A stretch of 64,000 nucleotides of DNA. Origin: Flavobacteriales bacterium. Lineage in GTDB: Bacteria; Bacteroidota; Bacteroidia; Flavobacteriales_D; Sanyastnellaceae. Location: positions 2,973 through 66,972 of the forward strand of contig JAWXBG010000223.1 of the NCBI GenBank assembly GCA_034439875.1. The letters run 5' to 3'. Made by a program: the position numbers and the translations under genes. This document shows positions 1 to 64,000 of the stretch, piece after piece; the first letter of the stretch is position 1, and the number at the start of each line of letters is the position of its first letter. The notes under the pieces were generated by a model. That model did no database searches. It saw nothing but the letters and a program-made list of their open reading frames with translations, and was not told the DNA's origin.

Positions 1-1002
1 TACGGACAAGATAGTTTTCGTCCTATAGAAACACCTCAAGAAGGCGAGGCGTTCATGTTAAAACCAATGAACTGCCCTCACCACTGCGAGATATATAGCA
101 GCAAACCTAGATCATACAAGGATTTGCCTATTCGCATGGCCGAATTCGGCACTGTTTATCGCTATGAACAAAGTGGGGAATTGCATGGGTTAACTCGTGT
201 TCGGGGATTTACGCAAGACGATGCCCACATTTTCTGTACCAACGATCAAGTAAAAGAAGAAGTTTCGAAAGTGATCGACATTGTTCTGTACATTTTCAAA
301 ACACTGGATTTTAAAGATTTCTTAGTTCAGGTTTCACTGCGCGACCCGAATAATCCCGATAAATACATCGGATCTGACGAAAATTGGGCAAAAGCAGAGA
401 AGGCCATTCAAGAAGTAGCAGTAGAAAAAGGTCTGAAAACGGTTGTAGAGCTAGGTGAAGCAGCATTTTATGGACCAAAGCTCGATTTCATGGTGCGTGA
501 TGCGATTGGCAGGAAGTGGCAATTGGGTACAGTGCAGGTGGATTACAATCTTCCTGAGCGATTTGAACTGGAATACACTGGTAGTGACAACCAAAAGCAC
601 CGTCCCGTAATGATACACAGGGCTCCTTTTGGATCTATGGAGCGTTTTGTGGCGATTTTAATTGAGCATTGCGCCGGTCAATTTCCACTTTGGCTAACTC
701 CGGAGCAAGTGAGAATACTGCCTGTGAGTGAAAAATTTAATGAATATGCTCAAAACGTAGTCAGGGAACTGATTTCTTACGATATTCGCGCCCTCGTAGA
801 CGACAGGAACGAAAAAGTAGGCAAAAAAATACGTGATGCGGAGATGGAAAAAGTCCCGTACATGTTGATTGTAGGGGAAGAGGAGGCCGGAGCTGGTACC
901 GTTTCACCACGGAAAAAAGGCGAAGGAGATCTTGGAGTGATGAGCATAGAAGATTTTGCACGCAAGCTGGATGCTGAAGTGAAGGCGATGTTGGCAGAAT
1001 AA
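1..1002 (+). CDS. thrS: threonine--tRNA ligase, C-terminal part (5' end lies outside the window)
   Basis: Frame 1 is open from base 1 to the stop at 1000-1002. The translation carries class II ThrRS core motifs ([30 protein letters not shown]) and an anticodon-binding tail. It is followed by infC-rpmI-rplT, the classic operon order. Confidence 0.95.
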
Positions 1003-1038
1003 GAGAAATAAGAACATTATAAAAAAGGAGGGCACATT

Positions 1039-1578
1039 ATTAAGAAAGTATTCAGGGGGCGCGTGCAACAAGAAGATGAGCACCGCATCAACAGCAGGAT
1101 CCTGGCGCAAGAAGTTAGATTGGTAGGCGAGAACGTCGAAGTAGGCGTTTACAGTCTCAAAGAAGCTTTGAGATTAGCCGAAGAGCAGGATAAGGATCTG
1201 GTGGAGATATCACCCAATGCAGTACCTCCGGTTTGTAGAATTGTTGATTACAAGAAGTTTCTCTATGATCAAAAGAAACGTCAGAAAGAAATCAAAGCGA
1301 AGCAAACCAATGTAGAAACGAAAGAAATTCGTTTCGGTCCCAACACAGATGACCACGATTTTCAGTTCAAACTGAAGCATGCAGTAGGTTTTTTGCAAGA
1401 AGGTGCTAAGGTAAAAGCACATGTTTTCTTCAAAGGACGAGCTATCGTGTTTAAAGAAAGGGGAGAGGTTTTACTGCTCAAGTTCATACAAGAACTTGCT
1501 GAATATGGAGTTCCAGAAGCTTTGCCAAAGTTGGAAGGAAAAAAGATGTTTGTGTTGATCAATCCGAAGAAAAAGTAA
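1039..1578 (+). CDS. infC: translation initiation factor IF-3
   Basis: IF-3 N- and C-domain sequence is present ([32 protein letters not shown]). The ORF track starts at GTG 1063, but in-frame ATT codons at 1036 and 1039 follow the TAA at 1009-1011 and add a basic N-terminal tail. The start coordinate is uncertain; the end is firm. Confidence 0.9.
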
Positions 1579-1599
1579 ATTGTTAAAACCAGAATAGCG

Positions 1600-1794
1600 A
1601 TGCCTAAATCGAAAACAAAATCCGGCGCCAAAAAGCGTTTTAAGCTAACAGGTACCGGTAAAATTAAGCGTAAGCACGCATTCATGAGGCACATTCTCAC
1701 AAAGAAGTCTAAGAAGCGCAAACGCGCACTTGGACATGATGCCATTGTGGATCCTACTAACGCCAAAAGCATCAGGGCACAGTTGCTCGCCTGA
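1600..1794 (+). CDS. rpmI: 50S ribosomal protein L35
   Basis: A 64-aa, very basic protein ([27 protein letters not shown]) in the operon position between infC and rplT. Confidence 0.95.
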
Positions 1795-1882
1795 TAAAAA
1801 AAAGAGCACGGTAAGTTTAACCCGGGAATTGGTCCAAGTTTATCTTAATTGATAGCGCCTATTACCAAAAAGCAAAAACAAT

Positions 1883-2227
1883 ATGCCACGTTCAAAAAAC
1901 GCAGTCGCATCGAGAGCCAGAAGAAAGAAAATCTTCAAATTGGCCAAAGGGTATTTCGGATCCAGAAAAAATGTATGGACCGTTGCCAAAAACTCAGTAG
2001 AAAAAGCATTGTGTTATGCCTACATCGGCAGAAAACAGCGCAAGAGAAACTTTCGTTCTCTGTGGATCGCCAGGATCAATGCCGGAGCCCGCGAATATGG
2101 AATGTCTTATTCCGAGTTCATGGGTAAAATCCACAAGAATGGTGTTGAGCTGAACAGAAAAGTACTTGCCGATTTGGCCATGAACCATCCCGACGCTTTT
2201 AAAGCTGTTGTGGAAAAGGTGAAATAA
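1883..2227 (+). CDS. rplT: 50S ribosomal protein L20
   Basis: A 114-aa protein with the typical L20 N-terminus ([26 protein letters not shown]) as the last gene of the operon. Confidence 0.95.
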
Positions 2228-2252
2228 TCGAAAGAATTCAGACATTTGAAAA

Positions 2253-2276
2253 GGGAATCTCATGGTTCCCTTTTTT
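2253..2276 (+). terminator. rho-independent terminator after rplT
   Basis: GGGAATC-tcat-GGTTCCC forms a 7-bp stem (one G-U pair) followed by TTTTTTG, 25 nt after the rplT stop. Confidence 0.7.
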
Positions 2277-2304
2277 GTTAAACAGCTATGTATACATTTA
2301 AGAA

Positions 2305-4209
2305 ATGAAGTTTTACCAAAAAATCGTGTTCATCCTATTTTTTGTGCTGCCATCATCTCTCTTGGCGCAGTTGGAAAGGGTGGGTTATACTGAAGTTGCC
2401 GATGAGTTTCCGGTAGATACCAAATGGATAAATTATGATACGCCACTCAGCTTTTCTTCTTTTCGCGACAAGCTACTTGTGATTCATACCATGGATTTGG
2501 ATTGTATCGATTGCATTGAGCAAAATTTATTTTTGGACAAATCAGTTCGTTCTTTTTTCCATACTCAGCTTATCACGGTGTTTGACGAAGACACAACGGA
2601 TGTGCTTTATGTAGAAAGGATAAACGATTACATAAAGAGAAATCACATCAATCACCCTGTGGCAATCATGCCCGGTTTTAAGGGATTGAAAAACATTGAT
2701 GAAAGGAGACCGGGAATTACCCTTGTATATTTAAACAAGGCAGTACCTTTTCAGAAACTTGTTAAAGTTGGAATGTCTCCCGATCTAATTGGTTTAAAAG
2801 AGACTTTTGAAACGATCAATAAAAGTCCTAAATCAGGACAAGTCTTTGCGACTTCCATCTATCAATCTCGATCTAATCCGGATGTACTGGCACAGGCACT
2901 CATCGAGTTTCCCACATATCTCAGCGAAGGCGCTGGAGGACAACAGATTTTTGTGACTGATGCGGGTCACGACAGAATTGTGCTCACAGACTCGCAGGGA
3001 GATGTAAATACGGTTGTGGGAATGGCTGGAGGTGGTTTTGTAGAAGGACCATTTGATGTTGCAAGATTTAACGGTGCATCGGGTACCGCTTACAACGAGA
3101 AAGACTATGTTCTATATATTGCTGATACTTACAATCACAGATTGCGCGTAGCTGATTTCAAAGACGGTCAAACTAAAACAGTTTTGGGCAATGGTGTTTC
3201 CTTTGCAAATTCACAATTGCAAGAACAAGGATATACCCCTGGATTGACGACTAAAATTTTGGATGAAACCGAACCATTCGGCTATCCGACAGATGTACTT
3301 TTCATGAATGGTAAAGTCTATGTAGCGAGTGCTGAATACAATCAGATTTTTGAATTCAATCCGACGAGTAAAAGTGCAAATGAGTTGGTGCGTGTGATGA
3401 CTCCTATAGACAGTATGGGAGCAGTGCCTTACATTTCAAACCTCTCGGCGGGGAAAGATACAATCTACTGCGTGCTGAGCGATGGATCTGTATATGCCGT
3501 TGCACTTGGTGGCGAGAAACCGGTTGCTTCATTGTTATTAAAACAGACAGGGCTGCGTTCATTTGTGCAAGTCGAAAATTATTTGCTCGCAACTGTCGAT
3601 CATAAGATATATAGTTTTAGTAAATCGGAGTTGAAAGTAAAAAGTGGTAGTGGCGTGAGAGGTATTAAAAATGGAAAAGCATCGAAGTCCATGTATTCTT
3701 CTCCTTTCGACCTAGTTAGTTGGCAGGGTCAGGCGATGATTTCTGATGCCGGAAATCACACCCTTAGAACGATCTCTTTAAAAAAGGGCAAATCCGCTGG
3801 ATATCATTATTTCCCAGGAAGCAATTTGTGGCGATTTGCTGATGCTACTTCACACAGTGAATCAGCTTCTTTTGATCCAATCCATTGTGGAGTGGGAGCA
3901 GACATTACTATCAAACTTGATTTGGGAGAATACAAACTTGTACCTGAAGGTCACAATGAAGTACATGCCGACGGATCAAGTCCATTATCGATGACTTCTA
4001 TGGATATCTTGGAAAATCAGTTTACCTTTAGCATAACAAATGAGGGATATTCCGGGGCCATATTCTTAGAACTTTTTCTGACGGTTCAAAAGAAGAACAA
4101 TCCGGATTCTTATTTTCACAAAAGGGCTTTTTTAAATATTCCTATCGAATATGATAAACAAGGAGCTTCTGCACATGAGAGAACATTCAAGCCACTTATT
4201 ACAGACTAG
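2305..4209 (+). CDS. secreted thioredoxin-like / NHL-repeat beta-propeller protein (NHLRC2-like architecture)
   Basis: It has an N-terminal signal peptide, a CxxC motif (LDCIDCIE) in an N-terminal Trx-like region, and NHL-type repeats (YNHRLRVADF, DAGNHTLRTI, DAGHDRIVLTD). Confidence 0.6.
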   Translation: MKFYQKIVFILFFVLPSSLLAQLERVGYTEVADEFPVDTKWINYDTPLSFSSFRDKLLVIHTMDLDCIDCIEQNLFLDKSVRSFFHTQLITVFDEDTTDVLYVERINDYIKRNHINHPVAIMPGFKGLKNIDERRPGITLVYLNKAVPFQKLVKVGMSPDLIGLKETFETINKSPKSGQVFATSIYQSRSNPDVLAQALIEFPTYLSEGAGGQQIFVTDAGHDRIVLTDSQGDVNTVVGMAGGGFVEGPFDVARFNGASGTAYNEKDYVLYIADTYNHRLRVADFKDGQTKTVLGNGVSFANSQLQEQGYTPGLTTKILDETEPFGYPTDVLFMNGKVYVASAEYNQIFEFNPTSKSANELVRVMTPIDSMGAVPYISNLSAGKDTIYCVLSDGSVYAVALGGEKPVASLLLKQTGLRSFVQVENYLLATVDHKIYSFSKSELKVKSGSGVRGIKNGKASKSMYSSPFDLVSWQGQAMISDAGNHTLRTISLKKGKSAGYHYFPGSNLWRFADATSHSESASFDPIHCGVGADITIKLDLGEYKLVPEGHNEVHADGSSPLSMTSMDILENQFTFSITNEGYSGAIFLELFLTVQKKNNPDSYFHKRAFLNIPIEYDKQGASAHERTFKPLITD

Positions 4210-4228
4210 ATTTTATCCCAATTCACCA

Positions 4229-5272
4229 TTACTTTTCGCCCTTCACTCTTGAAAGCGCTTTTGCAGCGTCGGTGAATGTGGGTTCCAATTTGAGCGCCTG
4301 CGTATAATCTTCTTTGGCTTCTTTGGTTTTATTCAAGCTTTCGAAGGACAGACCTCTATTATAGTACGCTTTTGTGTATGCAGGTACCAGATTGATTGCC
4401 TCTGAGAATTCGACTGCCGCCGAATCGTACTGTTGCATGTATTCCAGATACACATATCCTTTATTGAAATGCGCTGCAGCCCAAGTTGGATCTATTTTTA
4501 GAATTTCATCGTAGCACTCAAAGGCCTGACGATACCAAGCAGGGTTCTTTTTACCGTTGTCCTGTAAGAATATAGCCTTGTTGTACAGAGCCTCTATACT
4601 TTGGGGTTTGATATCTATTGCCTGATTGTAGTATTCAAGTGCAAGAGGATGTTTTTTGTCTGCATAAGTGAGCCCAAGTTCAATGTACGCGTCAAAATAA
4701 TCAGGGTCTACTTCTATGGCTGTCTGATAAGATGAAAACGCGAGGTTCGTGTCGCCAATAGTTCTGTACAACCTACCTTTTAAATAATACGCGTAGGGGA
4801 GGAGTTCGTTTTCTTTCAGCGCTGCATTGATATGCCCGATCGCCATTTCGTAGTTTTTTAGAACGATGTCGATAGCGGCTTTTTTCAGAAGACAGTCAGT
4901 ATTTTTATCATTTTTGCCTAAACAGTTTGTGTATTCTATATATGCATTTTTCACATCTTGTCTAAACCAGTGCAATTCGCCTTTGTAGAGATAAATTTCA
5001 TCTTGAGTGCTGTCAGATTGAAGTGCTCTGGCGACGTCGAGAAACGCTAGATCGTAATTTTCCCTTTGACCGTAGTACTTAGCTCTATTGAGGTAATTGA
5101 GGTAATTATTGGGGTCCTCCAATATTTTTTGATTTAAGTTTTGCAACGAAGAGTCGACTGTTGCTTTTTCGTCGCTTTTATTTCCTTCCTGACCTGTTTG
5201 TTTTGGTTTTTGGTAGCATGCGGCTAGGGTCACTAAGGCTAGAACAATGAAATACGGATAAGATCTTTTCAT
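4229..5272 (-). CDS. TPR-repeat lipoprotein
   Basis: Multiple TPR-like repeats run through the protein (AxxYYNRGxxY.. pattern). I prefer the internal start at 5272 (MKRSYPYFIVLALVTLAAC, lipobox Cys), because the longer ORF to 5335 would run through the recA terminator hairpin. Confidence 0.75.
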   Translation of the reverse strand: MKRSYPYFIVLALVTLAACYQKPKQTGQEGNKSDEKATVDSSLQNLNQKILEDPNNYLNYLNRAKYYGQRENYDLAFLDVARALQSDSTQDEIYLYKGELHWFRQDVKNAYIEYTNCLGKNDKNTDCLLKKAAIDIVLKNYEMAIGHINAALKENELLPYAYYLKGRLYRTIGDTNLAFSSYQTAIEVDPDYFDAYIELGLTYADKKHPLALEYYNQAIDIKPQSIEALYNKAIFLQDNGKKNPAWYRQAFECYDEILKIDPTWAAAHFNKGYVYLEYMQQYDSAAVEFSEAINLVPAYTKAYYNRGLSFESLNKTKEAKEDYTQALKLEPTFTDAAKALSRVKGEK

Positions 5273-5306
5273 GGGACTACAAGGATAAGGCATAATGAAA
5301 TAAAAA

Positions 5307-5332
5307 GCCCGTGAATCGAAAGATCCACGGGC
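5307..5332 (-). terminator. rho-independent terminator after recA
   Basis: On the minus strand, GCCCGTG-12 nt-CACGGGC is followed by TTTTTATTT. It lies between the recA stop (5350) and the TPR gene start (5272). Confidence 0.65.
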
Positions 5333-5349
5333 CAAAAATATTTCAAAAT

Positions 5350-6357
5350 TTACGCTTTAACCTTGGCGGCAATAGCTGCAAGAACTTCTTTTTCGATTTC
5401 CTCCATCAGTTCTGGGTTGTCGTCGAGCAATTGCTTCACGGCATCTCTACCCTGTCCGAGTTTGGTTTCTTTGTAGCTAAACCAGCTACCGCTCTTTTTC
5501 ACTACGTTATAATCAACACCGAGATCGATCAGTTCGCCCAGGCGGCTTATGCCTTGACCGAAGATGATGTCGAATTCTGCAATCCTAAATGGCGGGGCCA
5601 CTTTGTTTTTCACCACTTTCACTTTTGAGCGGTTTCCTATAGCATGTTCTCCGTCTTTAATTTGTTGTGAACGACGTATGTCTAGTCGGATAGAAGCATA
5701 AAACTTTAAGGCATTACCACCTGTAGTCGTTTCAGGGTTTCCGAACATCACACCTATTTTTTCGCGGAGCTGATTGATGAAAATACAGCAGCAACCTGTT
5801 TTACTGATTGTGGCAGTAAGTTTTCGGAGCGCCTTAGACATCAAACGGGCTTGAAGACCAACCTGAGTGTCGGACATTTCGCCTTCAATTTCAGCTCTTG
5901 GAGTAAGCGCCGCAACAGAGTCGATAACAATGAGATCAATTGCACCTGAACGAATCAGGTTGTCTGCTATTTCAAGACCTTGTTCACCGTTGTCGGGCTG
6001 CGAAATCAGAAGGTTTTCTGTGTCGACACCCAAAGCTTCCGCATAAAACTTATCGAATGCGTGCTCTGCGTCAATAATCGCACAAATACCACCTTGTTTC
6101 TGACTTTCAGCAATAGCATGAATGGCCAAAGTGGTTTTACCAGAAGATTCTGGCCCGTATATTTCAACGATGCGGCCTTTTGGATAACCGCCAATGCCTA
6201 AGGCAATGTCGAGATTAATAGATCCTGATGGAATTACTTCCATGGCTTCCACGGGACTGTCACCAAGCTTCATTACTGAGCCTTTGCCGTAGGTTTTTTC
6301 GAGTTTGTCGATGGCCAACTGAAGGGCCTTCAATTTTTCTTTGTTTACGTCTGACAT
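5350..6357 (-). CDS. recA: recombinase RecA
   Basis: Full-length RecA with Walker [10 protein letters not shown], the typical N-terminus ([24 protein letters not shown]) and [31 protein letters not shown]. Confidence 0.98.
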
Positions 6358-6537
6358 GTTTGTTCTGTTTTGTGGTGCAAAGTATCAGTAGCAGATTGTA
6401 ACCTATTTACAATGCGAAAAAATCGCATTTTTTTCTTTTTCCCTTGCGCCCCGCGAATTTATTCTGAAGGTAGTCAGGGCCGCAGAAAGTTATGAACGCG
6501 ATATGAAAACCGCTTAGAAGTACTGGAAAATCTGATA

Positions 6538-6730
6538 ATACCGTATGGCTATCTACAATAGTCCAATTCCGTTTCACTCCATTAGCCTATAACAGCTACT
6601 CTAACGGCATTTACCACTTCATGTATATAAACCCGAATCATTCGATGGAGATATCGGAGTTCATCGGCCGTGTTATGTATTCCCGCAGCGCATTACCCTC
6701 AGGTTATTCCAATGCGTACTGTAGGATGGA
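6538..6730 (+). repeat. composite S-P interspersed repeat unit (copy R1)
   Basis: The S hairpin module (about 6551-6598, inverted relative to copy 11068-11115), a linker and the P module (about 6623-6730) align by eye to 18625-18843, to the reverse complement of 11347-11516, and to 58642-58922. Confidence 0.85.
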
Positions 6731-6776
6731 ATATTTTATATTCAGAATTGGGGTAAAATCCTGTTGATATGGCGAA

Positions 6777-7004
6777 TTATGCCTGATCTCTCTTTTTGTA
6801 CAAATCCTTTATAACAAGGAAAACTGCCAAGTAGGCCAGAGTGAAGAATGCAGAATAAGCAAGAGAATAATCTTTGCCTTGATATTCATATTCACCAGCC
6901 CCGTATCGCATAAAGCGGTCGAAAAGCTTGGTAGAAAGGAGATAACTCACAGTGAAAAGCACTGGTGCTATACTCAGATAGATGATGGTAAATTTTTTGC
7001 TCAT
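6777..7004 (-). CDS. small two-TM membrane protein (hypothetical)
   Basis: A 75-aa ORF with two hydrophobic segments. Its start overlaps the yggS stop by 4 nt, which suggests translational coupling in the serC-serA-DUF1015-yggS operon. Confidence 0.5.
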   Translation of the reverse strand: MSKKFTIIYLSIAPVLFTVSYLLSTKLFDRFMRYGAGEYEYQGKDYSLAYSAFFTLAYLAVFLVIKDLYKKRDQA

Positions 7005-7663
7005 TTTTTTCTCTCGCCAAAGATAGCACTGCCTACTCTTATCATAGTACTTCCTTCTTCAATTGCTATATCCCAATCGGAACTCATGCCCATGCTGATT
7101 TCCCGGAAACTTTCGCCGAAAAGGACTTTCAGTGTATCAAATGTCTTTTTTACTTGAACAAATTCTTTGCGAATTTGATCACGGTTGTCAGTAAATGTAG
7201 CCATAGCCATAACTCCACAAATTTTTACATTTTTCAATTCGGCTATCGAAGTGTCATTTGCAATTTCCAATGCTTCAGATTCACTCAGACCATGTTTGGT
7301 TTCCTCTTCAGCTACATGAAGTTGAAGAAGACATTGAATCGTCCGATTACTTTTACCAGCGGCTTCATCAAGTTTAAATAGAAGTGAAGCCCTGTCGACT
7401 CCATGCACATAATGTACAAAGGGTGCAATAAACTTTATCTTATTGCTCTGCAAATGGCCAATAAAATGCCATTCTATATCTGAAGGAAGCAGGTCTTTTT
7501 TATCGATAAATTCTTGAACATAATTTTCACCGAAATATCTTTGACCCGCATTGTAAGCTTCAGTAATACTGAGATTTGGTTGAAGTTTAGAAACAGCAAT
7601 TAATTTCACATCGGCAGGAATGCGCGCTCTTATAGAATTGAGATTGTCGGCAATGGCACTCAT
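7001..7663 (-). CDS. yggS: YggS-family pyridoxal-phosphate homeostasis protein
   Basis: A 220-aa protein with YggS/PROSC motifs (KLIAVSKLQP, HFIGHLQSNK, RVGSAIFG). Confidence 0.9.
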   Translation of the reverse strand: MSAIADNLNSIRARIPADVKLIAVSKLQPNLSITEAYNAGQRYFGENYVQEFIDKKDLLPSDIEWHFIGHLQSNKIKFIAPFVHYVHGVDRASLLFKLDEAAGKSNRTIQCLLQLHVAEEETKHGLSESEALEIANDTSIAELKNVKICGVMAMATFTDNRDQIRKEFVQVKKTFDTLKVLFGESFREISMGMSSDWDIAIEEGSTMIRVGSAIFGERKK

Positions 7664-8883
7664 TTCAAATCGTAAATAACGAGCCCGCTCCTAAGTTTGG
7701 GTTCAATCCATGTGCTCTTTGGAGGCATGCTGAGTTGTTCGTCGGAAATCCTTTTGAGTTCATCAATTGCAACAGGATGAAGTGCAAATCCAACTTTAAA
7801 TTTCCCTTTGTCCACTGCCTGTTGAATGGCTTCCAATCCGCGGGGTCCCTCCAAAAATGAAATTCGGTTGTCGTTTTTGATGTCTTTAATTCCAAGAATC
7901 GGTATAAGTACTTTTTCGGATAATGTTTGGGCATCCAAATGCTCTAATTCCGAATTTTTCAATCGCAGGCTATACCATTTTCGTTCTATATACATCACAA
8001 TTTCACCCTTTTTATAGGGTCTTTCAAGTGGTGTAGAATCTTTCACTTCGAATTCATTGCGAAGCATCTCTATAAAAGATTCTATGGAATGTCCGTTGAG
8101 CGAATTCACCAATCGGTTGAATTCATATATACGCACATTGGTTTCATCGAGTATGTAAGAAAGAAAGTAGTTCCATGGCTCTTCTCCTGTGTAACCCGGA
8201 TTTTCACTTCTTTTTTTCAAACATAGCGAAGCACTTGAAGCACAGCGATGATGGCCATCAGCAATATACAAATCACTCATGTTTGCATAAACACCGGAAA
8301 TGGCTTTTTGATCATTTTCATCATCAATTACCCAAAGCTGATGCCGCACTTCCGTCATTTGCGTGAAGTCATATTCAGGCCGACCACTCATGTATTTTTT
8401 GCTGATGTCTTTGAGTAGAGAAGACACCCCTCCAATAAGTAAAACGGGCTCCGCATTCAAGGCTGTACTCTCAAGATACTGAGTGAAAATTTCTTGTCTT
8501 TTAGAAAGTGTTTGTTCGTGAATTTTGATGTGACCTTTTAAATAGTCATCCACAGAAACTGCGGCAATAATCCCGTTGAAGTGATGCCCCATTTTGGTTT
8601 GACTGTACAGATAAAATGAAGCCTTTTCTTCTCTGTATAAAATATCACGACTAATGAACTCCTCGTATTTTCTACGTACCAATTCGAACCTCTGCGAACG
8701 GCTCAACTTGTGGAGTTTTTTGCTTCCAAGATCCGGGTGAATGATGTGTAGATATGAAAAAGGATTCTCAGCTAATTTTTTTCTGAGTTGAGTAGTCGAA
8801 TAACTAACGTATGAACGAGATGCTACCAAATGAACTTTGTCTCTGGTAGGGCGAACGGCACAAAAGGGTTTGGCAATAGCCAT
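7660..8883 (-). CDS. DUF1015 family protein
   Basis: The N-terminus MAIAKPFCAVRPTRDKVHLVASRSY is typical of DUF1015. It overlaps yggS by 4 nt and follows serA, as is common in Bacteroidota. Confidence 0.8.
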   Translation of the reverse strand: MAIAKPFCAVRPTRDKVHLVASRSYVSYSTTQLRKKLAENPFSYLHIIHPDLGSKKLHKLSRSQRFELVRRKYEEFISRDILYREEKASFYLYSQTKMGHHFNGIIAAVSVDDYLKGHIKIHEQTLSKRQEIFTQYLESTALNAEPVLLIGGVSSLLKDISKKYMSGRPEYDFTQMTEVRHQLWVIDDENDQKAISGVYANMSDLYIADGHHRCASSASLCLKKRSENPGYTGEEPWNYFLSYILDETNVRIYEFNRLVNSLNGHSIESFIEMLRNEFEVKDSTPLERPYKKGEIVMYIERKWYSLRLKNSELEHLDAQTLSEKVLIPILGIKDIKNDNRISFLEGPRGLEAIQQAVDKGKFKVGFALHPVAIDELKRISDEQLSMPPKSTWIEPKLRSGLVIYDLK

Positions 8884-8892
8884 TGTAAAAAT

Positions 8893-9855
8893 TTATGCCT
8901 GAATAATTTCTTTCACTTTCTCAGCGATCTCAATACCAATTCGCTCTTGAGCCTCTGCTGTAGAAGCCCCGATATGAGGCGTTGCAATGACCATAGGATG
9001 CCCGAGAATACCTTGATCGGGAGTGGGTTCATTTTCGAACACGTCGAGTGCTACAAAACGAACGTGACCAGAATCTAAGTTAGCTTTTAAAGCCTTTTCA
9101 TTGATCACACCCCCACGAGCAGTATTTATAAGGACAACACCTTTTTTGAGTTTTTTAAATTCATCTTCACCAATTACTGCCTCGCCATTTTCTTGTTTTG
9201 GAACATGCAACGAGATAAAGTCAGACTCCATTAGCACTTGATCGACACTTACAAATGGAACTTCATAAGGAAAAGTTTTATGAGGCCCTACAGAAACCTG
9301 GACAATAGTATTCTCCGGTTTGAATTTATCGAAGGTGATTACATTCATTCCGCAACCTAAAGCATAAGAGGCGAGGGAACGTCCGATTTTCCCAAATCCC
9401 AGAATGCCAAGGGTTTTCCCTCGTACTTCAATTCCTTTGGCATAACTTTTTTTCAAAGCGTCGAAGGATTCCGATCCTTTTTGAGGCATTTCGTGTCCGG
9501 CTTTATATGTGAATCTGGCGGCAGCAAACATCAGCGACATCACGAGTTCTGCTACGCTTTGGCTACCGGCACCTGGTGTATTAAAAACCTTGATGCCTTT
9601 GCTTTCGGCGTATGCTTTATCGATATTATCTATTCCAACACCACCTCGGCCTATAAAACGAAGTCCTGCACACGCGTCCAATAGATCTTTCCTCGCAGTG
9701 GTGGCACTTCTCACCAACAAACCTTCAACTCCATTTTCGTTGATGAAATTGGCAAGTACATCTTGATTTACTTTTTCCGTAAGCACTGTGCATCCCATCT
9801 CTTCGAGAAGTCTTTTTCCTGTGGCATCAATGCCGTCGTTAGCCAGAATTTTCAT
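8893..9855 (-). CDS. serA: D-3-phosphoglycerate dehydrogenase (short D-2-hydroxyacid dehydrogenase type)
   Basis: It has an NAD-binding GxGxxG (GILGFGKIGRS) and the catalytic-region motif TPHIGAST. It is adjacent to serC. Confidence 0.85.
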   Translation of the reverse strand: MKILANDGIDATGKRLLEEMGCTVLTEKVNQDVLANFINENGVEGLLVRSATTARKDLLDACAGLRFIGRGGVGIDNIDKAYAESKGIKVFNTPGAGSQSVAELVMSLMFAAARFTYKAGHEMPQKGSESFDALKKSYAKGIEVRGKTLGILGFGKIGRSLASYALGCGMNVITFDKFKPENTIVQVSVGPHKTFPYEVPFVSVDQVLMESDFISLHVPKQENGEAVIGEDEFKKLKKGVVLINTARGGVINEKALKANLDSGHVRFVALDVFENEPTPDQGILGHPMVIATPHIGASTAEAQERIGIEIAEKVKEIIQA

Positions 9856-9870
9856 TTTTTTTAATTCGGA

Positions 9871-10935
9871 TTATCCTTTGGTTCTTTCAAACTCTTTCAT
9901 CACGTCTGCCAATACTTGCACACTTTCTACTGGCAAAGCATTGTACATAGAGGCCCTGTAACCGCCTACTGATCGGTGACCGGCTATTCCACTAATTCCT
10001 GCGGCCTTCCACATTTTATCGAATTCAGCTCCGAGATTGTCGTCGTTGAGTCGGAATGTTGCATTCATCCAGGAGCGATCTTCTAGAACACTGTGGCCTT
10101 GGAACAAACTGTTTCTATCTAATTCATTGTAAAAAGCATCTTTCTTTTCTCTGTTTCGCTTTTCCATTCCCTCTAGTCCACCATTGGCTTTGATCCAGCG
10201 CAGTGTGAGCATACAGCAATATACGGCGAATACAGGTGGGGTATTGAGCATAGAATCTTTTTCTATGTGAGATTGCAGATTCAAATAAGTAGGAAGTTTG
10301 CGACCTGTTTTGCCCAGGGCATCGCGATCAACAATGTACATCACAGTACCTGCAGGTCCCATGTTTTTCTGAGCTCCTGCGTAAATCAGTGTGAATTTGG
10401 AGGCATCGAATTTCTTCGAGAAAATATCTGAACTCATATCACAAACCAGAGGCACATCCACTTTAGGAGTATCTTGAAATTGTGTTCCGAAAATGGTATT
10501 GTTGGAAGTGTAATGCAGGTATTCATATGGCTTGCTTAGGGCAAACGAGGGGATGTAGCTATGATTTTTGTCGGAACTGTCGCCAACAACATCCACATTA
10601 CCTAGCAGTTTCGCTTCTTTTATAGCACCTGCAGCCCAAACTCCTGTGTTGAGATATGCTACATCTCCACCTTCTTTCATGAGGTTAATGGCAGATGTAT
10701 AAAAACCGAGTGTGGCACCTCCCTGCAAGTAAAGTACTTCGTAGCGCTCGGGTAGCGAAAGAATGTCCTTTACCAACTGTCTGGCTTCAGCCATTACGGC
10801 TTCAAAATTTTTGGAGCGATGCGAAATTTCTAACAACGACAGCCCCATACCATCAAAGTTTAAAAGAGCTTTAGAGGCTTCTTCTATCACCTCTTTGGGC
10901 AGAATACTTGGGCCTGCACTGAAATTATATACCAT
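9871..10935 (-). CDS. serC: 3-phosphoserine aminotransferase
   Basis: The N-terminus is the SerC type (MVYNFSAGPSILPKEVIEE), with YAGAQKN (PLP lysine region) and HRSVGGYRASMYNA. Confidence 0.93.
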   Translation of the reverse strand: MVYNFSAGPSILPKEVIEEASKALLNFDGMGLSLLEISHRSKNFEAVMAEARQLVKDILSLPERYEVLYLQGGATLGFYTSAINLMKEGGDVAYLNTGVWAAGAIKEAKLLGNVDVVGDSSDKNHSYIPSFALSKPYEYLHYTSNNTIFGTQFQDTPKVDVPLVCDMSSDIFSKKFDASKFTLIYAGAQKNMGPAGTVMYIVDRDALGKTGRKLPTYLNLQSHIEKDSMLNTPPVFAVYCCMLTLRWIKANGGLEGMEKRNREKKDAFYNELDRNSLFQGHSVLEDRSWMNATFRLNDDNLGAEFDKMWKAAGISGIAGHRSVGGYRASMYNALPVESVQVLADVMKEFERTKG

Positions 10936-11067
10936 AGTCGTATTTTATGATTCGGTCGCGAAGTTATACCAATGCCACAAATAAATTATACCTATGTTAT
11001 ACCCATTCTGCTTATTAAATTGTCCAAACTATTTTATAAACATGAAGTTGTAAATACTGTGGGAGTG

Positions 11068-11174
11068 GCTGTTATAGACCAATGAAGTGGAACGGAATTG
11101 GACTATTACAGATACATAAACGGTGTTACTTGATAAATGGTCCATCCTGCAAGGCGCATTGGAAGTATTTTGAA
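11068..11174 (-). repeat. S hairpin module plus distal arm of a P module (copy R2, left part)
   Basis: 11068-11115 is the cleanest S copy (CTGTTATAG.CCAAT-13 nt-ATTGG.CTATTACAG hairpin). 11129-11174 matches the distal end of P in reverse orientation and stops at the TTGAA target duplication of the inserted MITE. Confidence 0.85.
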
Positions 11175-11346
11175 CCCAGAATACGCATTGGCATTCGCTA
11201 TGAAGTGCTACACCCCACAGATAGCAAGTGCTCTCGCCAGATTATTATTAGATAGTGTATATTCATACATCAAGAATAAGAATCGAGAAAGTGCTTGATA
11301 TCAAAGGGGGTTAGCGCAGCAATAGATTTCCAATATGGATTCTGGG
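11175..11346 (+). mobile_element. 172-bp MITE-like element, copy 1 (nested in a P module)
   Basis: Its ends are CCCAGAATACGCATTGG and CCAATATGGATTCTGGG. It is flanked by direct TTGAA at 11170-11174 and 11347-11351, and aligns full-length with 18844-19015 and 29231-29402. Confidence 0.85.
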
Positions 11347-11516
11347 TTGAAAGTAATGCGCTGCGGATTTACGAAGGAACAATGTAATAACTCGACCATT
11401 GAATTCCCTGGTCTCCATCGAATGATTTGGGTTTATGTGCATGCATCGGTAGGTGCCGTTAGACCTAGCTGTTATAGACCGATAGAGTGAAACGGTATTG
11501 GACTAATGCAGATTCA
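11347..11516 (-). repeat. P module (proximal part), linker and S module (copy R2, right part)
   Basis: Its reverse complement aligns with 6551-6700 and 18651-18800. The S end overlaps the last codons and the stop of the DUF4476 gene. Confidence 0.85.
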
Positions 11517-12234
11517 AGCTCACACGCGCTGATTCTCTATTGACCTTGAGAATAAAAGCGTGGAGCAACTCCGCGCGGTCGTCCAAATCATAAATAGCTG
11601 AAGAAAAACGACTCAAGACTTTCAGTTTGTTTTCTTCAGCATCCAAACGAAGAAGACAAGTGAAGAGTTGTTCAACTTTGAGGCAGCTCATCACGTCTTT
11701 TTGGAGCAGTTTTGTGAGCTTTTGAGACTCAAATAGGGAGTTGTCGACGTCTTCCAACCACTCTTCAAATTCTTCATCAGACAATGGGTTTTCACAACCC
11801 AGCTTGCCTTCGTAATAAACACTTATTTCTGAAATCACCGCTGTTGAGTCAAATGGGACATTTTGCACATTGTTTCTGGCAACACTTTCTGCTGAAAATT
11901 GAAGTTTTGGAACCCCTTTCATTATTTGAACGAAATAGTCGGAGCGGGTATTGGGCTTTAAAGTGATCCACTGCGAAAGGCTAGAATATTTGCCGTTCAC
12001 AAATTCAAACTTAATTTCTGTTTTACCCGCCTCAAGCCCTTGGAGAGTAATTGAATTGCAATAAAAATTATTGACAACTAAAGCACCAATATGCAGTTTG
12101 AAAGAGCAACTATCCGGAGCAGAAATATTCAAAGCAGCCATTTGGGAAGATGCCGCGAAAGTGAGCTTTAAAATGACGACAAGTGATATAAGCAGTTTCT
12201 TTTTCATTTCGTTTTTTATCTTTTCGGTTGTCAC
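11503..12234 (-). CDS. DUF4476 domain-containing secreted protein
   Basis: It has a signal peptide (MKKKLLISLVVILKLTFAASSQ) and a C-terminal region resembling DUF4476 (C.NP.SDEEFEEW...FESQKL...). The alternative ATG start at 12207 is at least as likely as the GTG at 12234. Confidence 0.65.
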   Translation of the reverse strand: MTTEKIKNEMKKKLLISLVVILKLTFAASSQMAALNISAPDSCSFKLHIGALVVNNFYCNSITLQGLEAGKTEIKFEFVNGKYSSLSQWITLKPNTRSDYFVQIMKGVPKLQFSAESVARNNVQNVPFDSTAVISEISVYYEGKLGCENPLSDEEFEEWLEDVDNSLFESQKLTKLLQKDVMSCLKVEQLFTCLLRLDAEENKLKVLSRFSSAIYDLDDRAELLHAFILKVNRESARVSLNLH

Positions 12235-13787
12235 TTTAGTCTATTAAGCATATTTCGTACCAAGGGTAGATTTTTTATTTTTCCGGGAATCCACTGGAGA
12301 GGATTATTCTTTTTGCCACCCATAATACGTGGGAAATACCAAATGATCAGAATTGTGGTGGAGAAAGTGAAAAATGCGCAGAAAATGAGAGTTAATTGGC
12401 CTTCCAATCCGATCAGGGGAGACAAATACAATGAAATGAGGCTAAAGGTTATTACAATCCCCGAAATAATGAATGCAGGTATAAGACTGATAAAAAATTC
12501 GTCCCATTTAAAATCCACCAACGTCATGCTGAGTCGAGTATTCAGGATGAGATGAATGAATGTAGACAAACTGATTCCAATGGCGACCAATTCTTTGCTC
12601 TGAGAAGAGAAAATGGCAATAGAAAAGATCATCAGAATGCAATACACGAATTTAATTCTAGTAGCGCGGAAGACTGCATTTTTGGCTCGTACGAGCGAAT
12701 CGCTGATGCGCGCAATGGTTCGGAAGATCACTGCAGTAAAAAGAATGCGCAATGTCAAGTGAGCTTCTGTATAAGTAGTGCCAAGAAAGAAAGTAATGAC
12801 TTCCTCTGAAAATATTATTACAAAAATGGATAAGGGCATAATGAGAATTGCCATTATGGAAGTGCCTTGGAGCATGGCTTTTTTCAGGCGTTCTGTTTCA
12901 TCTTGAATTTTGGACATCCCACTAAAGAGCACATTGTCTGACAGTTTTCCCATAACAGTTATGGGAAGTCCCATTACATAAGCGGATCTCTCATAGAGAC
13001 CTGCTTCGTATTGAATGCGCGATGTTGGATAGACGCCCCAAAATCGAAGGAAGAAGGGTAGAATTGTAACATCAATTTTTGTAGCCAAGTAGTTTAGCGA
13101 ATTGAATAGAGAACTACCTGCTCCGTAGCCCATTAATTCGCGGGTATATTTCCATTTCCAATTCAGCGATATTTTAACTGGCTCGAAATACCAATACCCA
13201 ATCGTCATCAGAATGTTTTGAGCAAACAAAGCCCAAGCGTAAGCCCAAATGCCGTATCCCAGATATGCGAGAGATAGTCCAATAATCAGATTGCCAACGA
13301 CGATAGAAATGATGCTAGCCAAAAAGAATGATTTGAACTTCATGTTTTTGATCATGATAGAACGTGGTACAGCTCCAAGAGCAGAAATCAAGAAACTGAA
13401 GCAAACAAGCTGCATAACCTCAGGCAAGTCATCCATGTGATTGATCTTTCCCAACCAACCTGCGCTTGCGTAAAAGACAATCGTAAATATTAAACCAAGA
13501 ATAAATGATGTGTAGAAGGCGCCATTGATGTGTTGCTGATGAATATCTTTCCGTTGGATGAGGGCAGGACCAACGCCCACCTGTGCGAATATTTCGGCGA
13601 AACCTAATACCCCCAATATCACCCCCATCACAGCAAATGCTTCTACCTCTAGTATTCGGGCAAGAATCATCATGTACATTAGTTGGATAGCCACCTGCAT
13701 TACCACTGTGAGCATATTCCAACTAAGTCCGCTTACAAACTGTTTGCGGAATCCTCCATTGCTTTCTGTCTTGCTATATTCGTCCAA
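12231..13787 (-). CDS. oligosaccharide/polysaccharide flippase (Wzx-like, MOP superfamily)
   Basis: A 518-aa polytopic membrane protein with a typical polysaccharide-biosynthesis-protein N-terminus (SGLSWNMLTVVMQVAIQLMYMMILARIL). Confidence 0.75.
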   Translation of the reverse strand: MDEYSKTESNGGFRKQFVSGLSWNMLTVVMQVAIQLMYMMILARILEVEAFAVMGVILGVLGFAEIFAQVGVGPALIQRKDIHQQHINGAFYTSFILGLIFTIVFYASAGWLGKINHMDDLPEVMQLVCFSFLISALGAVPRSIMIKNMKFKSFFLASIISIVVGNLIIGLSLAYLGYGIWAYAWALFAQNILMTIGYWYFEPVKISLNWKWKYTRELMGYGAGSSLFNSLNYLATKIDVTILPFFLRFWGVYPTSRIQYEAGLYERSAYVMGLPITVMGKLSDNVLFSGMSKIQDETERLKKAMLQGTSIMAILIMPLSIFVIIFSEEVITFFLGTTYTEAHLTLRILFTAVIFRTIARISDSLVRAKNAVFRATRIKFVYCILMIFSIAIFSSQSKELVAIGISLSTFIHLILNTRLSMTLVDFKWDEFFISLIPAFIISGIVITFSLISLYLSPLIGLEGQLTLIFCAFFTFSTTILIIWYFPRIMGGKKNNPLQWIPGKIKNLPLVRNMLNRLK

Positions 13788-13850
13788 TTGGATATTTTAA
13801 TTTGAACGTTCAAAATTGACCTCATATTTGGTTTATTAAACTCGAAGAGT

Positions 13851-14414
13851 ATGAAATCGTTAACATCGACTTCTTTATTGCAATCTCGTTATAGCCGAGG
13901 ATTTGTGGTTCTTTTTATTGCTATTCTCACGCTATCCTCTTGTAAAAACAAAAAGGAAGTATCTTCAGGTGACAATGGAAAGCCACCCAAGCGACTATTA
14001 TCGGGCAAAATTTTGGAATCTGTGACCATAGAAAAGGTAATGATCAATCATACCCCAATGTTCGGTCCCGATGGCGAAAGATGGGATAGCTGGGCCATTG
14101 GTCAAGAAACACCTGATCTTTTTGTGGTTTTGAAGTTTCGAGATCAAGTTTTATACGAATCCGAAACTCGTGAAGATGTTGCATATGGAGTTGCGGCTGA
14201 ATTGGAAAAGAATTTGCCAGTCTCTTTGAACAGTTGGAACCTAGAACACGTGCTTTATGTGTATGATGAAGATGGAGTGAGTGCGGATGACAACGTGGGT
14301 TTCTTTTCCTTCATACCACTTGAGTTCGAAAAGAAGGATGAAATATTATTGAGTTCTTCTGATGCTCAACTCAAAGTGACACTTCGAGTGAAATGGAATT
14401 ACGTGAACAAATAG
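13851..14414 (+). CDS. hypothetical lipoprotein with a C2-like sequence pattern
   Basis: It has a signal peptide with a lipobox (LTLSSC). The body shows the pattern PDLFVVLKF...YVYDEDGVSADDNVGFFSF, reminiscent of C2 domains. It has no confident family assignment. Confidence 0.5.
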   Translation: MKSLTSTSLLQSRYSRGFVVLFIAILTLSSCKNKKEVSSGDNGKPPKRLLSGKILESVTIEKVMINHTPMFGPDGERWDSWAIGQETPDLFVVLKFRDQVLYESETREDVAYGVAAELEKNLPVSLNSWNLEHVLYVYDEDGVSADDNVGFFSFIPLEFEKKDEILLSSSDAQLKVTLRVKWNYVNK

Positions 14415-14445
14415 GAAAGAATTTTCTCAAAAAACCAAAAAAAAA

Positions 14446-14459
14446 GCCTCAAACGAGGC
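14446..14459. terminator. bidirectional terminator between convergent genes
   Basis: The GCCTC-aaac-GAGGC hairpin is flanked by an A-run (14436-14445) and a T-run (14461-14465). It lies between the lipoprotein gene (+) and rny (-). Confidence 0.55.
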
Positions 14460-14474
14460 CTTTTTCTATTTTTA

Positions 14475-16016
14475 TTATCGGGCTAGTCCAACAGCTCTTT
14501 TTTCTCGAATTACAGTCACACGAACCTGACCCGGGTAGGTCATTTCGTTTTCAATTCTACTTGCAATAGTGATCGCAAGTTGATCTGATTGTTCGTCTGT
14601 TACTTTGTCGCTTTCTACCATTACACGCAGTTCTCTTCCAGCTTGAATAGCAAAAGATTTTGAAACTCCCGGATATTCTAAAGCAAGACTTTCAAGGTCG
14701 CGCAAACGTTGAATGTACGCTTCTACTACTTCTCTGCGGGCTCCCGGACGAGCACCGCTGATGGCATCGCAAACTTGCACAATCGGGGCCAATAATGTTT
14801 TCATCTCTACCTCGTCGTGGTGAGCGCCGATAGCGTTGCAGATGTCCGGTTTCTCTCCATACTTTTCTGCGATCTTCATACCGAGGATTGCGTGTGGCAT
14901 TTCGCTTTCATCGTCCGGTACTTTTCCTATATCATGCAGCAATCCAGCTCTCTTAGCAGCTTTTGGATTAATTCCTAATTCGCTTGCCATAGTAGCACAT
15001 AGGTTGGCTACCTCTCTTGAGTGCTGAAGCAAGTTTTGGCCATAAGAAGATCTGTATTTCATGCGTCCCACCATTCTGATAAGTTCAGAATGCAGTCCAT
15101 GAATACCAAGATCAATACAAGTGCGCTTACCTACTTCGATGATTTCCTCTTCAATGTTTTTCTGCACTTTGGCCACTACCTCTTCGATTCTAGCAGGGTG
15201 AATTCGACCATCTGTAACCAATTGGTGCATACTCAAACGAGCAATTTCTCGACGCACAGGATCGAAGCAAGAAAGTACAATGGCTTCAGGTGTGTCATCT
15301 ACAATAATTTCTACACCTGTTGCAGCTTCTAGTGCGCGAATGTTACGTCCTTCTCGTCCAATGATTCTTCCCTTAATCTCGTCATTGTCTATATTAAATA
15401 CAGAAACTGAGTTTTCGATAGCGTGTTCTACGGCAGTTCTCTGAATGCTTTGAATTACAATTTTCTTCGCCTCTTGATTGGCTTTTAATTTGGCATCATC
15501 GATGATTTCTTGTATCTGACTTGCAGCTTTATTTCGGGCATCGTCTTTCAATTGTTCCATCAATTGAGTACGTGCATCATCTGCCGACATTTTCGCAGTT
15601 TCCTCCAAAAGACTTACCGCACGCTGATGAGATTTTTCAAGATCAGACTGTTTTTTCTGATTAGCGTCTGTAAGTTTATTGAGGTTATCTTTTATTCCAT
15701 CGAGGTCTTTTTCCTTGCGTTTATACTGTTCGATTTGCTGAGCAAGCTCTCGGTCACGGTTTTTGATTCGATCTTCTTGGGCCTGAATTTTTTTGTTTCT
15801 GTCATTTGATTCTCGCTCGTGCTGGGATTTAAGTTCAAGAAACTTTTCTTTGGCTTGCAAGATCTTCTTTTCTTTTACGGCCTCTCCTTCTTTGATGGCT
15901 TCGTCGAGAATACTATTCTTTTTGCTTGAAAGAACATTATTAAATAGAAAGTAAGCCAACCCCCCTCCTACAATTACTCCCCCAAGTGCTGCTATGAGCA
16001 CGTACATGTTGTCCAT
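14475..16016 (-). CDS. rny: ribonuclease Y
   Basis: It has an N-terminal TM helix, a long coiled coil, a KH domain ([24 protein letters not shown]) and an HD domain (GLLHDIGK). Confidence 0.95.
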
Positions 16017-16105
16017 TGGATAAATATTTATTTAAATAAAACAATTTGTCTCCTATCATTTATAGGAGATTCGGCGAGAATAAAAAGGGAAGTAGAGAGT
16101 AGAAC

Positions 16106-16390
16106 TCAGGACAGGTGGGTATCGATGGATTTCTCCAACTTTTCCAGGGCTTTATTAAGTTCTTCAGCAGATACCTGTGGAGGCACTTCTTGAAGATTTG
16201 CTGCTAATACCTGTAAGGCTGCCATAGCCAAAAGGTCCTGTTTATCCTTTACTGCGTAGCTTTTCTGAAACAATTCAATGCTTTCACCCAGTCGCTTCTC
16301 AGCATCGCGAATAACAGGCTCTTGCTGTTTCTCGATAGTGAGCGGGTATGTGCGACCTGCTATGGTTACTTTTATTGAAACTTCTTCCAT
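16106..16390 (-). CDS. zapA: cell division protein ZapA
   Basis: A 94-aa protein with the pattern VTIAGRTYPLTI....E.....A, located downstream of a coiled-coil gene and upstream of rny, as is common in Bacteroidota. Confidence 0.8.
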   Translation of the reverse strand: MEEVSIKVTIAGRTYPLTIEKQQEPVIRDAEKRLGESIELFQKSYAVKDKQDLLAMAALQVLAANLQEVPPQVSAEELNKALEKLEKSIDTHLS

Positions 16391-16400
16391 CTTCGAATCT

Positions 16401-16697
16401 TTATGCTTGTTTCAGCATGGCTATGCATTCGTCAATCTCATTTACCAGTTCGCTAATTCTCTGCCTTGTGTATTTCTGGTCCATTTGCGGAACCGAAACT
16501 TGCAACGAACGGGCCTCTTCCATTTCCCTGTTTTTTTCCATGAGTTCGTTTATCTGCTGCTGGAGTTCATTATTGATTCTGAATAGCGATTCGTTGTGCT
16601 CTTTGCACTTCTCGAACTGCTGCTTCAATTCATTTTTTGCTTCGGCTAAACGGGAGAACTTCTCCTCAATTCTTGCCAATAACTGTGTGTACTCCAT
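16401..16697 (-). CDS. small coiled-coil protein (possible ZapB-like partner of ZapA)
   Basis: It is a heptad-rich sequence. I prefer the internal ATG at 16697 (MEYTQLLARIEEKF) over the longer ORF to 16751. Confidence 0.45.
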   Translation of the reverse strand: MEYTQLLARIEEKFSRLAEAKNELKQQFEKCKEHNESLFRINNELQQQINELMEKNREMEEARSLQVSVPQMDQKYTRQRISELVNEIDECIAMLKQA

Positions 16698-16881
16698 AAA
16701 CGTACTTCCCGGGTGATTTTCAACTGGGTGCAGCAAATGTAAGCAATACAAGTCAATCTATTTTCCCGCCTTTGTTTGTTGATATTCAATTGGGTGTGGA
16801 TATTAAAAAAGGGGTACAATACTTGATTTTCGCATTGTTCCCGAAGTGGGTCCGATATCTAATGTTAAAAAGAAGAAAGGA

Positions 16882-18624
16882 ATGGGTAAAGAGTTAAAAT
16901 TAAGCAATTTAAGGTTTTTGGCGACGGTTTTTTGTGTCACTCTATATAATATAGTATCGCTTGCTCAGGTTCAGGTATACCCCCAAGATTATTTTCGGTC
17001 GCCTTTGGATATTCCCCTCCACCTAAGTGGAAATTTTGGGGAGCTCCGAACAAATCACTTCCATGCCGGCCTCGATATAAAAACCGCTCAAGAGGAGGGT
17101 AAGAAGATTTATGCGGCGGCCGATGGATATGTTTCGCGGATCAAAGTTTCGCCTTTTGGATATGGGTATGCAATGTACATTGATCACCCAAATGGATATA
17201 CTACGGTGTATGGCCACTTGAAGGAATATTCTCCCTTCATCGCAAAGTATGTCTTTCGAGAGCAATATAAAATGGAGACCTTCACTATAGACCTATTCCC
17301 AAAACCTGAAGAATTGCCTGTTTTAAAAGGTGATGTAATTGCCCTCTCGGGAAACTCGGGTGGAAGTGGTGGTCCGCATTTGCATTTTGAAGTACGAGAA
17401 ACCAAAACTGAAAAATTGGTTAACCCACTTCTTTTTGGATTCGACATTAAAGATAAAATTCAACCCATCATCAATGCGGTGATGATTGTGCCCATGAGCG
17501 AAACCTCTTCTGTTGGCGGATCAGGAAATTACAAAACTCTGGATACTAAGGTTCATTCCGGCAAATGCGCGTTGAAGTCGATCGTGCCAATGACGGTTCA
17601 TGGCGATATTGGTTTTGCAATACATACAATGGATATGGCTGATGGAAATTCCAATAGATGTGGTATCTATAGAATAGAACTCAAGGTAGATGGACTAGTG
17701 GTATACGCTCAACAGATGGACAAATTGGATTTTGGCACTACCAGATCTATGAATGCACATACTTTCTATGAAATCTTCAAGAAAAATAGATCACAAATTC
17801 ATCGTTCGTATCGACTTCCGAATAATATGTTGGATATATATGACAACTTAGTGAACGATGGCATTCTAACTTTTACAGACGATCAGTTGCACTCTATAGA
17901 GTACAGCGTGACCGACATCAAAGGCAATGTTTCCACATTGGCATTTAATGTAAAATCAATAAGTACAGGCGCGATTAAACCTGCCGGATTAAAAGGAAAA
18001 GCATTATTCGATTTTGAAAAGGATAGTTATTTTGAAAATGATAGAGTGAAGGTTTCCGTAACTGCTTTCACTTTATATGAAAACCTAGACTTTGATGTGG
18101 TGAATGGAAGACCTATTCAGGGAAGTGTGGTGCCTGCGATTCTCTTAGCTAATCCTTATGTCCCCATTCATGGTCATTATGAATTGAGCTTGAAGGCGGA
18201 TAAAATTGCAGAGGATAAACGCAATAAAGCAATTGTTGTTCGCTGGGATCCTGAAAAGGACAAAGTTTTAAGTGAAGGAGGAAATTATCATGAGGGATGG
18301 ATCACCTGTGAGACACAATACTTTGGGCATTTTGGTGTGATGATAGATAGCATTGCTCCTTCTATCAGCTCTATAGATTTCGCCACTGCAATGAAGGGAC
18401 GTAAGAAGTTTTCAATGAAAATTTATGATAGTCTTTCGGGCATTGATCAGATCATTCCTAAGATAGATGGCAAGTGGGCCTTAATGGAATACGATGCCAA
18501 GAACAATAAACTCTCTTACTATTTCAATGAGGAATACCTAAGCCATGGTTCGCATACGTTTTCGCTTACAATCATAGATGCGGTTGGAAATAGCAAGGAG
18601 TATACTTCAAAGTTCGATTGGTAG
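16882..18624 (+). CDS. M23 family metallopeptidase
   Basis: LytM/M23 motifs are present (HFHAGLDIKT, GNSGGSGGPHLHFEVR). I prefer the ATG at 16882 over the GTG at 16846. Confidence 0.85.
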   Translation: MGKELKLSNLRFLATVFCVTLYNIVSLAQVQVYPQDYFRSPLDIPLHLSGNFGELRTNHFHAGLDIKTAQEEGKKIYAAADGYVSRIKVSPFGYGYAMYIDHPNGYTTVYGHLKEYSPFIAKYVFREQYKMETFTIDLFPKPEELPVLKGDVIALSGNSGGSGGPHLHFEVRETKTEKLVNPLLFGFDIKDKIQPIINAVMIVPMSETSSVGGSGNYKTLDTKVHSGKCALKSIVPMTVHGDIGFAIHTMDMADGNSNRCGIYRIELKVDGLVVYAQQMDKLDFGTTRSMNAHTFYEIFKKNRSQIHRSYRLPNNMLDIYDNLVNDGILTFTDDQLHSIEYSVTDIKGNVSTLAFNVKSISTGAIKPAGLKGKALFDFEKDSYFENDRVKVSVTAFTLYENLDFDVVNGRPIQGSVVPAILLANPYVPIHGHYELSLKADKIAEDKRNKAIVVRWDPEKDKVLSEGGNYHEGWITCETQYFGHFGVMIDSIAPSISSIDFATAMKGRKKFSMKIYDSLSGIDQIIPKIDGKWALMEYDAKNNKLSYYFNEEYLSHGSHTFSLTIIDAVGNSKEYTSKFDW

Positions 18625-18843
18625 AGATTCCCCCGATTTATACCGTTTAGGTATCTGTAATAGTCCAATACCGTTCCACTCCAATAGCCTAGAACAGCTA
18701 TTCAAAAGCATTGACCACTTCAAGCATACAAACCCGAATCACGCGAAGGAGATATTGGAATTCATTGGTCGTGTTATGTCTTCCCGCAGCGCATTGCCCT
18801 CAAAATTCTTCCAATGCGCAATGCGGGATAGACCATTTATTAA
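18625..18843 (+). repeat. composite S-P interspersed repeat unit (copy R3)
   Basis: It starts right after the M23 stop codon. The S module is at about 18651-18700 and the P module at about 18722-18843, with a 15-bp-stem hairpin at 18782-18828. It aligns with the copies at 6.5, 11.4 and 58.8 kb. Confidence 0.85.
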
Positions 18844-19015
18844 TCCAGAATCCGCATTGGGATTCGCTATGAAGTGCTAAGCCCCACAGATAGCACGTGC
18901 TCTCGCAAGATTTTTATTTGAAGGTGTATATTCATACATCAAGAATAAAAACCGAGAAAGTGCTTGATATCAAAGAGAGTTAGTGCTGCAAAAGATTTCC
19001 ATTGCGGATTCTGGG
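18844..19015 (+). mobile_element. 172-bp MITE-like element, copy 2
   Basis: Its ends are TCCAGAATCCGCATTGG and CCATTGCGGATTCTGGG. It is flanked by direct ATTAA at 18839-18843 and 19016-19020. Confidence 0.85.
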
Positions 19016-19036
19016 ATTAAGGAACAGTGTTATTAT

Positions 19037-20044
19037 TTACAAGAAATCCGATTCACTCATGCCCAACCATTCGAGAGGCGCTTTATAAAAAATATTATCT
19101 CGGTCTTCTTGAGTAATATCCATTTCAGAAATGAATTTACCAATTTCAAGATCGCCTAAAGGGAATGGATAATCTGTTCCAAGAGTAATTTTCTCGCTTC
19201 CCACTACTTCAATTATATACTTGAGCAATTGTGGATCGTGGGTAGCGCTGTCAACCCAAAATTTACCAAGGTATTCTCGCGGATTCACAGGATTGTCGAG
19301 AGCCACCAAGTCAGGACGACAATTAAAACCATGTTCAATTCTACCAATTGTAGGAATAAAAGAACCTCCGGCGTGGGCAAAGTTGAATCTGATACCAGGG
19401 AATTTATCGAAAATGCCACCGAAGATCAATGAGCAAACAGCTCTCGAAGTTTCGGCAGGCATCCCAACAAGCCATGGTAGCCAATATCGAGCCATCTGAT
19501 CTTGACCCATCATTTCCCATGGATGCACAAGCACACACATATTATTTTTCTCTAGTGCTTCCCAAATTGGAAAGAAAAAAGGTTCATTCAAATTTTTTCC
19601 ATTCACATTCGAACCAATCTGAATACCTCTAAATCCAATTTTTCGACACCGATCTATTTCTTTCACGGCAAGTTCAGGATCTTGCATTGGCAGAGTTGCC
19701 AGGCCCACATAGTTTTTCGGAAACTTGTGGAATGCCTCAGCTAAATCATCGTTTAAGAACCGCGATACTTCCATGCAATCTTCAGGTTTGGCCCAATATG
19801 CAAAGAGTACGGGTATAGTACATACCACTTGAACTTTTGTTTGAAAGGTGGCATATTCTTCAATGCGCAATGCTGGGTCCCAACAATTGCTCGCTATTTC
19901 TCGAAAGAATTTTTCACCTTGCATCATTCTTGCAAATCCATCGCGGTGGTGATCAAGATGAATAAATGATCCATACCCAAACTTCTTGCTCCAGTCGGGC
20001 AAATTTTTCGGCATTAAATGAGTATGTGTATCAATTTTCATCAC
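19037..20044 (-). CDS. 2-amino-3-carboxymuconate-6-semialdehyde decarboxylase-like amidohydrolase (ACMSD family)
   Basis: It has the metal-binding HxH at the N-terminus (KIDTHTHL) and long collinear matches to my recollection of animal ACMSD (YWAKPED, YWLPWLVGMPAET, GTDYPFPLG). Confidence 0.8.
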   Translation of the reverse strand: MMKIDTHTHLMPKNLPDWSKKFGYGSFIHLDHHRDGFARMMQGEKFFREIASNCWDPALRIEEYATFQTKVQVVCTIPVLFAYWAKPEDCMEVSRFLNDDLAEAFHKFPKNYVGLATLPMQDPELAVKEIDRCRKIGFRGIQIGSNVNGKNLNEPFFFPIWEALEKNNMCVLVHPWEMMGQDQMARYWLPWLVGMPAETSRAVCSLIFGGIFDKFPGIRFNFAHAGGSFIPTIGRIEHGFNCRPDLVALDNPVNPREYLGKFWVDSATHDPQLLKYIIEVVGSEKITLGTDYPFPLGDLEIGKFISEMDITQEDRDNIFYKAPLEWLGMSESDFL

Positions 20045-20129
20045 ACTAATCGGAGGATCTTATATAGTTGCTTTCCGGCATTTGACCACAAAGGTAATGT
20101 GCTCTGGCAATTTGTAGGGAGGCTCTAGC

Positions 20130-21773
20130 TCATTCGGGTTTTTTGTCAACCCATTTCAGGTCGAGCATATTTACAGGATTTGTTTGAAGTCCACTTATAT
20201 CGTTGCGTACAAAATGCGACACTTGATCATAGAACAATGGGATCACTGCAGCTTCTTCCATGGCCAGCATATTCATAGTCTGGTATAATCTCAAGCGCAA
20301 GATATCATTCTGCTCAATAGCCGCTTCTTCATACATTGAATCAAAGGTTGGATTTGAATAATGTGTATAGTTGGGTCCTGTAGGACTGAAATTACGGGTA
20401 AGAAATACGCTGAGGAAGTTTTCTGCATCAGCATAATCTGCTAACCAAGATTTTCGAAACATTTCTAGTTGGCCTCTTGCGGAAAGGTCTTTGAAGGTAT
20501 TGCCTTGCATCACATTAATCCTGATTTTAATCCCAATTTTTTGAAGAGAATGTTGAATGTATTCGATTAAATCTGTGTAGTCGCCGGTAGTAGAAATGAT
20601 AATTTCACCTAATCCATTTCCGTTTGGATAACCGGCTTCCGTAAGCAGTTGAGCTGCCCTTACTGGATTGAAAGAATAAAACGAAGTGTCTGTTTCAAAT
20701 GGCAAAAGGGCAGGAGGAACAAATCCTCCATTGGCCGGATATACCGAGTTGTTGCGCAATCTTGCAACCATTTCGTCTTTGTCGATTGCATAGGCTATTG
20801 CTTGTCTGATCTTCTTGATCAACAATGGCGAATTCGATGATGCCTCAAGCGCGGGGTCAACAAGTATTCCTAAGTAATCTGTTTTTATAAAGGGAACCTT
20901 TTGAAGTTTAATACGATCTACAAAACCCGGATGTAAATTACCATTTATGTCGAGCAGTTCGTCTTTGAATGAAGAATGTATGCCACTCATGAAGTCATAA
21001 GTACCTTTTAGCACCCCTTGATATTCGGCATTCATGTCTTTCACAAAATCGATCTGCACAGCATCGAGATATGGCAGTTGATTGCCGTCTTCATCTTTCT
21101 GCCAGTAATTGGGGTTCTTGTGAAAAACCAGCGATTCGTTTTCATACCAAAAGGCAAATCGAAAAGGCCCGCTGCCAACAGGATGAGAGCGCAGTTCGGA
21201 GCCATAAACTTTTACAGCCTCTTCTGGAATCACATTGGCATATTGGGTTGTAAGCATTCCCAAAAATGGTTGAAAAGAAGACTTTAGATATATGTGTAGT
21301 ATGGAGTCTGATGGGGCGAAGAAACCTCCATTCATTGTTGTATCAATCTTTGCAAAAATCCATTTTCCCGGGGAAGCTGTTTTCGAATCGAGGATTCTGC
21401 GATAAGAAAACACGAAGTCAGAGGCTCTGACATTTCTATGTTTTTGAACTCCAAAGCAAGAATCTTCGTGAAAAAGTACATTTTGCCTCAGATAAAATAT
21501 ATAGGAACGACCATCTTCTGAAATCTTCCAAGAATGAGCAATCGAAGGTGCAATTTGCAATGAAGAGTCCAACTCTACTAGTCCATCGAAAAGTTGATTG
21601 GTGGCCCACATGGTTTCGAGATCTCTGGCCTGAGCAGGATCAAGAGAGCTAATGCCATTGCTTTCATTGTATCTGAAAACCTTGCGATTTTTTTTAGCGG
21701 CGACTGTATTACATGAAATGGCAAAAGATCCTAGGATTACTGCCAGTGATAATACGCTCTTGAAAAGATTCAT
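20130..21773 (-). CDS. ABC transporter substrate-binding protein, family 5 (peptide/nickel type), orphan
   Basis: A 547-aa protein with a signal peptide and an SBP_bac_5-like sequence (LDPAQARD...LFDGLV). No permease or ATPase genes are adjacent. Confidence 0.75.
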   Translation of the reverse strand: MNLFKSVLSLAVILGSFAISCNTVAAKKNRKVFRYNESNGISSLDPAQARDLETMWATNQLFDGLVELDSSLQIAPSIAHSWKISEDGRSYIFYLRQNVLFHEDSCFGVQKHRNVRASDFVFSYRRILDSKTASPGKWIFAKIDTTMNGGFFAPSDSILHIYLKSSFQPFLGMLTTQYANVIPEEAVKVYGSELRSHPVGSGPFRFAFWYENESLVFHKNPNYWQKDEDGNQLPYLDAVQIDFVKDMNAEYQGVLKGTYDFMSGIHSSFKDELLDINGNLHPGFVDRIKLQKVPFIKTDYLGILVDPALEASSNSPLLIKKIRQAIAYAIDKDEMVARLRNNSVYPANGGFVPPALLPFETDTSFYSFNPVRAAQLLTEAGYPNGNGLGEIIISTTGDYTDLIEYIQHSLQKIGIKIRINVMQGNTFKDLSARGQLEMFRKSWLADYADAENFLSVFLTRNFSPTGPNYTHYSNPTFDSMYEEAAIEQNDILRLRLYQTMNMLAMEEAAVIPLFYDQVSHFVRNDISGLQTNPVNMLDLKWVDKKPE

Positions 21774-21859
21774 GGCACCAAAATAGAACAGCGCACAGTA
21801 TTGACCAAACGAGAGACTTCGAAAAGGTCGGAGAAGAAAAATGGATATGGGTGGTTATT

Positions 21860-22297
21860 CTACTTGATACCCAATGTTTGTCTGATCAGCGCTGCGGATT
21901 CGGGATTGTAATAACGATCTGCTTTTTGTTTTCCGTCTTCTTCATATCGTGCCCAATTGCCAACTTTCACACCTCGGTCGTATTCACCTCGTGACTCAAT
22001 TTGACCATTGCCATAAAAGAAAACGAATTGTCCATGTTCAAGATAACGTTTGTCTTCAAGTTTCCACTGTCCATTAGCCTTAACTAACTTTTGGTCGGAG
22101 AAAATGGTGCCTTCAAAAATATCACCTCCCGAATGAGAAAGCTGCAGCGTGAAAACAGCATGTCTTTTTTGGGTTTGTTTTAGAAGGGCATCAAAGAACA
22201 AGGTCTCGTTTTCGGACTGTGCACACGCACCAATTGTTCCAGAAAGAACCAGAATCAATAGATATGAACGTAAGCGAAAAAAGCTAGATAGGAACAT
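21860..22297 (-). CDS. MORN-repeat (YwqK-like) lipoprotein
   Basis: It has a signal peptide with Cys (SGTIGAC) and MORN-variant repeats (HGQFVFFYGNGQIESRGEYDRGVKVGNWARYEEDG). Confidence 0.55.
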   Translation of the reverse strand: MFLSSFFRLRSYLLILVLSGTIGACAQSENETLFFDALLKQTQKRHAVFTLQLSHSGGDIFEGTIFSDQKLVKANGQWKLEDKRYLEHGQFVFFYGNGQIESRGEYDRGVKVGNWARYEEDGKQKADRYYNPESAALIRQTLGIK

Positions 22298-22360
22298 AAG
22301 TTCTCGCGCTTACGGTATTCAGTCTGAAAAGTTGCAATATTTGACAAAATATTTAAAACC

Positions 22361-23410
22361 ATGAATTCAGCGAAAAAAGCGGGACTTTTTCTAAAACACA
22401 CATCACTAATGATAATTGTGATTGGTTTGAACTCATGTGCCATGCGCAATCAGGAGAATAGTGCGGGTAGCACAGGAGCAGCAGTTATAGGTTTTTACAA
22501 TGTGGAGAATCTATTCGATACCATTAACGACCCAAATATTTTAGACGAAGATTTTACCCCAACAGGAAAATTGAAATGGGATATGGATAGATACCGAGAG
22601 AAGCTGGGTTCACTTTCAAAGGTTATACGGATCATGGGAGCGAATGGAGTACCGGAAATCTTAGGTCTTTGTGAAATAGAAAATAGAAAGGTGCTAGAAG
22701 ATTTGTGCGATTCACTTTGTGTTGGGAATAAAAAATATTCGATTATTCATAAGGATAGTCCTGATGAACGAGGGATAGATGTGGCACTTTTGTATTTGCC
22801 TTCAGTTTTTCAAGAAGAGAGTAGTGAATGGATAAAGGTTGTTTTGGACGATGTTGCAGATCCAAATACAAGAGACATATTATACGTAAAGGGAAAACTC
22901 TTAGGTGAAAAGGTTCATTTATTTGTAAACCATTGGCCAAGCAGAGGTGGTGGTCAGGCTGAATCTGAAAAGAATCGATTGAATGCAGCTGGTGAATTAG
23001 GAAAACGCACGGATCAAATATTTGCTTCGGACAAAAATGCATTGGTAATTATTATGGGGGATTTCAATGATTATCCCAAAGACAAAAGTTTGAGTGATGT
23101 TTTGGGAGTGGGCAACACTGCAAACAGCCAACTTTACAATATGATGGCGCTTGCAGATTCGTTAGGAGAAGGAAGTTATAATTACAGAGGAGACTGGGGA
23201 ACACTCGATCAGTTTATCATATCCAATTCTTTGTTTAGCGGTTCAGGTCTCAGCACATCTCAAGAAGATGCGATCATTGTAAGGAAGGACTGGATGCTTT
23301 TCAAGAAAGATGATGGAAGTGTTACACCCAACAGAACGTATGCCGGAGATAAGTATACAGGTGGAATATCCGATCATCTTCCTGTGACACTGAAGATTCG
23401 TTCTAAGTAG
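22361..23410 (+). CDS. endonuclease/exonuclease/phosphatase (EEP) family protein, secreted
   Basis: EEP motifs are present (FYNVENLFD, NHWPSRGGG, GDFND, SDHLPV), with an N-terminal signal/lipoprotein sequence. Confidence 0.8.
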   Translation: MNSAKKAGLFLKHTSLMIIVIGLNSCAMRNQENSAGSTGAAVIGFYNVENLFDTINDPNILDEDFTPTGKLKWDMDRYREKLGSLSKVIRIMGANGVPEILGLCEIENRKVLEDLCDSLCVGNKKYSIIHKDSPDERGIDVALLYLPSVFQEESSEWIKVVLDDVADPNTRDILYVKGKLLGEKVHLFVNHWPSRGGGQAESEKNRLNAAGELGKRTDQIFASDKNALVIIMGDFNDYPKDKSLSDVLGVGNTANSQLYNMMALADSLGEGSYNYRGDWGTLDQFIISNSLFSGSGLSTSQEDAIIVRKDWMLFKKDDGSVTPNRTYAGDKYTGGISDHLPVTLKIRSK

Positions 23411-23616
23411 TGTTTCGGTTATGGATATTGAAATTCTCTTCACGGCGAATTTTGGGATAAGTGGTGAGCCTCAAGAGAATATTCATTTCGTCAGAGTCTT
23501 GTCTATCGTGAAATATCCATCAAATCAGTCGTGACTATTATTGATTGCTTCAATTGCACAGACATCTGCAGTACTACCTAAGCAGATATTTATTTAGGAA
23601 TGGTATAAAACAAAAA

Positions 23617-23642
23617 GACCCCGATCATTTCTGTTCGGGGTC
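23617..23642. terminator. bidirectional rho-independent terminator
   Basis: GACCCCGA-10 nt-TCGGGGTC is flanked by AAAAA (23612-23616) and TTTT (23643-23646), 20 nt downstream of the H1-like gene stop. Confidence 0.75.
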
Positions 23643-23662
23643 TTTTAAAATTCGAAAGCTCC

Positions 23663-23902
23663 TTACTTCTTAACAGGAGCAGCTTTCTTAGCAGCGGCCT
23701 TTTTAGGAGCAGCTTTTTTCTTAGTCGCTTTTTTAGCGGCTTTCTTAGGAGCTGCCTTTTTAGTGGCTTTCTTTTTAGTAGCTTTTTTAGCTGCTTTCTT
23801 AGGAGCTGCTTTTTTAGCTGACTTCTTAGCTGCTTTTTTAGGAGCTGCTTTTTTAGCTGCTTTCTTAGGAGCTGCTTTTTTTGTTGCTTTTTTTACTGCC
23901 AT
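23663..23902 (-). CDS. histone H1-like lysine/alanine-rich DNA-binding protein
   Basis: A 79-aa protein made almost entirely of KKAAPKKAAKKA repeats. It has its own terminator, and the coding DNA is a tandem repeat array. Confidence 0.7.
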   Translation of the reverse strand: MAVKKATKKAAPKKAAKKAAPKKAAKKSAKKAAPKKAAKKATKKKATKKAAPKKAAKKATKKKAAPKKAAAKKAAPVKK

Positions 23903-23949
23903 GACAAATATAAATTTGGTTTTGCGAAGCGAAAAATAGAACGATTTAT

Positions 23950-24837
23950 TTATCTAAAAAGAAATAATTCAAAATTTCTATTAACAGCGAATTCCACAGT
24001 CGGGGAAGGTAGCTTTATTACGTTTAAAACTCTTGCAACAGACATCATCCATTTTTTTGGCCAATCAATTTTTGTAAGATCAACATCAAAAGAAATATAA
24101 TACTGTCTATATCTATCATAGCTGAAACCATTGATTTCACTAGTGTTTGAGCCAGTCATTCCATCGGCGCCATAACCGAATGCAATGTTGATCCACTTCG
24201 GAAATTTTGATTCGATTGGTAAGAACGAATACACGTTTGCACTCATCCAATAGGTTTGGGCATTATAGTCTTTTAGGAGCCGTTGTGAATTACTTTCACC
24301 TAAGAGCTCAGGTCGAAGGTCGGCAAATTGAGAAGAATTGTAAGAATATTTCAAACGAATCTTTTGATTTTGCCATAATATTTCTTGTCCAACAAAGAAC
24401 ATTGCACCACCCAAATTGCACAATGCATCTCCATTTGAAAATCCCCATTGCGAAGAATAGCCATCTAAAACTTCTATGCCTGTTTGATATGCCACACTAA
24501 TACCTGCTGACAAAAGAAGTGATTGCTTCTTATTATATCCTGACCATTGAAACCAAGGATGTAAAATACTGCTCACTGCATAAGTGGTCATCAAGTGACC
24601 GGCTTTGTCCATTTGCAGCCATTCGCCATTATCATTGAAAAAATGAAAGCGACTTCTGGGATAATCTTTATACCACAACTCATTGAGGCCAATCAATGAG
24701 CCGGTACCAACTGCCGAAACCCCTCCAACTGTCAGCCATTTTCGGTGAAGAGTATCTCTGTGCAGCAGTTCTTGGGCCGGAGAGCCTAAGGCAAGTGCCA
24801 CGAAACAAGAAAGGGCTATGAGTCGTATACTGTGCAA
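23950..24837 (-). CDS. DUF2279-like predicted periplasmic/outer-membrane protein
   Basis: It has a signal peptide and the motif WYKDYPRSRFHFFNDNGEWLQMDKAGH, which I recall as characteristic of DUF2279. Confidence 0.55.
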   Translation of the reverse strand: MHSIRLIALSCFVALALGSPAQELLHRDTLHRKWLTVGGVSAVGTGSLIGLNELWYKDYPRSRFHFFNDNGEWLQMDKAGHLMTTYAVSSILHPWFQWSGYNKKQSLLLSAGISVAYQTGIEVLDGYSSQWGFSNGDALCNLGGAMFFVGQEILWQNQKIRLKYSYNSSQFADLRPELLGESNSQRLLKDYNAQTYWMSANVYSFLPIESKFPKWINIAFGYGADGMTGSNTSEINGFSYDRYRQYYISFDVDLTKIDWPKKWMMSVARVLNVIKLPSPTVEFAVNRNFELFLFR

Positions 24838-24869
24838 CTTTTATAAAATCATTTAACCACAGGCAGTAA

Positions 24870-26948
24870 ATGTACACAATGCTTTCAGGCAATAGTCGCC
24901 ATCGAAAGGGCTTAGTATTTTATCGCAGGATGAGTCTGATTAGCGCACTTATTGTGGTGTTGTCTGGTCTTGTCTACTCATTGGTAGTTGGACCTGAGCT
25001 TGAATTTATATGGGATAGGATTCTTGTGGTACTAATTTGCCTATTGGTCTATTCGATTGGAAAAAAAGAAACGAGTCTTGATAGATATTCACTTTTAGTA
25101 TATGCTGTTTTTTATTTTGTGATGATACACTCAGTGGTTTTGACTGCTAAAGGGGATTTCAATGTATATTATTCTGTTGGATCCATAATCATCGTGCAGA
25201 TATATGCAATATGTTTCAGGAGATGGCCACAAGCTTGGACTTTTTTGGGAGTTTGGTTGGTTATGTTGTTATCGGGTCTTCAATATTCTTCTTTACTCTC
25301 GGATAGTGATCTTTTATTCTCATCAATAGTGGTAATTCTGATAGCAGCGATGTCAGCAGTATTTGCATTTGGAAAGGACAGGTACATCTCTGATATTAAA
25401 TTTAGACAAAAGATGCTCACAGCGTTGGTCAATAAAACGGAGAATTCTGTTATTATGACCGACATGGCGGGTTACATATTGGATGCCAATGATAGAACAT
25501 GCGAAATTTTCGGTTTTCCATTTGAGGAACTTGTAGGCAAGGATTTTTCTGTATTGCGCGATAAGGCTCTTAATGAAGAAGAAGTCCAATTTGGATTGAG
25601 TCAATTGAAAAGGGATAAATTTTGGAATAGCGAAGTAAGAATGCTTCGAAAGGATGGTTCATCGTTTCATGCCTATATTTCTATTAGTATGCTTAAATCG
25701 TCTGACGTAGGAATTCTTGTTTATAGAGTGCGCGATATAACTGTGACAAAGAATTTTGAGCAGGAACTTATTCAGGCCAGAGAAGAAGCCGAAGAAGCTG
25801 TAAAGGCAAAAGGAAATTTTCTTGCCACGATGAGTCATGAAATTCGTACTCCACTCAATGGTGTAATAGGAACGGCAAGTTTGTTGGAGCGCACAGCACT
25901 TCAAACTGAACAGAAAGATTACGTGCAGACAATTCTCAATAGCAGTCAAAGTCTATTGGTATTGCTCAACGATATTTTGGATTTTTCTAAAATAGAATCT
26001 GGCAAGATGCAATTGAAACCCATTGCTTGCGATTTGAGAAATGAAGTTCTTTCAGTTTCAGAATTGTTGCGTCCACACGCCGTATCAAAAAATTTGAAAT
26101 TCGCGGTAGACATAGACAAGGACATACCTGAACAAGTGGTGGTAGACACCATGCGCTTGAAACAGGTATTACTCAACCTTCTTGGGAATGCTATAAAGTT
26201 TACGGATAAAGGTTCTGTTCAATTGTCGTGTAGCATTGTAAGACGGTTGAAAGAAGAAATCGAGTTGAAATTTATCGTTTCAGATACAGGCTTGGGTATT
26301 TCTCAGGATGAGTTGAGTCTTTTGTTTCAATCCTTTTCTCAAGTACATCAAAGTGCCAATAGAAGGTATGGAGGAACAGGGTTGGGTCTTGCCATCAGCA
26401 AAGATCTCGCAGAATTGATGGGTGGGAATATTTCGGTTGAATCAAAAGTTGGGGAAGGTTCAACCTTTCAATTTACCATTTTGGTCAAATCAGCCGAAGG
26501 GCAAATCAGCACCATTAAGGAATTAGAACAGATCGAACTTACGGAGGAAATGCTTCGAATTCTTCCGACTTTAAATATAGCCGTAGCAGAAGACAACAGA
26601 ATTAATAGCGACGTAATTGTTTTTATGCTTCAGAAGCTAGGGGTAGAGCCGGACAGAGCTTACAACGGATTAGAATTAATCGAATTGCTCAGCACCAAAA
26701 GCTATGATATCATTTTGATGGATATATATATGCCGGAATTGGATGGTCTTCGAGCTACAAAAATTATCAGAAAGGAACTAAAACTAAATCCTTACATAAT
26801 TGCTATAACCGCAAATTCGAGTCCGCAAGACCGGGTATTATGTCAAGAAGCGGGAATGCAAGCCTTTGTTTCAAAACCGTTCGTTTACTCCCATTTGGAA
26901 AAAGTCCTCGCAGAGTACCTAAATTCTGAGGTAAACACCCGTATATAG
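24870..26948 (+). CDS. hybrid sensor histidine kinase/response regulator with PAS domain
   Basis: It has an N-terminal multi-TM region and a PAS-like segment. Catalytic motifs are intact: H-box MSHEIRTPLNGVIG, N box LLGNAIKFT, G boxes DTGLGI and GGTGLGLAISK, and a receiver with DIILMDIYMPELDG. Confidence 0.9.
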   Translation: MYTMLSGNSRHRKGLVFYRRMSLISALIVVLSGLVYSLVVGPELEFIWDRILVVLICLLVYSIGKKETSLDRYSLLVYAVFYFVMIHSVVLTAKGDFNVYYSVGSIIIVQIYAICFRRWPQAWTFLGVWLVMLLSGLQYSSLLSDSDLLFSSIVVILIAAMSAVFAFGKDRYISDIKFRQKMLTALVNKTENSVIMTDMAGYILDANDRTCEIFGFPFEELVGKDFSVLRDKALNEEEVQFGLSQLKRDKFWNSEVRMLRKDGSSFHAYISISMLKSSDVGILVYRVRDITVTKNFEQELIQAREEAEEAVKAKGNFLATMSHEIRTPLNGVIGTASLLERTALQTEQKDYVQTILNSSQSLLVLLNDILDFSKIESGKMQLKPIACDLRNEVLSVSELLRPHAVSKNLKFAVDIDKDIPEQVVVDTMRLKQVLLNLLGNAIKFTDKGSVQLSCSIVRRLKEEIELKFIVSDTGLGISQDELSLLFQSFSQVHQSANRRYGGTGLGLAISKDLAELMGGNISVESKVGEGSTFQFTILVKSAEGQISTIKELEQIELTEEMLRILPTLNIAVAEDNRINSDVIVFMLQKLGVEPDRAYNGLELIELLSTKSYDIILMDIYMPELDGLRATKIIRKELKLNPYIIAITANSSPQDRVLCQEAGMQAFVSKPFVYSHLEKVLAEYLNSEVNTRI

Positions 26949-27075
26949 CTGCGTCAAATGGGGCTTATAGGGTAATGTGTAAGTAATTCACAATTTGCAG
27001 GATATAACGTGGAAAAAAGTGCCCTATATTAATATAGTATAAAAGTATATCTTTGTCAGAGAATTAAATTATCAA

Positions 27076-29187
27076 TTGTCTCTTACGAAATCATATTTGT
27101 TCTTACTTCTGAGTTTAGCGTGTGTAGCTATCTCTGGGGTTTATTTTTTAATAAGAACAAACCAAGATGACGATCTGACCAACAAAATAACCCTCAGCAC
27201 CAGACAAAAGTCTACTACTCTGGAGCTCGCCGACATGTTGCGAGAGTTTTCGGACAAATCTGAAGGTAATGAAAACATCAAACAGGAGATTGATGAGATT
27301 GAAGTGATCCGCAAAAAATGGTCGAACGCACAAAAGGCTTTCGTAAACGGCAGCGATTTATTCAAAATTTCAACGTCTAAAAGCGAAGAATCAAATTCCA
27401 TTGTCAACCAACTTTCGCCTATATACATTCGCATCGGCGATCAATTGCACAATCTTTCACTCGAAAATGTAAATTCTAATGCTGAATTAGAAAGGAACCT
27501 GCGCCCATCATTAAAGCAATATGCGGAACTAGTGAATGATCTTTCATTGCAATGGGTAAAGGAACAAGAGCGAGAAAGACAAGTTTCATTTATTGTTCTT
27601 TTCATGCTCGTTGGCATTACATGTGTGCTCATTGTTGTAGGTTTCCTTTTGCTCATCAGACCATATATCAAATGGGCAAAACTGGCTAATAAGGATTCCG
27701 ATGCAATGGCCCTTCGATTAGAATCGGAGCGCAAGCAAAAAATTCAGCTTATGGAAGATCTCAATTTGCAGTTGAGAACTCCATTATCGGCTATCATAGG
27801 TACCGCAGAACTGATGGCGAAATCCGAGATGGATCCACGTCAGCAGGAAAGTGTGCGCTCCGTTTTGAGCAGTGCATCGAGTATTATAAATGTCTTAGAC
27901 GACCTTGTCGACCATTCGGCCATTGAAAATGGACTTATTCAAATGCAAAAGACTCGCTTCAATCTGCATGAGAATATGGAGCAGGTGCTAGAGTTGATTA
28001 AACCACTTTTGAAAAACCAAAGAACAACTGTTTCTTTTTATGTTGGTCAAGGTGTACCCGCATGGATACATCAAGATGAAAAGCGTATTCGGCAAGTGCT
28101 GCTCAATATCCTTGGCGATGTGATTAAGTCCGATTCAAATGCTAGTTTAGTATGCTCAGTCGAACTTATTCACCAGACAGAAGAGTTGGCTCAGTTGAAG
28201 TATTGTTTATCCGGGGTTGACGTAGAAATCGCAGACCAATACTCAAAATTGCAGAGGACTACAGAAGGTGTCACAGCACTGGGTCGCGAGTTGACGGCAA
28301 GAATCATTTTTGATTTAGGTGGCAGGGTTTGGAGTGAAACGGGCAAGGATGGAAGGGGAGTGATTTGTTTTACTGTAATTGGCGAAGTATCAACACTTCA
28401 GAATTTGCGTCAAGACCGAGATTTGACCGGCATAAAGGCATTGGTGATCGACGAAGATAAAACAAATTTGAAAGTTCTCATTCGTCAATTGAGTACGTGG
28501 GGAATTCAGTCTACGCCATTTAATAGCCTCGATCTGGTGGAAGAAATCATGGCAAGTGTCCTCAAGTTTGATTTGTGCATTATGAATGTTGATCAAGAAG
28601 GAGGAGAGGGAATAAAGATGGCAGAAAGGCTTGTTCAGCTATCCGGAAATAAGCTTCCGGTTATAGCGCTTACGTCAAAAGGAGGTTCCCTTGTTCAGAC
28701 CAATTCAAAACTGTTAACTACATTCTTGACAAGGCCTGTGAAACAAATAAGGCTTTTTGAAACCATTGCCAGAGTGCTCGATGTGAGTGAAACGGAATTG
28801 ATGAAGGTGAAACCAGGTAAGAGTGCTGATCCTTATGCTTTAAATGTGATTATAGCGCAAGACAATGATCTTCATCGTGCTGTTGCCGAGCGCACGTTGC
28901 AGCTATTGGGGCATAAATGTGAGAACGCATTCAACATGGATGAACTTCAAGATAAACTTTCGAATAAACACTATGATTTAATTATTGTAGGTGCAGATGA
29001 GAAGAAGTGGAATTCATTTAGTCTTACCGGAAGGGTGAGCAAATTAAATAGCAAAGAGGAAACAGTAGTGATAGGTATTGCCCAAGAAACAGTCAATAAA
29101 AGGGATGAATTTGATGATTTACTCACAGGAAAATTTACCGGGGATATCCTAGAAGAGAAAATCAAAGCTTGGTTTGAATTCGAATAA
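27076..29187 (+). CDS. degenerate hybrid histidine-kinase paralogue (pseudokinase with two pseudo-receiver domains)
   Basis: It has TM, periplasmic helical region, TM, then a DHp-like LNLQLRTPLSAIIG in which Leu replaces the phospho-acceptor His. The N box is LGDVIKS and the G boxes are lost. Both receiver-like domains lack the acceptor Asp (CIMNVDQ, LIIVGAD). The start codon is TTG. Confidence 0.75.
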   Translation: MSLTKSYLFLLLSLACVAISGVYFLIRTNQDDDLTNKITLSTRQKSTTLELADMLREFSDKSEGNENIKQEIDEIEVIRKKWSNAQKAFVNGSDLFKISTSKSEESNSIVNQLSPIYIRIGDQLHNLSLENVNSNAELERNLRPSLKQYAELVNDLSLQWVKEQERERQVSFIVLFMLVGITCVLIVVGFLLLIRPYIKWAKLANKDSDAMALRLESERKQKIQLMEDLNLQLRTPLSAIIGTAELMAKSEMDPRQQESVRSVLSSASSIINVLDDLVDHSAIENGLIQMQKTRFNLHENMEQVLELIKPLLKNQRTTVSFYVGQGVPAWIHQDEKRIRQVLLNILGDVIKSDSNASLVCSVELIHQTEELAQLKYCLSGVDVEIADQYSKLQRTTEGVTALGRELTARIIFDLGGRVWSETGKDGRGVICFTVIGEVSTLQNLRQDRDLTGIKALVIDEDKTNLKVLIRQLSTWGIQSTPFNSLDLVEEIMASVLKFDLCIMNVDQEGGEGIKMAERLVQLSGNKLPVIALTSKGGSLVQTNSKLLTTFLTRPVKQIRLFETIARVLDVSETELMKVKPGKSADPYALNVIIAQDNDLHRAVAERTLQLLGHKCENAFNMDELQDKLSNKHYDLIIVGADEKKWNSFSLTGRVSKLNSKEETVVIGIAQETVNKRDEFDDLLTGKFTGDILEEKIKAWFEFE

Positions 29188-29230
29188 TCCGAAATTCAAG
29201 TCATTTCTTGTTTTGAGAGGTGCCCTTAAA

Positions 29231-29402
29231 CCCAGAATCCGCATTGGGATTCGCTATGAAGTAGTAAACCCCACAGATAACAAGTGCTCTCGCCAGATTT
29301 TTATTTGATGGTGTATATTTATACATCAAGAATAAAAATCGAGAAAGTGCTTGATACCAAAGTGGGTTAGCGCTGCAATAGATTTCCAATGCGGATTCTT
29401 GG
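29231..29402 (+). mobile_element. 172-bp MITE-like element, copy 3 (solo, in unique DNA)
   Basis: Its ends are CCCAGAATCCGCATTGG and CCAATGCGGATTCTTGG. It is flanked by direct TTAAA at 29226-29230 and 29403-29407, between convergent genes. Confidence 0.88.
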
Positions 29403-29420
29403 TTAAAATTCCATTCCCAT

Positions 29421-30443
29421 TTATTTGATACCTCGAGCATTCAGCGCACGGTGATATTCGGCAGCATATTGTTGGTGCTGACTGTAACTGATCGAAAAAT
29501 TGTGATAGCCAGAGAAATCGGGTTTGGCGCACATGAATATATAGTCATGTGATTGTGGTTGTAAAACGGCTTCAAGAAATTCCTTTCCTACAAAGGCAAT
29601 CGGCCCTGGTGGTAGACCATCGATGAGGTAAGTGTTGTAGCGAGAATCTATTGCAATTTGGCCTGTAACTCTTTGCACACCATCGCCCCCAGCACCAAAG
29701 ACAGCGGTAGGATCCGCTTGAAGTCTGGTACCATTTTTCAAGCGATTTAAATATAACCCTGCGATTTTAGGCGCTTCTTCCATCTTCACTGTTTCTCCTT
29801 TTACAATGGATGCAAGAATATATGTTTTAATGGGATCTAGATTTTGTAACTGCGCCATTTTTTTACGATCATCATTCCAAAATGTAATGTAGTTTTTTTT
29901 CATTTTCCCGATGAATTCTTCGGGCGTTATCGTCCAGAATTCCTCGTAAGTATTGGCGAAGAAAATGCACGCAAGGATGTCTTCGTTTAGCGCCAACTCA
30001 GGATCGGCTGTTAGATTTCGAATGGCCATCAAAAACTCAATAGAGTCTGGTCTCAGAATTTTACCGAGTTTACCAGCGAGTTGTTCCAGACTTTTTTCTG
30101 CCCCAAATCTAACTTTCACAGGACTTTGATTTCCAATGCGAAACATATTTACGATTTGCTGATTACTAGCACCTCGTTTTATTTCATAGCGCCCTGGTTT
30201 TGTAAACTTCGAAAACCGTTTTATGGTACAAGTGATTTTAAAGGAATGGGTGTTTTGAATGATAGAATCAGCCTCGAGTATTGCTGTGAGTGCATCTACT
30301 TCCATTGACTGATCTATGAATACAACTTTTGAAACTCCGGTAAATGCGGTGTTGTGTTTGAAAATCTGGCGAAATACCCAATATCCGGCAATCGCGCTGA
30401 TTAAGACAATAATCACCGAAAGGGCCAGCAGTTTTTTCCTCAT
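29421..30443 (-). CDS. mltG: endolytic murein transglycosylase MltG (YceG-like)
   Basis: It has an N-terminal TM anchor and YceG motifs (ASIVKGE, YNTYLIDGLPPGPIA). Confidence 0.9.
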   Translation of the reverse strand: MRKKLLALSVIIVLISAIAGYWVFRQIFKHNTAFTGVSKVVFIDQSMEVDALTAILEADSIIQNTHSFKITCTIKRFSKFTKPGRYEIKRGASNQQIVNMFRIGNQSPVKVRFGAEKSLEQLAGKLGKILRPDSIEFLMAIRNLTADPELALNEDILACIFFANTYEEFWTITPEEFIGKMKKNYITFWNDDRKKMAQLQNLDPIKTYILASIVKGETVKMEEAPKIAGLYLNRLKNGTRLQADPTAVFGAGGDGVQRVTGQIAIDSRYNTYLIDGLPPGPIAFVGKEFLEAVLQPQSHDYIFMCAKPDFSGYHNFSISYSQHQQYAAEYHRALNARGIK

Positions 30444-30946
30444 GGCGCAAGAGTATGAAAATAATTTAGAACTTTATTTCCATTGAAACTACTTTCTCCA
30501 TTGGGAATGAAACCCAGTTTTGAAAACAAGGCAATGCTGGAAGTGTTTGAAGGGTGAATGATGCAATGAAGTTGATCCACCCTATTGCGTAATTTTAATT
30601 GTTCGATCAACTGTGCAATAGCAAAATAAGCAAAGCCCTTTTTTCGATCATTTACATCTACAATTACAACCCCAATTCCGGCCGATTTGTTTTGGCGGTC
30701 GTAGTTGAAGATGTCTATACAACCTACAATTTTTTCTTCTGACGACTCAATCATCCAACGTTCTTGTCCATCGCGATCGAGCTCCCCTGAACCATTTACA
30801 AACGCTTCAATTTCTTGGCGGCTAAAGGGCCCCTTGTCTTCAGTCACTTCCCAAAGATTCGGGTCATTTTCCCAAAGCATTATCATGTCTACATCCGAAG
30901 GAATGGTTTTGCGTATATTACAGGAATATTTTGCATTATCCCTCAT
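30440..30946 (-). CDS. GNAT family N-acetyltransferase
   Basis: It has a GNAT acetyl-CoA-binding region (IGVVIVDVNDRKKGFAYFAIAQLIE). I prefer the start at 30946, which gives an ATGA overlap with the upstream CoA-binding gene. It overlaps mltG by 4 nt. Confidence 0.75.
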   Translation of the reverse strand: MRDNAKYSCNIRKTIPSDVDMIMLWENDPNLWEVTEDKGPFSRQEIEAFVNGSGELDRDGQERWMIESSEEKIVGCIDIFNYDRQNKSAGIGVVIVDVNDRKKGFAYFAIAQLIEQLKLRNRVDQLHCIIHPSNTSSIALFSKLGFIPNGESSFNGNKVLNYFHTLAP

Positions 30947-31302
30947 AGAATACCTGTGGATAACATCACCAAAGTACATGCATTTTCTGCATCAATACCC
31001 TTTTCAAGCAAAGATTGCTCTAGGTTTTTATTTTCTGCCCCCGGGTTGAAGACAATTTTATGCGCGTTCAAGTGGAGTATCCGGTCTTCATATTCTTTCT
31101 GATTGGTTTCATTGAGGTAGATGCTGAGCAAATCGATTGCTTCTTCTTTCGGCCATTCTTGAGAAATAGCGATGTCTCCAATCATACCTTTGCGTTTTCC
31201 GATTGCATAGACCTGGTAGCCGGCCTTATGGAGCCTGCTCACTGCCATAAAGGAGTAACGTTCAGGATTTGGACTTGCACCAATTACAATAGCTTTTTTC
31301 AT
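30943..31302 (-). CDS. CoA-binding domain protein (YccU-like)
   Basis: MKKAIVIGASPNPERYSFMAVSRLHKAGYQVYAIG is typical of CoA_binding_2 proteins. I prefer the ATG at 31302. Confidence 0.75.
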   Translation of the reverse strand: MKKAIVIGASPNPERYSFMAVSRLHKAGYQVYAIGKRKGMIGDIAISQEWPKEEAIDLLSIYLNETNQKEYEDRILHLNAHKIVFNPGAENKNLEQSLLEKGIDAENACTLVMLSTGIL

Positions 31303-31373
31303 CTTGCAAAAATGCAACTATTACCAATGTTAATTAAAAATGGTCCAAAATATTTTGTGCGTTTGCAGTGGTA

Positions 31374-31449
31374 GATGCCGTTGTGATTTATGTTTAGTTG
31401 AATGTAGCCAAACGAAATTGGACTATAGCGTTAATACAAACGGTATAGT
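31374..31449. repeat. diverged S-type repeat copy (R5a)
   Basis: GCCGTT..AAACGAAATTGGACTATAGCG..AAACGGTATAG matches the linker, the right half of S and the AAACGGTAT tail seen in other copies. The left half is degraded. Confidence 0.55.
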
Positions 31450-31513
31450 ACCAATTCTGCCGATAAAATAGTGCGACCTAATTTATAATCATCAAGTGTT
31501 AAATGCCGTTAAA

Positions 31514-31611
31514 CGCAGAATCCGCATTGGGGGTCGTGTAAAGTTGCTGTTATAGGATAATGGAGTGAAACGAAATTGGACTATTACAGATAACCGAACG
31601 GTATAAGATTC
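31514..31611. repeat. solo MITE-end-like segment fused to an S hairpin module (R5b)
   Basis: CGCAGAATCCGCATTGGGGG (31514-31533) matches the MITE left end. It is followed at 31546-31592 by a full S module and the AACGGTATAAGATTC tail. Confidence 0.75.
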
Positions 31612-32000
31612 TTAAGAAAATCTCTAAAAAACTCTTTCACATTTCCACCAATGCATAAAATATAGGCATTTACAATTAACGTATTCAGGCCAAATTGAGT
31701 CGACTGGTTCACTAAATCTCAGTGGCAGAGCATCCACCATTGATATTTTGCGATTCTCTTGCAGGTTTGGGGGTAATCACAATCGTAATATGTGGAAGAT
31801 GGGCTGTTTTACTTGATTTTATTAGTCTTTCCCCTGCTTTTTGAATACAACGGGAGTGGTCCAAGAGCTTGGAAATGGCCGTCTTTTACGAAATCCTTGA
31901 TATGACAATGGCCGAAATGCCTTCCCTTTTTGAATAGAGGTCTTACGCAATGGGCCTCTGTGCTTATTTTTGCTCGGAAGAGTAAATCAAAACCTATATC

Positions 32001-32765
32001 ATGTCCTTCAGATTCCTTTGCTTGGTTGCCTCCATTACATTGTTGGCATCTTGTACGATCAACAGAAATGTGATGTTTAAGACCGATCAGGATTATGTCT
32101 ATGACAACCCTCCTGCGGATTCGGTGGGCAAGGAATACCGCCTTGCTGCGAATGATATGATCACTTTCCAACTTTATACCAATGAGGGGGCAATGATTTT
32201 GGATTTCACCACCAATACTGAATCAGGAAGACAGCAAGGTCTTACTTTCCGCGAGTTTGTATACATGATAGATTCCGAAGGATTTATTGAATTGCCCACT
32301 ATTGGAAAGGTAAATGTTTCAGGGTATACATTATTCGAAGCACAAGAGATGTTAGAAGGAATGTACGAGAACCAGTTCAATTTCCCTTATGCCCTTATTC
32401 AAGTAATCAATAGACGAGTCATAGTATTTAGAGGAAGTGGAGCAGATGCTCAAGTGGTACCCATGACCAACAACAACATTAGCGTGGTCGAGGCATTGGC
32501 ATTAGCAGGTGGGCTCTCAGCTCGCGCAAATGCTTCGAAGGTTAAACTTATCAGAAAGGTTGCTGGAAACCAAGAAGTTTATTTAATGGATTTAAGCACG
32601 ATTGAGGGCATTAGGTATGCGAACATGACAGTGCAAGCGGGTGATATAATTTATGTTGAACCAGTTCCGGAAATAGCATCTGAGGTATTGAAAGATGTGG
32701 CTCCATTTGTAACCATCATTTCCGGTTTTGCGTTTATCTACGCAATTTTTAATCGAGGTCTTTAG
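32001..32765 (+). CDS. wza: polysaccharide export outer-membrane lipoprotein (Wza-like)
   Basis: It has a lipoprotein signal (LLASCT) and Poly_export/SLBB-like sequence (GDIIYVEP). It lies directly upstream of a Wzc-type gene. Confidence 0.8.
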   Translation: MSFRFLCLVASITLLASCTINRNVMFKTDQDYVYDNPPADSVGKEYRLAANDMITFQLYTNEGAMILDFTTNTESGRQQGLTFREFVYMIDSEGFIELPTIGKVNVSGYTLFEAQEMLEGMYENQFNFPYALIQVINRRVIVFRGSGADAQVVPMTNNNISVVEALALAGGLSARANASKVKLIRKVAGNQEVYLMDLSTIEGIRYANMTVQAGDIIYVEPVPEIASEVLKDVAPFVTIISGFAFIYAIFNRGL

Positions 32766-32773
32766 ACATTTGA

Positions 32774-35191
32774 ATGGAGAATTTGGGAGATAGAAATATT
32801 GAAGAGTACAAATCGAGATTAACGAATTTCAGCAATGAATTCGATTTGGGTCTGTTTGTCTTCATAATCCGTAAGTCGCTCCCATGGGTTGTGGCTATCA
32901 TGTTGATTGCAGCAATATCAGTCTTTATATACCTCAGATACACACCGGTTGTGTATAATGCCAAAACTGTCATTCAACTTGGGGAGGATAATAATGCCAA
33001 CCAGATCATTAATGTAACGAATATTCGCGAAGACAATAGCACAGATGCCACCGTAGAACAATTGCGATCGAAACTATTGATTAGCCGCACGGTGGAGCGT
33101 CTCCCAATACGGATAAGTTATTTTGCGAAAGGGCAAATTCTCACAAATGAGCACTATAAGAATACTCCTTATGAAATAATTCTAGATACGATTAGAAGTA
33201 ATTCGGCCGTTGATAAATTGATTCCTATTGTATTTGCGGACAGTGTGAATTTTTCGTTTATATATGGAGGGATAAATCATGATGGAAAAAGAGTAGGTGA
33301 ACGCATCGATATTGGAGATTTTGTTTTCAAAGTGATAGTGGATAATGGGAAGTCATTACTGCGAAATGAGGAGGAGTACGAGCTTTTCTTTAGAATAAAT
33401 TCCAACTACTCAATGGTTAGCCGATTTTCGGAAGGAATAAACATTCGAGTGGCTAATGGTACAGCCAAAACGTTGGAAATTTCATTCCAGGACAACAATC
33501 CGATGTTGGCACGCGACTTTGTAACAGCCCATGCAGAGGAGTTTATCATATTCGACTTGGAAAAGCGGAGTCGAAGCGACCAATATGTTCTTACTTTTTT
33601 GGACTCACAAATTGACACCGTATTTGAGAATCTCAAAAAATCGGAAATAATGCTCAATGCATACAAGGAGGAGAACAAGGTAACTGATTTGGATGCAGTT
33701 GGAAAATCGTACCTAGATCGTTTGAATTACTTGGAGAACGACATTGTATCGCTCGATGTTGAGCAGCGCTTGTTGGATGAAGTTGAATCTCTGGCAAAGA
33801 AGTCGACAAGTAATATTGAAGTGAATAGCCTTGTTCCCTTGGTAGCCGGAAGCAGATACAATGCGATATTGTCAAAGTTGCTCGATGGGCTATACGAATT
33901 AGTGTTGCGCAAGGAGTCTGCACTTTATTCTATTACCGAATCCAATGATCGAATAAAAACGCTTGACTACAATATAAATGTGCAGAAGGCACTTATTCTC
34001 CAGAGTTTAAAAACCTTGAGAGAACAGATAGGTAATTCGAAGGCCCAACTCAAGCAAAAAGTGGTTGAATTAGAATCTATCTACTACGGATTGCCCACAA
34101 AGGAACTTGAATATGCTAGACTGCAAAGATTGTTTTCGATTAATGAGAAGTATTACACGCTTTTGCTGGAAAAGGCTATCGAATATCGAATTTCAAAGGA
34201 AGGATTTGTCTCTAATAATCAAATTCTTGAAGAGGCGAGGATACCATCGCAGCCTGTAAAACCTGTAAAAAAGGTTATTCTATTTACCTTTTTTCTAGGA
34301 GGGTTTCTGATATCTCTATCATTGGTAAGTGTAAGATATCTGTTGCATAGCAACATTACATCGCTCAATGAGATTGTAAAGCTGTCGAATGCAACCATAT
34401 CTACCATTGGTATCGTTCCAAAATTCAAGGAAGACATCCCGGTGTCGATGCTCATAGTAGATAAAAATCCAAGGTCACTTATCGCAGAAAGTTTTAGATC
34501 TATTCGCACCAACCTCCAGTTTATTGATAATACAGAAGGTAGCAAAATGGCTGCTATTACTTCTACGATCTCAGGAGAAGGTAAAACATTTGTCTCGCTT
34601 AATCTTGCAGGTATTATTGCCTTCTCGGGAAAGAGGGTCGTAGTGATTGACTTGGATATGCGCAAACCTAAAATCCACAAGGCATTTGACGTAGAAAACA
34701 ATCATGGAATGAGCACCATTCTGATTGGTCGACACAACATAGATGACTGCCTTCGCAATACCACTATTCCTAATTTACAGTACATTACAGCGGGCCCCGT
34801 TCCTCCAAATCCTTCTGAATTGATTATTGGTCCGAACATGTCAAAAGTGCTGACCGAGTTAAGGCAGAAATTCGATTTTATAATAATAGACACTCCACCG
34901 GTGGGATTAGTTACTGATGGGGTTGAGCTATTGAAACAAGCCGATTATCCTCTTTATATTTTTAGATCCGATTACTCTCGAAAACAATTTGTTCAAGTGG
35001 CCGACAAATTAATTTTTGAGAATAAGATTGTAAAACTTTCTACCATTCTGAATGGGGTGGATGTAGATCGAAATCGTTATTCCTACAAGTACAATTATGG
35101 CTATGGGTACGGTTATGGATATGGTTATGGCAGCTCGGGTTACTACACAGAAAATGGAAGTAAAAAGAAAAGAAGGAAGGGAAAAAAATGA
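32774..35191 (+). CDS. wzc: polysaccharide co-polymerase / tyrosine autokinase (Wzc/GumC-like BY-kinase)
   Basis: It has a Wzz-type N-terminal domain with two TMs and a coiled coil. The C-terminal domain is P-loop type (SGEGKTFVSLNLAG, VVVIDLDMRKP, IIIDTPP), followed by a tyrosine cluster YSYKYNYGYGYGYGYGYGSSGYY. Confidence 0.9.
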   Translation: MENLGDRNIEEYKSRLTNFSNEFDLGLFVFIIRKSLPWVVAIMLIAAISVFIYLRYTPVVYNAKTVIQLGEDNNANQIINVTNIREDNSTDATVEQLRSKLLISRTVERLPIRISYFAKGQILTNEHYKNTPYEIILDTIRSNSAVDKLIPIVFADSVNFSFIYGGINHDGKRVGERIDIGDFVFKVIVDNGKSLLRNEEEYELFFRINSNYSMVSRFSEGINIRVANGTAKTLEISFQDNNPMLARDFVTAHAEEFIIFDLEKRSRSDQYVLTFLDSQIDTVFENLKKSEIMLNAYKEENKVTDLDAVGKSYLDRLNYLENDIVSLDVEQRLLDEVESLAKKSTSNIEVNSLVPLVAGSRYNAILSKLLDGLYELVLRKESALYSITESNDRIKTLDYNINVQKALILQSLKTLREQIGNSKAQLKQKVVELESIYYGLPTKELEYARLQRLFSINEKYYTLLLEKAIEYRISKEGFVSNNQILEEARIPSQPVKPVKKVILFTFFLGGFLISLSLVSVRYLLHSNITSLNEIVKLSNATISTIGIVPKFKEDIPVSMLIVDKNPRSLIAESFRSIRTNLQFIDNTEGSKMAAITSTISGEGKTFVSLNLAGIIAFSGKRVVVIDLDMRKPKIHKAFDVENNHGMSTILIGRHNIDDCLRNTTIPNLQYITAGPVPPNPSELIIGPNMSKVLTELRQKFDFIIIDTPPVGLVTDGVELLKQADYPLYIFRSDYSRKQFVQVADKLIFENKIVKLSTILNGVDVDRNRYSYKYNYGYGYGYGYGYGSSGYYTENGSKKKRRKGKK

Positions 35192-35730
35192 CTTTTACGG
35201 AAACAGATTTCAAAGGACTGTTTGTCATTGAACCACGAGTCTTTTCAGATGAGCGTGGTTCTTTTATGGAAACATACACTCAAAAAACATTTCAAGAGTT
35301 TGTTGGCGAGGTGAATTTTGTACAAGACAATGAATCCGTTTCTCGAAAAGGTGTCTTGCGCGGATTACATGTTCAGTTGCCACCATTTGGACAGGGAAAA
35401 TTGGTCCGCGCTGTGCAAGGTTCAGTATTGGATATAGCTGTTGATCTTAGAAGACTGGAACCTACTTTTGGGAAACACTTTGCCCTTAAGTTATCTGCAG
35501 AAAATAGATTACAGATGTACATACCTGCCGGGTTTGCTCATGGTTTTCTATCACTCGAAGATCAAACAGTTTTTAGCTATAAATGCACCCATTTCTATAG
35601 TCGCGATCATGAGCGATGCATTATTTGGAATGATCCACACATTGGCATAGAATGGGGATCTAATGAAGTGGCCCTATCTGCAAAAGATTCACAGGCAATG
35701 TCATTTGCAGAATTTAATTCTCCCTTTTAA
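35188..35730 (+). CDS. rfbC: dTDP-4-dehydrorhamnose 3,5-epimerase
   Basis: RmlC cupin motifs are present (FSDERGSFMETY, RGLHVQ, KLVRAVQGSVLDIAVDLR, GFAHGF). It overlaps the wzc stop by 4 nt. Confidence 0.93.
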   Translation: MTFTETDFKGLFVIEPRVFSDERGSFMETYTQKTFQEFVGEVNFVQDNESVSRKGVLRGLHVQLPPFGQGKLVRAVQGSVLDIAVDLRRLEPTFGKHFALKLSAENRLQMYIPAGFAHGFLSLEDQTVFSYKCTHFYSRDHERCIIWNDPHIGIEWGSNEVALSAKDSQAMSFAEFNSPF

Positions 35731-36782
35731 TGGAAATAGAGGTTGTTGTAAAATTGCTTCTACCTTTATTGACGGGAGCTTTGGTCGCGTTGATCGGTAT
35801 TAAAATTTTATTGCGATACAAGTCTGGCTTAGGAGGCGAAAAGGGGAGTCGTGAAGAAATTCGCTGGTCACATCAGCAAGTTCCAACTATCGGAGGATTG
35901 ATACTTTTTGTGGCATTTCTTTCAGGTAATGTTTTTCATTTTTATTACATAGGGAGCTATAATATTCATTTGATCATCGGAGCATTTTTTGTTTTCGCAA
36001 TCGGTTTGTACGACGATTTGAAAGGTCTTGGAGTTGCAGCTAAGTTTATTGGTCAGTTGGCGGTGGCCATTGGAACTAGCATGAATGGTTTTGGGTTTCA
36101 TTTAATAGCTCCGGTACCCGACATGATTATTTCTGTATTCTTCTGGGTGGCTATTATGAATTCGTTCAATATGCTCGACAACATGGATGGTGTAGCAGGA
36201 AGTGTAGTATTGATTTTTTTTATAGGATGTGCCGTATTCGTGAATTGGATAGGATCAATCAGTTTAATCGGAGGTGTCATTGTATTCCTCATTTATAATA
36301 TGAAGCCGGCGAAAATTTATCTTGGGGATAGCGGAAGCCTAATGCTCGGCTACATCATGGGTTTTTTCGGAATTGCATTGATAGATTCATTTTTGTTTCT
36401 ATCTGAATCGAAATTTCTTGATATACTTGCTTTAATCTTCTGTATTTTTTGTTTCCCGCTCGCAGATACCGTTGTAGTAGTAGTGAATAGGCTTGTAGCC
36501 GGAATTTCACCTACTCGAGGAGGCCGCGACCATTCTACGCATCATCTGGTGTATGCTGGTGTGAAGGAAAAAGTGATACCATACTGCTATATGGGTGTGT
36601 CCGTTTTGGGCTGGCTTATATTAATTCTTGCAATGTATTTGGGTTGCATGGGCCCCGTAGGATCATGTGCTGCTTGGTTCAGTTTTGCAGCCTTTGGGTT
36701 TTTTATTCTTGTTACCTCACTACTTTGGATTATTTCGCGTTACAACATCAGAAATAATAAATTTACCTATACTTCACAATGA
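35730..36782 (+). CDS. glycosyltransferase family 4 polyprenyl-phosphate sugar-1-phosphate transferase (MraY/WecA family)
   Basis: A polytopic membrane protein with the motifs NMLDNMDG and GDSGSLMLGY. Confidence 0.85.
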   Translation: MEIEVVVKLLLPLLTGALVALIGIKILLRYKSGLGGEKGSREEIRWSHQQVPTIGGLILFVAFLSGNVFHFYYIGSYNIHLIIGAFFVFAIGLYDDLKGLGVAAKFIGQLAVAIGTSMNGFGFHLIAPVPDMIISVFFWVAIMNSFNMLDNMDGVAGSVVLIFFIGCAVFVNWIGSISLIGGVIVFLIYNMKPAKIYLGDSGSLMLGYIMGFFGIALIDSFLFLSESKFLDILALIFCIFCFPLADTVVVVVNRLVAGISPTRGGRDHSTHHLVYAGVKEKVIPYCYMGVSVLGWLILILAMYLGCMGPVGSCAAWFSFAAFGFFILVTSLLWIISRYNIRNNKFTYTSQ

Positions 36783-37699
36783 CCAAATCTCGCGTTATTC
36801 TGATCACCTCTTTGGCCTGCGCAACTTCAGCAATTGTGCTATTTGGCATCTTTGGATTTTCTGAGAATCCATCTTCAAAGCATACGGTATATGACAGAGT
36901 GCGCACCGAAGGTTATCGGATATACACTATCCCTCTGCCAGAAAAATTGGATTTTGCAGGCGAAGAGGTTCCGCTTTCGCAAAGTGATGTTCGCGAGCGT
37001 TTGGATCGCGAGTTTTTGGTGAATACCTACTGGCATAGCAATGCGTTTTTATGGATGAAAAGAGCCAACAGATGGTTTCCTGTAATAGAGCCTATTCTTG
37101 AACTCAATGGAGTACCAAAGGATTTTAAGTATTTATGTATGGTTGAAAGTAGCCTCATTCAAGACAAGTCGCCGCGAGGTGCGGTAGGATTCTGGCAGTT
37201 TATGGAAGAAACAGCCAAGCAGTTTGGTCTCGAAGTAAATGAAGAGGTAGATGAACGATACAATGTAGAAAGGAGTACTGAGGCAGCATGTAGATATTTC
37301 AAACAGGCGTATTCGAAGTTTGGTTCTTGGTCTATGGTTGCTGCATCCTACAACATGGGAATGACTGGCCTCGAAGATCAAGTGACTCGTCAGCGACAAT
37401 CGTCATACTGGGACTTGATTCTGAATGACGAAACATCCCGGTATGTGTGCAGAATTGTTGCGGCAAAAACCATCATCAACAATGCGGATACATACGGTTT
37501 TGTGATAAGGCCTATCGATTTGTACGAACCTCTAAAGTATAAGAATGTAACAGTAGATCACAGCATAGATGATTTTGCTTCATTTGCTGAGGGATATAAC
37601 ATGACTTATAAAGAATTCAAGCTTCTCAATCCATGGTTGCGGCAGGCATATCTGCGCAACAAACCAGGAAGGGTCTATACGTTTAAAGTGAAAGAATAG
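36779..37699 (+). CDS. lytic transglycosylase (SLT domain) protein
   Basis: It has an N-terminal TM/signal and the SLT catalytic region (VESSLIQDKSPRGAVGFWQFMEETAKQFGL, AASYNMG). Confidence 0.8.
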   Translation: MTKSRVILITSLACATSAIVLFGIFGFSENPSSKHTVYDRVRTEGYRIYTIPLPEKLDFAGEEVPLSQSDVRERLDREFLVNTYWHSNAFLWMKRANRWFPVIEPILELNGVPKDFKYLCMVESSLIQDKSPRGAVGFWQFMEETAKQFGLEVNEEVDERYNVERSTEAACRYFKQAYSKFGSWSMVAASYNMGMTGLEDQVTRQRQSSYWDLILNDETSRYVCRIVAAKTIINNADTYGFVIRPIDLYEPLKYKNVTVDHSIDDFASFAEGYNMTYKEFKLLNPWLRQAYLRNKPGRVYTFKVKE

Positions 37700-37704
37700 A
37701 ATAC

Positions 37705-38778
37705 TTATTGAATGTCAAATACTACTGACTTCACCCTAGTAGTAGGCACTTCGTCTATATTTTCTTTAAGGAGTAATTCCTGAATCTCTGGTCTAGCGAA
37801 AAGTTCTGATAAAGTATGTACTGCACCTGCTGGGATCTGCAGAGCGGTGAGTTTTTTCATCCAATCATCGCGATTGTCATCTTTGAAGGGTTTGGATAAA
37901 ATTTTGTAAAGTTCTTCCCTGTAGATTACACGATTCACATTCAGGGCAAATCTATCATCAAGGGATACTTCTGGCATGCCGAGCAATTCGCACAAATGCT
38001 GAAACTGCTTATCAGCTCCAATTGCGAGAACCAATTGTTTTCCGTCTTTACAAGTAACAGTCTCTCCATATGGAGAAATATTTGGATGTTCTGAACCCGT
38101 GAGTTCTGGTTCGTATCCCGCCATCAGAAAATTCGTTGCTTGATTGGTCAAAGCCGATATTGCTGCTGCTTCAAGACTGGTACTAATGTAATAACCTTTT
38201 CCTGAAATGGATCTTTGAATCAACGCGCACAAAATACCTTCCTTCATTTGATGCGCTGCAAGCACGTCTATCAAAGCCACGGGCATCTTCATCGGCCCCG
38301 AAGCTTTGGTTCCATTCATACTCATATACCCGGTCTCGGCCTGCAAAGCGACATCGTAGGCTGTTCTATTTGGTTGACTAATGAAACCTGCGAGATGAGC
38401 ATATATCAGTCTTGGATTTATCAGTTTAAGTTCGTCATACGCTACTCCGAATTTGATGTCGTCCTCGTGTTTTAGATTTGAAACTAGGATGTCTGCTTCT
38501 CTGATCAATTCCAAGAGCTGCAGCTTGTCCGAAGGATCTCTTAAATCTAGGAAAACATATTTTTTCTTGTAGTTTACCGAAGAAAAATAAGCTGTAATGT
38601 TTTTGCCCTTCTCAGAAGGAAGTTGCCATTTTCGGGTTACATCTCCTTGGGTTTTTTTATTCTCAATTTTGGTGACATCGGCGCCTAGCTCTGAGAAAAA
38701 AGTAGCCACAGATGGGCCGGCTAAAACCGTTGATAGGTCAATTACTTTTAATCCTTTGAAGATTTCATTCTGTTTCAT
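37705..38778 (-). CDS. CoA-transferase family III protein (CaiB/BaiF-like)
   Basis: The N-terminal GLKVIDLSTVLAGPSVATFFSELGADVTKIE..GDVTRKW is typical of the family. Confidence 0.8.
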   Translation of the reverse strand: MKQNEIFKGLKVIDLSTVLAGPSVATFFSELGADVTKIENKKTQGDVTRKWQLPSEKGKNITAYFSSVNYKKKYVFLDLRDPSDKLQLLELIREADILVSNLKHEDDIKFGVAYDELKLINPRLIYAHLAGFISQPNRTAYDVALQAETGYMSMNGTKASGPMKMPVALIDVLAAHQMKEGILCALIQRSISGKGYYISTSLEAAAISALTNQATNFLMAGYEPELTGSEHPNISPYGETVTCKDGKQLVLAIGADKQFQHLCELLGMPEVSLDDRFALNVNRVIYREELYKILSKPFKDDNRDDWMKKLTALQIPAGAVHTLSELFARPEIQELLLKENIDEVPTTRVKSVVFDIQ

Positions 38779-40091
38779 GTTGCTCCTTGGAGGGCTGATT
38801 TGTAAGTCGCTATAGCCCTGTTTCTGGCGAAGGTATGTTCTACAATTGGCTTTGGGTAGTTATTAGTAGAGATTTCCGGCACCCACCTCTTGATATAAAT
38901 CATTTTAGGATCGAATTTCTCTTGCTGTAGAGTTGGATTGAAAACCCGGAAGTAAGGGGCAGCATCACAACCACATCCAGCGGCCCATTGCCATCCGCCG
39001 ACGTTACTTGCTAGTTCAAAATCGAGCAATTTCGATGCAAAGTATTTTTCACCCCATCGCCAGTCAATTAATAGGTGTTTTGTGAGGAAACTAGCCACTA
39101 CCATCCTCACTCGATTGTGCATGTATCCTGTTTCGTTTAATTCTCTCATCCCTGCATCAACAATGGGATACCCCGTTTTTCCAGAACACCACTTTTCAAA
39201 TTTTTTTGGGTCATTTTCCCATGCTATGCGATCATATTTTTCATGAAATGATTTATTCACAGTTTGGGGAAAAAAGAAAATGATCATTTGATAGAATTCA
39301 CGCCAAATAAGCTCATCTAAAAACTTAGGACTAATTGTATGGGCTTTTTTTACCAATGATCTGATGCTTATTGTCCCAAACCTCAGATGTACGCCAAGCC
39401 TCGAAGTTCCATGAAGCGCAGGAAAATCGCGCGTCGCTGAGTACCCTGAAATGATTTGCAGGTTCGGTTTGGAAGTAGGGATTTCGAAACGACTTCGAGA
39501 AAATCCTATTTCATCCAGTCTGGGAAATGGTAAACTATTTACGGAGAGAAGTGATTTCAGTTTTTTTTCGGACGGAAAGTGCTCAAGATCGGCATCCGTG
39601 AGCCTCGATTTCCACTTCCGACTGTAAGGGGTGAACACGCTATAAGGTTTACTATCGTCCTTTACAACTTCTTTTTTTTCAAAAATGACATGATCTTTAA
39701 ATGTTCTGAACGGAATATTCTTACTTTCAAGTAGGTTGTATACTTCCGTATCGCGGGCTCTGGCGTATGGTTCATAGTCTCGGTTGGTGTATATGGCCTC
39801 AACTTTATTATCGGATATCAATTTGCCTATTACATCCAAAGGATTTCCATAGACAACTAAGATTGAGCCTCCATTCTTTTCTAATTCTGCTTTAATAGAA
39901 GAGATACAATCGTGTATAAGTTGGACTCGGGCATCGCTTTTATCTTCTAGTGCGAAAAGGATTTTCTGATCGAATATGAACAGAGGAAGTGTTGGACCAT
40001 CATTCAAACTTTCAAAGAGTGCATGATTATCCTCAATGCGCAGATCTCGACGAAACCAACAAATATTGAAAGGTTTGTCACTTATCTTCAT
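38775..40091 (-). CDS. phrB: deoxyribodipyrimidine photolyase (class I CPD type; cryptochrome/photolyase family)
   Basis: WFRRDLRIEDNHAL, TGYPIVDAGMRELNETGYMHNRVRM and GGWQWAAGCGCDAAPYFRVFNP are collinear with my recollection of E. coli PhrB. Confidence 0.9.
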   Translation of the reverse strand: MKISDKPFNICWFRRDLRIEDNHALFESLNDGPTLPLFIFDQKILFALEDKSDARVQLIHDCISSIKAELEKNGGSILVVYGNPLDVIGKLISDNKVEAIYTNRDYEPYARARDTEVYNLLESKNIPFRTFKDHVIFEKKEVVKDDSKPYSVFTPYSRKWKSRLTDADLEHFPSEKKLKSLLSVNSLPFPRLDEIGFSRSRFEIPTSKPNLQIISGYSATRDFPALHGTSRLGVHLRFGTISIRSLVKKAHTISPKFLDELIWREFYQMIIFFFPQTVNKSFHEKYDRIAWENDPKKFEKWCSGKTGYPIVDAGMRELNETGYMHNRVRMVVASFLTKHLLIDWRWGEKYFASKLLDFELASNVGGWQWAAGCGCDAAPYFRVFNPTLQQEKFDPKMIYIKRWVPEISTNNYPKPIVEHTFARNRAIATYKSALQGAT

Positions 40092-40992
40092 TGGTCAGCA
40101 CGTTTTGCATGGCTGATTGTATGTCTGGGAATTTAAATCTGAATCCCGTTTTTCTAAGTTTAGATGAGTCGTAGGCCTGATCGTCGAGAACAAGTCCTGA
40201 GCGTTCGCCAAGCAACATTTTTAATGGAAAAGTAGGGCTGCTTTTCATCAATACTTTTTTACCCATTTCTTTGGCAAAGGTTTCTGTAAAAGTCCTTTGA
40301 TCGGTAATCAAAGGTGAATTCGCATTAAAGATTCCTTTCATTTCAGGGTGGTCAATCACGTGAGAGATGATTCTACAAAGGTCGTCCACATGTACAAAGG
40401 ACATTCTCTGTTTTCCTGATCCTGGAACGAATCCCCCAAGCCATTTTACCAAAGGTTTGAGTTTGCCCACCACTCCACCTTCTGCCGCTAGTACGGCCGG
40501 AAATCTGAGTAGGACCCGTCTGCAAGTTGTTTTCTCTAGAGACTCAGATTCGGCTTCCCATTTTTTTACTACCTCGGATAAAAAACCATCTCCCGATGCG
40601 TCTTCTTCGGTTTTTACGCCAAATACGGATGAGTAATATCCTGTCGCACTCGCTCCGATATACAAGGAGGTATTCCATTTTCTTGAAGTGATTTGAGAGA
40701 CCAACAACGAAGTACTTTGTATACGGCTATCTAGAATTTTTTTTCTATTAGAAGTTGTCCATCTGCAATCAAGATTGTGTCCTGCTAAATTGATTATGAC
40801 ATCAGGCGAAGGGAAATTTGAAAGTATAACTTGTGATTCAGGTTTCCAAGAAACAATGTGCGGAATATTGGGATGGGTGCTGAACTTTTCTTTTGACCTA
40901 GAAAGTATAAATACTTCAGCTCCTCGGCTTTCCAATTCCGAAGCGAGGTGTTTGCCAATCATTCCGGATCCTCCGGCTACTAGAATTTTCAT
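40078..40992 (-). CDS. TIGR01777-type SDR (NAD-dependent epimerase-like with DUF1731 C-terminus, YfcH-like)
   Basis: It has a Rossmann N-terminus (MKILVAGGSGMIGKHL). I prefer the ATG at 40992. It overlaps the photolyase gene by 14 nt. Confidence 0.75.
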   Translation of the reverse strand: MKILVAGGSGMIGKHLASELESRGAEVFILSRSKEKFSTHPNIPHIVSWKPESQVILSNFPSPDVIINLAGHNLDCRWTTSNRKKILDSRIQSTSLLVSQITSRKWNTSLYIGASATGYYSSVFGVKTEEDASGDGFLSEVVKKWEAESESLEKTTCRRVLLRFPAVLAAEGGVVGKLKPLVKWLGGFVPGSGKQRMSFVHVDDLCRIISHVIDHPEMKGIFNANSPLITDQRTFTETFAKEMGKKVLMKSSPTFPLKMLLGERSGLVLDDQAYDSSKLRKTGFRFKFPDIQSAMQNVLTNEDK

Positions 40993-41168
40993 CAAAATGT
41001 GTAACAACTAATTCATCGAAATGTTCAAGGAACACTGTAAATGTAGGGAGTGTCCACAGCTTGTTCTCAGAATCTTTTAATTACAGGGTTTCTAGGCCAT
41101 TCAATACTAAGGCAGATATATCATATCCCGTTTCACAATTAAGGATTAAATTGCCACTTATTTTCAAA

Positions 41169-43007
41169 ATGATGAAGCTTTACTTTGCAATTCTTTCTCT
41201 GGCTTTCACACTCATCACAAGTTTTGTTGTGGCACAAACAGAATGCGTTGATGGATATGCAGGAATCTATCCATGTCAAAATGTGGATCTCATGTATTTC
41301 ATGGAGTTCGGCGAGTTTGGAGGTGGAACTACAAATGAAGTTTGGGGTTGGACAGATCCCTTGGATGGAACCGAATACGTGCTTTTGGGGAAAAGCAATG
41401 GAACTGCCTTCATAGATATTTCAAATCCCACGGATCCTTTGTATTTAGGAACCCTACCTCCCCATGGTGCGAATTCTATTTGGAGAACTCTGCGCATATA
41501 TAACAACTATGTCTTCGTAGGCAGTGAGGCAAGTGGTCATGGAATGCAAGTATTTGACCTCACTCGGTTGCGCGATGTAGCCAATCCACCAGAGACATTT
41601 ACCGAAGATGCCCATTATGGTGGATTCGGAAAGTGCCATTCCTTGGTTATTGATGAAGATAATGGATATGTTTATGCATGCGGTACCAATACCTTTTCAG
41701 GAGGTCTGCATGTTGTAAATGTGCAGAATCCTCTTGCGCCAGTGATTGCCGGCGGATTCAGTTCTGATGGATACACACATGAAGCGCAAGTGTTGACATA
41801 TAATGGTCCGGACGCGGACTATGTAGGACATACCATAGTTTTTTGTTTTAATGGAAACGGCCCGGCAAACTTTACCATTGTTGATGCAACTGATCTGACC
41901 GACATTTCGCTTGTATCTACTACTCCATATCCTAGTTTGGGTTATTGCCACCAAGGTTGGCTTTCTCCAAATGGCCAGCATCTTTTAATGAATGATGAGT
42001 TGGACGAGTACAATGGTTTGGTGAGTAATACGCGCACCCTTATCTGGAATATGAACAACTTGGACGCTCCGGTTTATATGGGCCAACATTTGGCTGCGAC
42101 AACCTCAATAGACCATAATCTATACATCATTGGAAACCTGTGCTACCAAAGCAACTACACAGCAGGGCTGAGGATTCTGGATGTAACGGATATAGCCATA
42201 CCACAGTTGAATGAAGTGGCTTATTTTGATCATTATCCGGCCAACAACAGTCCTGTTTTTGATGGCACTTGGATGAATTATCCTTACTTCGAAAGTGGAG
42301 TGATACCTGTTACTGATATCGACTTTGGGTTGTTTTTGTTGAAGCCAAACTTTATTTCTATCGAGAATATAGTGGCATCCATTTGTAGCTCCGAAGAAGC
42401 AATTTATGAGATTAATGTTGCAGATGGTTTTGCCGGACCTGTGAACCTTTCTGTGAGCGATTTACCTCCGGGTGCTACGTTTAGTTTCAGTTCAAATGGT
42501 GTTACTGCGCCGGCTACTGTTACACTTTCAATTCAATATCCAATAAATACCAGTGGAACTTTAGTATTCAGTGTTAGCGCTGAAGGTTTGCACAACTCAT
42601 ACAGCAGACAAGGAAGTACGTTGTTAGAGCCGGCTACTGCTTATTTTGAAGATACGGATAGCGACGGATATGGCAGCTCAGCATCCACTGTATTTGCTTG
42701 TATTACGCCACTTGGTTATTCGGCACAAACAGGCGACTGCGATGATACCAATGATCTTGTTTTTCCGGGCGCACTAGGAACAAGCGCAGGTATTGATAAT
42801 AACTGTAATGCGATCATAGATCCCTCGGAAGAATTGATCTGTGCCGACTTTGATAACAACGGCATTGTTTCTACATCAGATTTGTTGGTCCTCATTGCAG
42901 CAATAGGATGTCAATCAAATTGTGAAGCTGATCTCAGTGGAGATGATACAGTAGGTCTTCAGGATCTTCTTGTATTTCTCTCTCAATTCGGTCAAACTTG
43001 TCCTTAG
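41169..43007 (+). CDS. secreted LVIVD-repeat beta-propeller protein (choice-of-anchor B-like) with Cys-rich metal-binding-type motif and dockerin-like C-terminus
   Basis: A signal peptide runs from the ATG at 41169 (MMKLYFAILSLAF). It has CVDGYAGIYPCQNVDL near the N-terminus and LVIVD-like blades (YNNYVFVGSEASGHGMQVFDL). The C-terminus carries DTDSDGYG...CDDTN...DNNCN and then two DxDxDG-type loops. Confidence 0.6.
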   Translation: MMKLYFAILSLAFTLITSFVVAQTECVDGYAGIYPCQNVDLMYFMEFGEFGGGTTNEVWGWTDPLDGTEYVLLGKSNGTAFIDISNPTDPLYLGTLPPHGANSIWRTLRIYNNYVFVGSEASGHGMQVFDLTRLRDVANPPETFTEDAHYGGFGKCHSLVIDEDNGYVYACGTNTFSGGLHVVNVQNPLAPVIAGGFSSDGYTHEAQVLTYNGPDADYVGHTIVFCFNGNGPANFTIVDATDLTDISLVSTTPYPSLGYCHQGWLSPNGQHLLMNDELDEYNGLVSNTRTLIWNMNNLDAPVYMGQHLAATTSIDHNLYIIGNLCYQSNYTAGLRILDVTDIAIPQLNEVAYFDHYPANNSPVFDGTWMNYPYFESGVIPVTDIDFGLFLLKPNFISIENIVASICSSEEAIYEINVADGFAGPVNLSVSDLPPGATFSFSSNGVTAPATVTLSIQYPINTSGTLVFSVSAEGLHNSYSRQGSTLLEPATAYFEDTDSDGYGSSASTVFACITPLGYSAQTGDCDDTNDLVFPGALGTSAGIDNNCNAIIDPSEELICADFDNNGIVSTSDLLVLIAAIGCQSNCEADLSGDDTVGLQDLLVFLSQFGQTCP

Positions 43008-43045
43008 AAGTTGAAACAATTCTGCAGGTCTTCGTTTGATTTTAC

Positions 43046-44893
43046 TCAGATTGGTTCTTCCATCTGTTGATTGTACATTTTGAAGTACATTCCTTGTGCC
43101 TGCATTAATTCCTCATGCGTTCCCGATTCTGCAATTTTTCCATGGTTGAGAAAAATAATCTTGTCGCAGTTTTTAATGGAGGAAACACGATGACTAATGA
43201 TAAAGGTCGTTACCCCATGAATTCTTTTTTTCAATGAATTCAAAATTCGTTCTTCAGTTTCTGTGTCTACAGCAGAAAGGCAATCATCGAATACAAGAAT
43301 TTTCGGATTTCTGACAAGAGCTCTGGCAATAGCCACGCGTTGTTTTTGACCTCCCGATAAGTTGATTCCACGCTCACCTAAGAGTGTGTCATATTGATTG
43401 GGAAAGCCTAAAATACTTTCATGAATGTCTGCATCCTTTGCGGCTTCTATCATTTTATCCTTTGCACTTTCGTCGCTACCAAAAAGTATGTTGTTTTCTA
43501 TACTGTCCGAAAATAGAAATACTTCTTGTGGAACATATCCGATATTTTTTCTATAGTTATACAAATTGAGTTCTCGAATTGGTTTCCCGTCAGCATAAAT
43601 AACTCCGTCTTCTGGGTCATACATACGCATCAAAAGATTTGAAAGTGAACTTTTGCCCGACCCTGTTCTGCCCGTTATTCCTAGGCTTTGACCTGCCTTT
43701 ACTTCAAAGGAAAGATTACTTAGTGCCTTCGGGCCTTCATTGCGATACTTGAGAGAAACGTTTTCAAATCGAATACTTCCCTGCAAGGTGAGAGGTTCGT
43801 CGGAGTGATTTTTAACATCAGGTTCCGACTGTAAAAATTCGTTGATGCGTTTCTGACTTGCCTCAGCTTTCTGCACCAAACTAGACACCCATCCAACGCT
43901 AGCGAAAGGCCATGTGAGGAGATTCACATAAAAAACAAATTGAAAAATAGTGCCTATACTTACTTCCCCAGAAATCACTTTCAGACCTCCCATGTATACT
44001 GCAAATATGGTACTTAGACCAACTAGAAGTCCGATAACAGGCATAAATAGCGCATCCGTTTTAACCAATCGCAATTGCTTATTTTTATAAGCTGTGCTTT
44101 CTTCGTCAAATTGAGATGAGATATCACGCTCTCTCGAAAAAGCCTTGATCACTCTGATACCGCTGATTGTTTCCTGTACGATTGTGCTTAGTACAGATTG
44201 TTGTTTTTGAACCCGCTCTGTTCGTCGATTGATAATAGTACTTACATAAAAAATGGATATTGCCATAAAGGGCAAGGGCATAAGCGTGTAAAGCGTTAGC
44301 TCAACATCTGTGCGAAGCATCATCACTATACACAAAATGAAGAGCACAACTAGATTGATTGTATACATGATAGCCGGTCCCAAATACATCCTCACACGAT
44401 TTACATCTTCGCTTATCCTATTCATCAAGTCGCCTGTGCGATTATTTTTATAGAATTTCATGTCCAAATATTGATATCGATTATAAATCTCGTTTTTGAG
44501 ATCAAATTCGATGTACCGGGACATTACAATGATGGTTTGTCTCTGATAAAAGAGGAAGACTCCCTTTATAATATGCATGAGGAGATACATGCTAGCAAGC
44601 AGCGCTCCAATGGCTATAACCCGGCTCTTCCAGTTGGCAGTATTGGCCGTTTCATTTTCACCGTCAAGCCACGACGAAGCCCATGAAACATATTCGGGTA
44701 TTACAGTTTGTTGATATTCTTGTCCGGCTTGTGGTTTGTTGTTCAACGAATCGATGAGAAAATCAATTCCTTCTTTCACCACTTCTGGAGCGGCAACATT
44801 GAATAGATTCCCAGCTACAATGAATACAAAACCCAACATCATTCTTCCTCTGTACTTCCAAAGGTATTTGTTCAAGTGATTCAGGTTCTTCAT
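43046..44893 (-). CDS. ABC transporter permease/ATP-binding fusion (MsbA/multidrug exporter type)
   Basis: It has a six-TM N-terminal domain plus an NBD with Walker A GRTGSGKSS, signature LSGGQKQRVAIARAL and Walker B ILVFDD. Confidence 0.9.
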   Translation of the reverse strand: MKNLNHLNKYLWKYRGRMMLGFVFIVAGNLFNVAAPEVVKEGIDFLIDSLNNKPQAGQEYQQTVIPEYVSWASSWLDGENETANTANWKSRVIAIGALLASMYLLMHIIKGVFLFYQRQTIIVMSRYIEFDLKNEIYNRYQYLDMKFYKNNRTGDLMNRISEDVNRVRMYLGPAIMYTINLVVLFILCIVMMLRTDVELTLYTLMPLPFMAISIFYVSTIINRRTERVQKQQSVLSTIVQETISGIRVIKAFSRERDISSQFDEESTAYKNKQLRLVKTDALFMPVIGLLVGLSTIFAVYMGGLKVISGEVSIGTIFQFVFYVNLLTWPFASVGWVSSLVQKAEASQKRINEFLQSEPDVKNHSDEPLTLQGSIRFENVSLKYRNEGPKALSNLSFEVKAGQSLGITGRTGSGKSSLSNLLMRMYDPEDGVIYADGKPIRELNLYNYRKNIGYVPQEVFLFSDSIENNILFGSDESAKDKMIEAAKDADIHESILGFPNQYDTLLGERGINLSGGQKQRVAIARALVRNPKILVFDDCLSAVDTETEERILNSLKKRIHGVTTFIISHRVSSIKNCDKIIFLNHGKIAESGTHEELMQAQGMYFKMYNQQMEEPI

Positions 44894-44948
44894 TCGCTAT
44901 TACTCATTTAGATTGGTTACTTCCTAAAAGGTATTTTATTCTTTTGGT

Positions 44949-47366
44949 CTAAAATTTGAAATTCCACGTCACACTAGGAAGAATAGGGAAGAGACTTACT
45001 TGGTATGCTTTGATCTGAAGATTGCCTGCGTCAAGTCGTCCATCGGTTCCAAAGTAAATGAAATACGGATTTTGTCTGTTGTACAAATTATAGATAGAGA
45101 AGTTTAAACTCGATTGAATTTTTTTGGGCACATCAACTTTTTCGCCGGACACTTTATCAATTCGTTTTTTGTTTGGTTTTCCGTGCAGTGTTGCCGAAAT
45201 ATCTGCTCTGTGATATGGAGCCATTCTGAAACTATTTCTTGGGCCATAACGATCTACAATTTGGCCCTCCACAAAATATCTTTCCAAAGGAAGGGTAATG
45301 GCATTGCCAGTGCCATAGACAAATACGAAACCGAATTCCCAACGGCTATTCAACCTATAGTTTCCAACTACACTGAGGTCGTGTCTTCGATCCCATCTTG
45401 TTGGAAATTCTTCACCGTTATTTACGCCTTCAAAAATTCTATTGGTTTTACTCCAAGTGTAACCTACCCATCCATTTAAGTTTCCAAGCCTTTTCTTCAC
45501 GAAGAATTCTGCGCCATAGCTGTACCCTTTTCCGTAAACAAGCAGATTGTCTATGTTATCGTTTACGGTCTGTTCGGGTTGCGCCCCTTCTTTATATTCC
45601 GTTTGGTTGAACATGTCTTTGTAGTAAAACTCCACACTAGTTTCGTATGTGTCATTTTCGAAATTCCTGAAGTATCCGATAGAGTACTGCATTCCAATCT
45701 GAGGTTTTGTGAGATCGGTACTTGGTATCCAAACGTCGGTAGGCAGAGAGGAGGGAGAAAGGCTAGTGAGGTGGATGTACTGATAGTTTCTCATGAATCC
45801 GCCTTTTATGGCTGATTTCTTATCGAGTTTATACCTGAAATTGATGCGAGGTTCAAATCCCGTGTAATCCGCCACTTTTTCTCCTCTCCCATATTCAATA
45901 ACTTCTGGTTCGCCTGGCGCAACTATGCCGTTGTCTTCATTTGGAATGTAGCGATCGAATGGTCCTACATGTATAAAATGTGACATGCGTAAACCTGCAT
46001 TTATTCGAAGAGTTTCGGAAACATCCCATTCGTCTAGAATGTAGGCAGCAAATTCATGACTCCGTATTTTCACCTGTTCGCCTAGATCAAATTCTACATC
46101 ACCGCTTTTCGCAAAAACGTTGTTAGGTGTAAACTGATGGTTCACATATTCTCCACCCCATTTCAGGTTGTGATTGAAATTTGGATAGTAATTGAATTGT
46201 ACTTTTCCACCGTAGTCTCGTATTCCTGACTTCAAACGGAATTCAAATTGATCTTGTATTGCCTGAAACTCGAATTTGTAATCGGTAAAAGTCAGAATCG
46301 TGTTCATGAAAATTTTATCACTGATGATTCTATTCCATCGAAGAGTTCCCGTTGCATTTCCCCAAGGAATTTTCGTTTCGAAATCGGCATTAGAACTTTT
46401 AAATCCAAATACATCTCGTCCGAAATACCCACTTAAAAAAAGTTGATCTCGCTGCGTGATTTTATAGTTCAGTTTCGCATTGAGATCGTAGAAGTAATAT
46501 CCAGAGCCCGCAAAATTGCCGTCGGGGTTGAGAAATGGCTTAGTTATTACATCGATGTAGGTGCGACGGCCACTAATGATCAAACTTGAGGTGTCTTTTT
46601 TTAACGGTCCTTCGATCGTAAAACGTGAAGCTATTAATCCAATACCACCCTCGCCATGCCACTCTTTGGAATTACCTTCTTTCAGATTGATGTCGAGAAC
46701 AGATGAAAGTCGACCTCCATAATTTGCAGGCACTCCACCTTTGGTGAGCTCCAGGTTTTTTACAGCATCAGCGTTAAATACAGAAAAGAATCCGAAGAGG
46801 TGAGATGCATTGTACACTGCCGCATTATCCAAAAGAATAAGGTTCTGATCGACACCACCACCCCTCACATAAAAACCCGCATTGCCTTCACCCGAACTTT
46901 GAACTCCGGGCAAGAGTGTTATCGTCTTGAGAATATCTACTTCTCCAAAAAGCACAGGAAGCTTTTTCACTTGATCCATCTCGAGAACAATTTTGCCAAC
47001 TTCCGTGCTCTCGGTATTTCTGCTTTTGTCAGCTTCTATCACTATCATTTTCATTTCCACAGACTGTGAGGTGAGGTTCACATTCAGCGACTGGTCTGCG
47101 TCTAATACTAACTCGAAAACTTGATCTGCATATCCCATAGAGCTCACCTCAATGGTATATGTTCCTTTCTCCAATGTCATGGAGTAGAAACCATATACAT
47201 TGGTGGCTACACCTTTTTGAACTTCTTTGGCAACTACTAAGGCACCTAGTAGGTATTCTCCCGTTTGTCCGTCCTGCACGGCTCCACTAATGGAATATTT
47301 CTCCTGTGCAAAAACTAGGTTGGCAATACAAACTATAGCAATAAGTAAAGTGCTCTTGAGCCACAT
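44949..47366 (-). CDS. TonB-dependent receptor with N-terminal carboxypeptidase-regulatory-like domain
   Basis: It has a signal peptide, a CarbopepD_reg-like domain (ISGAVQDGQTGEYLLGALV), plug and barrel regions, and a C-terminal aromatic residue (WNFKF). Confidence 0.88.
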   Translation of the reverse strand: MWLKSTLLIAIVCIANLVFAQEKYSISGAVQDGQTGEYLLGALVVAKEVQKGVATNVYGFYSMTLEKGTYTIEVSSMGYADQVFELVLDADQSLNVNLTSQSVEMKMIVIEADKSRNTESTEVGKIVLEMDQVKKLPVLFGEVDILKTITLLPGVQSSGEGNAGFYVRGGGVDQNLILLDNAAVYNASHLFGFFSVFNADAVKNLELTKGGVPANYGGRLSSVLDINLKEGNSKEWHGEGGIGLIASRFTIEGPLKKDTSSLIISGRRTYIDVITKPFLNPDGNFAGSGYYFYDLNAKLNYKITQRDQLFLSGYFGRDVFGFKSSNADFETKIPWGNATGTLRWNRIISDKIFMNTILTFTDYKFEFQAIQDQFEFRLKSGIRDYGGKVQFNYYPNFNHNLKWGGEYVNHQFTPNNVFAKSGDVEFDLGEQVKIRSHEFAAYILDEWDVSETLRINAGLRMSHFIHVGPFDRYIPNEDNGIVAPGEPEVIEYGRGEKVADYTGFEPRINFRYKLDKKSAIKGGFMRNYQYIHLTSLSPSSLPTDVWIPSTDLTKPQIGMQYSIGYFRNFENDTYETSVEFYYKDMFNQTEYKEGAQPEQTVNDNIDNLLVYGKGYSYGAEFFVKKRLGNLNGWVGYTWSKTNRIFEGVNNGEEFPTRWDRRHDLSVVGNYRLNSRWEFGFVFVYGTGNAITLPLERYFVEGQIVDRYGPRNSFRMAPYHRADISATLHGKPNKKRIDKVSGEKVDVPKKIQSSLNFSIYNLYNRQNPYFIYFGTDGRLDAGNLQIKAYQVSLFPILPSVTWNFKF

Positions 47367-47578
47367 ATCATTTTCAATTGAGGTCGCGAAATTAGACAGT
47401 AGAGTGTTCAGACAAGGTTATTAGTATGCATATATTCATAGACCTTTGCCCCTTAACAGATTTTAACCGAATGGGATTTTCGGACATTTGACTGCATTAT
47501 ACCTTCGCAAGAACCAATTTCGCGGAGATTAGTTCTTCGAAACCAAAGTATTATTACACATCAGAACCACTTGATCCG

Positions 47579-50077
47579 TTGAAGGCCCAAAAGATTTTAT
47601 TCCTTATTGTATTATTCTTTTTGGTTGGGCATCAGCATTTTGCGCAAGAATTGTCAAATCCCAGGATATTGAATAGTCTTCGTTGTCAAAGTCCGCCAAA
47701 GCTCAATGGTGTGCTGGATGATCAGTGTTGGTCGGAATGTGTTGTAGCGACAGACTTTATAACTTTTTCACCAAATCCGGGTGTACCCTCAAAATTCCAA
47801 TCAGAAGTGAGAGTGCTCTACGATGATGAAGCGCTCTACATTGGATTTATGTGCTATGATCCTGCGCCAGACAGCATCCTTACTCAACTCACTGGGAGAG
47901 ATTCCGATGGCAACTCAGATTTTTGCGGTCTTACTCTATCCTGCTTTCGAGATGGCATCAATGGATTCACATTCGCCATTAGTCCGAAGGCTGAACAATA
48001 TGATGCCCGGGTTTCGACCGTCAACGGAGGCCATTTGGAGGATATCTCTTGGAATGCAGTTTGGGATTGTAAGACCGTAATTCTCGAAAATGGCTGGTGT
48101 GCCGAATACAAAATCCCTTTTGCGGCTTTGCGTTTTCCGAAAAGTGAGGAACACGTGTGGAATGTTAATTTTTTCAGAGAGGTGAGAAGAGTGCGTGAAA
48201 ACTCGAACTGGAATCCAGTTGATCCTCAGATTCCTGGATTTCTGACTCAAATGGGTCAATTGAAAGGTGTCGATAAAATTGCAACACCATCAAGACTATT
48301 CCTTTATCCGTATGCATCTACATATCTCAATCAGCAGGAGTATTACAACGCCGATTTGACAATAAGTAGACAGCAAACCTCAAGTTACAATGGTGGTATG
48401 GATATTAAGTTTGGATTGAATGATGCGTTCACGCTTGATGCTACTTTGATACCAGACTTTGGACAGACTGTTTCGGATAACTTGATTCTCAACCTCACCC
48501 CATTTGAAGTTCAGTTTCAGGAAAACAGGCAGTTCTTTACAGAGGGAACAGAATTGTATTCGAAGGCAGGTTTATTTTATAGTCGACGAATTGGAGGCAA
48601 TCCCATTTTTGCGAATGAGGTATACGGACAATTACAATCGGATGAAAGGGTTGTTGAAAACCCGATCGAAACCCAACTGATCAATGCCACTAAAATTTCA
48701 GGGCGAACAAATGGAGGTTTAGGCATAGGTTTTTTTAATGCAGTTACAGCAGAACAAACTGCTTTGATTGAAGATGAAGAAGGCAATCGGAGAGAGATCA
48801 TGACGAGTCCTCTTACCAATTATAATGTTCTTGTATTGGATCAAAATCTTAAAAACAATTCTTTCTTTTCCCTTGTAAATACAAATGTTTTGCGAGCTGG
48901 TCATTCCTACGACGCAAATGTGCTTGGAACCGAGTTTCAATTGCGCGATAAAAAGAACAAATACGCTATTGGAGGAAGTGGTGCTTATAATAAAAAGTTG
49001 CACTACGAAGGCAAAGATGATGAAGGATATAGAGCCTATTTGCAATTGGAGAAAACAAGTGGAAACTGGACATGGAATACAGGTAGCTCTGTTGAGTCGG
49101 ATACATACGACATCAATGATATTGGATTTTTGTATAACAACAATGAAGTAAACTATTGGCTCTCGAATTCATATGCCATCTATAAGCCATTCGGGCCTTT
49201 CAATAGAATGTGGAGCAATTTGTATACATCATTGAATTACCTCTATAGGCCTTATGAATATGCTAGTCTGAACTCAAGTGCCAACGTAGGTTTCATGACA
49301 AGAAAGTTTTTTGCTTTCGAACTTTCTGTTGAGTCAAATCCAATTGAAGGCAACGATTTTTTTGAGCCTCGTGTGCAAGGAAGATATTTTAAAACTCCGG
49401 CTTGGTTCAATTATGGCGGTTGGATCAGCACAGATTATAGAAAGCGTTTTGCTCTGGATTTTAGCGCTTGGCATAGTTTGTTTGAGGATAAGCAGAGGTA
49501 TGTTTTCAATTGGCGTATTGAACCCCGGTTCAGGGTAAACGACCATCTGATGTTTAAATATGTATATAGCAGGCAGAATCACTACAATGACATTGGATGG
49601 GCCGATTTCGCTGATGAAAGTCGTATGGAGCCAATCTTTGGTACACGCGATGTTGTTTCACACACCAATCTCCTTACTGCAACATATACGTTCAATGCGT
49701 TGATGTCAACTTCATTTAGGGCACGTCATTATTGGGGTTTCTCAAGGTATCACAAATTCCACAGCCTTAATCAAGATGGCCATCTCGGCAATACCGACTA
49801 TTCGGGCACAGATGATATGGGAAACATAGAGGCCAACAGAAGTTTCAACTCTTTTACTATTGATATGGTTTTCCGATGGATTTTTGCCCCTGGTAGCGAA
49901 TTGAATCTCGTTTGGAAGAAGGGAATTAATCAAGAAGAAGATGAGATTTTGCCCAATTTAACTGAAGATATTAAACACACCTTCGGGTTACCACAGTCTA
50001 ACAGCATTAGTATGAAGGTATTGTATTTTCTAGATTACAACAAACTTTTAAGGTCCAATAGAGTCAAAATAAACTGA
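47579..50077 (+). CDS. CBM9-like / DUF5916 family outer-membrane protein
   Basis: An 832-aa protein with a signal peptide. Its N-terminal region (CQSPPKLNGVLDDQCW...DFITFSP) resembles carbohydrate-binding family 9-like domains, followed by a long beta-rich region. The TTG start is as given in the ORF track. Confidence 0.55.
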   Translation: MKAQKILFLIVLFFLVGHQHFAQELSNPRILNSLRCQSPPKLNGVLDDQCWSECVVATDFITFSPNPGVPSKFQSEVRVLYDDEALYIGFMCYDPAPDSILTQLTGRDSDGNSDFCGLTLSCFRDGINGFTFAISPKAEQYDARVSTVNGGHLEDISWNAVWDCKTVILENGWCAEYKIPFAALRFPKSEEHVWNVNFFREVRRVRENSNWNPVDPQIPGFLTQMGQLKGVDKIATPSRLFLYPYASTYLNQQEYYNADLTISRQQTSSYNGGMDIKFGLNDAFTLDATLIPDFGQTVSDNLILNLTPFEVQFQENRQFFTEGTELYSKAGLFYSRRIGGNPIFANEVYGQLQSDERVVENPIETQLINATKISGRTNGGLGIGFFNAVTAEQTALIEDEEGNRREIMTSPLTNYNVLVLDQNLKNNSFFSLVNTNVLRAGHSYDANVLGTEFQLRDKKNKYAIGGSGAYNKKLHYEGKDDEGYRAYLQLEKTSGNWTWNTGSSVESDTYDINDIGFLYNNNEVNYWLSNSYAIYKPFGPFNRMWSNLYTSLNYLYRPYEYASLNSSANVGFMTRKFFAFELSVESNPIEGNDFFEPRVQGRYFKTPAWFNYGGWISTDYRKRFALDFSAWHSLFEDKQRYVFNWRIEPRFRVNDHLMFKYVYSRQNHYNDIGWADFADESRMEPIFGTRDVVSHTNLLTATYTFNALMSTSFRARHYWGFSRYHKFHSLNQDGHLGNTDYSGTDDMGNIEANRSFNSFTIDMVFRWIFAPGSELNLVWKKGINQEEDEILPNLTEDIKHTFGLPQSNSISMKVLYFLDYNKLLRSNRVKIN

Positions 50078-50172
50078 TAATCAGGTATTTGAAAAATTTC
50101 GGGGATTAAAAATCTAAAAAAATCTATCTTTAAAGCAACCCTTTATTTAAAGAATGTGTTTTACATAAGAAT

Positions 50173-50730
50173 ATGGATGATATCCGGGAGATCATAGATG
50201 GGTGTGTGCGCGGTGAGAAAAGATGGCAGGACAAAATGTACCTAAAGTTTAACTCGCTGTTGTTCGGAATCTGTTTGAGATATACCAAAAACAAGATGGA
50301 AGCCCAAGATGTTCTTCAAGATGTATTTGTAAAAGTGTTTAACAACATTCACACGTATCATCACAACGGTAGTTTCGAGGGTTGGTTGAGGAGGATAGCG
50401 GTGAATACATCCATCACGAATTACAGGAAAAATCTGAAGCATGCGTATCAAGAAGATGTGGATGATCTTGTAAGACACAAAGAAGATCCGGTATCGTTTG
50501 ATAATGCGGAATTCACAAAAGAGGAGTTGTTGTTTTGCATCAACAAACTTCCGACAGGATACAGAACAGTTTTTAATCTGTACGTTGTAGAAGGATTTAT
50601 GCACAAGGAAATAGCCGGCATGCTCGAGATAGATGTGAATACTTCCAAATCACAATTATCGCGAGCCAAGACGCACCTACAAAAAGAACTTGGAGAATTG
50701 AGTAAAATAAAATTCAAAAAAGATGAGTGA
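50173..50730 (+). CDS. ECF-type RNA polymerase sigma-70 factor
   Basis: It has region 2 (DVLQDVFVKVF, FEGWLRRIAVNTSI) and region 4 (YRTVFNLYVVEGFMHKEIAGMLEIDVNTSKSQLSRAK). Confidence 0.9.
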   Translation: MDDIREIIDGCVRGEKRWQDKMYLKFNSLLFGICLRYTKNKMEAQDVLQDVFVKVFNNIHTYHHNGSFEGWLRRIAVNTSITNYRKNLKHAYQEDVDDLVRHKEDPVSFDNAEFTKEELLFCINKLPTGYRTVFNLYVVEGFMHKEIAGMLEIDVNTSKSQLSRAKTHLQKELGELSKIKFKKDE

Positions 50731-51325
50731 AGAAAGATTTTTTAGCCATGTGAAGGAACAATTCCTTGACTATTCCCCTGAGGTTCCTCAGTCGGTATAT
50801 GGGGGTATGCGCAGAAAGTTGTGGTGGACTAATTTCACAACCTTCAAAGCTTTCCGCTTCAACATGTGGTATCTTGTTTTATTGGCGGGTGGTAGTTCCG
50901 CTGCTGTATTAGTTGGACAATCAAATGGGTCTAGTGCACCTGCGGAAAAAGCTGGCACTTTCCAAAATCAACTCTGGCAGCCCGAAATTTTGAATGCCTC
51001 TGAAAATGAATTCATACCGGCATCAAGCTCTAGCTGCACCTCGGAAAATTCAAAAAGCAAAACACACAGTTCATGTTGTTCGGCTTCGCATGCAAGTGAA
51101 TCAGTACACTGTGAATTCCCACTGACATCTACCGAAGGTGATCTACCAGTATTTGAAAGTCCAGCGCAAGTGCTTCCCATAGTTGTGCAAACCAATGAGC
51201 CAGAAGTCCTAATACCAATAGTCGAAATTGCCACTCCAGAAACTCTTGCCAAAAGTGAAAAGGGTACAAGGAAACTTGAAGTTGATCAATTATTGTCAAA
51301 AGACAAAAGGGATAAAAAGAAATGA
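50723..51325 (+). CDS. putative anti-sigma factor / single-pass membrane protein
   Basis: It overlaps the sigma gene by 8 nt. One TM (MWYLVLLAGGSSAAVLV) is followed by a Ser/Cys-rich low-complexity region. It has no family assignment. Confidence 0.45.
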   Translation: MSEERFFSHVKEQFLDYSPEVPQSVYGGMRRKLWWTNFTTFKAFRFNMWYLVLLAGGSSAAVLVGQSNGSSAPAEKAGTFQNQLWQPEILNASENEFIPASSSSCTSENSKSKTHSSCCSASHASESVHCEFPLTSTEGDLPVFESPAQVLPIVVQTNEPEVLIPIVEIATPETLAKSEKGTRKLEVDQLLSKDKRDKKK

Positions 51326-51379
51326 ATTGGAAATTGGTAGGGTCATGCCTCCTACCTTAGCCGGAGTATTTTTATAGGT

Positions 51380-52315
51380 ATGTTCCGGAATTCAGGTATG
51401 AAACCAAAAATCAAGGGCAACACATCGTTGATGTTGTTGCTCTTGTTTTTTTCATTAGTTTCGAGATCTACCGAGCTCCTCTCCGATACGATCATTATAG
51501 ATGGAGAGAAAATCTTTATCGAAAAAAATCCACGTTACGTGGATGTAGATTCCTTAGAGCAATCATATAAAAAGGCTGATATAAATTATGGACTCTCCTT
51601 AACTCCATTCCTGAACGCTAACTTCACTTATGGTCAAATTGCATACATAGGCGAGGATGCTAGGTATATCAACGATTTTATATCTACCGGCGATAGCTGG
51701 AAACTAGGGCCAGGCTTTGGTCTGATGGTGGAAAAAGAGATAGATGAGCACTTCGCATTTTCCCTTGGATTCTCTTGGAATCAGTCAAAAATAGGAAATC
51801 AGTATGTAGATGTTTCGTCACTTTCTGATGAAGAGACGTACAAGTTTGAGAGTTTTAAAGATGGAGAACTCTCTCATATCATTAATCAATTTATAGATCC
51901 GGGTTATGAGTTAGACACCATACCTGTGTCGCTTAACGACGGAACTTTCGAACTTCAAACGAGAGATATTGTAGCCAGGATAAGAATATATGGGGGTAAA
52001 GAAAAAGACGACCTAAGGTGGTATTTTCAGTTCGGACCGTTTTGGAGAAGTATTCATTTTGGAAATGTTGGACCTGTGACCATGATTTTTGAAGACGACT
52101 CCCTCTCTACTTGGAATCCTGATGTTCTTGAACTTCGTAAAACTCAATGGGGCGGTACCTTTGGTGGAGGTGGAGCTTATAAATGGAACCTCAAAAATGG
52201 GCTTTCAGCAGGCGTAGATTTATGGATTCCAGCAGGAGTATTAAGCAAAAGATCAGACCTTGATTTTTCTTACAGAAGCCTATCCTTGTTTTTAGGCTAC
52301 AGTAGATACTTCTGA
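51380..52315 (+). CDS. hypothetical secreted beta-rich protein (possible outer-membrane beta-barrel)
   Basis: It has a signal peptide (start possibly the ATG at 51398), alternating beta-strand-like sequence and a C-terminal aromatic residue (YSRYF). Confidence 0.4.
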   Translation: MFRNSGMKPKIKGNTSLMLLLLFFSLVSRSTELLSDTIIIDGEKIFIEKNPRYVDVDSLEQSYKKADINYGLSLTPFLNANFTYGQIAYIGEDARYINDFISTGDSWKLGPGFGLMVEKEIDEHFAFSLGFSWNQSKIGNQYVDVSSLSDEETYKFESFKDGELSHIINQFIDPGYELDTIPVSLNDGTFELQTRDIVARIRIYGGKEKDDLRWYFQFGPFWRSIHFGNVGPVTMIFEDDSLSTWNPDVLELRKTQWGGTFGGGGAYKWNLKNGLSAGVDLWIPAGVLSKRSDLDFSYRSLSLFLGYSRYF

Positions 52316-52419
52316 ACGGGCAACCTGAACCCACTTTTGCATGTCATGTGTATAATTTAGCTTGTACACCTTAATAAATTGGGTCTTTAAGTCCCTTTTT
52401 TTCTTACCTTAGCCCTGCC

Positions 52420-53493
52420 ATGAAGATAAAATTGAAATCAGTTGTGTTCTTGAGTCTACTTGCTTTTTGCACAGTACAATTGGTATCTGCTCAAATTGTA
52501 AATCCTGGATTTGAAGTTGCTTCGGCATATCCATCAAATACCGGTCAGTGGCAAATTTTGCAGTCGTGGACTAATGCAGGAAGTTTACTTGCCTCTCCCG
52601 ATTACTATCACTATCTCGGTTCGAGTCAGGCAGATTTACCAGAAACTCCGATGGCAATGGTAGAACCAGCCGAGGGTGAAGCATTAGTAGGCTTGATTGT
52701 TTGCGGGCCAAATCACACCAACATCAGAGAATACATCAGTACACAATTCAATAACCCTCTCGAAGTCGGCAAAGACTACATTGTAAGTTACAAGTTATGT
52801 AATGGGTATAAGACAGAGGTTTCTACCGCAGGATTGGCGGTATCTGATATTGGACTTTATTTCTCTACAAATCCTGTTCTGCAGGTAGGTCAAAATCCCA
52901 TAGCTGCAAATCCTCAATTTACTATTGATACTGTTTTCTATTCCAGAGATTGGGTTTGTGTGAATTTTACCTTGCATTCCGATCAAGCATACCGATACAT
53001 GACCTTTGGATTATTTGGTCCAGACGATAACAAAGACATAGAGGTAATGGAAGGGGCTAACCCCTTGTATGGTTATTATTTTGTGGATGACTTTTTCATT
53101 CAAGAAGTTCCAGAAGATTTTGATCCATCTGAAGAAGCCACTGGAAAAGGAGACCAAACGCCTCCATCGGCGAATGAAAATCCGAATTCAGGTGGCTCCG
53201 CCGAAATAGACGAGTTTTTTATCCCAAATACTTTTACTCCAAATGGTGATGGCAACAACGATTATTTCTTGCCAGTATCCACTCAAGTTCATGAATATGA
53301 TCTAGAGATTTTCAATAGATGGGGTGAACGTTTATTTAAGGCCACTAATCCGACTATCGGGTGGGACGGTTGGTACAATAGTCAGCGTGCAGAAGGTGGA
53401 GCTTATGTCTGGGAAATTTCTTTTATGTCTACCGATGAAAATGGCGAGCCAAAGGTGAAATCACTTTCCGGAATCGTCAATTTGGTGAGGTAG
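52420..53493 (+). CDS. T9SS type-B sorting domain (gliding motility-associated C-terminal domain, CHU_C) protein
   Basis: It has a signal peptide and the C-terminal motif FFIPNTFTPNGDGNNDYF...FNRWGERLF...GWDG. Confidence 0.8.
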   Translation: MKIKLKSVVFLSLLAFCTVQLVSAQIVNPGFEVASAYPSNTGQWQILQSWTNAGSLLASPDYYHYLGSSQADLPETPMAMVEPAEGEALVGLIVCGPNHTNIREYISTQFNNPLEVGKDYIVSYKLCNGYKTEVSTAGLAVSDIGLYFSTNPVLQVGQNPIAANPQFTIDTVFYSRDWVCVNFTLHSDQAYRYMTFGLFGPDDNKDIEVMEGANPLYGYYFVDDFFIQEVPEDFDPSEEATGKGDQTPPSANENPNSGGSAEIDEFFIPNTFTPNGDGNNDYFLPVSTQVHEYDLEIFNRWGERLFKATNPTIGWDGWYNSQRAEGGAYVWEISFMSTDENGEPKVKSLSGIVNLVR

Positions 53494-53640
53494 TCTTTTA
53501 GTTTTCTCCTGCTTTCATTTTATGGATTACTAGATTTTAAATTGATTAGAAGAGAGATAAACTATTGTAGTCACCTTTTTATCCCGCGTTCTTATTTCGC
53601 GTAAAACTGCAACACAATTTTTGGGATTACTTTCGTCCCA

Positions 53641-55212
53641 ATGAAAACGACATTTGTTCCTCAACAGCAATTATCTGATCTAGTTGAAGATTACATTCAC
53701 CATAAAGAATCTGTACTACCTTTCTGTGGCTCTTTTCTGAGTCAATCTGCTATTCTTGAAAAGATGGCCAAGCGACCATTCGATGCTAGACAAAGAGAAT
53801 TATTGGTCGAAACACTTTTGAAACAATATCAGGATTTGCCAATTTCCGAATTGACTCAAAAAAACATAGAGAGTCTTAGATCTTTAAACACTTTTACCGT
53901 TGCTACTGGACATCAACTCTGTTTGTTTACAGGTCCCTTGTACTTCATTTATAAACTTATTTCTACGATTCGTCTAACCGAATTGCTCAAAACTGAATCA
54001 CCCGAGCAAAATTTTGTGCCAGTCTATTGGATGGCGACAGAAGACCATGATGTGGCTGAAATCGATCATTTTTTTTTAAGAGGTCAAAAGAAACAATGGT
54101 CGACAAACGATAGCGGTGCAGTAGGTGAGTTGAGCACTAATGGAATACAACAAATGATCAGTGATTTTGAAAATTCGTTTGATCCAAGCGAACGTTTGAA
54201 TGAGTTGATCAAAATCTTGAGCGATTCCTATGCCTCCGAAAATCTGGCAACCGCAACCCGAAAGTTGGTCAATCACCTGGTAGGTAAATATGGAATTGTA
54301 ATTATCGATGCCAACGATAGGGGGTTCAAGAAGAGTTTTAGTCATATCCTGAAGAGAGAATTGTTAGAGGGAATGGGTTATTCGGAAGTAAACAAAACGA
54401 ATGGCATATTGAAGAATGCGGGCTACAAACCTGTTGTGAATCCCAGAGAAATCAACTTGTTTTATCTCATGAACCACCAGCGTGAACGTATTCTGCACGA
54501 GGGTGATATTTTCAGGGTAAACCAAACCGATATAATTTTCACGCGCGAAGAAATCTTAGCTGATCTTGAGAATAATCCGGAAAAGTTTAGTCCGAATGTT
54601 CTGCTGCGACCGGTTTACCAAGAGTTTGTACTTCCCAACTTAGCCTACATTGGTGGGCCGGGAGAATTGTCGTATTGGATGCAAATCAAGTCTCTTTTCG
54701 AAGAACTAGGCGTCTCTTATCCGATTCTGGTGCCGAGAGATCAAGCCATTATCTTGAATCATTCGATTCAGAAGAAGGTGGATAAATTAGAAATTTCGGA
54801 TGCTGATATTTTTATATCTAAAGACGACTTTATACGAAATTATGTGCGCAGTCAATCGCAAGTGAGTATTCAAAACGAATCAGATTCTATAAGTGCCACT
54901 TTAGACGCCATAGCAGTCAAGTTGAAAGTTCTAGATCAAAGCTTGGAACAAGCAACCATGGCCGAAAAGCAAAGGGTATTGAAAGGCATGGAGAACCTGA
55001 CATCAAAAATTACACGATCCGAAAAGCAATATCACGAACAATCTATTCGTCAAATCGAAAGTGTTTTTCAAGCGGTACGCCCAGATGGTGTGCTGCAGGA
55101 GAGAAGAGATAATTTCTTTCAATATCAGGCCGAAACTTTGGAAGACATCATTGAATACTGCCATGACGTTTTTGACCCACTAGAGCCTTCCTTAAAGGTC
55201 ATACGTTTATGA
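53641..55212 (+). CDS. bshC: bacillithiol biosynthesis cysteine-adding enzyme BshC
   Basis: A 523-aa protein with TGHQLCLFTGPLYFIYKLISTIRL and PVYWMATEDHDVAEIDH, matching BshC (YllA/DUF2317) motifs. Confidence 0.85.
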   Translation: MKTTFVPQQQLSDLVEDYIHHKESVLPFCGSFLSQSAILEKMAKRPFDARQRELLVETLLKQYQDLPISELTQKNIESLRSLNTFTVATGHQLCLFTGPLYFIYKLISTIRLTELLKTESPEQNFVPVYWMATEDHDVAEIDHFFLRGQKKQWSTNDSGAVGELSTNGIQQMISDFENSFDPSERLNELIKILSDSYASENLATATRKLVNHLVGKYGIVIIDANDRGFKKSFSHILKRELLEGMGYSEVNKTNGILKNAGYKPVVNPREINLFYLMNHQRERILHEGDIFRVNQTDIIFTREEILADLENNPEKFSPNVLLRPVYQEFVLPNLAYIGGPGELSYWMQIKSLFEELGVSYPILVPRDQAIILNHSIQKKVDKLEISDADIFISKDDFIRNYVRSQSQVSIQNESDSISATLDAIAVKLKVLDQSLEQATMAEKQRVLKGMENLTSKITRSEKQYHEQSIRQIESVFQAVRPDGVLQERRDNFFQYQAETLEDIIEYCHDVFDPLEPSLKVIRL

Positions 55213-55623
55213 TTCGCCGTATTGCAAGTAGTCTTGGAGGATTAAAGCAGCGCTCACTTTATCAAGGTTTCCTTTTTTCTGTCGATCACTTTTTTTCATT
55301 CCACCTTGTACCAAACTTTGTGAGGCCATTTTGCTGCTAAACATTTCATTGACCCTACTCACAGGAATTTCCGGAAACTTTTTTTGAATTTTGGTTATGA
55401 ATGCCTCAATGTTTTCGGTGGTAGTTGAAATGCTTCCATCGAGGTTGTGGGCTACACCGATTACAAATCTTTCAACCCTGTGTTTTATCACAATGCCAAC
55501 TAATAGAGCCATTATATCTTTTGTAGTGACTGTTTCTAATGGACTAGCAATCATTTTAAGGTCATCTGTGATGGCCAAACCACAGCGCACTGTCCCAAAG
55601 TCAATTCCCATGAATTTACCCAT
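55207..55623 (-). CDS. ruvX: Holliday junction resolvase-like RNase RuvX (YqgF)
   Basis: The motif GIDFGTVRCGLAITD is present. I prefer the ATG at 55623. It is convergent with bshC and overlaps it by 6 nt. Confidence 0.85.
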   Translation of the reverse strand: MGKFMGIDFGTVRCGLAITDDLKMIASPLETVTTKDIMALLVGIVIKHRVERFVIGVAHNLDGSISTTTENIEAFITKIQKKFPEIPVSRVNEMFSSKMASQSLVQGGMKKSDRQKKGNLDKVSAALILQDYLQYGES

Positions 55624-55824
55624 ATCACAAAAGTAATCCCGAATAGATACCAAGAATAGGTCTAAGCATCAATTGTATTTGGGATGCTCTAATCCAAACA
55701 ATCGCAGAAAAGTGATAAAACCCCGATTGGGTAGTAGTTTTGTGCATTACAAAGTGAGTAAGGGGGATCTCTCAAAACTTGTTTTATTTTCCCAGATTAC
55801 AAGACCGAATTTGAAATTTAAACA

Positions 55825-56667
55825 TTGAATAGAATGAATGAAGCAGAAAAACTTCAGTTCGCTGAAAAGATTGAGAAAATTTGGAACGATCGAACTTTGC
55901 TTTCGGAGGAATCTTCGGTTCACGCAATTGAGTCTGTGATAGAGCATCTGGATAAAGGAACTTTGCGCGTTGCCGAACCTTCCACCGTTGATACATGGCA
56001 TGTGAACGAATGGGTGAAAAAGGCAGTCATTCTCTATTTCCCCATCAGAAAAATGGAAGTACTCCATGCAGGTCCATTAGAGTTTCACGATAAGATGAAA
56101 CTGAAAGAGAATTATGCCGCACTTGGTGTAAGGGTTGTTCCTCATGCTGTTGCCCGATACGGGGCTTATTTGGCAAAGGGAGTCATTTTAATGCCGAGTT
56201 ATGTAAATATTGGAGCTTATGTAGATTCAGGGACAATGGTCGACACATGGGCTACAGTGGGCAGTTGTGCTCAGATTGGCAACAATGTTCACCTAAGTGG
56301 TGGTGTGGGTATAGGTGGTGTATTAGAGCCTGTACAAGCAGCCCCAGTGATCATTGAGGATGGTTGTTTCATTGGTTCGAGAAGTATCGTTGTAGAGGGC
56401 GTGAGGGTGTGTCGCGAAGCAGTGCTCGGAGCCAACGTTGTGCTAACTGCAAGCACAAAAATTATTGATGTAACGGGAGAGAGTCCTGTGTTTTACGAAG
56501 GTATTATTCCTCCGAGAAGCGTGGTAATTCCCGGTAGCTACCCCAAAAAATTTGCTGCGGGAGAATACAATGTGAATTGTGCACTTATCATTGGTAAAAG
56601 AAAAGAATCTACAGATCTCAAAACGTCCTTGAACGATGCCCTTCGGGACTATGGAGTCTCTGTGTAA
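55825..56667 (+). CDS. dapD: 2,3,4,5-tetrahydropyridine-2,6-dicarboxylate N-succinyltransferase
   Basis: It has hexapeptide-repeat LbH sequence (GAYVDSGTMVDTWATVGSCAQIGNNVHLSGGVGIGGVLEP) and a DapD-type N-terminal domain. Confidence 0.9.
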   Translation: MNRMNEAEKLQFAEKIEKIWNDRTLLSEESSVHAIESVIEHLDKGTLRVAEPSTVDTWHVNEWVKKAVILYFPIRKMEVLHAGPLEFHDKMKLKENYAALGVRVVPHAVARYGAYLAKGVILMPSYVNIGAYVDSGTMVDTWATVGSCAQIGNNVHLSGGVGIGGVLEPVQAAPVIIEDGCFIGSRSIVVEGVRVCREAVLGANVVLTASTKIIDVTGESPVFYEGIIPPRSVVIPGSYPKKFAAGEYNVNCALIIGKRKESTDLKTSLNDALRDYGVSV

Positions 56668-56671
56668 TTAA

Positions 56672-57670
56672 ATGCTTTTGAAGAAAATCCTTGTCATACA
56701 AACGGCTTTCATTGGCGATGTTGTTCTCGCAAGTCCTGTATGGGAAAAGCTAAGAATAAGTTTTCCAAATTCCTTGATTGATGTATTGGCTAGAAAAGGA
56801 AACGAATCTTTGCTGAATGGCCATCCTTTTATCAATCAAGTGTTGGTGTGGGATAAGCAAAAGGGTAAATACAAGGAGTTGATACGAACAATAATAACCG
56901 TTCGAAAAAAGAAGTACGACGCGGTTATAAATCTCCAGCGTTTTGCATCTTCCGGATTGATTACAGTATTAAGTGGCGCCGATTACAAAGCGGGATTCGA
57001 TAAAAATCCGTTGTCTTTTTTGTTCAATCACAAAGCCCCTCATTTAATCGGAAAGAAAGGGGACAAAAATTGGATTCATGAAACTGATAGAAATCTGTCT
57101 GTGTTAACCGGTCTTTGTGATACGGCTACAATTCGGATGCAGCTCTATCCATCTCAAGAGGATCTTGATTGGGCGAAGTCATTTTCGCAAAAATCGTTTA
57201 TCACCATTTCTCCGGCATCGGTCTGGTTTACAAAGCAAACACCGGCATTGGTTTGGAATCAATTTATATCCACTCTAGGCACTCTTCAGGTAGTGCTATT
57301 GGGTGGAATGGGAGATAGAGTATTATGCGAGAAGATTAAAGCACTTTATCCGGACAAAGTAAGGGTGATGGCAGGCGAACTCTCATTGCTTCGTTCTGCG
57401 GCCTTAATGAAATTTGCAGCAATGAACTATGTGAACGATTCTGCTCCGATGCATCTTGCATCTGCTGTGGATGCACCGGTCACAGCAGTATTTTGCAGTA
57501 CAATACCTGAGTTCGGCTTTGGACCTAGATCTTCCTCATCTCACGTTGTAGAATATACCGAGCCATTGTCCTGCAAACCTTGCGCATTACACGGCAGAAG
57601 TAGTTGCCCTGAAGGTCATTTCAATTGTTCGAAAATATTGGCAGAACAACTTAAAGAAACCTTGAAATGA
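56672..57670 (+). CDS. glycosyltransferase family 9 (heptosyltransferase-like)
   Basis: It has the N-terminal ILVIQTAFIGDVVLASPV and the C-terminal NDSAPMHLASAV motif. Confidence 0.85.
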   Translation: MLLKKILVIQTAFIGDVVLASPVWEKLRISFPNSLIDVLARKGNESLLNGHPFINQVLVWDKQKGKYKELIRTIITVRKKKYDAVINLQRFASSGLITVLSGADYKAGFDKNPLSFLFNHKAPHLIGKKGDKNWIHETDRNLSVLTGLCDTATIRMQLYPSQEDLDWAKSFSQKSFITISPASVWFTKQTPALVWNQFISTLGTLQVVLLGGMGDRVLCEKIKALYPDKVRVMAGELSLLRSAALMKFAAMNYVNDSAPMHLASAVDAPVTAVFCSTIPEFGFGPRSSSSHVVEYTEPLSCKPCALHGRSSCPEGHFNCSKILAEQLKETLK

Positions 57671-58611
57671 AAAGTATATTCAGGACCATCCTTGAACCCA
57701 ATGAATGGAGCGAAAAAGTATCATTTGGTGATGGAATTTTTTTGATCGGTTCTTGTTTCGCAGAAAAAATGGGTGTGCGTTTTCAGCGATACAAATTCGA
57801 TATCTGCTTGAATCCTTTTGGAATTTTGTTTAATCCGGAGTCAATTGCAACGGCTCTGGAAATGATAATTCAAGGAAAACAATTTTCTATAGATGATCTC
57901 GACTTTGATGGAAGTTTATACCACAGTTTTTATCATCACGGACGGTTCTCAGGCAAAGAACCACAATCTGTAATTGACGAGATTAATAGGGATATTCTGA
58001 TTGGAAAAACTTACCTAGAAAAATCTCGTTTTCTTCTTGTCACATTTGGCTCAGCATGGGTTTATGAAGAAAAAGTAAAGCAACGTATTGTTGCTAATTG
58101 CCACAAATTCCCAAATCAGAATTTTCTGAAGCGACTTTTGACTCACGATGAAATAGTCAATTCTTGGAATCAATTGCTAGGAAAACTGAGGAACTTCAAT
58201 CCTGATGTTCGCGTTGTATTTTCAGTAAGCCCGGTGAGATATTTGAAAGATGGTTTTGCAGAAAATCAATTGTCGAAAAGTCACCTTCTGATAGCAGCAA
58301 ATCAACTTTCGGAGCATGGGGGAGTGCAATACTTCCCGTCTTATGAAATCTTCATGGACGATCTTCGTGATTACAGATTTTGTAGTCAAGATATGGTGCA
58401 TCCAAGTGCTGATGCGGTTCAGTATATATGGGAAAAGCTTTTGCACTCCGCTATGGACTATCAAACCACCCAATTACTTGACTCACTTGAGAAGTACTTG
58501 CTATTGGCAGAACATCGGTCTATGCATGAATCGGAAGAGGAAAAAATGCTGAGGTTGGATAAATCGAAGCGTGGTATAGAGATGCTGATTTCGGGATATC
58601 GACAAGGTTGA
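57667..58611 (+). CDS. GSCFA domain protein
   Basis: The eponymous motif is present (IFLIGSCFAEKMG). It overlaps the GT9 gene by 4 nt. Confidence 0.85.
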   Translation: MKSIFRTILEPNEWSEKVSFGDGIFLIGSCFAEKMGVRFQRYKFDICLNPFGILFNPESIATALEMIIQGKQFSIDDLDFDGSLYHSFYHHGRFSGKEPQSVIDEINRDILIGKTYLEKSRFLLVTFGSAWVYEEKVKQRIVANCHKFPNQNFLKRLLTHDEIVNSWNQLLGKLRNFNPDVRVVFSVSPVRYLKDGFAENQLSKSHLLIAANQLSEHGGVQYFPSYEIFMDDLRDYRFCSQDMVHPSADAVQYIWEKLLHSAMDYQTTQLLDSLEKYLLLAEHRSMHESEEEKMLRLDKSKRGIEMLISGYRQG

Positions 58612-58641
58612 AGTAGTAATACCGATCTTTTACCAATGGTT

Positions 58642-58922
58642 CTTAATAAACGTTCCATACTACATTGCGCATTGGAAGTTTGTTTTGGGCAATGCGCTGC
58701 AGGATATTGCATGCATGAAATGGTTAATGTCGTTTAGAGTGCCTGTAACAGGCCATTGAAGTGAAACTTTATTGGACTATTGCAGATACATAAACCCGAA
58801 TCACGCCATGGAGATATCGGAATTCATAGGTCGAACAATTACTTTGTTCCATCGTGTAGATTCGAGAATCCCGCATAGCATTAACCTCAAGATGCTTCCA
58901 ATGCGCAATGCGGGATAAATTG
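58642..58922. repeat. rearranged repeat cluster: internally deleted P (inverted), S hairpin, full P (copy R6)
   Basis: 58642-58715 matches the distal and proximal ends of P in reverse orientation, with about 75 bp missing. 58741-58789 is an S module and 58789-58922 is a P module in forward orientation. Confidence 0.8.
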
Positions 58923-59015
58923 GTTTAGCACTGCTTCCGGTTAAAGAATATTAAGTGCCTCACTAAACATCTTGCATGCTCTAGATTGATGGCTAGAAAT
59001 TCTCCAACACGAAAA

Positions 59016-59036
59016 AACCCCGGACAAGCCGAGGTT
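59016..59036 (-). terminator. rho-independent terminator after the 59058-59417 gene
   Basis: On the minus strand, AACCTCGG-cttgt-CCGGGGTT (one G-U pair) is followed by TTTTTC. Confidence 0.65.
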
Positions 59037-59057
59037 TTATATATGAATTGAAGGAGA

Positions 59058-59417
59058 TTACTTCTTTTTCTGGGTAGGGTTGATTTGCACCGTTGGAGCA
59101 GCACCACTTTGACGATTGATGTTCATGTGAACAGCTTGATCCGGCGCAAATTTGGGAAGACTATATGAATTGTCAAAACCTTCTCCCTTCACGGTAAAAT
59201 CTATTCCAATAAGTTGACGATTTCCATCAAATACAGGGCTGTAATCAAAGTTTACACCCACGGCCTGAAGATCGTTTCTGAGGTACATCAACTCTTCGCG
59301 AGTGGTTTCGGAGGAGATTGTGATATCAACCAATTCTTGAGAAATGGTATTTTGGGCAATGGAATTGAGGCCCGAAAAGAGGGCTACAGTGGCAATGATT
59401 AGTCGCAGAGTTTTCAT
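59058..59417 (-). CDS. small secreted hypothetical protein
   Basis: A 119-aa protein with a signal peptide (MKTLRLIIATVALFSGLNSIAQ) and its own terminator. It has no family assignment. Confidence 0.5.
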   Translation of the reverse strand: MKTLRLIIATVALFSGLNSIAQNTISQELVDITISSETTREELMYLRNDLQAVGVNFDYSPVFDGNRQLIGIDFTVKGEGFDNSYSLPKFAPDQAVHMNINRQSGAAPTVQINPTQKKK

Positions 59418-59538
59418 GGTTGGATGAGTTTATTTGAATCAAAACTAATAAATCTATGCTTAGGTTGCATGAAAAGTCAAAATAATCTGAATTTCATCTC
59501 ACAAAAGATTGAACAGGAGTAATTTTGCGCCCTCAAAA

Positions 59539-60075
59539 ATGACCATGAAAGAAGATAATAAGAGAATTGAAGATTTGAAAAGGGATTTATTCAGTACTGA
59601 TGAGGCTGTGGTAGTATCCGCTTTGAGTAAATGTCGCGAAACGGGAAATCACAACCTAGTGCTGCCCCTTATTAATTTGTTTGCGGCTTCAGAAAGTGCC
59701 TTGGTGAAAGAAAATGTGGCCGATATACTGAGCAATCTGAAGGTCACACGAACCGAGTCACCTTTCTTAGAAGCCCTTCAAGAGGATTCTCTAAGGGCAG
59801 TGAGAAGAGATGTCTTGCATTTTATGTGGAATAGCGGATTGCAACCAACAGACAGATTAACCGAGTTGGTTGAGTTGACCGTTCGTTCCGAGTTCGAAGA
59901 AATCTTAGAATGTCTCACATTGATCGAAAGCATGGATGGACCATTTGCAGAAGAGCAAATAGAAGAATCTAGCTACATTTTGCGAGAATGGATTGCCGGA
60001 CATTCAAATGATGATAGTCTGACTTTAATGGTCGAATTTTTGAAGGTTGTGGAAGATCTTCCTGTAAGTTACTAG
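59539..60075 (+). CDS. hypothetical helical-repeat (HEAT-like) protein
   Basis: Its sequence is rich in predicted helices. I prefer the ATG at 59539 over the TTG at 59509. It is convergent with asnB and overlaps it. Confidence 0.45.
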   Translation: MTMKEDNKRIEDLKRDLFSTDEAVVVSALSKCRETGNHNLVLPLINLFAASESALVKENVADILSNLKVTRTESPFLEALQEDSLRAVRRDVLHFMWNSGLQPTDRLTELVELTVRSEFEEILECLTLIESMDGPFAEEQIEESSYILREWIAGHSNDDSLTLMVEFLKVVEDLPVSY

Positions 60076-61946
60076 TGCTGCTTTTGCTGCCAGTTTCTCA
60101 GAATAAAGAGACTCCACAATAGAGAAGCCGGGAGTTGATTGTAGTAAGTATCCGATTCAACACATTTTTTAAGAAAGATCGGATTTAAGGGTATTTCGTT
60201 TTGTTGAATGAGTTCTTGCAACGAACTTTTTATTCTTTCCCGCAATGGCCCTTTTACCCATTGGTCTATGGGAATTTCAAATCCTTTTTTTCTTTGATTG
60301 AGCAAGGTTTTTGGCAAAAGATGCCCGAATTCTTGGCGCAAAATCCATTTTTGACCAAGGCGATTTATTTTTTCGTGGGCGCTCATTACGTTTGCGGTTT
60401 CAACCACTCTGTAATCCAAGAACGGTGAACGGATTTCGAGCGCATGTGCCATACTCATCAGGTCTATTTTTACCAACATATCGTTCGCCAGCACTAGCTT
60501 TTGATCAGTCAGCAGAACTCTATTCAAATCTCCATTCTGATCCTTCAGCCAGGATTGTCTTGACTGCTTCAGGCGATCCAATAAATCATTTCCGACAATT
60601 TCCCCAATCAAATGATCTTCCGTAAATGCAGCCAACTGCCAGTATGCATTTTGATCGTCGGCTTTCAATATTTTTAAATACCGAGAGGCTTGTCTTTTTT
60701 TGTCTTGAAAAAATGAACTTCGGTTTCCGGAGTCATTTTTAAGAAGAGGTGCGAATAATTGCATTGTACTGTTTAAGGCACTTTTTCTTTTTCTGGAATA
60801 AAGTGCATAGTGCTTTCGATAACCGCCAAAAAGTTCGTCGGCACCATCCCCGCTCAAGGCGACTGTGACATGATTTTTTACGTTTTTGGCCAAAAAATAG
60901 GTAGCCACGGAAGAAGAATCCGCGAAGGGTTCATCGAGTGCGAATAGGTAATCGTCGATGGACTCCAACATGTCTCTTTGAGTCAACGGAATGGTTGTAT
61001 GGCTTGCACCAATATGAGAAGCCATCAGAGAAGCATTTTCCGATTCATCGAGATAGGGCTCTTCAGGAAATGAAACAGAAAATGTTTTTAGTTGATTCGT
61101 TTTCTGGGCTGCAAGGGCACAAATGATGGATGAATCGAGTCCGCCGCTTAGGAATGCACCAATGGGAACGTCTGAAATCATTCGCATGGAAATAGAATCA
61201 TTCAGGTGATTTCTAAGTTCTTCTGCCAAGTTTTCTCTAGAAGTGGTTTCTCGTTTTCTCTTTTCTGGAGTGTACCAAGATTCTACTTTGATTCCCGATG
61301 CATTGGAGGTGATCAGATGTCCCGGCTCCAGTTTATGATACGATGAATAAATACCTTGAGGAGCCGGTATGTATGTGAGTTGAAGAAAATAGGCGAGGGC
61401 TAGTTGATTAAATTTTCTAGTGATTGGAAATGCACTTAAAGTTTTTGACTCAGATGCAAAAAATAGGACATCATTTTCTGTGCTATACCAGAGGGGTTTT
61501 TCACCGAAGCGATCGCGCGCGATGATCATTTCATCTTCTTCGGCATCATAGAAAGCGAATGCAAAAAAGCCGTTCAGTTTATGGAGGGCATCTTTTCCTT
61601 CTTTGATGAGCAAAGTCAAAAGAACTTCGGTGTCGCTATTTGTTTTGAAATTGAAGTCGCGCAAACTAGGCTCGTTTTTCAGTTCACGATAATTGAAAAT
61701 CTCTCCATTAAAAACGATAGAATATCGTCCACTTATGTCTGAGAATGGTTGGTCGGCACTTTGCGAAAGATCAATGATGCGAAGTCTGTTGTGACCGAGC
61801 AGAGCATTATTTGTTTTTTTAAATGAACGGTGATCAGGGCCTCTGTGATGTTGAAGGTCTAAGGCCTTTATCAAGCACGACGCAGGATCGATTTGAAACC
61901 GTCTTTCAAAATCTGGCAAGCCATGGACTCCTGCAATTCCGCACAT
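60072..61946 (-). CDS. asnB: asparagine synthase (glutamine-hydrolysing)
   Basis: It has the N-terminal nucleophile MCGIAG and the PP-loop SGGLDSS, at 624 aa. Confidence 0.92.
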   Translation of the reverse strand: MCGIAGVHGLPDFERRFQIDPASCLIKALDLQHHRGPDHRSFKKTNNALLGHNRLRIIDLSQSADQPFSDISGRYSIVFNGEIFNYRELKNEPSLRDFNFKTNSDTEVLLTLLIKEGKDALHKLNGFFAFAFYDAEEDEMIIARDRFGEKPLWYSTENDVLFFASESKTLSAFPITRKFNQLALAYFLQLTYIPAPQGIYSSYHKLEPGHLITSNASGIKVESWYTPEKRKRETTSRENLAEELRNHLNDSISMRMISDVPIGAFLSGGLDSSIICALAAQKTNQLKTFSVSFPEEPYLDESENASLMASHIGASHTTIPLTQRDMLESIDDYLFALDEPFADSSSVATYFLAKNVKNHVTVALSGDGADELFGGYRKHYALYSRKRKSALNSTMQLFAPLLKNDSGNRSSFFQDKKRQASRYLKILKADDQNAYWQLAAFTEDHLIGEIVGNDLLDRLKQSRQSWLKDQNGDLNRVLLTDQKLVLANDMLVKIDLMSMAHALEIRSPFLDYRVVETANVMSAHEKINRLGQKWILRQEFGHLLPKTLLNQRKKGFEIPIDQWVKGPLRERIKSSLQELIQQNEIPLNPIFLKKCVESDTYYNQLPASLLWSLFILRNWQQKQH

Positions 61947-62012
61947 AAAACTTTTAGAGATTTTCTATTTCTTGAATAAACGAAAGTGCCAAAGTAAGTA
62001 CTGAAAAACAAA

Positions 62013-62033
62013 GAAGGGGCATAATGCCCCTTC
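62013..62033 (-). terminator. rho-independent terminator after the adhesin gene
   Basis: GAAGGGGCA-tta-TGCCCCTTC forms a 9-bp stem followed on the minus strand by TTTGTTTTTC. Confidence 0.8.
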
Positions 62034-62057
62034 CTGATACAGTAGCAAATATGTTGC

Positions 62058-64000
62058 CTATCTCATCAGAAGGATCTGACCAGATATTTCGGCAGCTTCT
62101 TTCGATACACCCTGGTATTTTATTACGTATGTATACACTCCATCTTGAATGAAGTATTCGCCATTTTTGGTATTACCGGTCCATGCTTGATTGAGGTCTT
62201 CGCTGCGGAAAACAACATCTCCCCAACGACTGAAAATGATGATTTCATATTCAAGAATTCCCATTCCATATACTTGGAACACATCGTTAATTCCATCACC
62301 ATCTGGAGTAAATGCATTTGGTACATATAATTCCAAAGGCGGATACACGACGCTGTAGCCATAGTCGTAACAGCCAATGTTATTATTCACATATAGCTCT
62401 ACCTGGTACTGAGCCAGACCATCAAATGTGTGAATAGGATTTGCAATGTCGCTAGTAATTCCGTCACCAAAATTCCAAGTATAATTGCAGTCTTCACAAT
62501 CGTCCATTACATCAGCCACAAACTGCACTTCAGTTTCTGAAAGATATGTGAGCGTAAATCCGGCATTTACATCTTGAACATCAACTTCTACATTCTCTGT
62601 TTCAATTTGATTACATTGGTCAGAAACAGACACTTCATATAAAGCAAGAGTTCCTGGGCTTACTTGTACGTTTTGGTCAGAACTACTTAACATAGGTCCG
62701 CTCCAGTCGTAAACCAAAGCTCCGGCACCACCTGAGCCTTCAACGCTGAGTGTAATTTGAGAGCCAAGGCAAATACTTGTATCCTGACTAACTACTACCT
62801 CTATAGCAGGATTATCGATGAACAGAGTAACGGTTGACTGATCGCTCAATCCACAAATGTCAGTTACCAAAAGTTCAATAGATGTTGTTTCATCGGCCTG
62901 ATATTCGAGAACATCACCACTTCCGATTACAACTCCATTCGCAGTCCATTCATATTCAAATGGAGCCTCACCCAAATTCACTGTACTTGTGAATTGTCCT
63001 ACCTCTACGCATGTTACCGTCACATCAGGACTAAGACTGAGTTCCGGGGCCACATTTACAATTTCGATATCTACTTCTCCTGTGGCAGAAGAATTACAGT
63101 TGTCCGTTACGTTTAGCACTACAGTAACCGACTGGCTCGAAGAATATGCTAGAGTTTCATTACTTCCAACATTAGATCCGTTTACCGTCCAAACGTAGTT
63201 GTAAGATCCAGGACCGCTACCACCCGTTACTTCAGGATCGATGAAGAAAACATCCGTACAAGTACCCGTAAATGGACCTGGCATTAATAAATCCATTGGA
63301 ATGGGTTCAACATTGATATTGATGATTGAATTGTAGTAGCCTCCGCAGTTGTCCGAAATGTACAATTGAATTTGGAAATCATTCGATGCCGTGAAAGAAT
63401 ATGTATCAGCAGAACCGAGATAATTCCAGTTTATGTCGTACCAGGTAAACCAAAATGGTTCCTGACCAAATTCTACAAGTGGATCGAGGGTCACAAAAGC
63501 TCCACAAGAAACAGTTGTATCAAGAGGCATTGTTACTTGCATAGGAGTAATTGATGAGGTGGCCGTTACGGTATGAGTTGTGATTTCACCGCAGCCATCT
63601 TCAACGCTTATAGTTACTTCACCTACGCCATTCCATGGACCATACCACAATGTGTTTTGCCATCCCCAAAGATTATTTCCTTCATCATTACTCCAGAACC
63701 AAGCGCTGTAGTTTCCATCACCACCGGTAGCGGTAGCTGTAAGTTGTAAACCAAAGCAATCAACTACAAAGTCGCCTTGATCTATCAACACACTAAATGG
63801 CGGGAATTCTGCCACCTCAATAATGATATTTGCATCGTCGGAAGGCATACCGCATGTATCGCTTACCATTACATTGTAAGTTGTACTAATCAGTGGTGAT
63901 ACTGTGATCATTTGGGAAGTCTCTCCCGTACTCCAGTCAAAGCTGTAAACACCATATCCACCAGAAATAATCGGCTCAATGTCGATAATGGCTCCATCGC
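62058..64000 (-). CDS. large T9SS type-B sorting domain adhesin with repeated Ig-like modules (N-terminal part outside the window)
   Basis: The frame stays open to the window edge. It has the C-terminal CHU_C motif (YVPNAFTPDGDGINDVF...FSRWGDVVF...AWTG). Upstream are at least six modules of about 80-90 aa, each with GG.G.Y.Y.W and V.D.CG motifs. Confidence 0.85.
   Translation of the reverse strand, partial: DGAIIDIEPIISGGYGVYSFDWSTGETSQMITVSPLISTTYNVMVSDTCGMPSDDANIIIEVAEFPPFSVLIDQGDFVVDCFGLQLTATATGGDGNYSAWFWSNDEGNNLWGWQNTLWYGPWNGVGEVTISVEDGCGEITTHTVTATSSITPMQVTMPLDTTVSCGAFVTLDPLVEFGQEPFWFTWYDINWNYLGSADTYSFTASNDFQIQLYISDNCGGYYNSIININVEPIPMDLLMPGPFTGTCTDVFFIDPEVTGGSGPGSYNYVWTVNGSNVGSNETLAYSSSQSVTVVLNVTDNCNSSATGEVDIEIVNVAPELSLSPDVTVTCVEVGQFTSTVNLGEAPFEYEWTANGVVIGSGDVLEYQADETTSIELLVTDICGLSDQSTVTLFIDNPAIEVVVSQDTSICLGSQITLSVEGSGGAGALVYDWSGPMLSSSDQNVQVSPGTLALYEVSVSDQCNQIETENVEVDVQDVNAGFTLTYLSETEVQFVADVMDDCEDCNYTWNFGDGITSDIANPIHTFDGLAQYQVELYVNNNIGCYDYGYSVVYPPLELYVPNAFTPDGDGINDVFQVYGMGILEYEIIIFSRWGDVVFRSEDLNQAWTGNTKNGEYFIQDGVYTYVIKYQGVSKEAAEISGQILLMR

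Follow-up and report, generated by a model that had tools for sequence, protein, structure and literature searches.

We found that the spacer between serC and a gene for a DUF4476 protein holds a three-level nest of repeats, in which element M1 lies within element M2 and M2 within a copy of element M3 (M3a). The locus belongs to a stretch of 64,000 nucleotides of Flavobacteriales DNA (the window, all of which was analysed), and it very probably arose through a series of insertions in which non-autonomous DNA transposons (MITEs) entered one another. A sequence-only reading of the window had claimed that positions 11175-11346 moved as a discrete entity and landed in the loop of a repeated hairpin, which it called P. 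Both claims were confirmed: the unit is exactly 172 bp long, carries terminal repeats and is bordered by a duplicated TTGAA, and once it is taken out the flanks rejoin without an indel and the 13-nt loop is back.

The spacer that separates the two genes is 567 bp long (window 10936-11502). Read on the minus strand, it runs through M3a (11515-11432 and 11145-11129), which encloses M2 (11431-11146), which in turn encloses M1 (11346-11175), and then through a second M3 copy, M3b (table 1); upstream of the serC start, only about 60 bp are without a clear repeat origin. The 5′ part of M3a aligns with 6536-6633 and 18640-18732, and its tail is collinear with the tails that follow the hairpin at 18828-18843 and 6728-6745. 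On either side of M3b, at 10998-11000 and 11126-11128, stands TTA (TAA when read on the minus strand), and the contig L003 represents this same locus. Positions 11000-11030 had been considered as ancestral spacer in common with the relative L006, and this idea was dropped, as the stretch is the tail of M3b. At the other border of the nest, the stop codon of the DUF4476 gene (11503-11505) and its last codons (...SLNLH*; window 11503-11517) fall in the recognisable end of M3a. The length of the protein is the same as in the relatives (which end in ...FLGL and ...LLGNK), and therefore the M3a insertion replaced, if anything, the extreme C-terminus alone.

Table 1. Coordinates of the genes and repeat elements at the nested locus and of the copies compared with it
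Feature	Position	Strand	Remark
serC	9871-10935	minus	Pfam label; serA downstream
DUF4476 gene	11503-12234	minus	Pfam label
M3a, 5′ part (outer MITE hosting M2)	11432-11515	minus	M3 consensus positions 21-60 match
M3a, start of 3′ tail (ATGGACCATTTATCAAG)	11129-11145	minus	cut by the M3b insertion; collinear with post-hairpin tails
M3b, complete 125-bp M3 without M2 or P	11001-11125	minus	89.7% over M3 consensus 2-127
M2, 5′ piece: left end CCCAAATCATTCGATGG, body and 5′ arm (11352-11368)	11352-11431	minus	alignment of the rejoined sequence
M2, 3′ piece: hairpin 3′ arm (the M2 terminal repeat) and half of the loop	11146-11174	minus	alignment of the rejoined sequence
M1, nested MITE copy, 172 bp	11175-11346	plus	93.0% match to family consensus
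M1, left terminal inverted repeat CCCAGAATACGCATTGG	11175-11191	plus
M1, right terminal inverted repeat CCAATATGGATTCTGGG	11330-11346	plus
Target-site duplication, copy 1, TTGAA (minus strand TTCAA)	11170-11174		formerly hairpin-loop sequence
Target-site duplication, copy 2, TTGAA	11347-11351
Second M1 copy, 172 bp	18844-19015	plus	duplication ATTAA
Third M1 copy, 172 bp	29231-29402	plus	duplication TTAAA; unique intergenic DNA
M2, 95-bp variant with intact P hairpin	18733-18827	plus	best paralogous empty site
M2, full length, 120 bp, with intact P hairpin	58795-58914	plus	related empty site; duplication ATAAA/ATAAA
M1-bounded mosaics, examples	L046:6526-7104; L052:2547-3102; L046:1025-1538		26 other sites

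The junction of M1 with its host is exact. Deleting 11175-11351 (177 bp) leaves a single TTGAA/TTCAA, and the minus strand then reads ...ATCCGCAGCGCATTACTTTCAAAATACTTCCAATGCGCCTTGCAGGATGGACCATTTAT. No indel interrupts the hairpin when the rejoined flanks are aligned to 18781-18840, and they also align to three other copies in the window. The intact hairpins to which they had been compared, at 18782-18828, 6681-6730 and 58866-58918, are all collinear with them as described, and the breakpoint falls on the duplicated pentamer; the earlier list had missed a fifth intact hairpin, located on the minus strand within 58600-58740. When the rejoined sequence is folded it forms a hairpin whose loop includes TTCAA. 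The spacing between the arm motifs is 190 nt with M1 present and 13 nt after its removal (190 = 13 + 177). In about 1 Mb of related DNA there are 152 uninterrupted arm pairs 12-13 nt apart (134 of them at 13 nt), while the spacing of 190 nt is unique to this locus. Moreover, the rejoined M2 (109 bp) is identical to the 120-bp M2 consensus at 87 of 109 positions, with an alignment score of 110 against -10 ± 8 for shuffled sequences. When the nested structure was folded as a whole (236 nt), the predicted energy was -70.7 kcal/mol (z = -4.4), and in this model the arms of the hairpin can still pair around the long hairpin of M1 itself. The empty sites used here are paralogous (117 distinct intact hairpins), and they serve as valid related controls, as had been proposed. 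An orthologous empty site was sought with the junction 23-mer GGAAGTATTTTGAAAGTAATGCG, which had 0 matches in metagenome contigs and in genome contigs.

M1 is a classical MITE: it duplicates 5 bp at its target and strongly favours TTNAA. It is without coding capacity, and its terminal repeats start with CCCAG and are perfect over 17 bp in the consensus and degenerate beyond; in the nested copy the two ends are complementary at 14 of 17 positions. All three copies in the window have the identical length of 172 bp. The copy at 18844-19015 follows immediately on the intact M2 with its P hairpin, within an M3 tail, and uninterrupted paralogous sites for it exist in L036, L080 and L072. When metagenome contigs were searched for a conserved 22-mer from the interior of M1, 99 stretches were retrieved, and 79 distinct M1-bounded insertion sites were defined in the window and the related contigs (about 1 Mb). 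At these sites the five flanking positions were T (67/79), T (74/79), N, A (78/79) and A (68/79). The two flanking 5-mers were identical at 39 of the 79 sites, compared with 12.4 ± 3.0 (maximum 24) in 2000 shuffles of the partners. Where both flanks were TTNAA, the central base was the same in 31 of 46 cases and complementary in 7, and therefore the repeats are direct duplications rather than an extension of the inverted repeat. The rare non-canonical targets ATTAA, ATAAA, ATAAT and TTTAT were fully duplicated as well.

Some M1 copies form tandem dimers with a period of 177 bp and a single TTNAA in common, an arrangement that would result from the entry of a new copy into the duplication beside an old one. 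The dimer at L011:13173-13521 is matched, at the same locus in another sample, by one copy (L028:1694-1865 and L008), and further pairs of dimer and single copy between samples are L049/L012, L044/L068 and L088/L016. We rejected these differences as proof of recent transposition, because the tandem copies differ by one base and slippage, unequal exchange or assembly collapse explain the difference equally well. M1 is also found at L048:3123-3294 and L093:3883-4054, with ATAAA/TTTAT duplications, in the same A/T-rich centre of M3 in which M2 sits in the window; about 25 paralogous M3 sites are empty at this point, and the centre looks like an insertion hotspot. At 31514-31536 of the window there is a lone M1 end (CGCAGAATCCGCATTGGGGGTCG), preceded by TTAAA and adjoining two M3 copies (31290-31640), which is a truncated M1 or the leftover of a rearranged mosaic.

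The P hairpin had been regarded as an independent repeat module. In fact, it is the last ~47 nt of M2, a 120-bp MITE with the consensus CCCGAATCACGCG...GCAATGCGGG, and the other "modules" of that description are the 127-bp MITE M3 rather than separate units. M2 makes 5-bp A/T-rich duplications at independent sites (ATAAA at 58795-58914; ATTAA, TTTAA and ATAAA elsewhere; ATTAT in mosaics). The three M3-hosted copies of M2 in the window are without a clean duplication (ATAAA against ATGGA or ATAGA), and so the step from M2 into M3 rests on the empty M3 copies and on the independent M2 sites. M3 has the ends TACCG...TTGGTA and, at most of its independent sites, duplicates the 3 bp TAA. In L032 (minus strand, 13328-13454) one M3 lies inside another at CCTATAA|CAGCT with a TAA duplication, a case of self-nesting. 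A fourth family, Q, is 119 bp long (CCCGCATTACGC...GATTTGGG) and has 5-bp duplications. The ends of these families resemble one another: the M2 right end, which forms the 3′ arm of the hairpin, is identical to the M1 end at 15 of 20 positions, the M2 left end to the Q right end at 16 of 20, and the M2 right end to the Q left end at 15 of 20.

Taken in sequence, the history of the locus began with the insertion of M3a into a short spacer between the DUF4476 gene and serC, and M3b lies in the tail of M3a. An M2 of about 110 bp sits in the A/T-rich centre of the first M3, with its ends CCCG...CGGG, the right one folded back on an internal inverted copy to make the P hairpin. The loop of this particular hairpin had drifted to TTNAA and so become a target for M1, the hairpin itself exerting no attraction. 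M1 entered the TTCAA of the 13-nt loop and duplicated those 5 bp, and the arms now close around the long hairpin of M1.

It is improbable that the M1 transposase prefers hairpin or cruciform loops, even though this insertion lies in a loop and about 20% of the M1-bounded sites (16/78) adjoin another MITE. M1 occupies only 1 of about 118 distinct hairpins. Among the 78 M1-bounded sites with flanks long enough to be classified, 62 lie in unique DNA, 10 are in tandem with M1 on one side, 5 adjoin M3 (on both flanks in three cases and on one flank in two) and 1 lies in P. The strong TTNAA consensus explains the choice, and it is carried by very few loops, including this one: typical P loops read AACCTCAAGACAC or GCCCAAAAAAAAC, TTNAA occurs in or at the loop in 2 of the 117 distinct intact hairpins, and the loop of the interrupted copy (ACTTTCAAAATAC) contains TTCAA. 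The hairpin is not a preferred target of M1, and site choice follows sequence rather than structure; this hairpin was chosen because its loop had gained TTCAA. The same loops bear on the reverse direction of events, in which the filled site would be ancestral and the intact P hairpins would be footprints of M1 excision or deletion. Deletion between the TTGAA copies would yield exactly the intact form, and one locus by itself gives no direction. However, the 117 distinct intact hairpins stand against a single filled one, their common loops cannot be footprints, and the hairpin forms an end of M2 itself, an element with its own duplications. We therefore consider such a reversal highly implausible.

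Nor do we see much likelihood that recombination placed M1 between the arms through the motifs CCAATGCG/CGCATTGG, which M1 ends and hairpin arms have in common. The resemblance of these ends speaks for it, as do the many shuffled arrangements in which the repeats occur, with M2 in either orientation at the same site. Yet the junctions lie in the loop, outside the common motif; the insert is exactly full length and bordered by a perfect 5-bp direct repeat of the canonical target, and its removal gives back the modal loop length with no indel. Among the 78 sites, M1 was joined to arms at the common motif without duplications in none (0/78). Least probable of all is an artefact in which a metagenome assembler misjoined repeats. 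The source is a metagenome-assembled genome, and two Logan contigs break inside the repeats, ending about 185 bp upstream of serC. The same DNA is nevertheless present in several JGI, ENA and Logan metagenome assemblies, and three independent ones (two JGI, one ENA), from different samples and pipelines, show 100% identity over the 567-bp spacer. Samples carrying the locus include JGI 3300007799 and 3300020192, ENA ERZ27247434 and SRR6448205/7. Every contig encoding an identical SerC has either the filled site or a break within the repeats, and the exact hallmarks of a transposon also argue against a misjoin. The related DNA (about 1 Mb) consists of contigs that all come from metagenome assemblies; the title of one related hit is "microbial mat metagenome".

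Successive insertion of MITEs remains our preferred explanation, and the order M3a, then M2, then M1 is established for the window locus alone. The sequence-only reading had gone further, holding that the P family had spread before M1 moved. This does not hold at the level of families. In the related contigs, 29 distinct sites carry mosaics of 466-592 bp that are bounded by M1 ends and TTNAA and run from M1 (positions 1-38 or 1-74) through Q, M3 (in some cases accompanied by P1, a bare hairpin) and M2, which includes the P hairpin, to M1 (positions 71-172). With M2 and its hairpin inside M1-bounded mosaics, M1 was already there when P-bearing elements inserted, and the mosaic spread later on M1 ends. 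Mean pairwise identity was 0.920 for M1 (n = 41), 0.916 for M2 (n = 51, mostly copies carried in mosaics) and 0.815 for empty M3 (n = 19). The M1 and M2 families overlapped in activity, and the M3 family looks older. Judging by the identity of about 92% among copies, the families may no longer be active. At one identical mosaic site (ATTAT/ATTAT flanks), the orientation of M2 in L059 and L064 is opposite to that in the others, such as L014, L017 and L052, which suggests an inversion across the terminal repeats or repeated insertion at one hotspot.

An uninterrupted version of this exact locus between serC and the DUF4476 gene, which had been proposed as a check, was not found in the metagenome and genome contigs searched, and the nearest relatives are without the whole nest. 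The closest two found (L006 and L007) have SerC proteins 86% and 81% identical and the same gene order, Polysacc_synt - DUF4476 - serC - serA - DUF1015, with spacers of about 90 bp. M1, M2, M3 and Q are all absent from both in 21 kb. Thus, the whole nest is a lineage-specific gain, and these relatives are uninformative on the M1 step specifically. Spacers at 18625-19036, 6358-7000 and 10936-11502 of the window measure about 400-640 bp, against 34-213 bp for the syntenic spacers of L007 and L006. Each enlarged spacer holds a repeat cluster, and all repeat clusters of the window are intergenic. A repeat of another kind, with 12/15-nt periodicity (AGC TGC TTT TTT ...), lies at 23681-23920 and would encode, on the minus strand, a Lys/Ala-rich tail like that of histone H1.

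Features common to M1, M2 and Q are CCC...GGG ends, terminal repeats that resemble one another and a duplication length of 5 bp. We infer from this that a single DDE transposase, or a few related ones, probably mobilised them in trans by staggered cuts of 5 bp. Judged from sequence, the enzyme may be IS1380/piggyBac-like. Neither the window nor the ~1 Mb of related contigs yielded an autonomous element, or a transposase, with ends that match. Pairs of M1 ends 0.7-4 kb apart enclose ordinary genes there, and orphan ends belong to truncated MITEs or mosaics. No multi-copy open reading frame of at least 220 aa occurred in different contexts, the matches being orthologues in L006 and L007. It is possible, but to our mind doubtful, that M1, M2 and Q make up a bacterial group of IS1380/piggyBac-like MITEs that keep almost strictly to TTNAA targets (a 5-bp counterpart to the TTAA of piggyBac), which repeatedly insert into one another and whose four-family mosaic was re-mobilised to at least 29 sites. 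If true, this would be a natural case in which bacterial MITEs capture others of their kind and spread them, and a highly site-specific transposase would be implied.

Searches of collections gave the following results. Rfam had no match in the whole window at the gathering score, nor in 10900-11600 at E ≤ 1, and plasmid records had no match to the M1 consensus (distant blastn). In viral contigs the 17-mer M1 end had four chance matches without similarity past the end, one of them within an open reading frame of 1417 aa, and the 22-mer of the M1 core had 0 matches in the GTDB collection of species-representative genomes. A promoter and terminator scan of 10800-11700 gave matches no more numerous than in shuffled sequences.

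The nest proves cleanly, with internal controls, that these repeats are transposons, and it fixes their boundaries and the target rule of M1. It aids the annotation of a repeat-rich genome of an uncultured member of the Flavobacteriales, whose intergenic spacers, once roughly 35-90 bp long, now measure 400-570 bp. There is also reason for caution, because both nesting directions occur here and a single nested pair is an unsafe guide to the ages of families. In practice the gain is modest. It consists of new MITE families, a candidate site-specific transposase to seek, and insertion markers with which strains in microbial-mat metagenomes could be typed.

Short repeats that are intergenic, hairpin-forming and present in high copy number are familiar in bacteria. 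The Correia, RUP and ERIC elements are of this type, being 100-200 bp long and co-transcribed with their neighbours, and Correia duplicates TA; none of them has a sequence relation to the families described here. Palindromic elements of the REP/BIME or IS200/IS605 type, whose hairpin repeats insert without duplicating the target, are ruled out by the duplications of 5 bp (M1, M2 and Q) and 3 bp (M3). piggyBac has CCC termini and the target TTAA. Its prokaryotic counterparts are IS1380-like elements (PMC5718144), and among these ISEcp1 has the left inverted repeat CCTAGATTCTACGT and 5-bp direct repeats that vary in sequence (ACTCA, TAATA, TAAGA; PMC6061673). M1 resembles the IS1380 family, whose duplications measure 4-5 bp, in its 5-bp duplications, and its ends may be related as well, those of M1 and ISEcp1 both starting with CC.AGA.TC. 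The M1 end CCCAGAATCCGCAT agrees with the ISEcp1 repeat at 9 of 14 positions, a weak match to the sole IS1380 member compared. Unlike ISEcp1 with its varied targets, M1 is non-coding and nearly confined to TTNAA, and neither the window nor the related contigs yielded a transposase of the IS1380 type. TIMEs are non-autonomous elements derived from Tn3, with 38-bp terminal repeats of the Tn3 family and duplications of 5-6 bp (PMC4133298). M1 is like them in being non-autonomous, in inserting into AT-rich DNA and in giving rise to mosaic non-autonomous transposons. However, its repeats are 17 bp long and start with CCCAG, and its mosaics contain MITEs instead of genes; we rejected a Tn3-derived TIME identity, as Tn3-family repeats of about 38 bp are absent. 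Prokaryotic MITEs that have little in common with their partners beyond the terminal repeats are known (PMC3852290). The closest parallel in behaviour is found in plants, where Tourist and Stowaway MITEs insert into one another and related empty sites define their boundaries (PMC5172404); the same source cites multimers as more than 10% of rice MITEs (Jiang and Wessler 2001). Mutual nesting is seen here too, with 16 of the 78 M1-bounded sites adjoining another MITE. In contrast to the plant elements, the host is a bacterium, the families are different ones, and a nested mosaic was re-amplified on the ends of its outer element. M1, M2, M3 and Q are new MITE families that show a well-known phenomenon. 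More unusual are the four-family mosaic, which was itself amplified again, and the almost strict choice of TTNAA as a target.

Follow-up and report, generated by a model that had tools for sequence, protein, structure and literature searches.

The segment at 18625-18843 of the stretch of DNA analysed here (64,000 nucleotides, hereafter the window) carries two short modules, S and P, that recur elsewhere in the same stretch, and the locus raises the question of what kind of repeat these modules are and how they came to lie next to each other. The window is C223:2973-66972 of a MAG (G000; 3.64 Mb in 259 contigs, 41% G+C, 97% complete) whose protein relatives are uncultured freshwater Flavobacteriales. 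Module profiles were built from G000 itself by iterated nhmmer searches and their calls resolved to non-overlapping ones; gene positions were taken from an ORF-length proxy, with no gene caller, and two congeners (G001 and G002) served as same-genus comparison genomes. The answer, which is held with considerable confidence, is that S and P represent at least two families of MITEs (non-autonomous DNA transposons) that were inserted beside and inside each other in the intergenic, AT-rich DNA of a single lineage of Flavobacteriales.

An earlier note, made on the sequence of the window, had listed copies of S and P, together with a MITE here called M, at six intergenic loci. The profile searches recovered the listed copies of both modules, including a degraded S that had been seen near 31405-31430 and a fourth P, on the minus strand, that proved to be interrupted by M (Table 1). 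A per-base depth profile likewise resolved six repeat loci, with sharp steps that mark the module boundaries, and the estimate of 1.5-1.7 kb of repeat cover agrees with the 1,591 nt in module calls (2,173 nt lie at a repeat depth of at least 3). The sequence AAACGGTAT, which had been noticed to follow S, is the right terminus of the element to which S belongs.

Table 1. Repeat elements and modules located in the window (T, 43-nt module; P2, second hairpin of P)
Feature	Position	Strand	Support and flanks
Second T-Pshort-S	6539-6755	-	S 6540-6623(-), P-short 6627-6727(+), T 5' part 6728-6755(-); flanks TAA / AAA
T-P-S with two nested MITEs	10989-11519	+	terminal S 11439-11515(+)
T-S nested in 10989-11519	11000-11125		TTA at 10997-10999 and 11126-11128
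S module	11041-11124	+	nhmmer
M nested in 10989-11519	11173-11348		inside P2 hairpin
P module interrupted by M	11347-11436	-	nhmmer
Composite T-Pshort-S with nested M, 392 nt	18641-19032	-	outer TTA at 18638-18640 and 19033-19035
S module, right-terminal part of T..S (hairpin and ..AAACGGTA)	18641-18728	-	nhmmer 18642-18725, E = 2.8e-19
P-short, internal to composite	18730-18830	+	nhmmer model 3-128 in 101 nt, E = 3.3e-22
M, 172 nt, nested in T part of composite	18844-19015	.	E = 1.9e-50; ATTAA at 18839-18843 and 19016-19020
Solitary M	29231-29402	.	E = 3.3e-51; perfect 5-bp TTAAA at 29226-29230 and 29403-29407
Two adjacent degraded T..S-type elements	~31321-31446, 31449-31602	+	nhmmer; S at 31364-31444(+) (degraded) and 31538-31602(+)
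T-P2-S (169-nt class) with full-length P nested in right terminus	58631-58924	+	P E = 4.5e-38; fold z = -3.15
S module	58713-58795	+	nhmmer
P module	58790-58918	+	nhmmer
Core of nested P	58795-58914		ATAAA at 58790-58794 and 58915-58919

The repeats are far from being a peculiarity of the window. The segment 18625-18843 gave 551 HSPs on many contigs when it was compared with G000 by blastn, and in a self-comparison of the genome 136 kb (3.7%) lay at a repeat depth of at least 10. The approximate nhmmer copy numbers are 352 for M, 331 for P, 283 for S and 149 for T, amounting to 104 kb (2.9% of the genome) in 598 clusters, or about one per 6.1 kb; since 201 of the 518 contig ends fall within repeats, the true load must be above this measured value. 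The commonest state of each module is solitary (157 clusters of M, 73 of S, 65 of P and 47 of T-S), and where modules meet they abut at fixed junctions. Compared with their consensus, copies of S have a mean identity of 0.84, those of P 0.85 and those of M 0.77. The view that the repeats are non-coding and intergenic was upheld, with less than 6% of copy bases lying within ORFs of at least 150 aa as against 84% for the genome as a whole, and by the ORF proxy 29% of convergent, 18% of divergent and 12% of tandem spacers are occupied.

Beyond this genome, T-S and P are present in 12 of 201 genomes of the bacterial family, and a first look at candidate copies gave about 465 in G000, 281 in another member (G189) and at most 60 elsewhere. 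M is essentially confined to G000: its end motif gave 422 hits there, 14 in one other genome (G086, as small pairs) and background numbers elsewhere among 236 family genomes, and no M was found in the congeners G001 and G002.

Several other repeats were noticed in G000 during this survey. At least three further dispersed families of ~150-200 nt exist (e.g., at C107:367-564, C51:23846-24040 and C202:6128-6317); family W starts with ACGGTATCAAGTG..., family Y starts with ATCTCTCTCCCGCGCTCCCAAAAG..., and family X, which contains CCTCTAAAAACCTGTTTTATGTTTCG, is a hotspot for the insertion of P and T..S. Long tandem arrays of an 8-nt unit (ATTCCCCC, ATTCCCAC and ATTCACTA variants) lie at many loci, among them C125:565-1039, C69:9928-10215 and C183:11197-11361, and reach a self-match depth of up to ~80. 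Contig ends (C146:1-1643 and C91:3-204) carry a CRISPR-like array in which unique spacers lie between copies of a long repeat (~47 nt, GTTGTGAATTGCTTTCGATCTTTGACATGTAAGATATTTGTACCAAC).

The earlier note had treated S and P as two modules of one family, which they are not: P is a MITE in its own right, and S belongs to another element, of which it forms one half. The length of P is 129 nt, of which the core makes up 120; it has two internal hairpins and imperfect inverted ends, CCCGAATCACGCGATGG and CCCGCATTGCGCATTGG, that match over ~13-17 bp. The target-site duplication is 5 bp long and A/T-rich (ATAAA, ATTAT or ATTAA), the flanks being ATTAT on both sides in 37 copies and ATAAA on both sides in 36. 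Family X offered empty and filled versions of one such site. In at least 25 copies it reads GAAAC-ATAAA-ACAGG, and in the seven copies filled by P it is exactly 125 nt longer, i.e., by the core plus 5 bp; these seven hold two P subfamilies, which means that the same site was invaded at least twice. Only 15 of the 121 full-length copies of P have unique flanks on both sides, and identical 5-mers were found in 5 of the 15 (permutation maximum 7), a weak 5-bp signal. P has also repeatedly occupied the ATAAA inside the S terminus (43 cases), which explains the S(+)P(+) arrangement at 58.7 kb. A full-length P was observed in the congener G002 as well (L103:6939-7067, on G002:C85), between recA and the orthologue of the gene at 4229-5335, where the spacer in G000 measures 14 bp, so that P has been active in G002 independently.

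M is a near-palindromic MITE of 172-178 nt with ends CCCAGAATCCGCATTGG, a perfect inverted repeat of 17-19 bp (AACCCAGAATCCGCATTGG) and the target TTNAA, which is found on both flanks. Of 58 copies, 43 have the same central N of the target on both sides (permutation mean 19.5, maximum 33) and 5 have complementary ones, and among copies with unique flanks the 5-bp register was the best, with identical 5-mers in 18 of 33 (permutation mean 6.9, maximum 16). The ends of P resemble those of M, the left being AACCCGAATCACGCGATGGAGAT in P and AACCCAGAATCCGCATTGGGAT in M and the right, TTCCAATGCG, being common to both. At least 11 copies have a common structure of ~520-560 nt in which M ends enclose P(-), a T-P2-S unit and a second P. 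Two of these M-bounded composites, at different sites, are flanked by perfect outer duplications that differ from each other (TTGAA and TTCAA), and these two must therefore have transposed as units after the nesting. The block P(-)[T-P2-S]P(+) was also considered as a compound bounded by two P ends; this was rejected because the flanks place the block inside M and the duplication lies at the M ends.

The second element, T..S, has the termini TACC..GGTA; S forms its right half, and the left half is the 43-nt module T, which abuts S 100 times. The resulting unit of ~126 nt reads TTA-TACCAATTCTGC...AAACGGTA-TTA and has one hairpin near each end, that of T having a stem of 13 bp. With 4 perfect bp (TACC/GGTA), or ~6/8, the inverted repeat is very short, and the target duplication is a 3-bp TWA (TTA or TAA), unlike the 5 bp of P and M. 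Copies with unique flanks have TTA/TTA in 16 cases and TAA/TAA in 12, with a single discordant one, and for all copies with TWA on both flanks the corresponding table is 28/2/3/15 (Fisher p = 8e-8); the W of the left and right TWA thus co-varies, as a true duplication predicts. A duplication of 7 bp, or of 2 bp (TA), was ruled out by the flank registers and by the empty site of family X. As a class, T..S is the less secure assignment, its inverted repeat being short and a partner enzyme having been found neither in the host nor in its relatives.

The arrangement S(-)-linker-P(+), which the earlier note had regarded as a fixed association of two modules, has a simple structural basis. In nearly all cases of P(-) abutting on the start of S(+), the first ~26 nt of T (...TACCAATTCTGCTTATAAAATAGTCC-ATCCCGCATTGCG...) follow on the far side of P. 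The two modules are therefore parts of one element, which has the left terminus of T, the right terminus of S and an interior derived from P; what had been described is the interior and right end of this single composite, T-P-S, which was amplified as a unit. Pairing of T-left with S-right termini gave main length classes of ~126 nt (T-S, with no interior, 54 copies) and ~167 nt (T-P2-S, with the P2 hairpin as the only interior, 57 copies), besides a class of ~235 nt in which P is without the 3' arm of hairpin 1 (T-Pshort-S, 8 copies, including the two in the window at 6.5 kb and 18.6 kb). The structures of T-P2-S and T-Pshort-S are directly observed; the simplest history of T-P-S would be that P was inserted into a TTTAT at the T/S junction, that small deletions followed, and that the product was amplified by means of the T..S ends.

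The locus at 18.6 kb can be read in these terms. Its P-short retains the P2 hairpin (18782-18830; fold z = -2.95), and its T part was split by M, the sequence TAACACTGTTCC-TTAAT-AAATGGTC standing where the T consensus has TACCAATGTTACTTAATAAATGGTCC. The whole composite fills the spacer between convergent M23-peptidase and amidohydrolase genes. The stop codon of the latter (19037-19039, minus strand) lies one base past the TTA duplication, and the convergent pair is now parted almost wholly by transposon DNA. The copy at 6.5 kb is 81.5% identical to that at 18.6 kb over 200 nt. At the 11-kb locus a minus-strand ORF (11503-12234) was seen to have its last codons and stop inside the degenerate right S terminus (11503-11517).

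Comparison with the congeners indicated how the spacers look without the repeats. Synteny of the window with G002 and G001 is complete across the 37 kb tested. The spacer that holds the composite 18641-19032 measures 412 bp in G000 as against 16 and 49 bp in G002 and G001, respectively; that holding 10989-11519 measures 567 bp as against 94 and 99 bp, and that holding the solitary M at 29231-29402 measures 233 bp as against 79 and 48 bp. The orthologous congener spacers are empty and the insertions at the compared spacers lineage-specific. An orthologous spacer of 1.7 kb in G189 was considered as a repeat-bearing one and discarded, as it holds two ordinary genes and no repeats.

What might have moved these elements was approached by searching for transposases. 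In G000, which is 97% complete but, being a MAG, may lack unbinned IS contigs, no match was found to PF01609 (DDE_Tnp_1), PF13701 (DDE_Tnp_1_4) or PF13359 (DDE_Tnp_4), and pairs of M- or P-type inverted ends 0.8-3 kb apart, as an autonomous element would have them, showed no recurrent spacing. The only transposase-like gene found in G000 belongs to an IS3-family element (C126:~60-1300) with frameshifted orfA/orfB and an rve domain (92 bits), the ends of which are unrelated to the MITEs. Among the 236 family genomes there was no IS with exact M or P ends and no IS-sized pair of M ends; none of the IS4/IS5-type transposases of the relatives that bear T-S had T..S, P or M ends, and a DDE_Tnp_4 (Harbinger-like) gene with matching ends was found neither in G000 nor in these relatives.

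A lead came from G207, which belongs to the same bacterial family and in which full-length copies of P are present. Its contig C267 holds a 1.42-kb element with a 437-aa IS1380-family transposase (NF033539, 235 bits where the cut-off is 180), which the DDE_Tnp_1 model does detect, and with an inverted repeat CCCAGATTTTGCAGTT flanked by direct TTCAA; the best tblastn match of this transposase in G000 had E = 2. The end CCCAGATTTTGCAGTT itself occurs ~130 times in G000 with up to 3 mismatches, at least seven times exactly and once as a 21-nt exact match that includes TTCAA. Hits of this type pair 54-191 nt apart and amount to a further, minor MITE family (“M2”). The match to the end of the G207 element is exact for M2, extends to ~11/16 positions for M and is weaker for P, and no similarity of M or P to this IS was found beyond the inverted repeats. 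All of the M, P and M2 ends begin with CCC(A)G, as do those of the three IS1380-type elements examined, and metagenomic relatives of the G207 transposase (76% and 45% identity) have ends starting with CCC and A/T-rich flanks. Nested palindromic MITE-like structures were also seen to flank the G207 element (L109:879-1402 and 2827-3007, on G207:C267), one of them abutting its TTCAA, so that the habit of insertion beside related elements is common to G207 and G000.

The published properties of the IS1380 family are in keeping with this lead. Its member IS1247 has a 5-bp direct repeat (PMC3281130, Table 2), and members of the family tolerate imperfect ends and mobilise adjacent DNA (PMC9330008), which would fit composites with one M end and one P end. 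The family, represented by IS1247, ISEcp1 and ISPme1, resembles P and M in the 5-bp repeat, the AT-rich targets and the CC(C) ends; it differs in that its transposase gene is absent from G000 and that the ends match only in part. It has also been used as the prokaryotic outgroup of piggyBac (PMC10813416). On account of the end similarity and the 5-bp duplication, P and M were assigned to IS1380-type MITEs. An origin from this family is the best-supported assignment that the sequences suggest, and, there being no matching transposase in the MAG, we infer the mobilisation by an IS1380 enzyme rather than demonstrate it. The earlier note had not been able to name a described family that matched.

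Three readings other than transposition as MITEs concern the way in which the repeats spread. The earlier note had likened the pattern to REP/BIME elements, i.e., short palindromic units that are spread by a RAYT enzyme and clustered into mosaics, and the intergenic position, the capacity to form hairpins, the mosaic arrangement and the very high copy number would all suit such a system. REPs, however, are 20-40 nt long and have neither terminal inverted repeats nor a target-site duplication, whereas the units described here measure 120-180 nt and have both, with duplications of 3 or 5 bp. In addition, the RAYT/IS200-like mobilising enzyme that the earlier note had proposed to look for was not found, the Y1_Tnp/RAYT domain (PF01797) being absent from G000 and detected in 6 of 14 control genomes; this reading is therefore highly improbable, and it is the other comparison made in that note, with a nested-MITE mosaic, that is borne out by the terminal inverted repeats, the target-site duplications and the nested insertions. 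The Y1 search also bears on T..S taken by itself, which might be a PATE of the IS200/IS605 type, in which a Y1 transposase reads subterminal hairpins and inserts the element next to a fixed TTA or TAA with no true duplication. The hairpin near each end (the T stem and the S stem), the very short inverted repeat and a left-flank TWA that is somewhat better kept than the right (77 vs 61 of 98) could be so explained, but not the inverted termini or the co-variation of W described above (28 of 29 concordant for unique flanks), and with no Y1 transposase in G000 there is only a slight chance that T..S is of this kind. Least probable of all, and practically negligible, is a purely local origin on this contig, by segmental duplication or through an assembly artefact. 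Nothing spoke for it except that copies had first been seen clustered in the window; they lie on most of the 259 contigs, have diverged from the consensus by ~16%, and have relatives in other genera.

A different question is whether the repeats serve the cell as structured RNAs or cis-regulatory hairpins, e.g., as terminators, sRNAs or binding sites for proteins, and are kept under selection, with mobility being secondary. The consensus of S and its 11-kb copy both have the hairpin described in the earlier note, with a stem of 9 bp plus 5 bp and a loop of 13 nt, but in the 18.6-kb copy this hairpin has decayed (z = -1.6). Over all copies the stem cells are paired in 81.4% of cases against 80.6% under the null, i.e., the S stems decay near-neutrally, as fast as columns that are unpaired. 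The P hairpins are significantly stable (z ~ -3), and hairpin 1 has compensatory changes between subfamilies (220 compensatory cells, the null being 64 +/- 6). This signal, however, comes from 7 pairs of hairpin 1 in one subfamily (~33 copies), and selection on master copies for transposition could also yield it; the pattern would fit a constraint on master copies rather than a function of each copy. The enrichment of copies between convergent genes would suit a functional reading. No terminator-like site (a G+C-rich stem and a T run) was predicted in 18400-19200, and the copies have no strand bias relative to the flanking genes (in G000, by the ORF proxy). A match to a described RNA family, which the earlier note had named as a finding that would overturn its view, was not obtained: with Rfam 15 the whole window gave 0 matches at the gathering score, and the weak hits at 18560-19060 lay far below threshold. 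Finally, the congeners have no copies in the orthologous spacers, so that the neighbouring genes there manage without them. A functional role of this kind has thus to be considered improbable, about as much so as the PATE reading of T..S.

The course of events favoured here, i.e., insertion and nesting of MITEs, can be outlined as follows. P and M would have been moved in trans by an IS1380-family DDE transposase, which may have been lost from the assembled genome or never binned into the MAG. P would have struck the same short targets in T..S repeatedly, namely the ATAAA in the S terminus and the TTTAT at the T/S junction, and some of the nested products would then have lost internal DNA and multiplied as units of a new kind, bounded by the T-left and S-right ends (T-P2-S and T-Pshort-S). 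The individual copies are probably selfish and decay almost neutrally, with no demonstrable cellular function.

Parts of this picture are familiar from other systems. BOX elements in Streptococcus pneumoniae and BIMEs in E. coli consist of recurrent short modules that occur in several orders in intergenic DNA. The module sets of G000 differ from these in having their own inverted ends and duplication and in being more often alone than combined, and their modularity therefore stems from nesting and deletion rather than from a fixed A-B-C grammar. The Tourist and Stowaway MITEs of plants nest in themselves at short A/T targets, as the G000 elements do, and the Harbinger/Tourist duplication is a 3-bp TWA, as in T..S; Tourist and Stowaway, however, are eukaryotic, and no Harbinger-like gene was found in G000. 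A lineage-specific burst in a genome of the Bacteroidota, similar to that seen here, is represented by MITECca01 of a Cardinium endosymbiont, with 169 copies that make up 3.5% of the chromosome and lie mostly in intergenic DNA or inside other mobile elements (PMC9769881). MITECca01 goes back to an IS982-family element that its host genome retains in intact form, whereas no parent of the G000 MITEs is present; the host of the latter is also free-living, with several coexisting families and a higher load (598 loci). The Tn3-derived TIMEs are likewise small, with inverted ends and duplications of 5 or 6 bp in AT-rich DNA, and form mobile composites (PMC4133298). They share with the G000 MITEs the formation of larger mobile composites bounded by two element ends, but have 38-bp Tn3-type ends and capture plasmid genes, whereas in G000 the ends are IS1380-like and the passengers are other MITEs. 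No description of IS1380-derived MITEs at such a copy number was found in the literature searched.

The repeat system is thus real, well defined and unusually dense, and it is explained by known transposon biology, the current understanding of transposition being unchanged by these findings. It appears, as judged from sequence comparison, to comprise new MITE families of the IS1380 type and one family (T..S) of unassigned type, nested into mosaics. The elements break the assembly and fill whole spacers, and they will therefore mislead annotation, operon prediction and the discovery of RNA motifs in G000 and related MAGs from freshwater; the profiles defined here would allow them to be masked. 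They also provide a clean natural record of how “modular” repeats originate, by nesting at a few short targets, internal loss and re-amplification. A large MITE burst is here linked to IS1380-family elements, which are relatives of piggyBac in prokaryotes; piggyBac uses TTAA as its target, the preferred one in G000 being TTNAA. The largest number of MITEs recorded in one genome was 468 in a census of 183,232 genomes (bioRxiv 10.1101/2024.01.18.576219). With ~600 loci and more than 1,100 copies, or ~1 per 6 kb, the G000 lineage might be among the most MITE-dense prokaryotes recorded, its load consisting of orphan IS1380-type MITEs, and T..S could mark an undescribed IS group; this is put forward tentatively, as a rather doubtful extension of the data. 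G000 provides an example of a MITE-filled genome with no resident matching transposase, and if its MITEs are indeed orphans, this would imply that the source of their mobilisation was a plasmid, a phage or an element since lost.

Follow-up and report, generated by a model that had tools for sequence, protein, structure and literature searches.

Element A, a 172-bp repeat found in three full copies in the window (the whole 64,000-nucleotide stretch of DNA analysed here), is very probably a MITE that targets TTNAA, duplicates 5 bp on insertion and is mobilised in trans by a DDE-type transposase. The data directly support the ends of the element, the duplication, the target motif, the occupation of many unrelated sites and the lack of A in a syntenic relative, and we infer the trans-acting transposase. 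Element A is thus a real and ordinary kind of bacterial mobile DNA that is itself new, and we know of no named element with its ends.

The preliminary description of this DNA had proposed three segments of 172 bp in the same orientation, roughly 85-90% identical, with terminal inverted repeats of ~17 nt and an interior able to fold back on itself, and each of these points was borne out by measurement. Alignment and a profile HMM agree on the position and orientation of the three segments, whose pairwise identity is 88.3-90.6%. When the three copies were aligned together with their flanks, 172 columns were common to all, with a mean column identity of 89%, and the similarity ended abruptly at both edges. 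The features of A in the window are listed below.

11175-11346, forward strand: element A copy 1, 172 bp (alignment, profile HMM)
11170-11174 and 11347-11351: pentamers of copy 1, TTGAA/TTGAA
18844-19015, forward strand: element A copy 2, 172 bp (alignment, profile HMM)
18839-18843 and 19016-19020: pentamers of copy 2, ATTAA/ATTAA, off-motif yet the same on both sides
29231-29402, forward strand: element A copy 3, MITE of 172 bp (alignment; profile HMM, E = 1.9e-59)
29231-29247 and 29386-29402: terminal inverted repeats of copy 3, CCCAGAATCCGCATTGG and CCAATGCGGATTCTTGG, respectively
29226-29230 (left) and 29403-29407 (right): target-site duplication of copy 3, TTAAA
31514-31530, forward strand: solo left end of A, a truncated copy, CGCAGAATCCGCATTGG, which adjoins a fragment of repeat B (end-motif match)
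31509-31513: TTAAA directly before the solo left end

A 16-nt end motif, with up to three mismatches allowed, was matched seven times in the window against a mean of 0.56 in shuffled sequence, and none of 100 shuffles reached seven; the matches are the six ends of the three copies and the solo left end. The profile HMM, built from 33 copies of A and run on the window, recovered exactly the three full copies. The element is an imperfect palindrome, with 68-70% identity to its own reverse complement, and for the folding energy of its fold-back z is −9.6 when folded as RNA and −6.0 when folded as DNA. The left flank of the solo end (TGCCGTTAAA) is similar to the left flank of copy 3 (TGCCCTTAAA), a similarity that may be due to chance.

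Beyond the window, we scanned metagenomes with a 24-nt consensus from the right half of A. This pattern is missing from the four copies then known, so that every match represents a new copy, and 89 stretches matched. Pairing of facing ends in the matched loci gave 72 distinct insertion sites on microbial-mat contigs, told apart by their flanks, and all 72 carry the 17-nt terminal inverted repeat at both ends with no more than three mismatches. The elements fall into size classes of 172, 84-86, 55, 37, 270-423 and 514-592 bp, the commonest being the 172-bp class with ~30 distinct sites; the 514-592-bp class accounts for 26 sites and the 270-423-bp class for a few. Five copies of A lie in ~77 kb of contiguous genome (the window together with loci L001 and L127), or about one per 15 kb, a density that by extrapolation would put the number per genome at a few hundred. 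At the 57 sites with enough flanking sequence, 52 insertions are intergenic, and the intergenic ones lie between convergent gene pairs more often than between divergent pairs (19 versus 7). A search of the genome collection with an 18-nt end motif, a pattern too short for that collection, returned only 20 single chance matches in unrelated taxa. Among viral contigs a 16-mer gave 10 chance matches and the specific 24-mer none, and blastn of A against plasmid and phage collections gave no match.

The target site was characterized at 71 sites, with a null model in which the right pentamers were shuffled among sites 100,000 times. At 37 of the 71 sites the same pentamer stands on the left and on the right, compared with 13.1 ± 3.0 in the shuffles, of which the highest reached 28. 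Inverted identity of the pentamers, which is the expectation if TTNAA merely belonged to the inverted repeat, was found at 6 sites versus 11.8 expected. The logo of the left flank reads T (86%), T (94%), N, A (97%), A (89%) and that of the right flank is alike; on either side, conservation of the TTNAA bases outside the end ranges from 86 to 100% by position. Off-motif left pentamers occur at 16 sites, and five of these have an exact copy on the right (ATTAA, ATAAA twice, ATAAT and ATTAT). The identity of the pentamers, the low inverted identity and the off-motif repeats together are what a 5-bp duplication made on insertion at TTNAA would leave behind, as had been proposed from the three window copies alone. 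The pentamers around these three had been described as perfectly duplicated and different from copy to copy; the duplication is indeed perfect, but the difference has to be qualified, all of them being variants of the one motif TTNAA. T, T, A and A are constant because they form the target motif, and the copy-specific part of the pentamer is the middle base only, plus the occasional off-motif pentamer. Flanking direct repeats and conserved ends recur at the other sites, and the repeat stops at the pentamer rather than extending into a longer conserved unit: beyond it the flank logos of the 71 sites carry no signal, and direct repeats just outside it are at chance level only.

Perfect duplications flank 22 of 33 copies of the 172-bp class, whose mean divergence from the consensus is 4.4%, and this proportion is about that expected from neutral decay of ten bases at such a divergence. 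Mismatches between the left and right pentamers favour the middle base, with six of eight single mismatches among the 172-bp copies and 16 of 48 TTNAA/TTNAA sites affected, an excess greater than neutral decay predicts and one that simple decay does not explain. Flank exchange through recombination between copies is one possible cause. Assembly chimeras were considered as a source of the discordant duplications and rejected, since concordance stays at ~50% regardless of whether one, two or three assemblies contain the site.

Element A is associated with a second family, repeat B, whose consensus of ~418 bp is made up of ~50-nt hairpin modules; the arms of these are ATCCCGCAGCGCATT and AATGCGCAATGCGGGAT. 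The two are nested in both directions, in the window and in loci L038-L125, and the other repeat families reported in the window are pieces of B. The ends of A and the hairpin arms of B have the 8-mer CGCATTGG in common, which occurs 11 times in the window versus 1.6 expected. The following B sequences were located in the window.

6542-6781, forward strand: B fragment upstream of recA (B profile)
10977-11527 (10977-11174 and 11347-11527), reverse strand: B around copy 1 of A (nhmmer with the B profile; direct-repeat families D4, D8 and D9)
18628-18838, forward strand: B fragment directly upstream of copy 2 of A (repeat families, B profile)
31334-31612, reverse strand: B fragment overlapping the solo A end (repeat families, B profile)
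58610-58925, reverse strand: largest B copy of the window and candidate paralogous 'empty site' for copy 1 of A (B profile)

One B hairpin module carries copy 1 of A in its loop. If A and one TTGAA are removed, the loop plus arm measures 24 nt, and the uninterrupted paralogue at 58668-58691 is also 24 nt. Judged by this match in length, the B hairpin paralogue is consistent with an 'empty site' for an insertion that added A and 5 bp.

The nesting also accounts for the largest size class, in which the 514-592-bp elements are A carrying B (~418 bp). In these composites B is placed after position 36 of A, after position 74 or in place of positions 37-70, and the composite with 37-70 replaced would be the expected product of recombination between the other two. 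Variants of intermediate size contain A and B sequence only, and no gene remnant was found in them. In the 86-bp derivative A 1-33 is fused to A 120-172, with the microhomology AGTGCT at the junction, and the same junction recurs at no fewer than three loci. Examples of the derivatives are given here by locus.

L037 1083-1168; L039 3430-3515; L065 4126-4211: 86-bp deletion derivative
L106 12068-12104: minimal 37-bp element, two ends only
L078 8070-8418; L081 7541-7889; L043 13173-13521: tandem dimers of A

The tandem dimers share a single pentamer between their members (TTNAA-A-TTNAA-A-TTNAA), and private mutations are common to both members of each dimer, which argues for an origin by local duplication, for example by slippage between the 5-bp repeats, and not by two separate insertions. 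The L043 dimer is found as a monomer in two other samples (L038 and L061), a difference to which either such slippage or assembly collapse could have given rise.

The window is bacterial chromosome of ~40% G+C, and its housekeeping genes include recA, serC, RNase Y and mltG. Proteins identical to those of the window are entered at NCBI under 'Flavobacteriales bacterium' (MAG). A 174-kb ENA contig and several JGI metagenome contigs carry the same sequence, and 'microbial mat metagenome' is the label of one ENA contig that matches. Copies 1-3 are all intergenic; the neighbouring genes are convergent for copies 2 and 3, those around copy 3 being the following.

27076-29187, forward strand: hybrid histidine kinase, 3' end facing copy 3
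29421-30443, reverse strand: MltG, 3' end facing copy 3

Among 5.8 billion proteins the closest MltG is 55% identical and is encoded on contig L137, and the uncultured, mat-dwelling Flavobacteriales lineage of the host is a deep one. L137 holds 16 kb in the gene order of the window (with MltG at 10001-11023 of L137), and A, B and CGCATTGG are all absent from these syntenic 16 kb. The spacer between MltG and the kinase, where copy 3 lies, is 29 nt in L137 versus 233 nt in the window, and another spacer is 263 nt versus 683 nt. The synteny of L137 without A supports a lineage-specific insertion, at a divergence too great for comparison at the level of single bases. At a density of about one per 15 kb, A probably accounts for much of the difference in intergenic length from L137, the nearest relative found. 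Copies 1-3 are present in all strains sampled (L126, L130 and L131), and when the flanks of every site were joined and searched in all loci, only differences in tandem copy number and no precise empty site were found.

Some further features of the window were observed. The kinase gene next to copy 3 is one of two adjacent hybrid histidine kinase/response-regulator genes on one strand (24870-26948 and 27076-29187), an arrangement that is kept in L137. A 79-aa lysine/alanine-rich ORF at 23663-23902 on the reverse strand is made of (A/P)KKAAKK repeats, looks like a histone-H1-like basic protein and accounts for the tandem 12-15-nt repeats at 23675-23894. For the protein at the right edge (62058-63911), no record with that start was found.

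The stability of the predicted fold and the preference for sites between convergent genes, given above, would both be in keeping with structured ncRNAs or transcription-attenuating hairpins under selection and not mobile DNA. However, among 32 distinct copies compensatory changes are absent from all 56 predicted pairs, and the covariation term is unfavourable. With Rfam 15 no match at gathering score was obtained for the whole window, and in E-value mode A gave only two miRNA-hairpin matches, of 18-21 bits against thresholds of 63-95, or about a quarter of what is needed. A T-run of the terminator type is absent after the hairpin, and the target duplications would be left unexplained. We therefore regard selection for such an RNA or attenuator as extremely improbable. 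With no Rfam match and no compensatory changes, A is not a structured RNA, and its fold is the legacy of a palindromic master sequence, not something that selection maintains; the preliminary description had noted that a covariance-model match to a known ncRNA family would point to a different explanation, and as none was found the MITE reading stands.

The palindromic character of A also brings to mind REP/REPIN-like units, spread together with B by a RAYT-type tyrosine (HUH) transposase and not by a DDE enzyme. The identity of A to its own reverse complement, the 8-mer common to its ends and the B arms, and the intergenic, clustered, nested and tandem arrangement of the A/B units would fit such an origin. 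IS200/IS605-type and REP mobilisation leave no target duplication behind, whereas the 5-bp duplication of A is solid, including its variable middle base and its off-motif pentamers, and the ends of A are sharply defined. No RAYT gene was found among the family-scanned or Pfam-labelled genes near the copies. We consider this origin very unlikely, and the evidence favours a MITE moved by a DDE-type transposase.

The parent of this MITE was sought in the window and in the loci around the other copies. The preliminary description had reported no transposase in the window and had called the element non-autonomous, and in this it was right: family scans and the Pfam labels of the ORFs agree that the window encodes none, A has no gene of its own, and the 72 independent insertion sites strengthen the reading of a non-autonomous MITE. 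A profile HMM of the IS1380 family, built from 119 family transposases and run on all ORFs of 0.94 Mb of related loci, detected no IS1380-type transposase (PF13701/PF01609) in these contigs, tblastn with ISEcp1 found no transposase in the related loci, and neither did a search for multi-copy ORFs. Inverted-repeat pairs of 0.8-3.5 kb with these ends enclosing an ORF were absent from the related contigs, and a full-text literature search for TTNAA with transposition returned nothing relevant. A pair of terminal inverted repeats 2461 bp apart (L099) and solo ends in L100 and L112 were examined as possible IS elements and rejected, since what they enclose are ordinary genes, namely those for a glycosyltransferase, L31 and a HAD hydrolase, besides a 375-aa ORF that is unassigned.

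A link to IS1380-type elements had been raised as speculation, and we compared A with three annotated members of the family, from which six real ends were read. The ends of ISEcp1 are CCTAGATTCTACGT and CCTAAATTCCACGT, those of IS1247 are CCCACATTTCCCAA and CCTGCATTCCCCAA, and IS1678 has the end CCTGAATAATTCAT and a 5-bp duplication, GATAG. Over its first 14 nt, A (CCCAGAATCCGCAT) matches either end of ISEcp1 at 9/14, the two ends of IS1247 at 9/14 and 8/14, and IS1678 at 6/14. Averaged over the six ends, the match is 7.8, compared with 5.1 ± 1.0 when CC was fixed and the rest shuffled (P = 0.008). As in A, the ends of the three elements start with CC(C/T) and follow the pattern CCYR.A.TYC.C, and IS1678 has in common with A a target duplication of 5 bp. 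ISfinder gives a target duplication of 4-5 bp for the IS1380 family, and we know of no member described with a fixed TTNAA target. Unlike IS1380 elements, A carries no transposase, and none was found nearby. The IS1380-like ends and the 5-bp duplication of IS1678 make an IS1380-type parent the best guess, albeit an unproven one, so that of the suggested link the likeness of the ends and of the duplication has held while the cognate transposase was not found. From these sequence comparisons, the IS1380 family, which comprises bacterial relatives of piggyBac, is tentatively put forward as the most likely source of A. An IS1380 element of Labilibaculum (Bacteroidota) was rejected as a relative, as its left end, CCGCATTCCACGT, is not A-like; its contig stops before the right end.

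Element A could also be a MITE whose parent is a DDE IS of another family that makes 5-bp duplications, which is the chief competing reading and one that we think rather unlikely but worth serious consideration. Candidates are IS4-related elements, IS1634 or IS701/ISAba11 for example, and Tn3-type elements. The ends of Tn3 start with GGGG, unlike those of A, which start with CCC as IS1380-family ends do, and the resemblance to three real IS1380 members above the shuffled control likewise weighs against another family. In its favour, no IS1380-type transposase is encoded in the 0.94 Mb around the copies, the ends of A match IS1380 members at only 6-9 of 14 positions, and IS1634-family elements are known in Bacteroidota (Cardinium ISCca6, PMC9769881). 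An IS1380-type parent is still the one that we favour.

A narrower proposal concerns piggyBac, whose terminal repeat starts with CCCTAGAA. Like A, piggyBac has CCC...GGG termini and a fixed, AT-rich, palindrome-like target that is duplicated on insertion, TTAA compared with TTNAA. It differs in that its duplication is of 4 bp instead of 5, and in being autonomous and eukaryotic; A has neither the TTAA target nor the 4-bp duplication by which piggyBac is recognised. The IS1380 transposases have been taken as the prokaryotic outgroup of piggyBac (PMC10813416), which integrates at TTAA and excises seamlessly (PMC7351741), and seamless excision is a feature of piggyBac that is only a possibility for A. 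The CCC...GGG termini and TTNAA target of A would fit the IS1380/piggyBac superfamily. It is doubtful, though conceivable, that A is the footprint of a piggyBac-like transposase of the IS1380 superfamily, with CCC...GGG termini, a strict TTNAA target, a 5-nt stagger and possibly seamless excision.

Compared with known MITEs, A is short and non-coding (its derivatives span 37-592 bp), with conserved terminal inverted repeats, a target duplication and many unrelated loci, and no cognate autonomous IS with its ends was found in the window or in the 0.94 Mb of related contigs. Of the sequence-level attributes of a MITE it thus lacks only two, a known parent IS and an empty site precise to the base. 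The bcr1 repeat of the Bacillus cereus group is of similar kind, being ~155 bp, non-coding and mobile-element-like, with an AT-rich direct pentamer, TTTAT, at its flanks, but its sequence and host are unrelated to those of A. MITEs are abundant in Bacteroidota, where they have been catalogued in silico by the tens of thousands (PMC11602168). MITECca01 of a Cardinium endosymbiont (Bacteroidota), which is derived from ISCca4 of the IS982 family, has 169 copies (PMC9769881). Such bacterial MITEs, MITECca01 included, are like A in being short, non-coding, mostly intergenic, nested in mobile elements and lineage-specific, with inverted ends, and MITECca01 also has more than 100 copies per genome, a number that for A is extrapolated. 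The two differ in the sequence of their ends, in the length of the duplication and in the TTNAA target of A, which is much stricter, and MITECca01 has the parent ISCca4 whereas no parent IS was found for A.

Taken together, these data suggest the following mechanism. A DDE-type transposase encoded elsewhere in the genome would recognise the 17-22-nt inverted ends (CCCAGAATCCGCATTGG), cut a TTNAA target with a 5-nt stagger and join element A to it, and repair of the gaps would leave TTNAA on both sides of the element. In an uncultured mat Flavobacteriales bacterium A would in this way have spread to about one copy per 15 kb, mostly between genes, and its spread would have given deletion derivatives, tandem dimers and composites with the hairpin-rich repeat B, the copies now being in presumed neutral decay.

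As MITEs are common in Bacteroidota, the existence of A is unsurprising, and what goes above the routine is only its strict TTNAA target, its piggyBac-like termini and the composite architecture of A and B. Metagenome contigs were seen to end inside or just before A copies (the ends of L002, 19585-19622, and of L132, 2168-2213), and contigs ending inside copies indicate that the repeat, with its nested A/B composites and tandem arrays, fragments short-read assemblies of this lineage. As a specific marker, element A also identifies a deep, uncultured lineage of Flavobacteriales in microbial mats. If the piggyBac-like footprint were true, A would be a prokaryotic counterpart of the TTAA specificity of piggyBac and a clue to its origin, and if the transposase of A were found, a link between the bacterial branch of the IS1380/piggyBac superfamily and the eukaryotic one could be put to the test.
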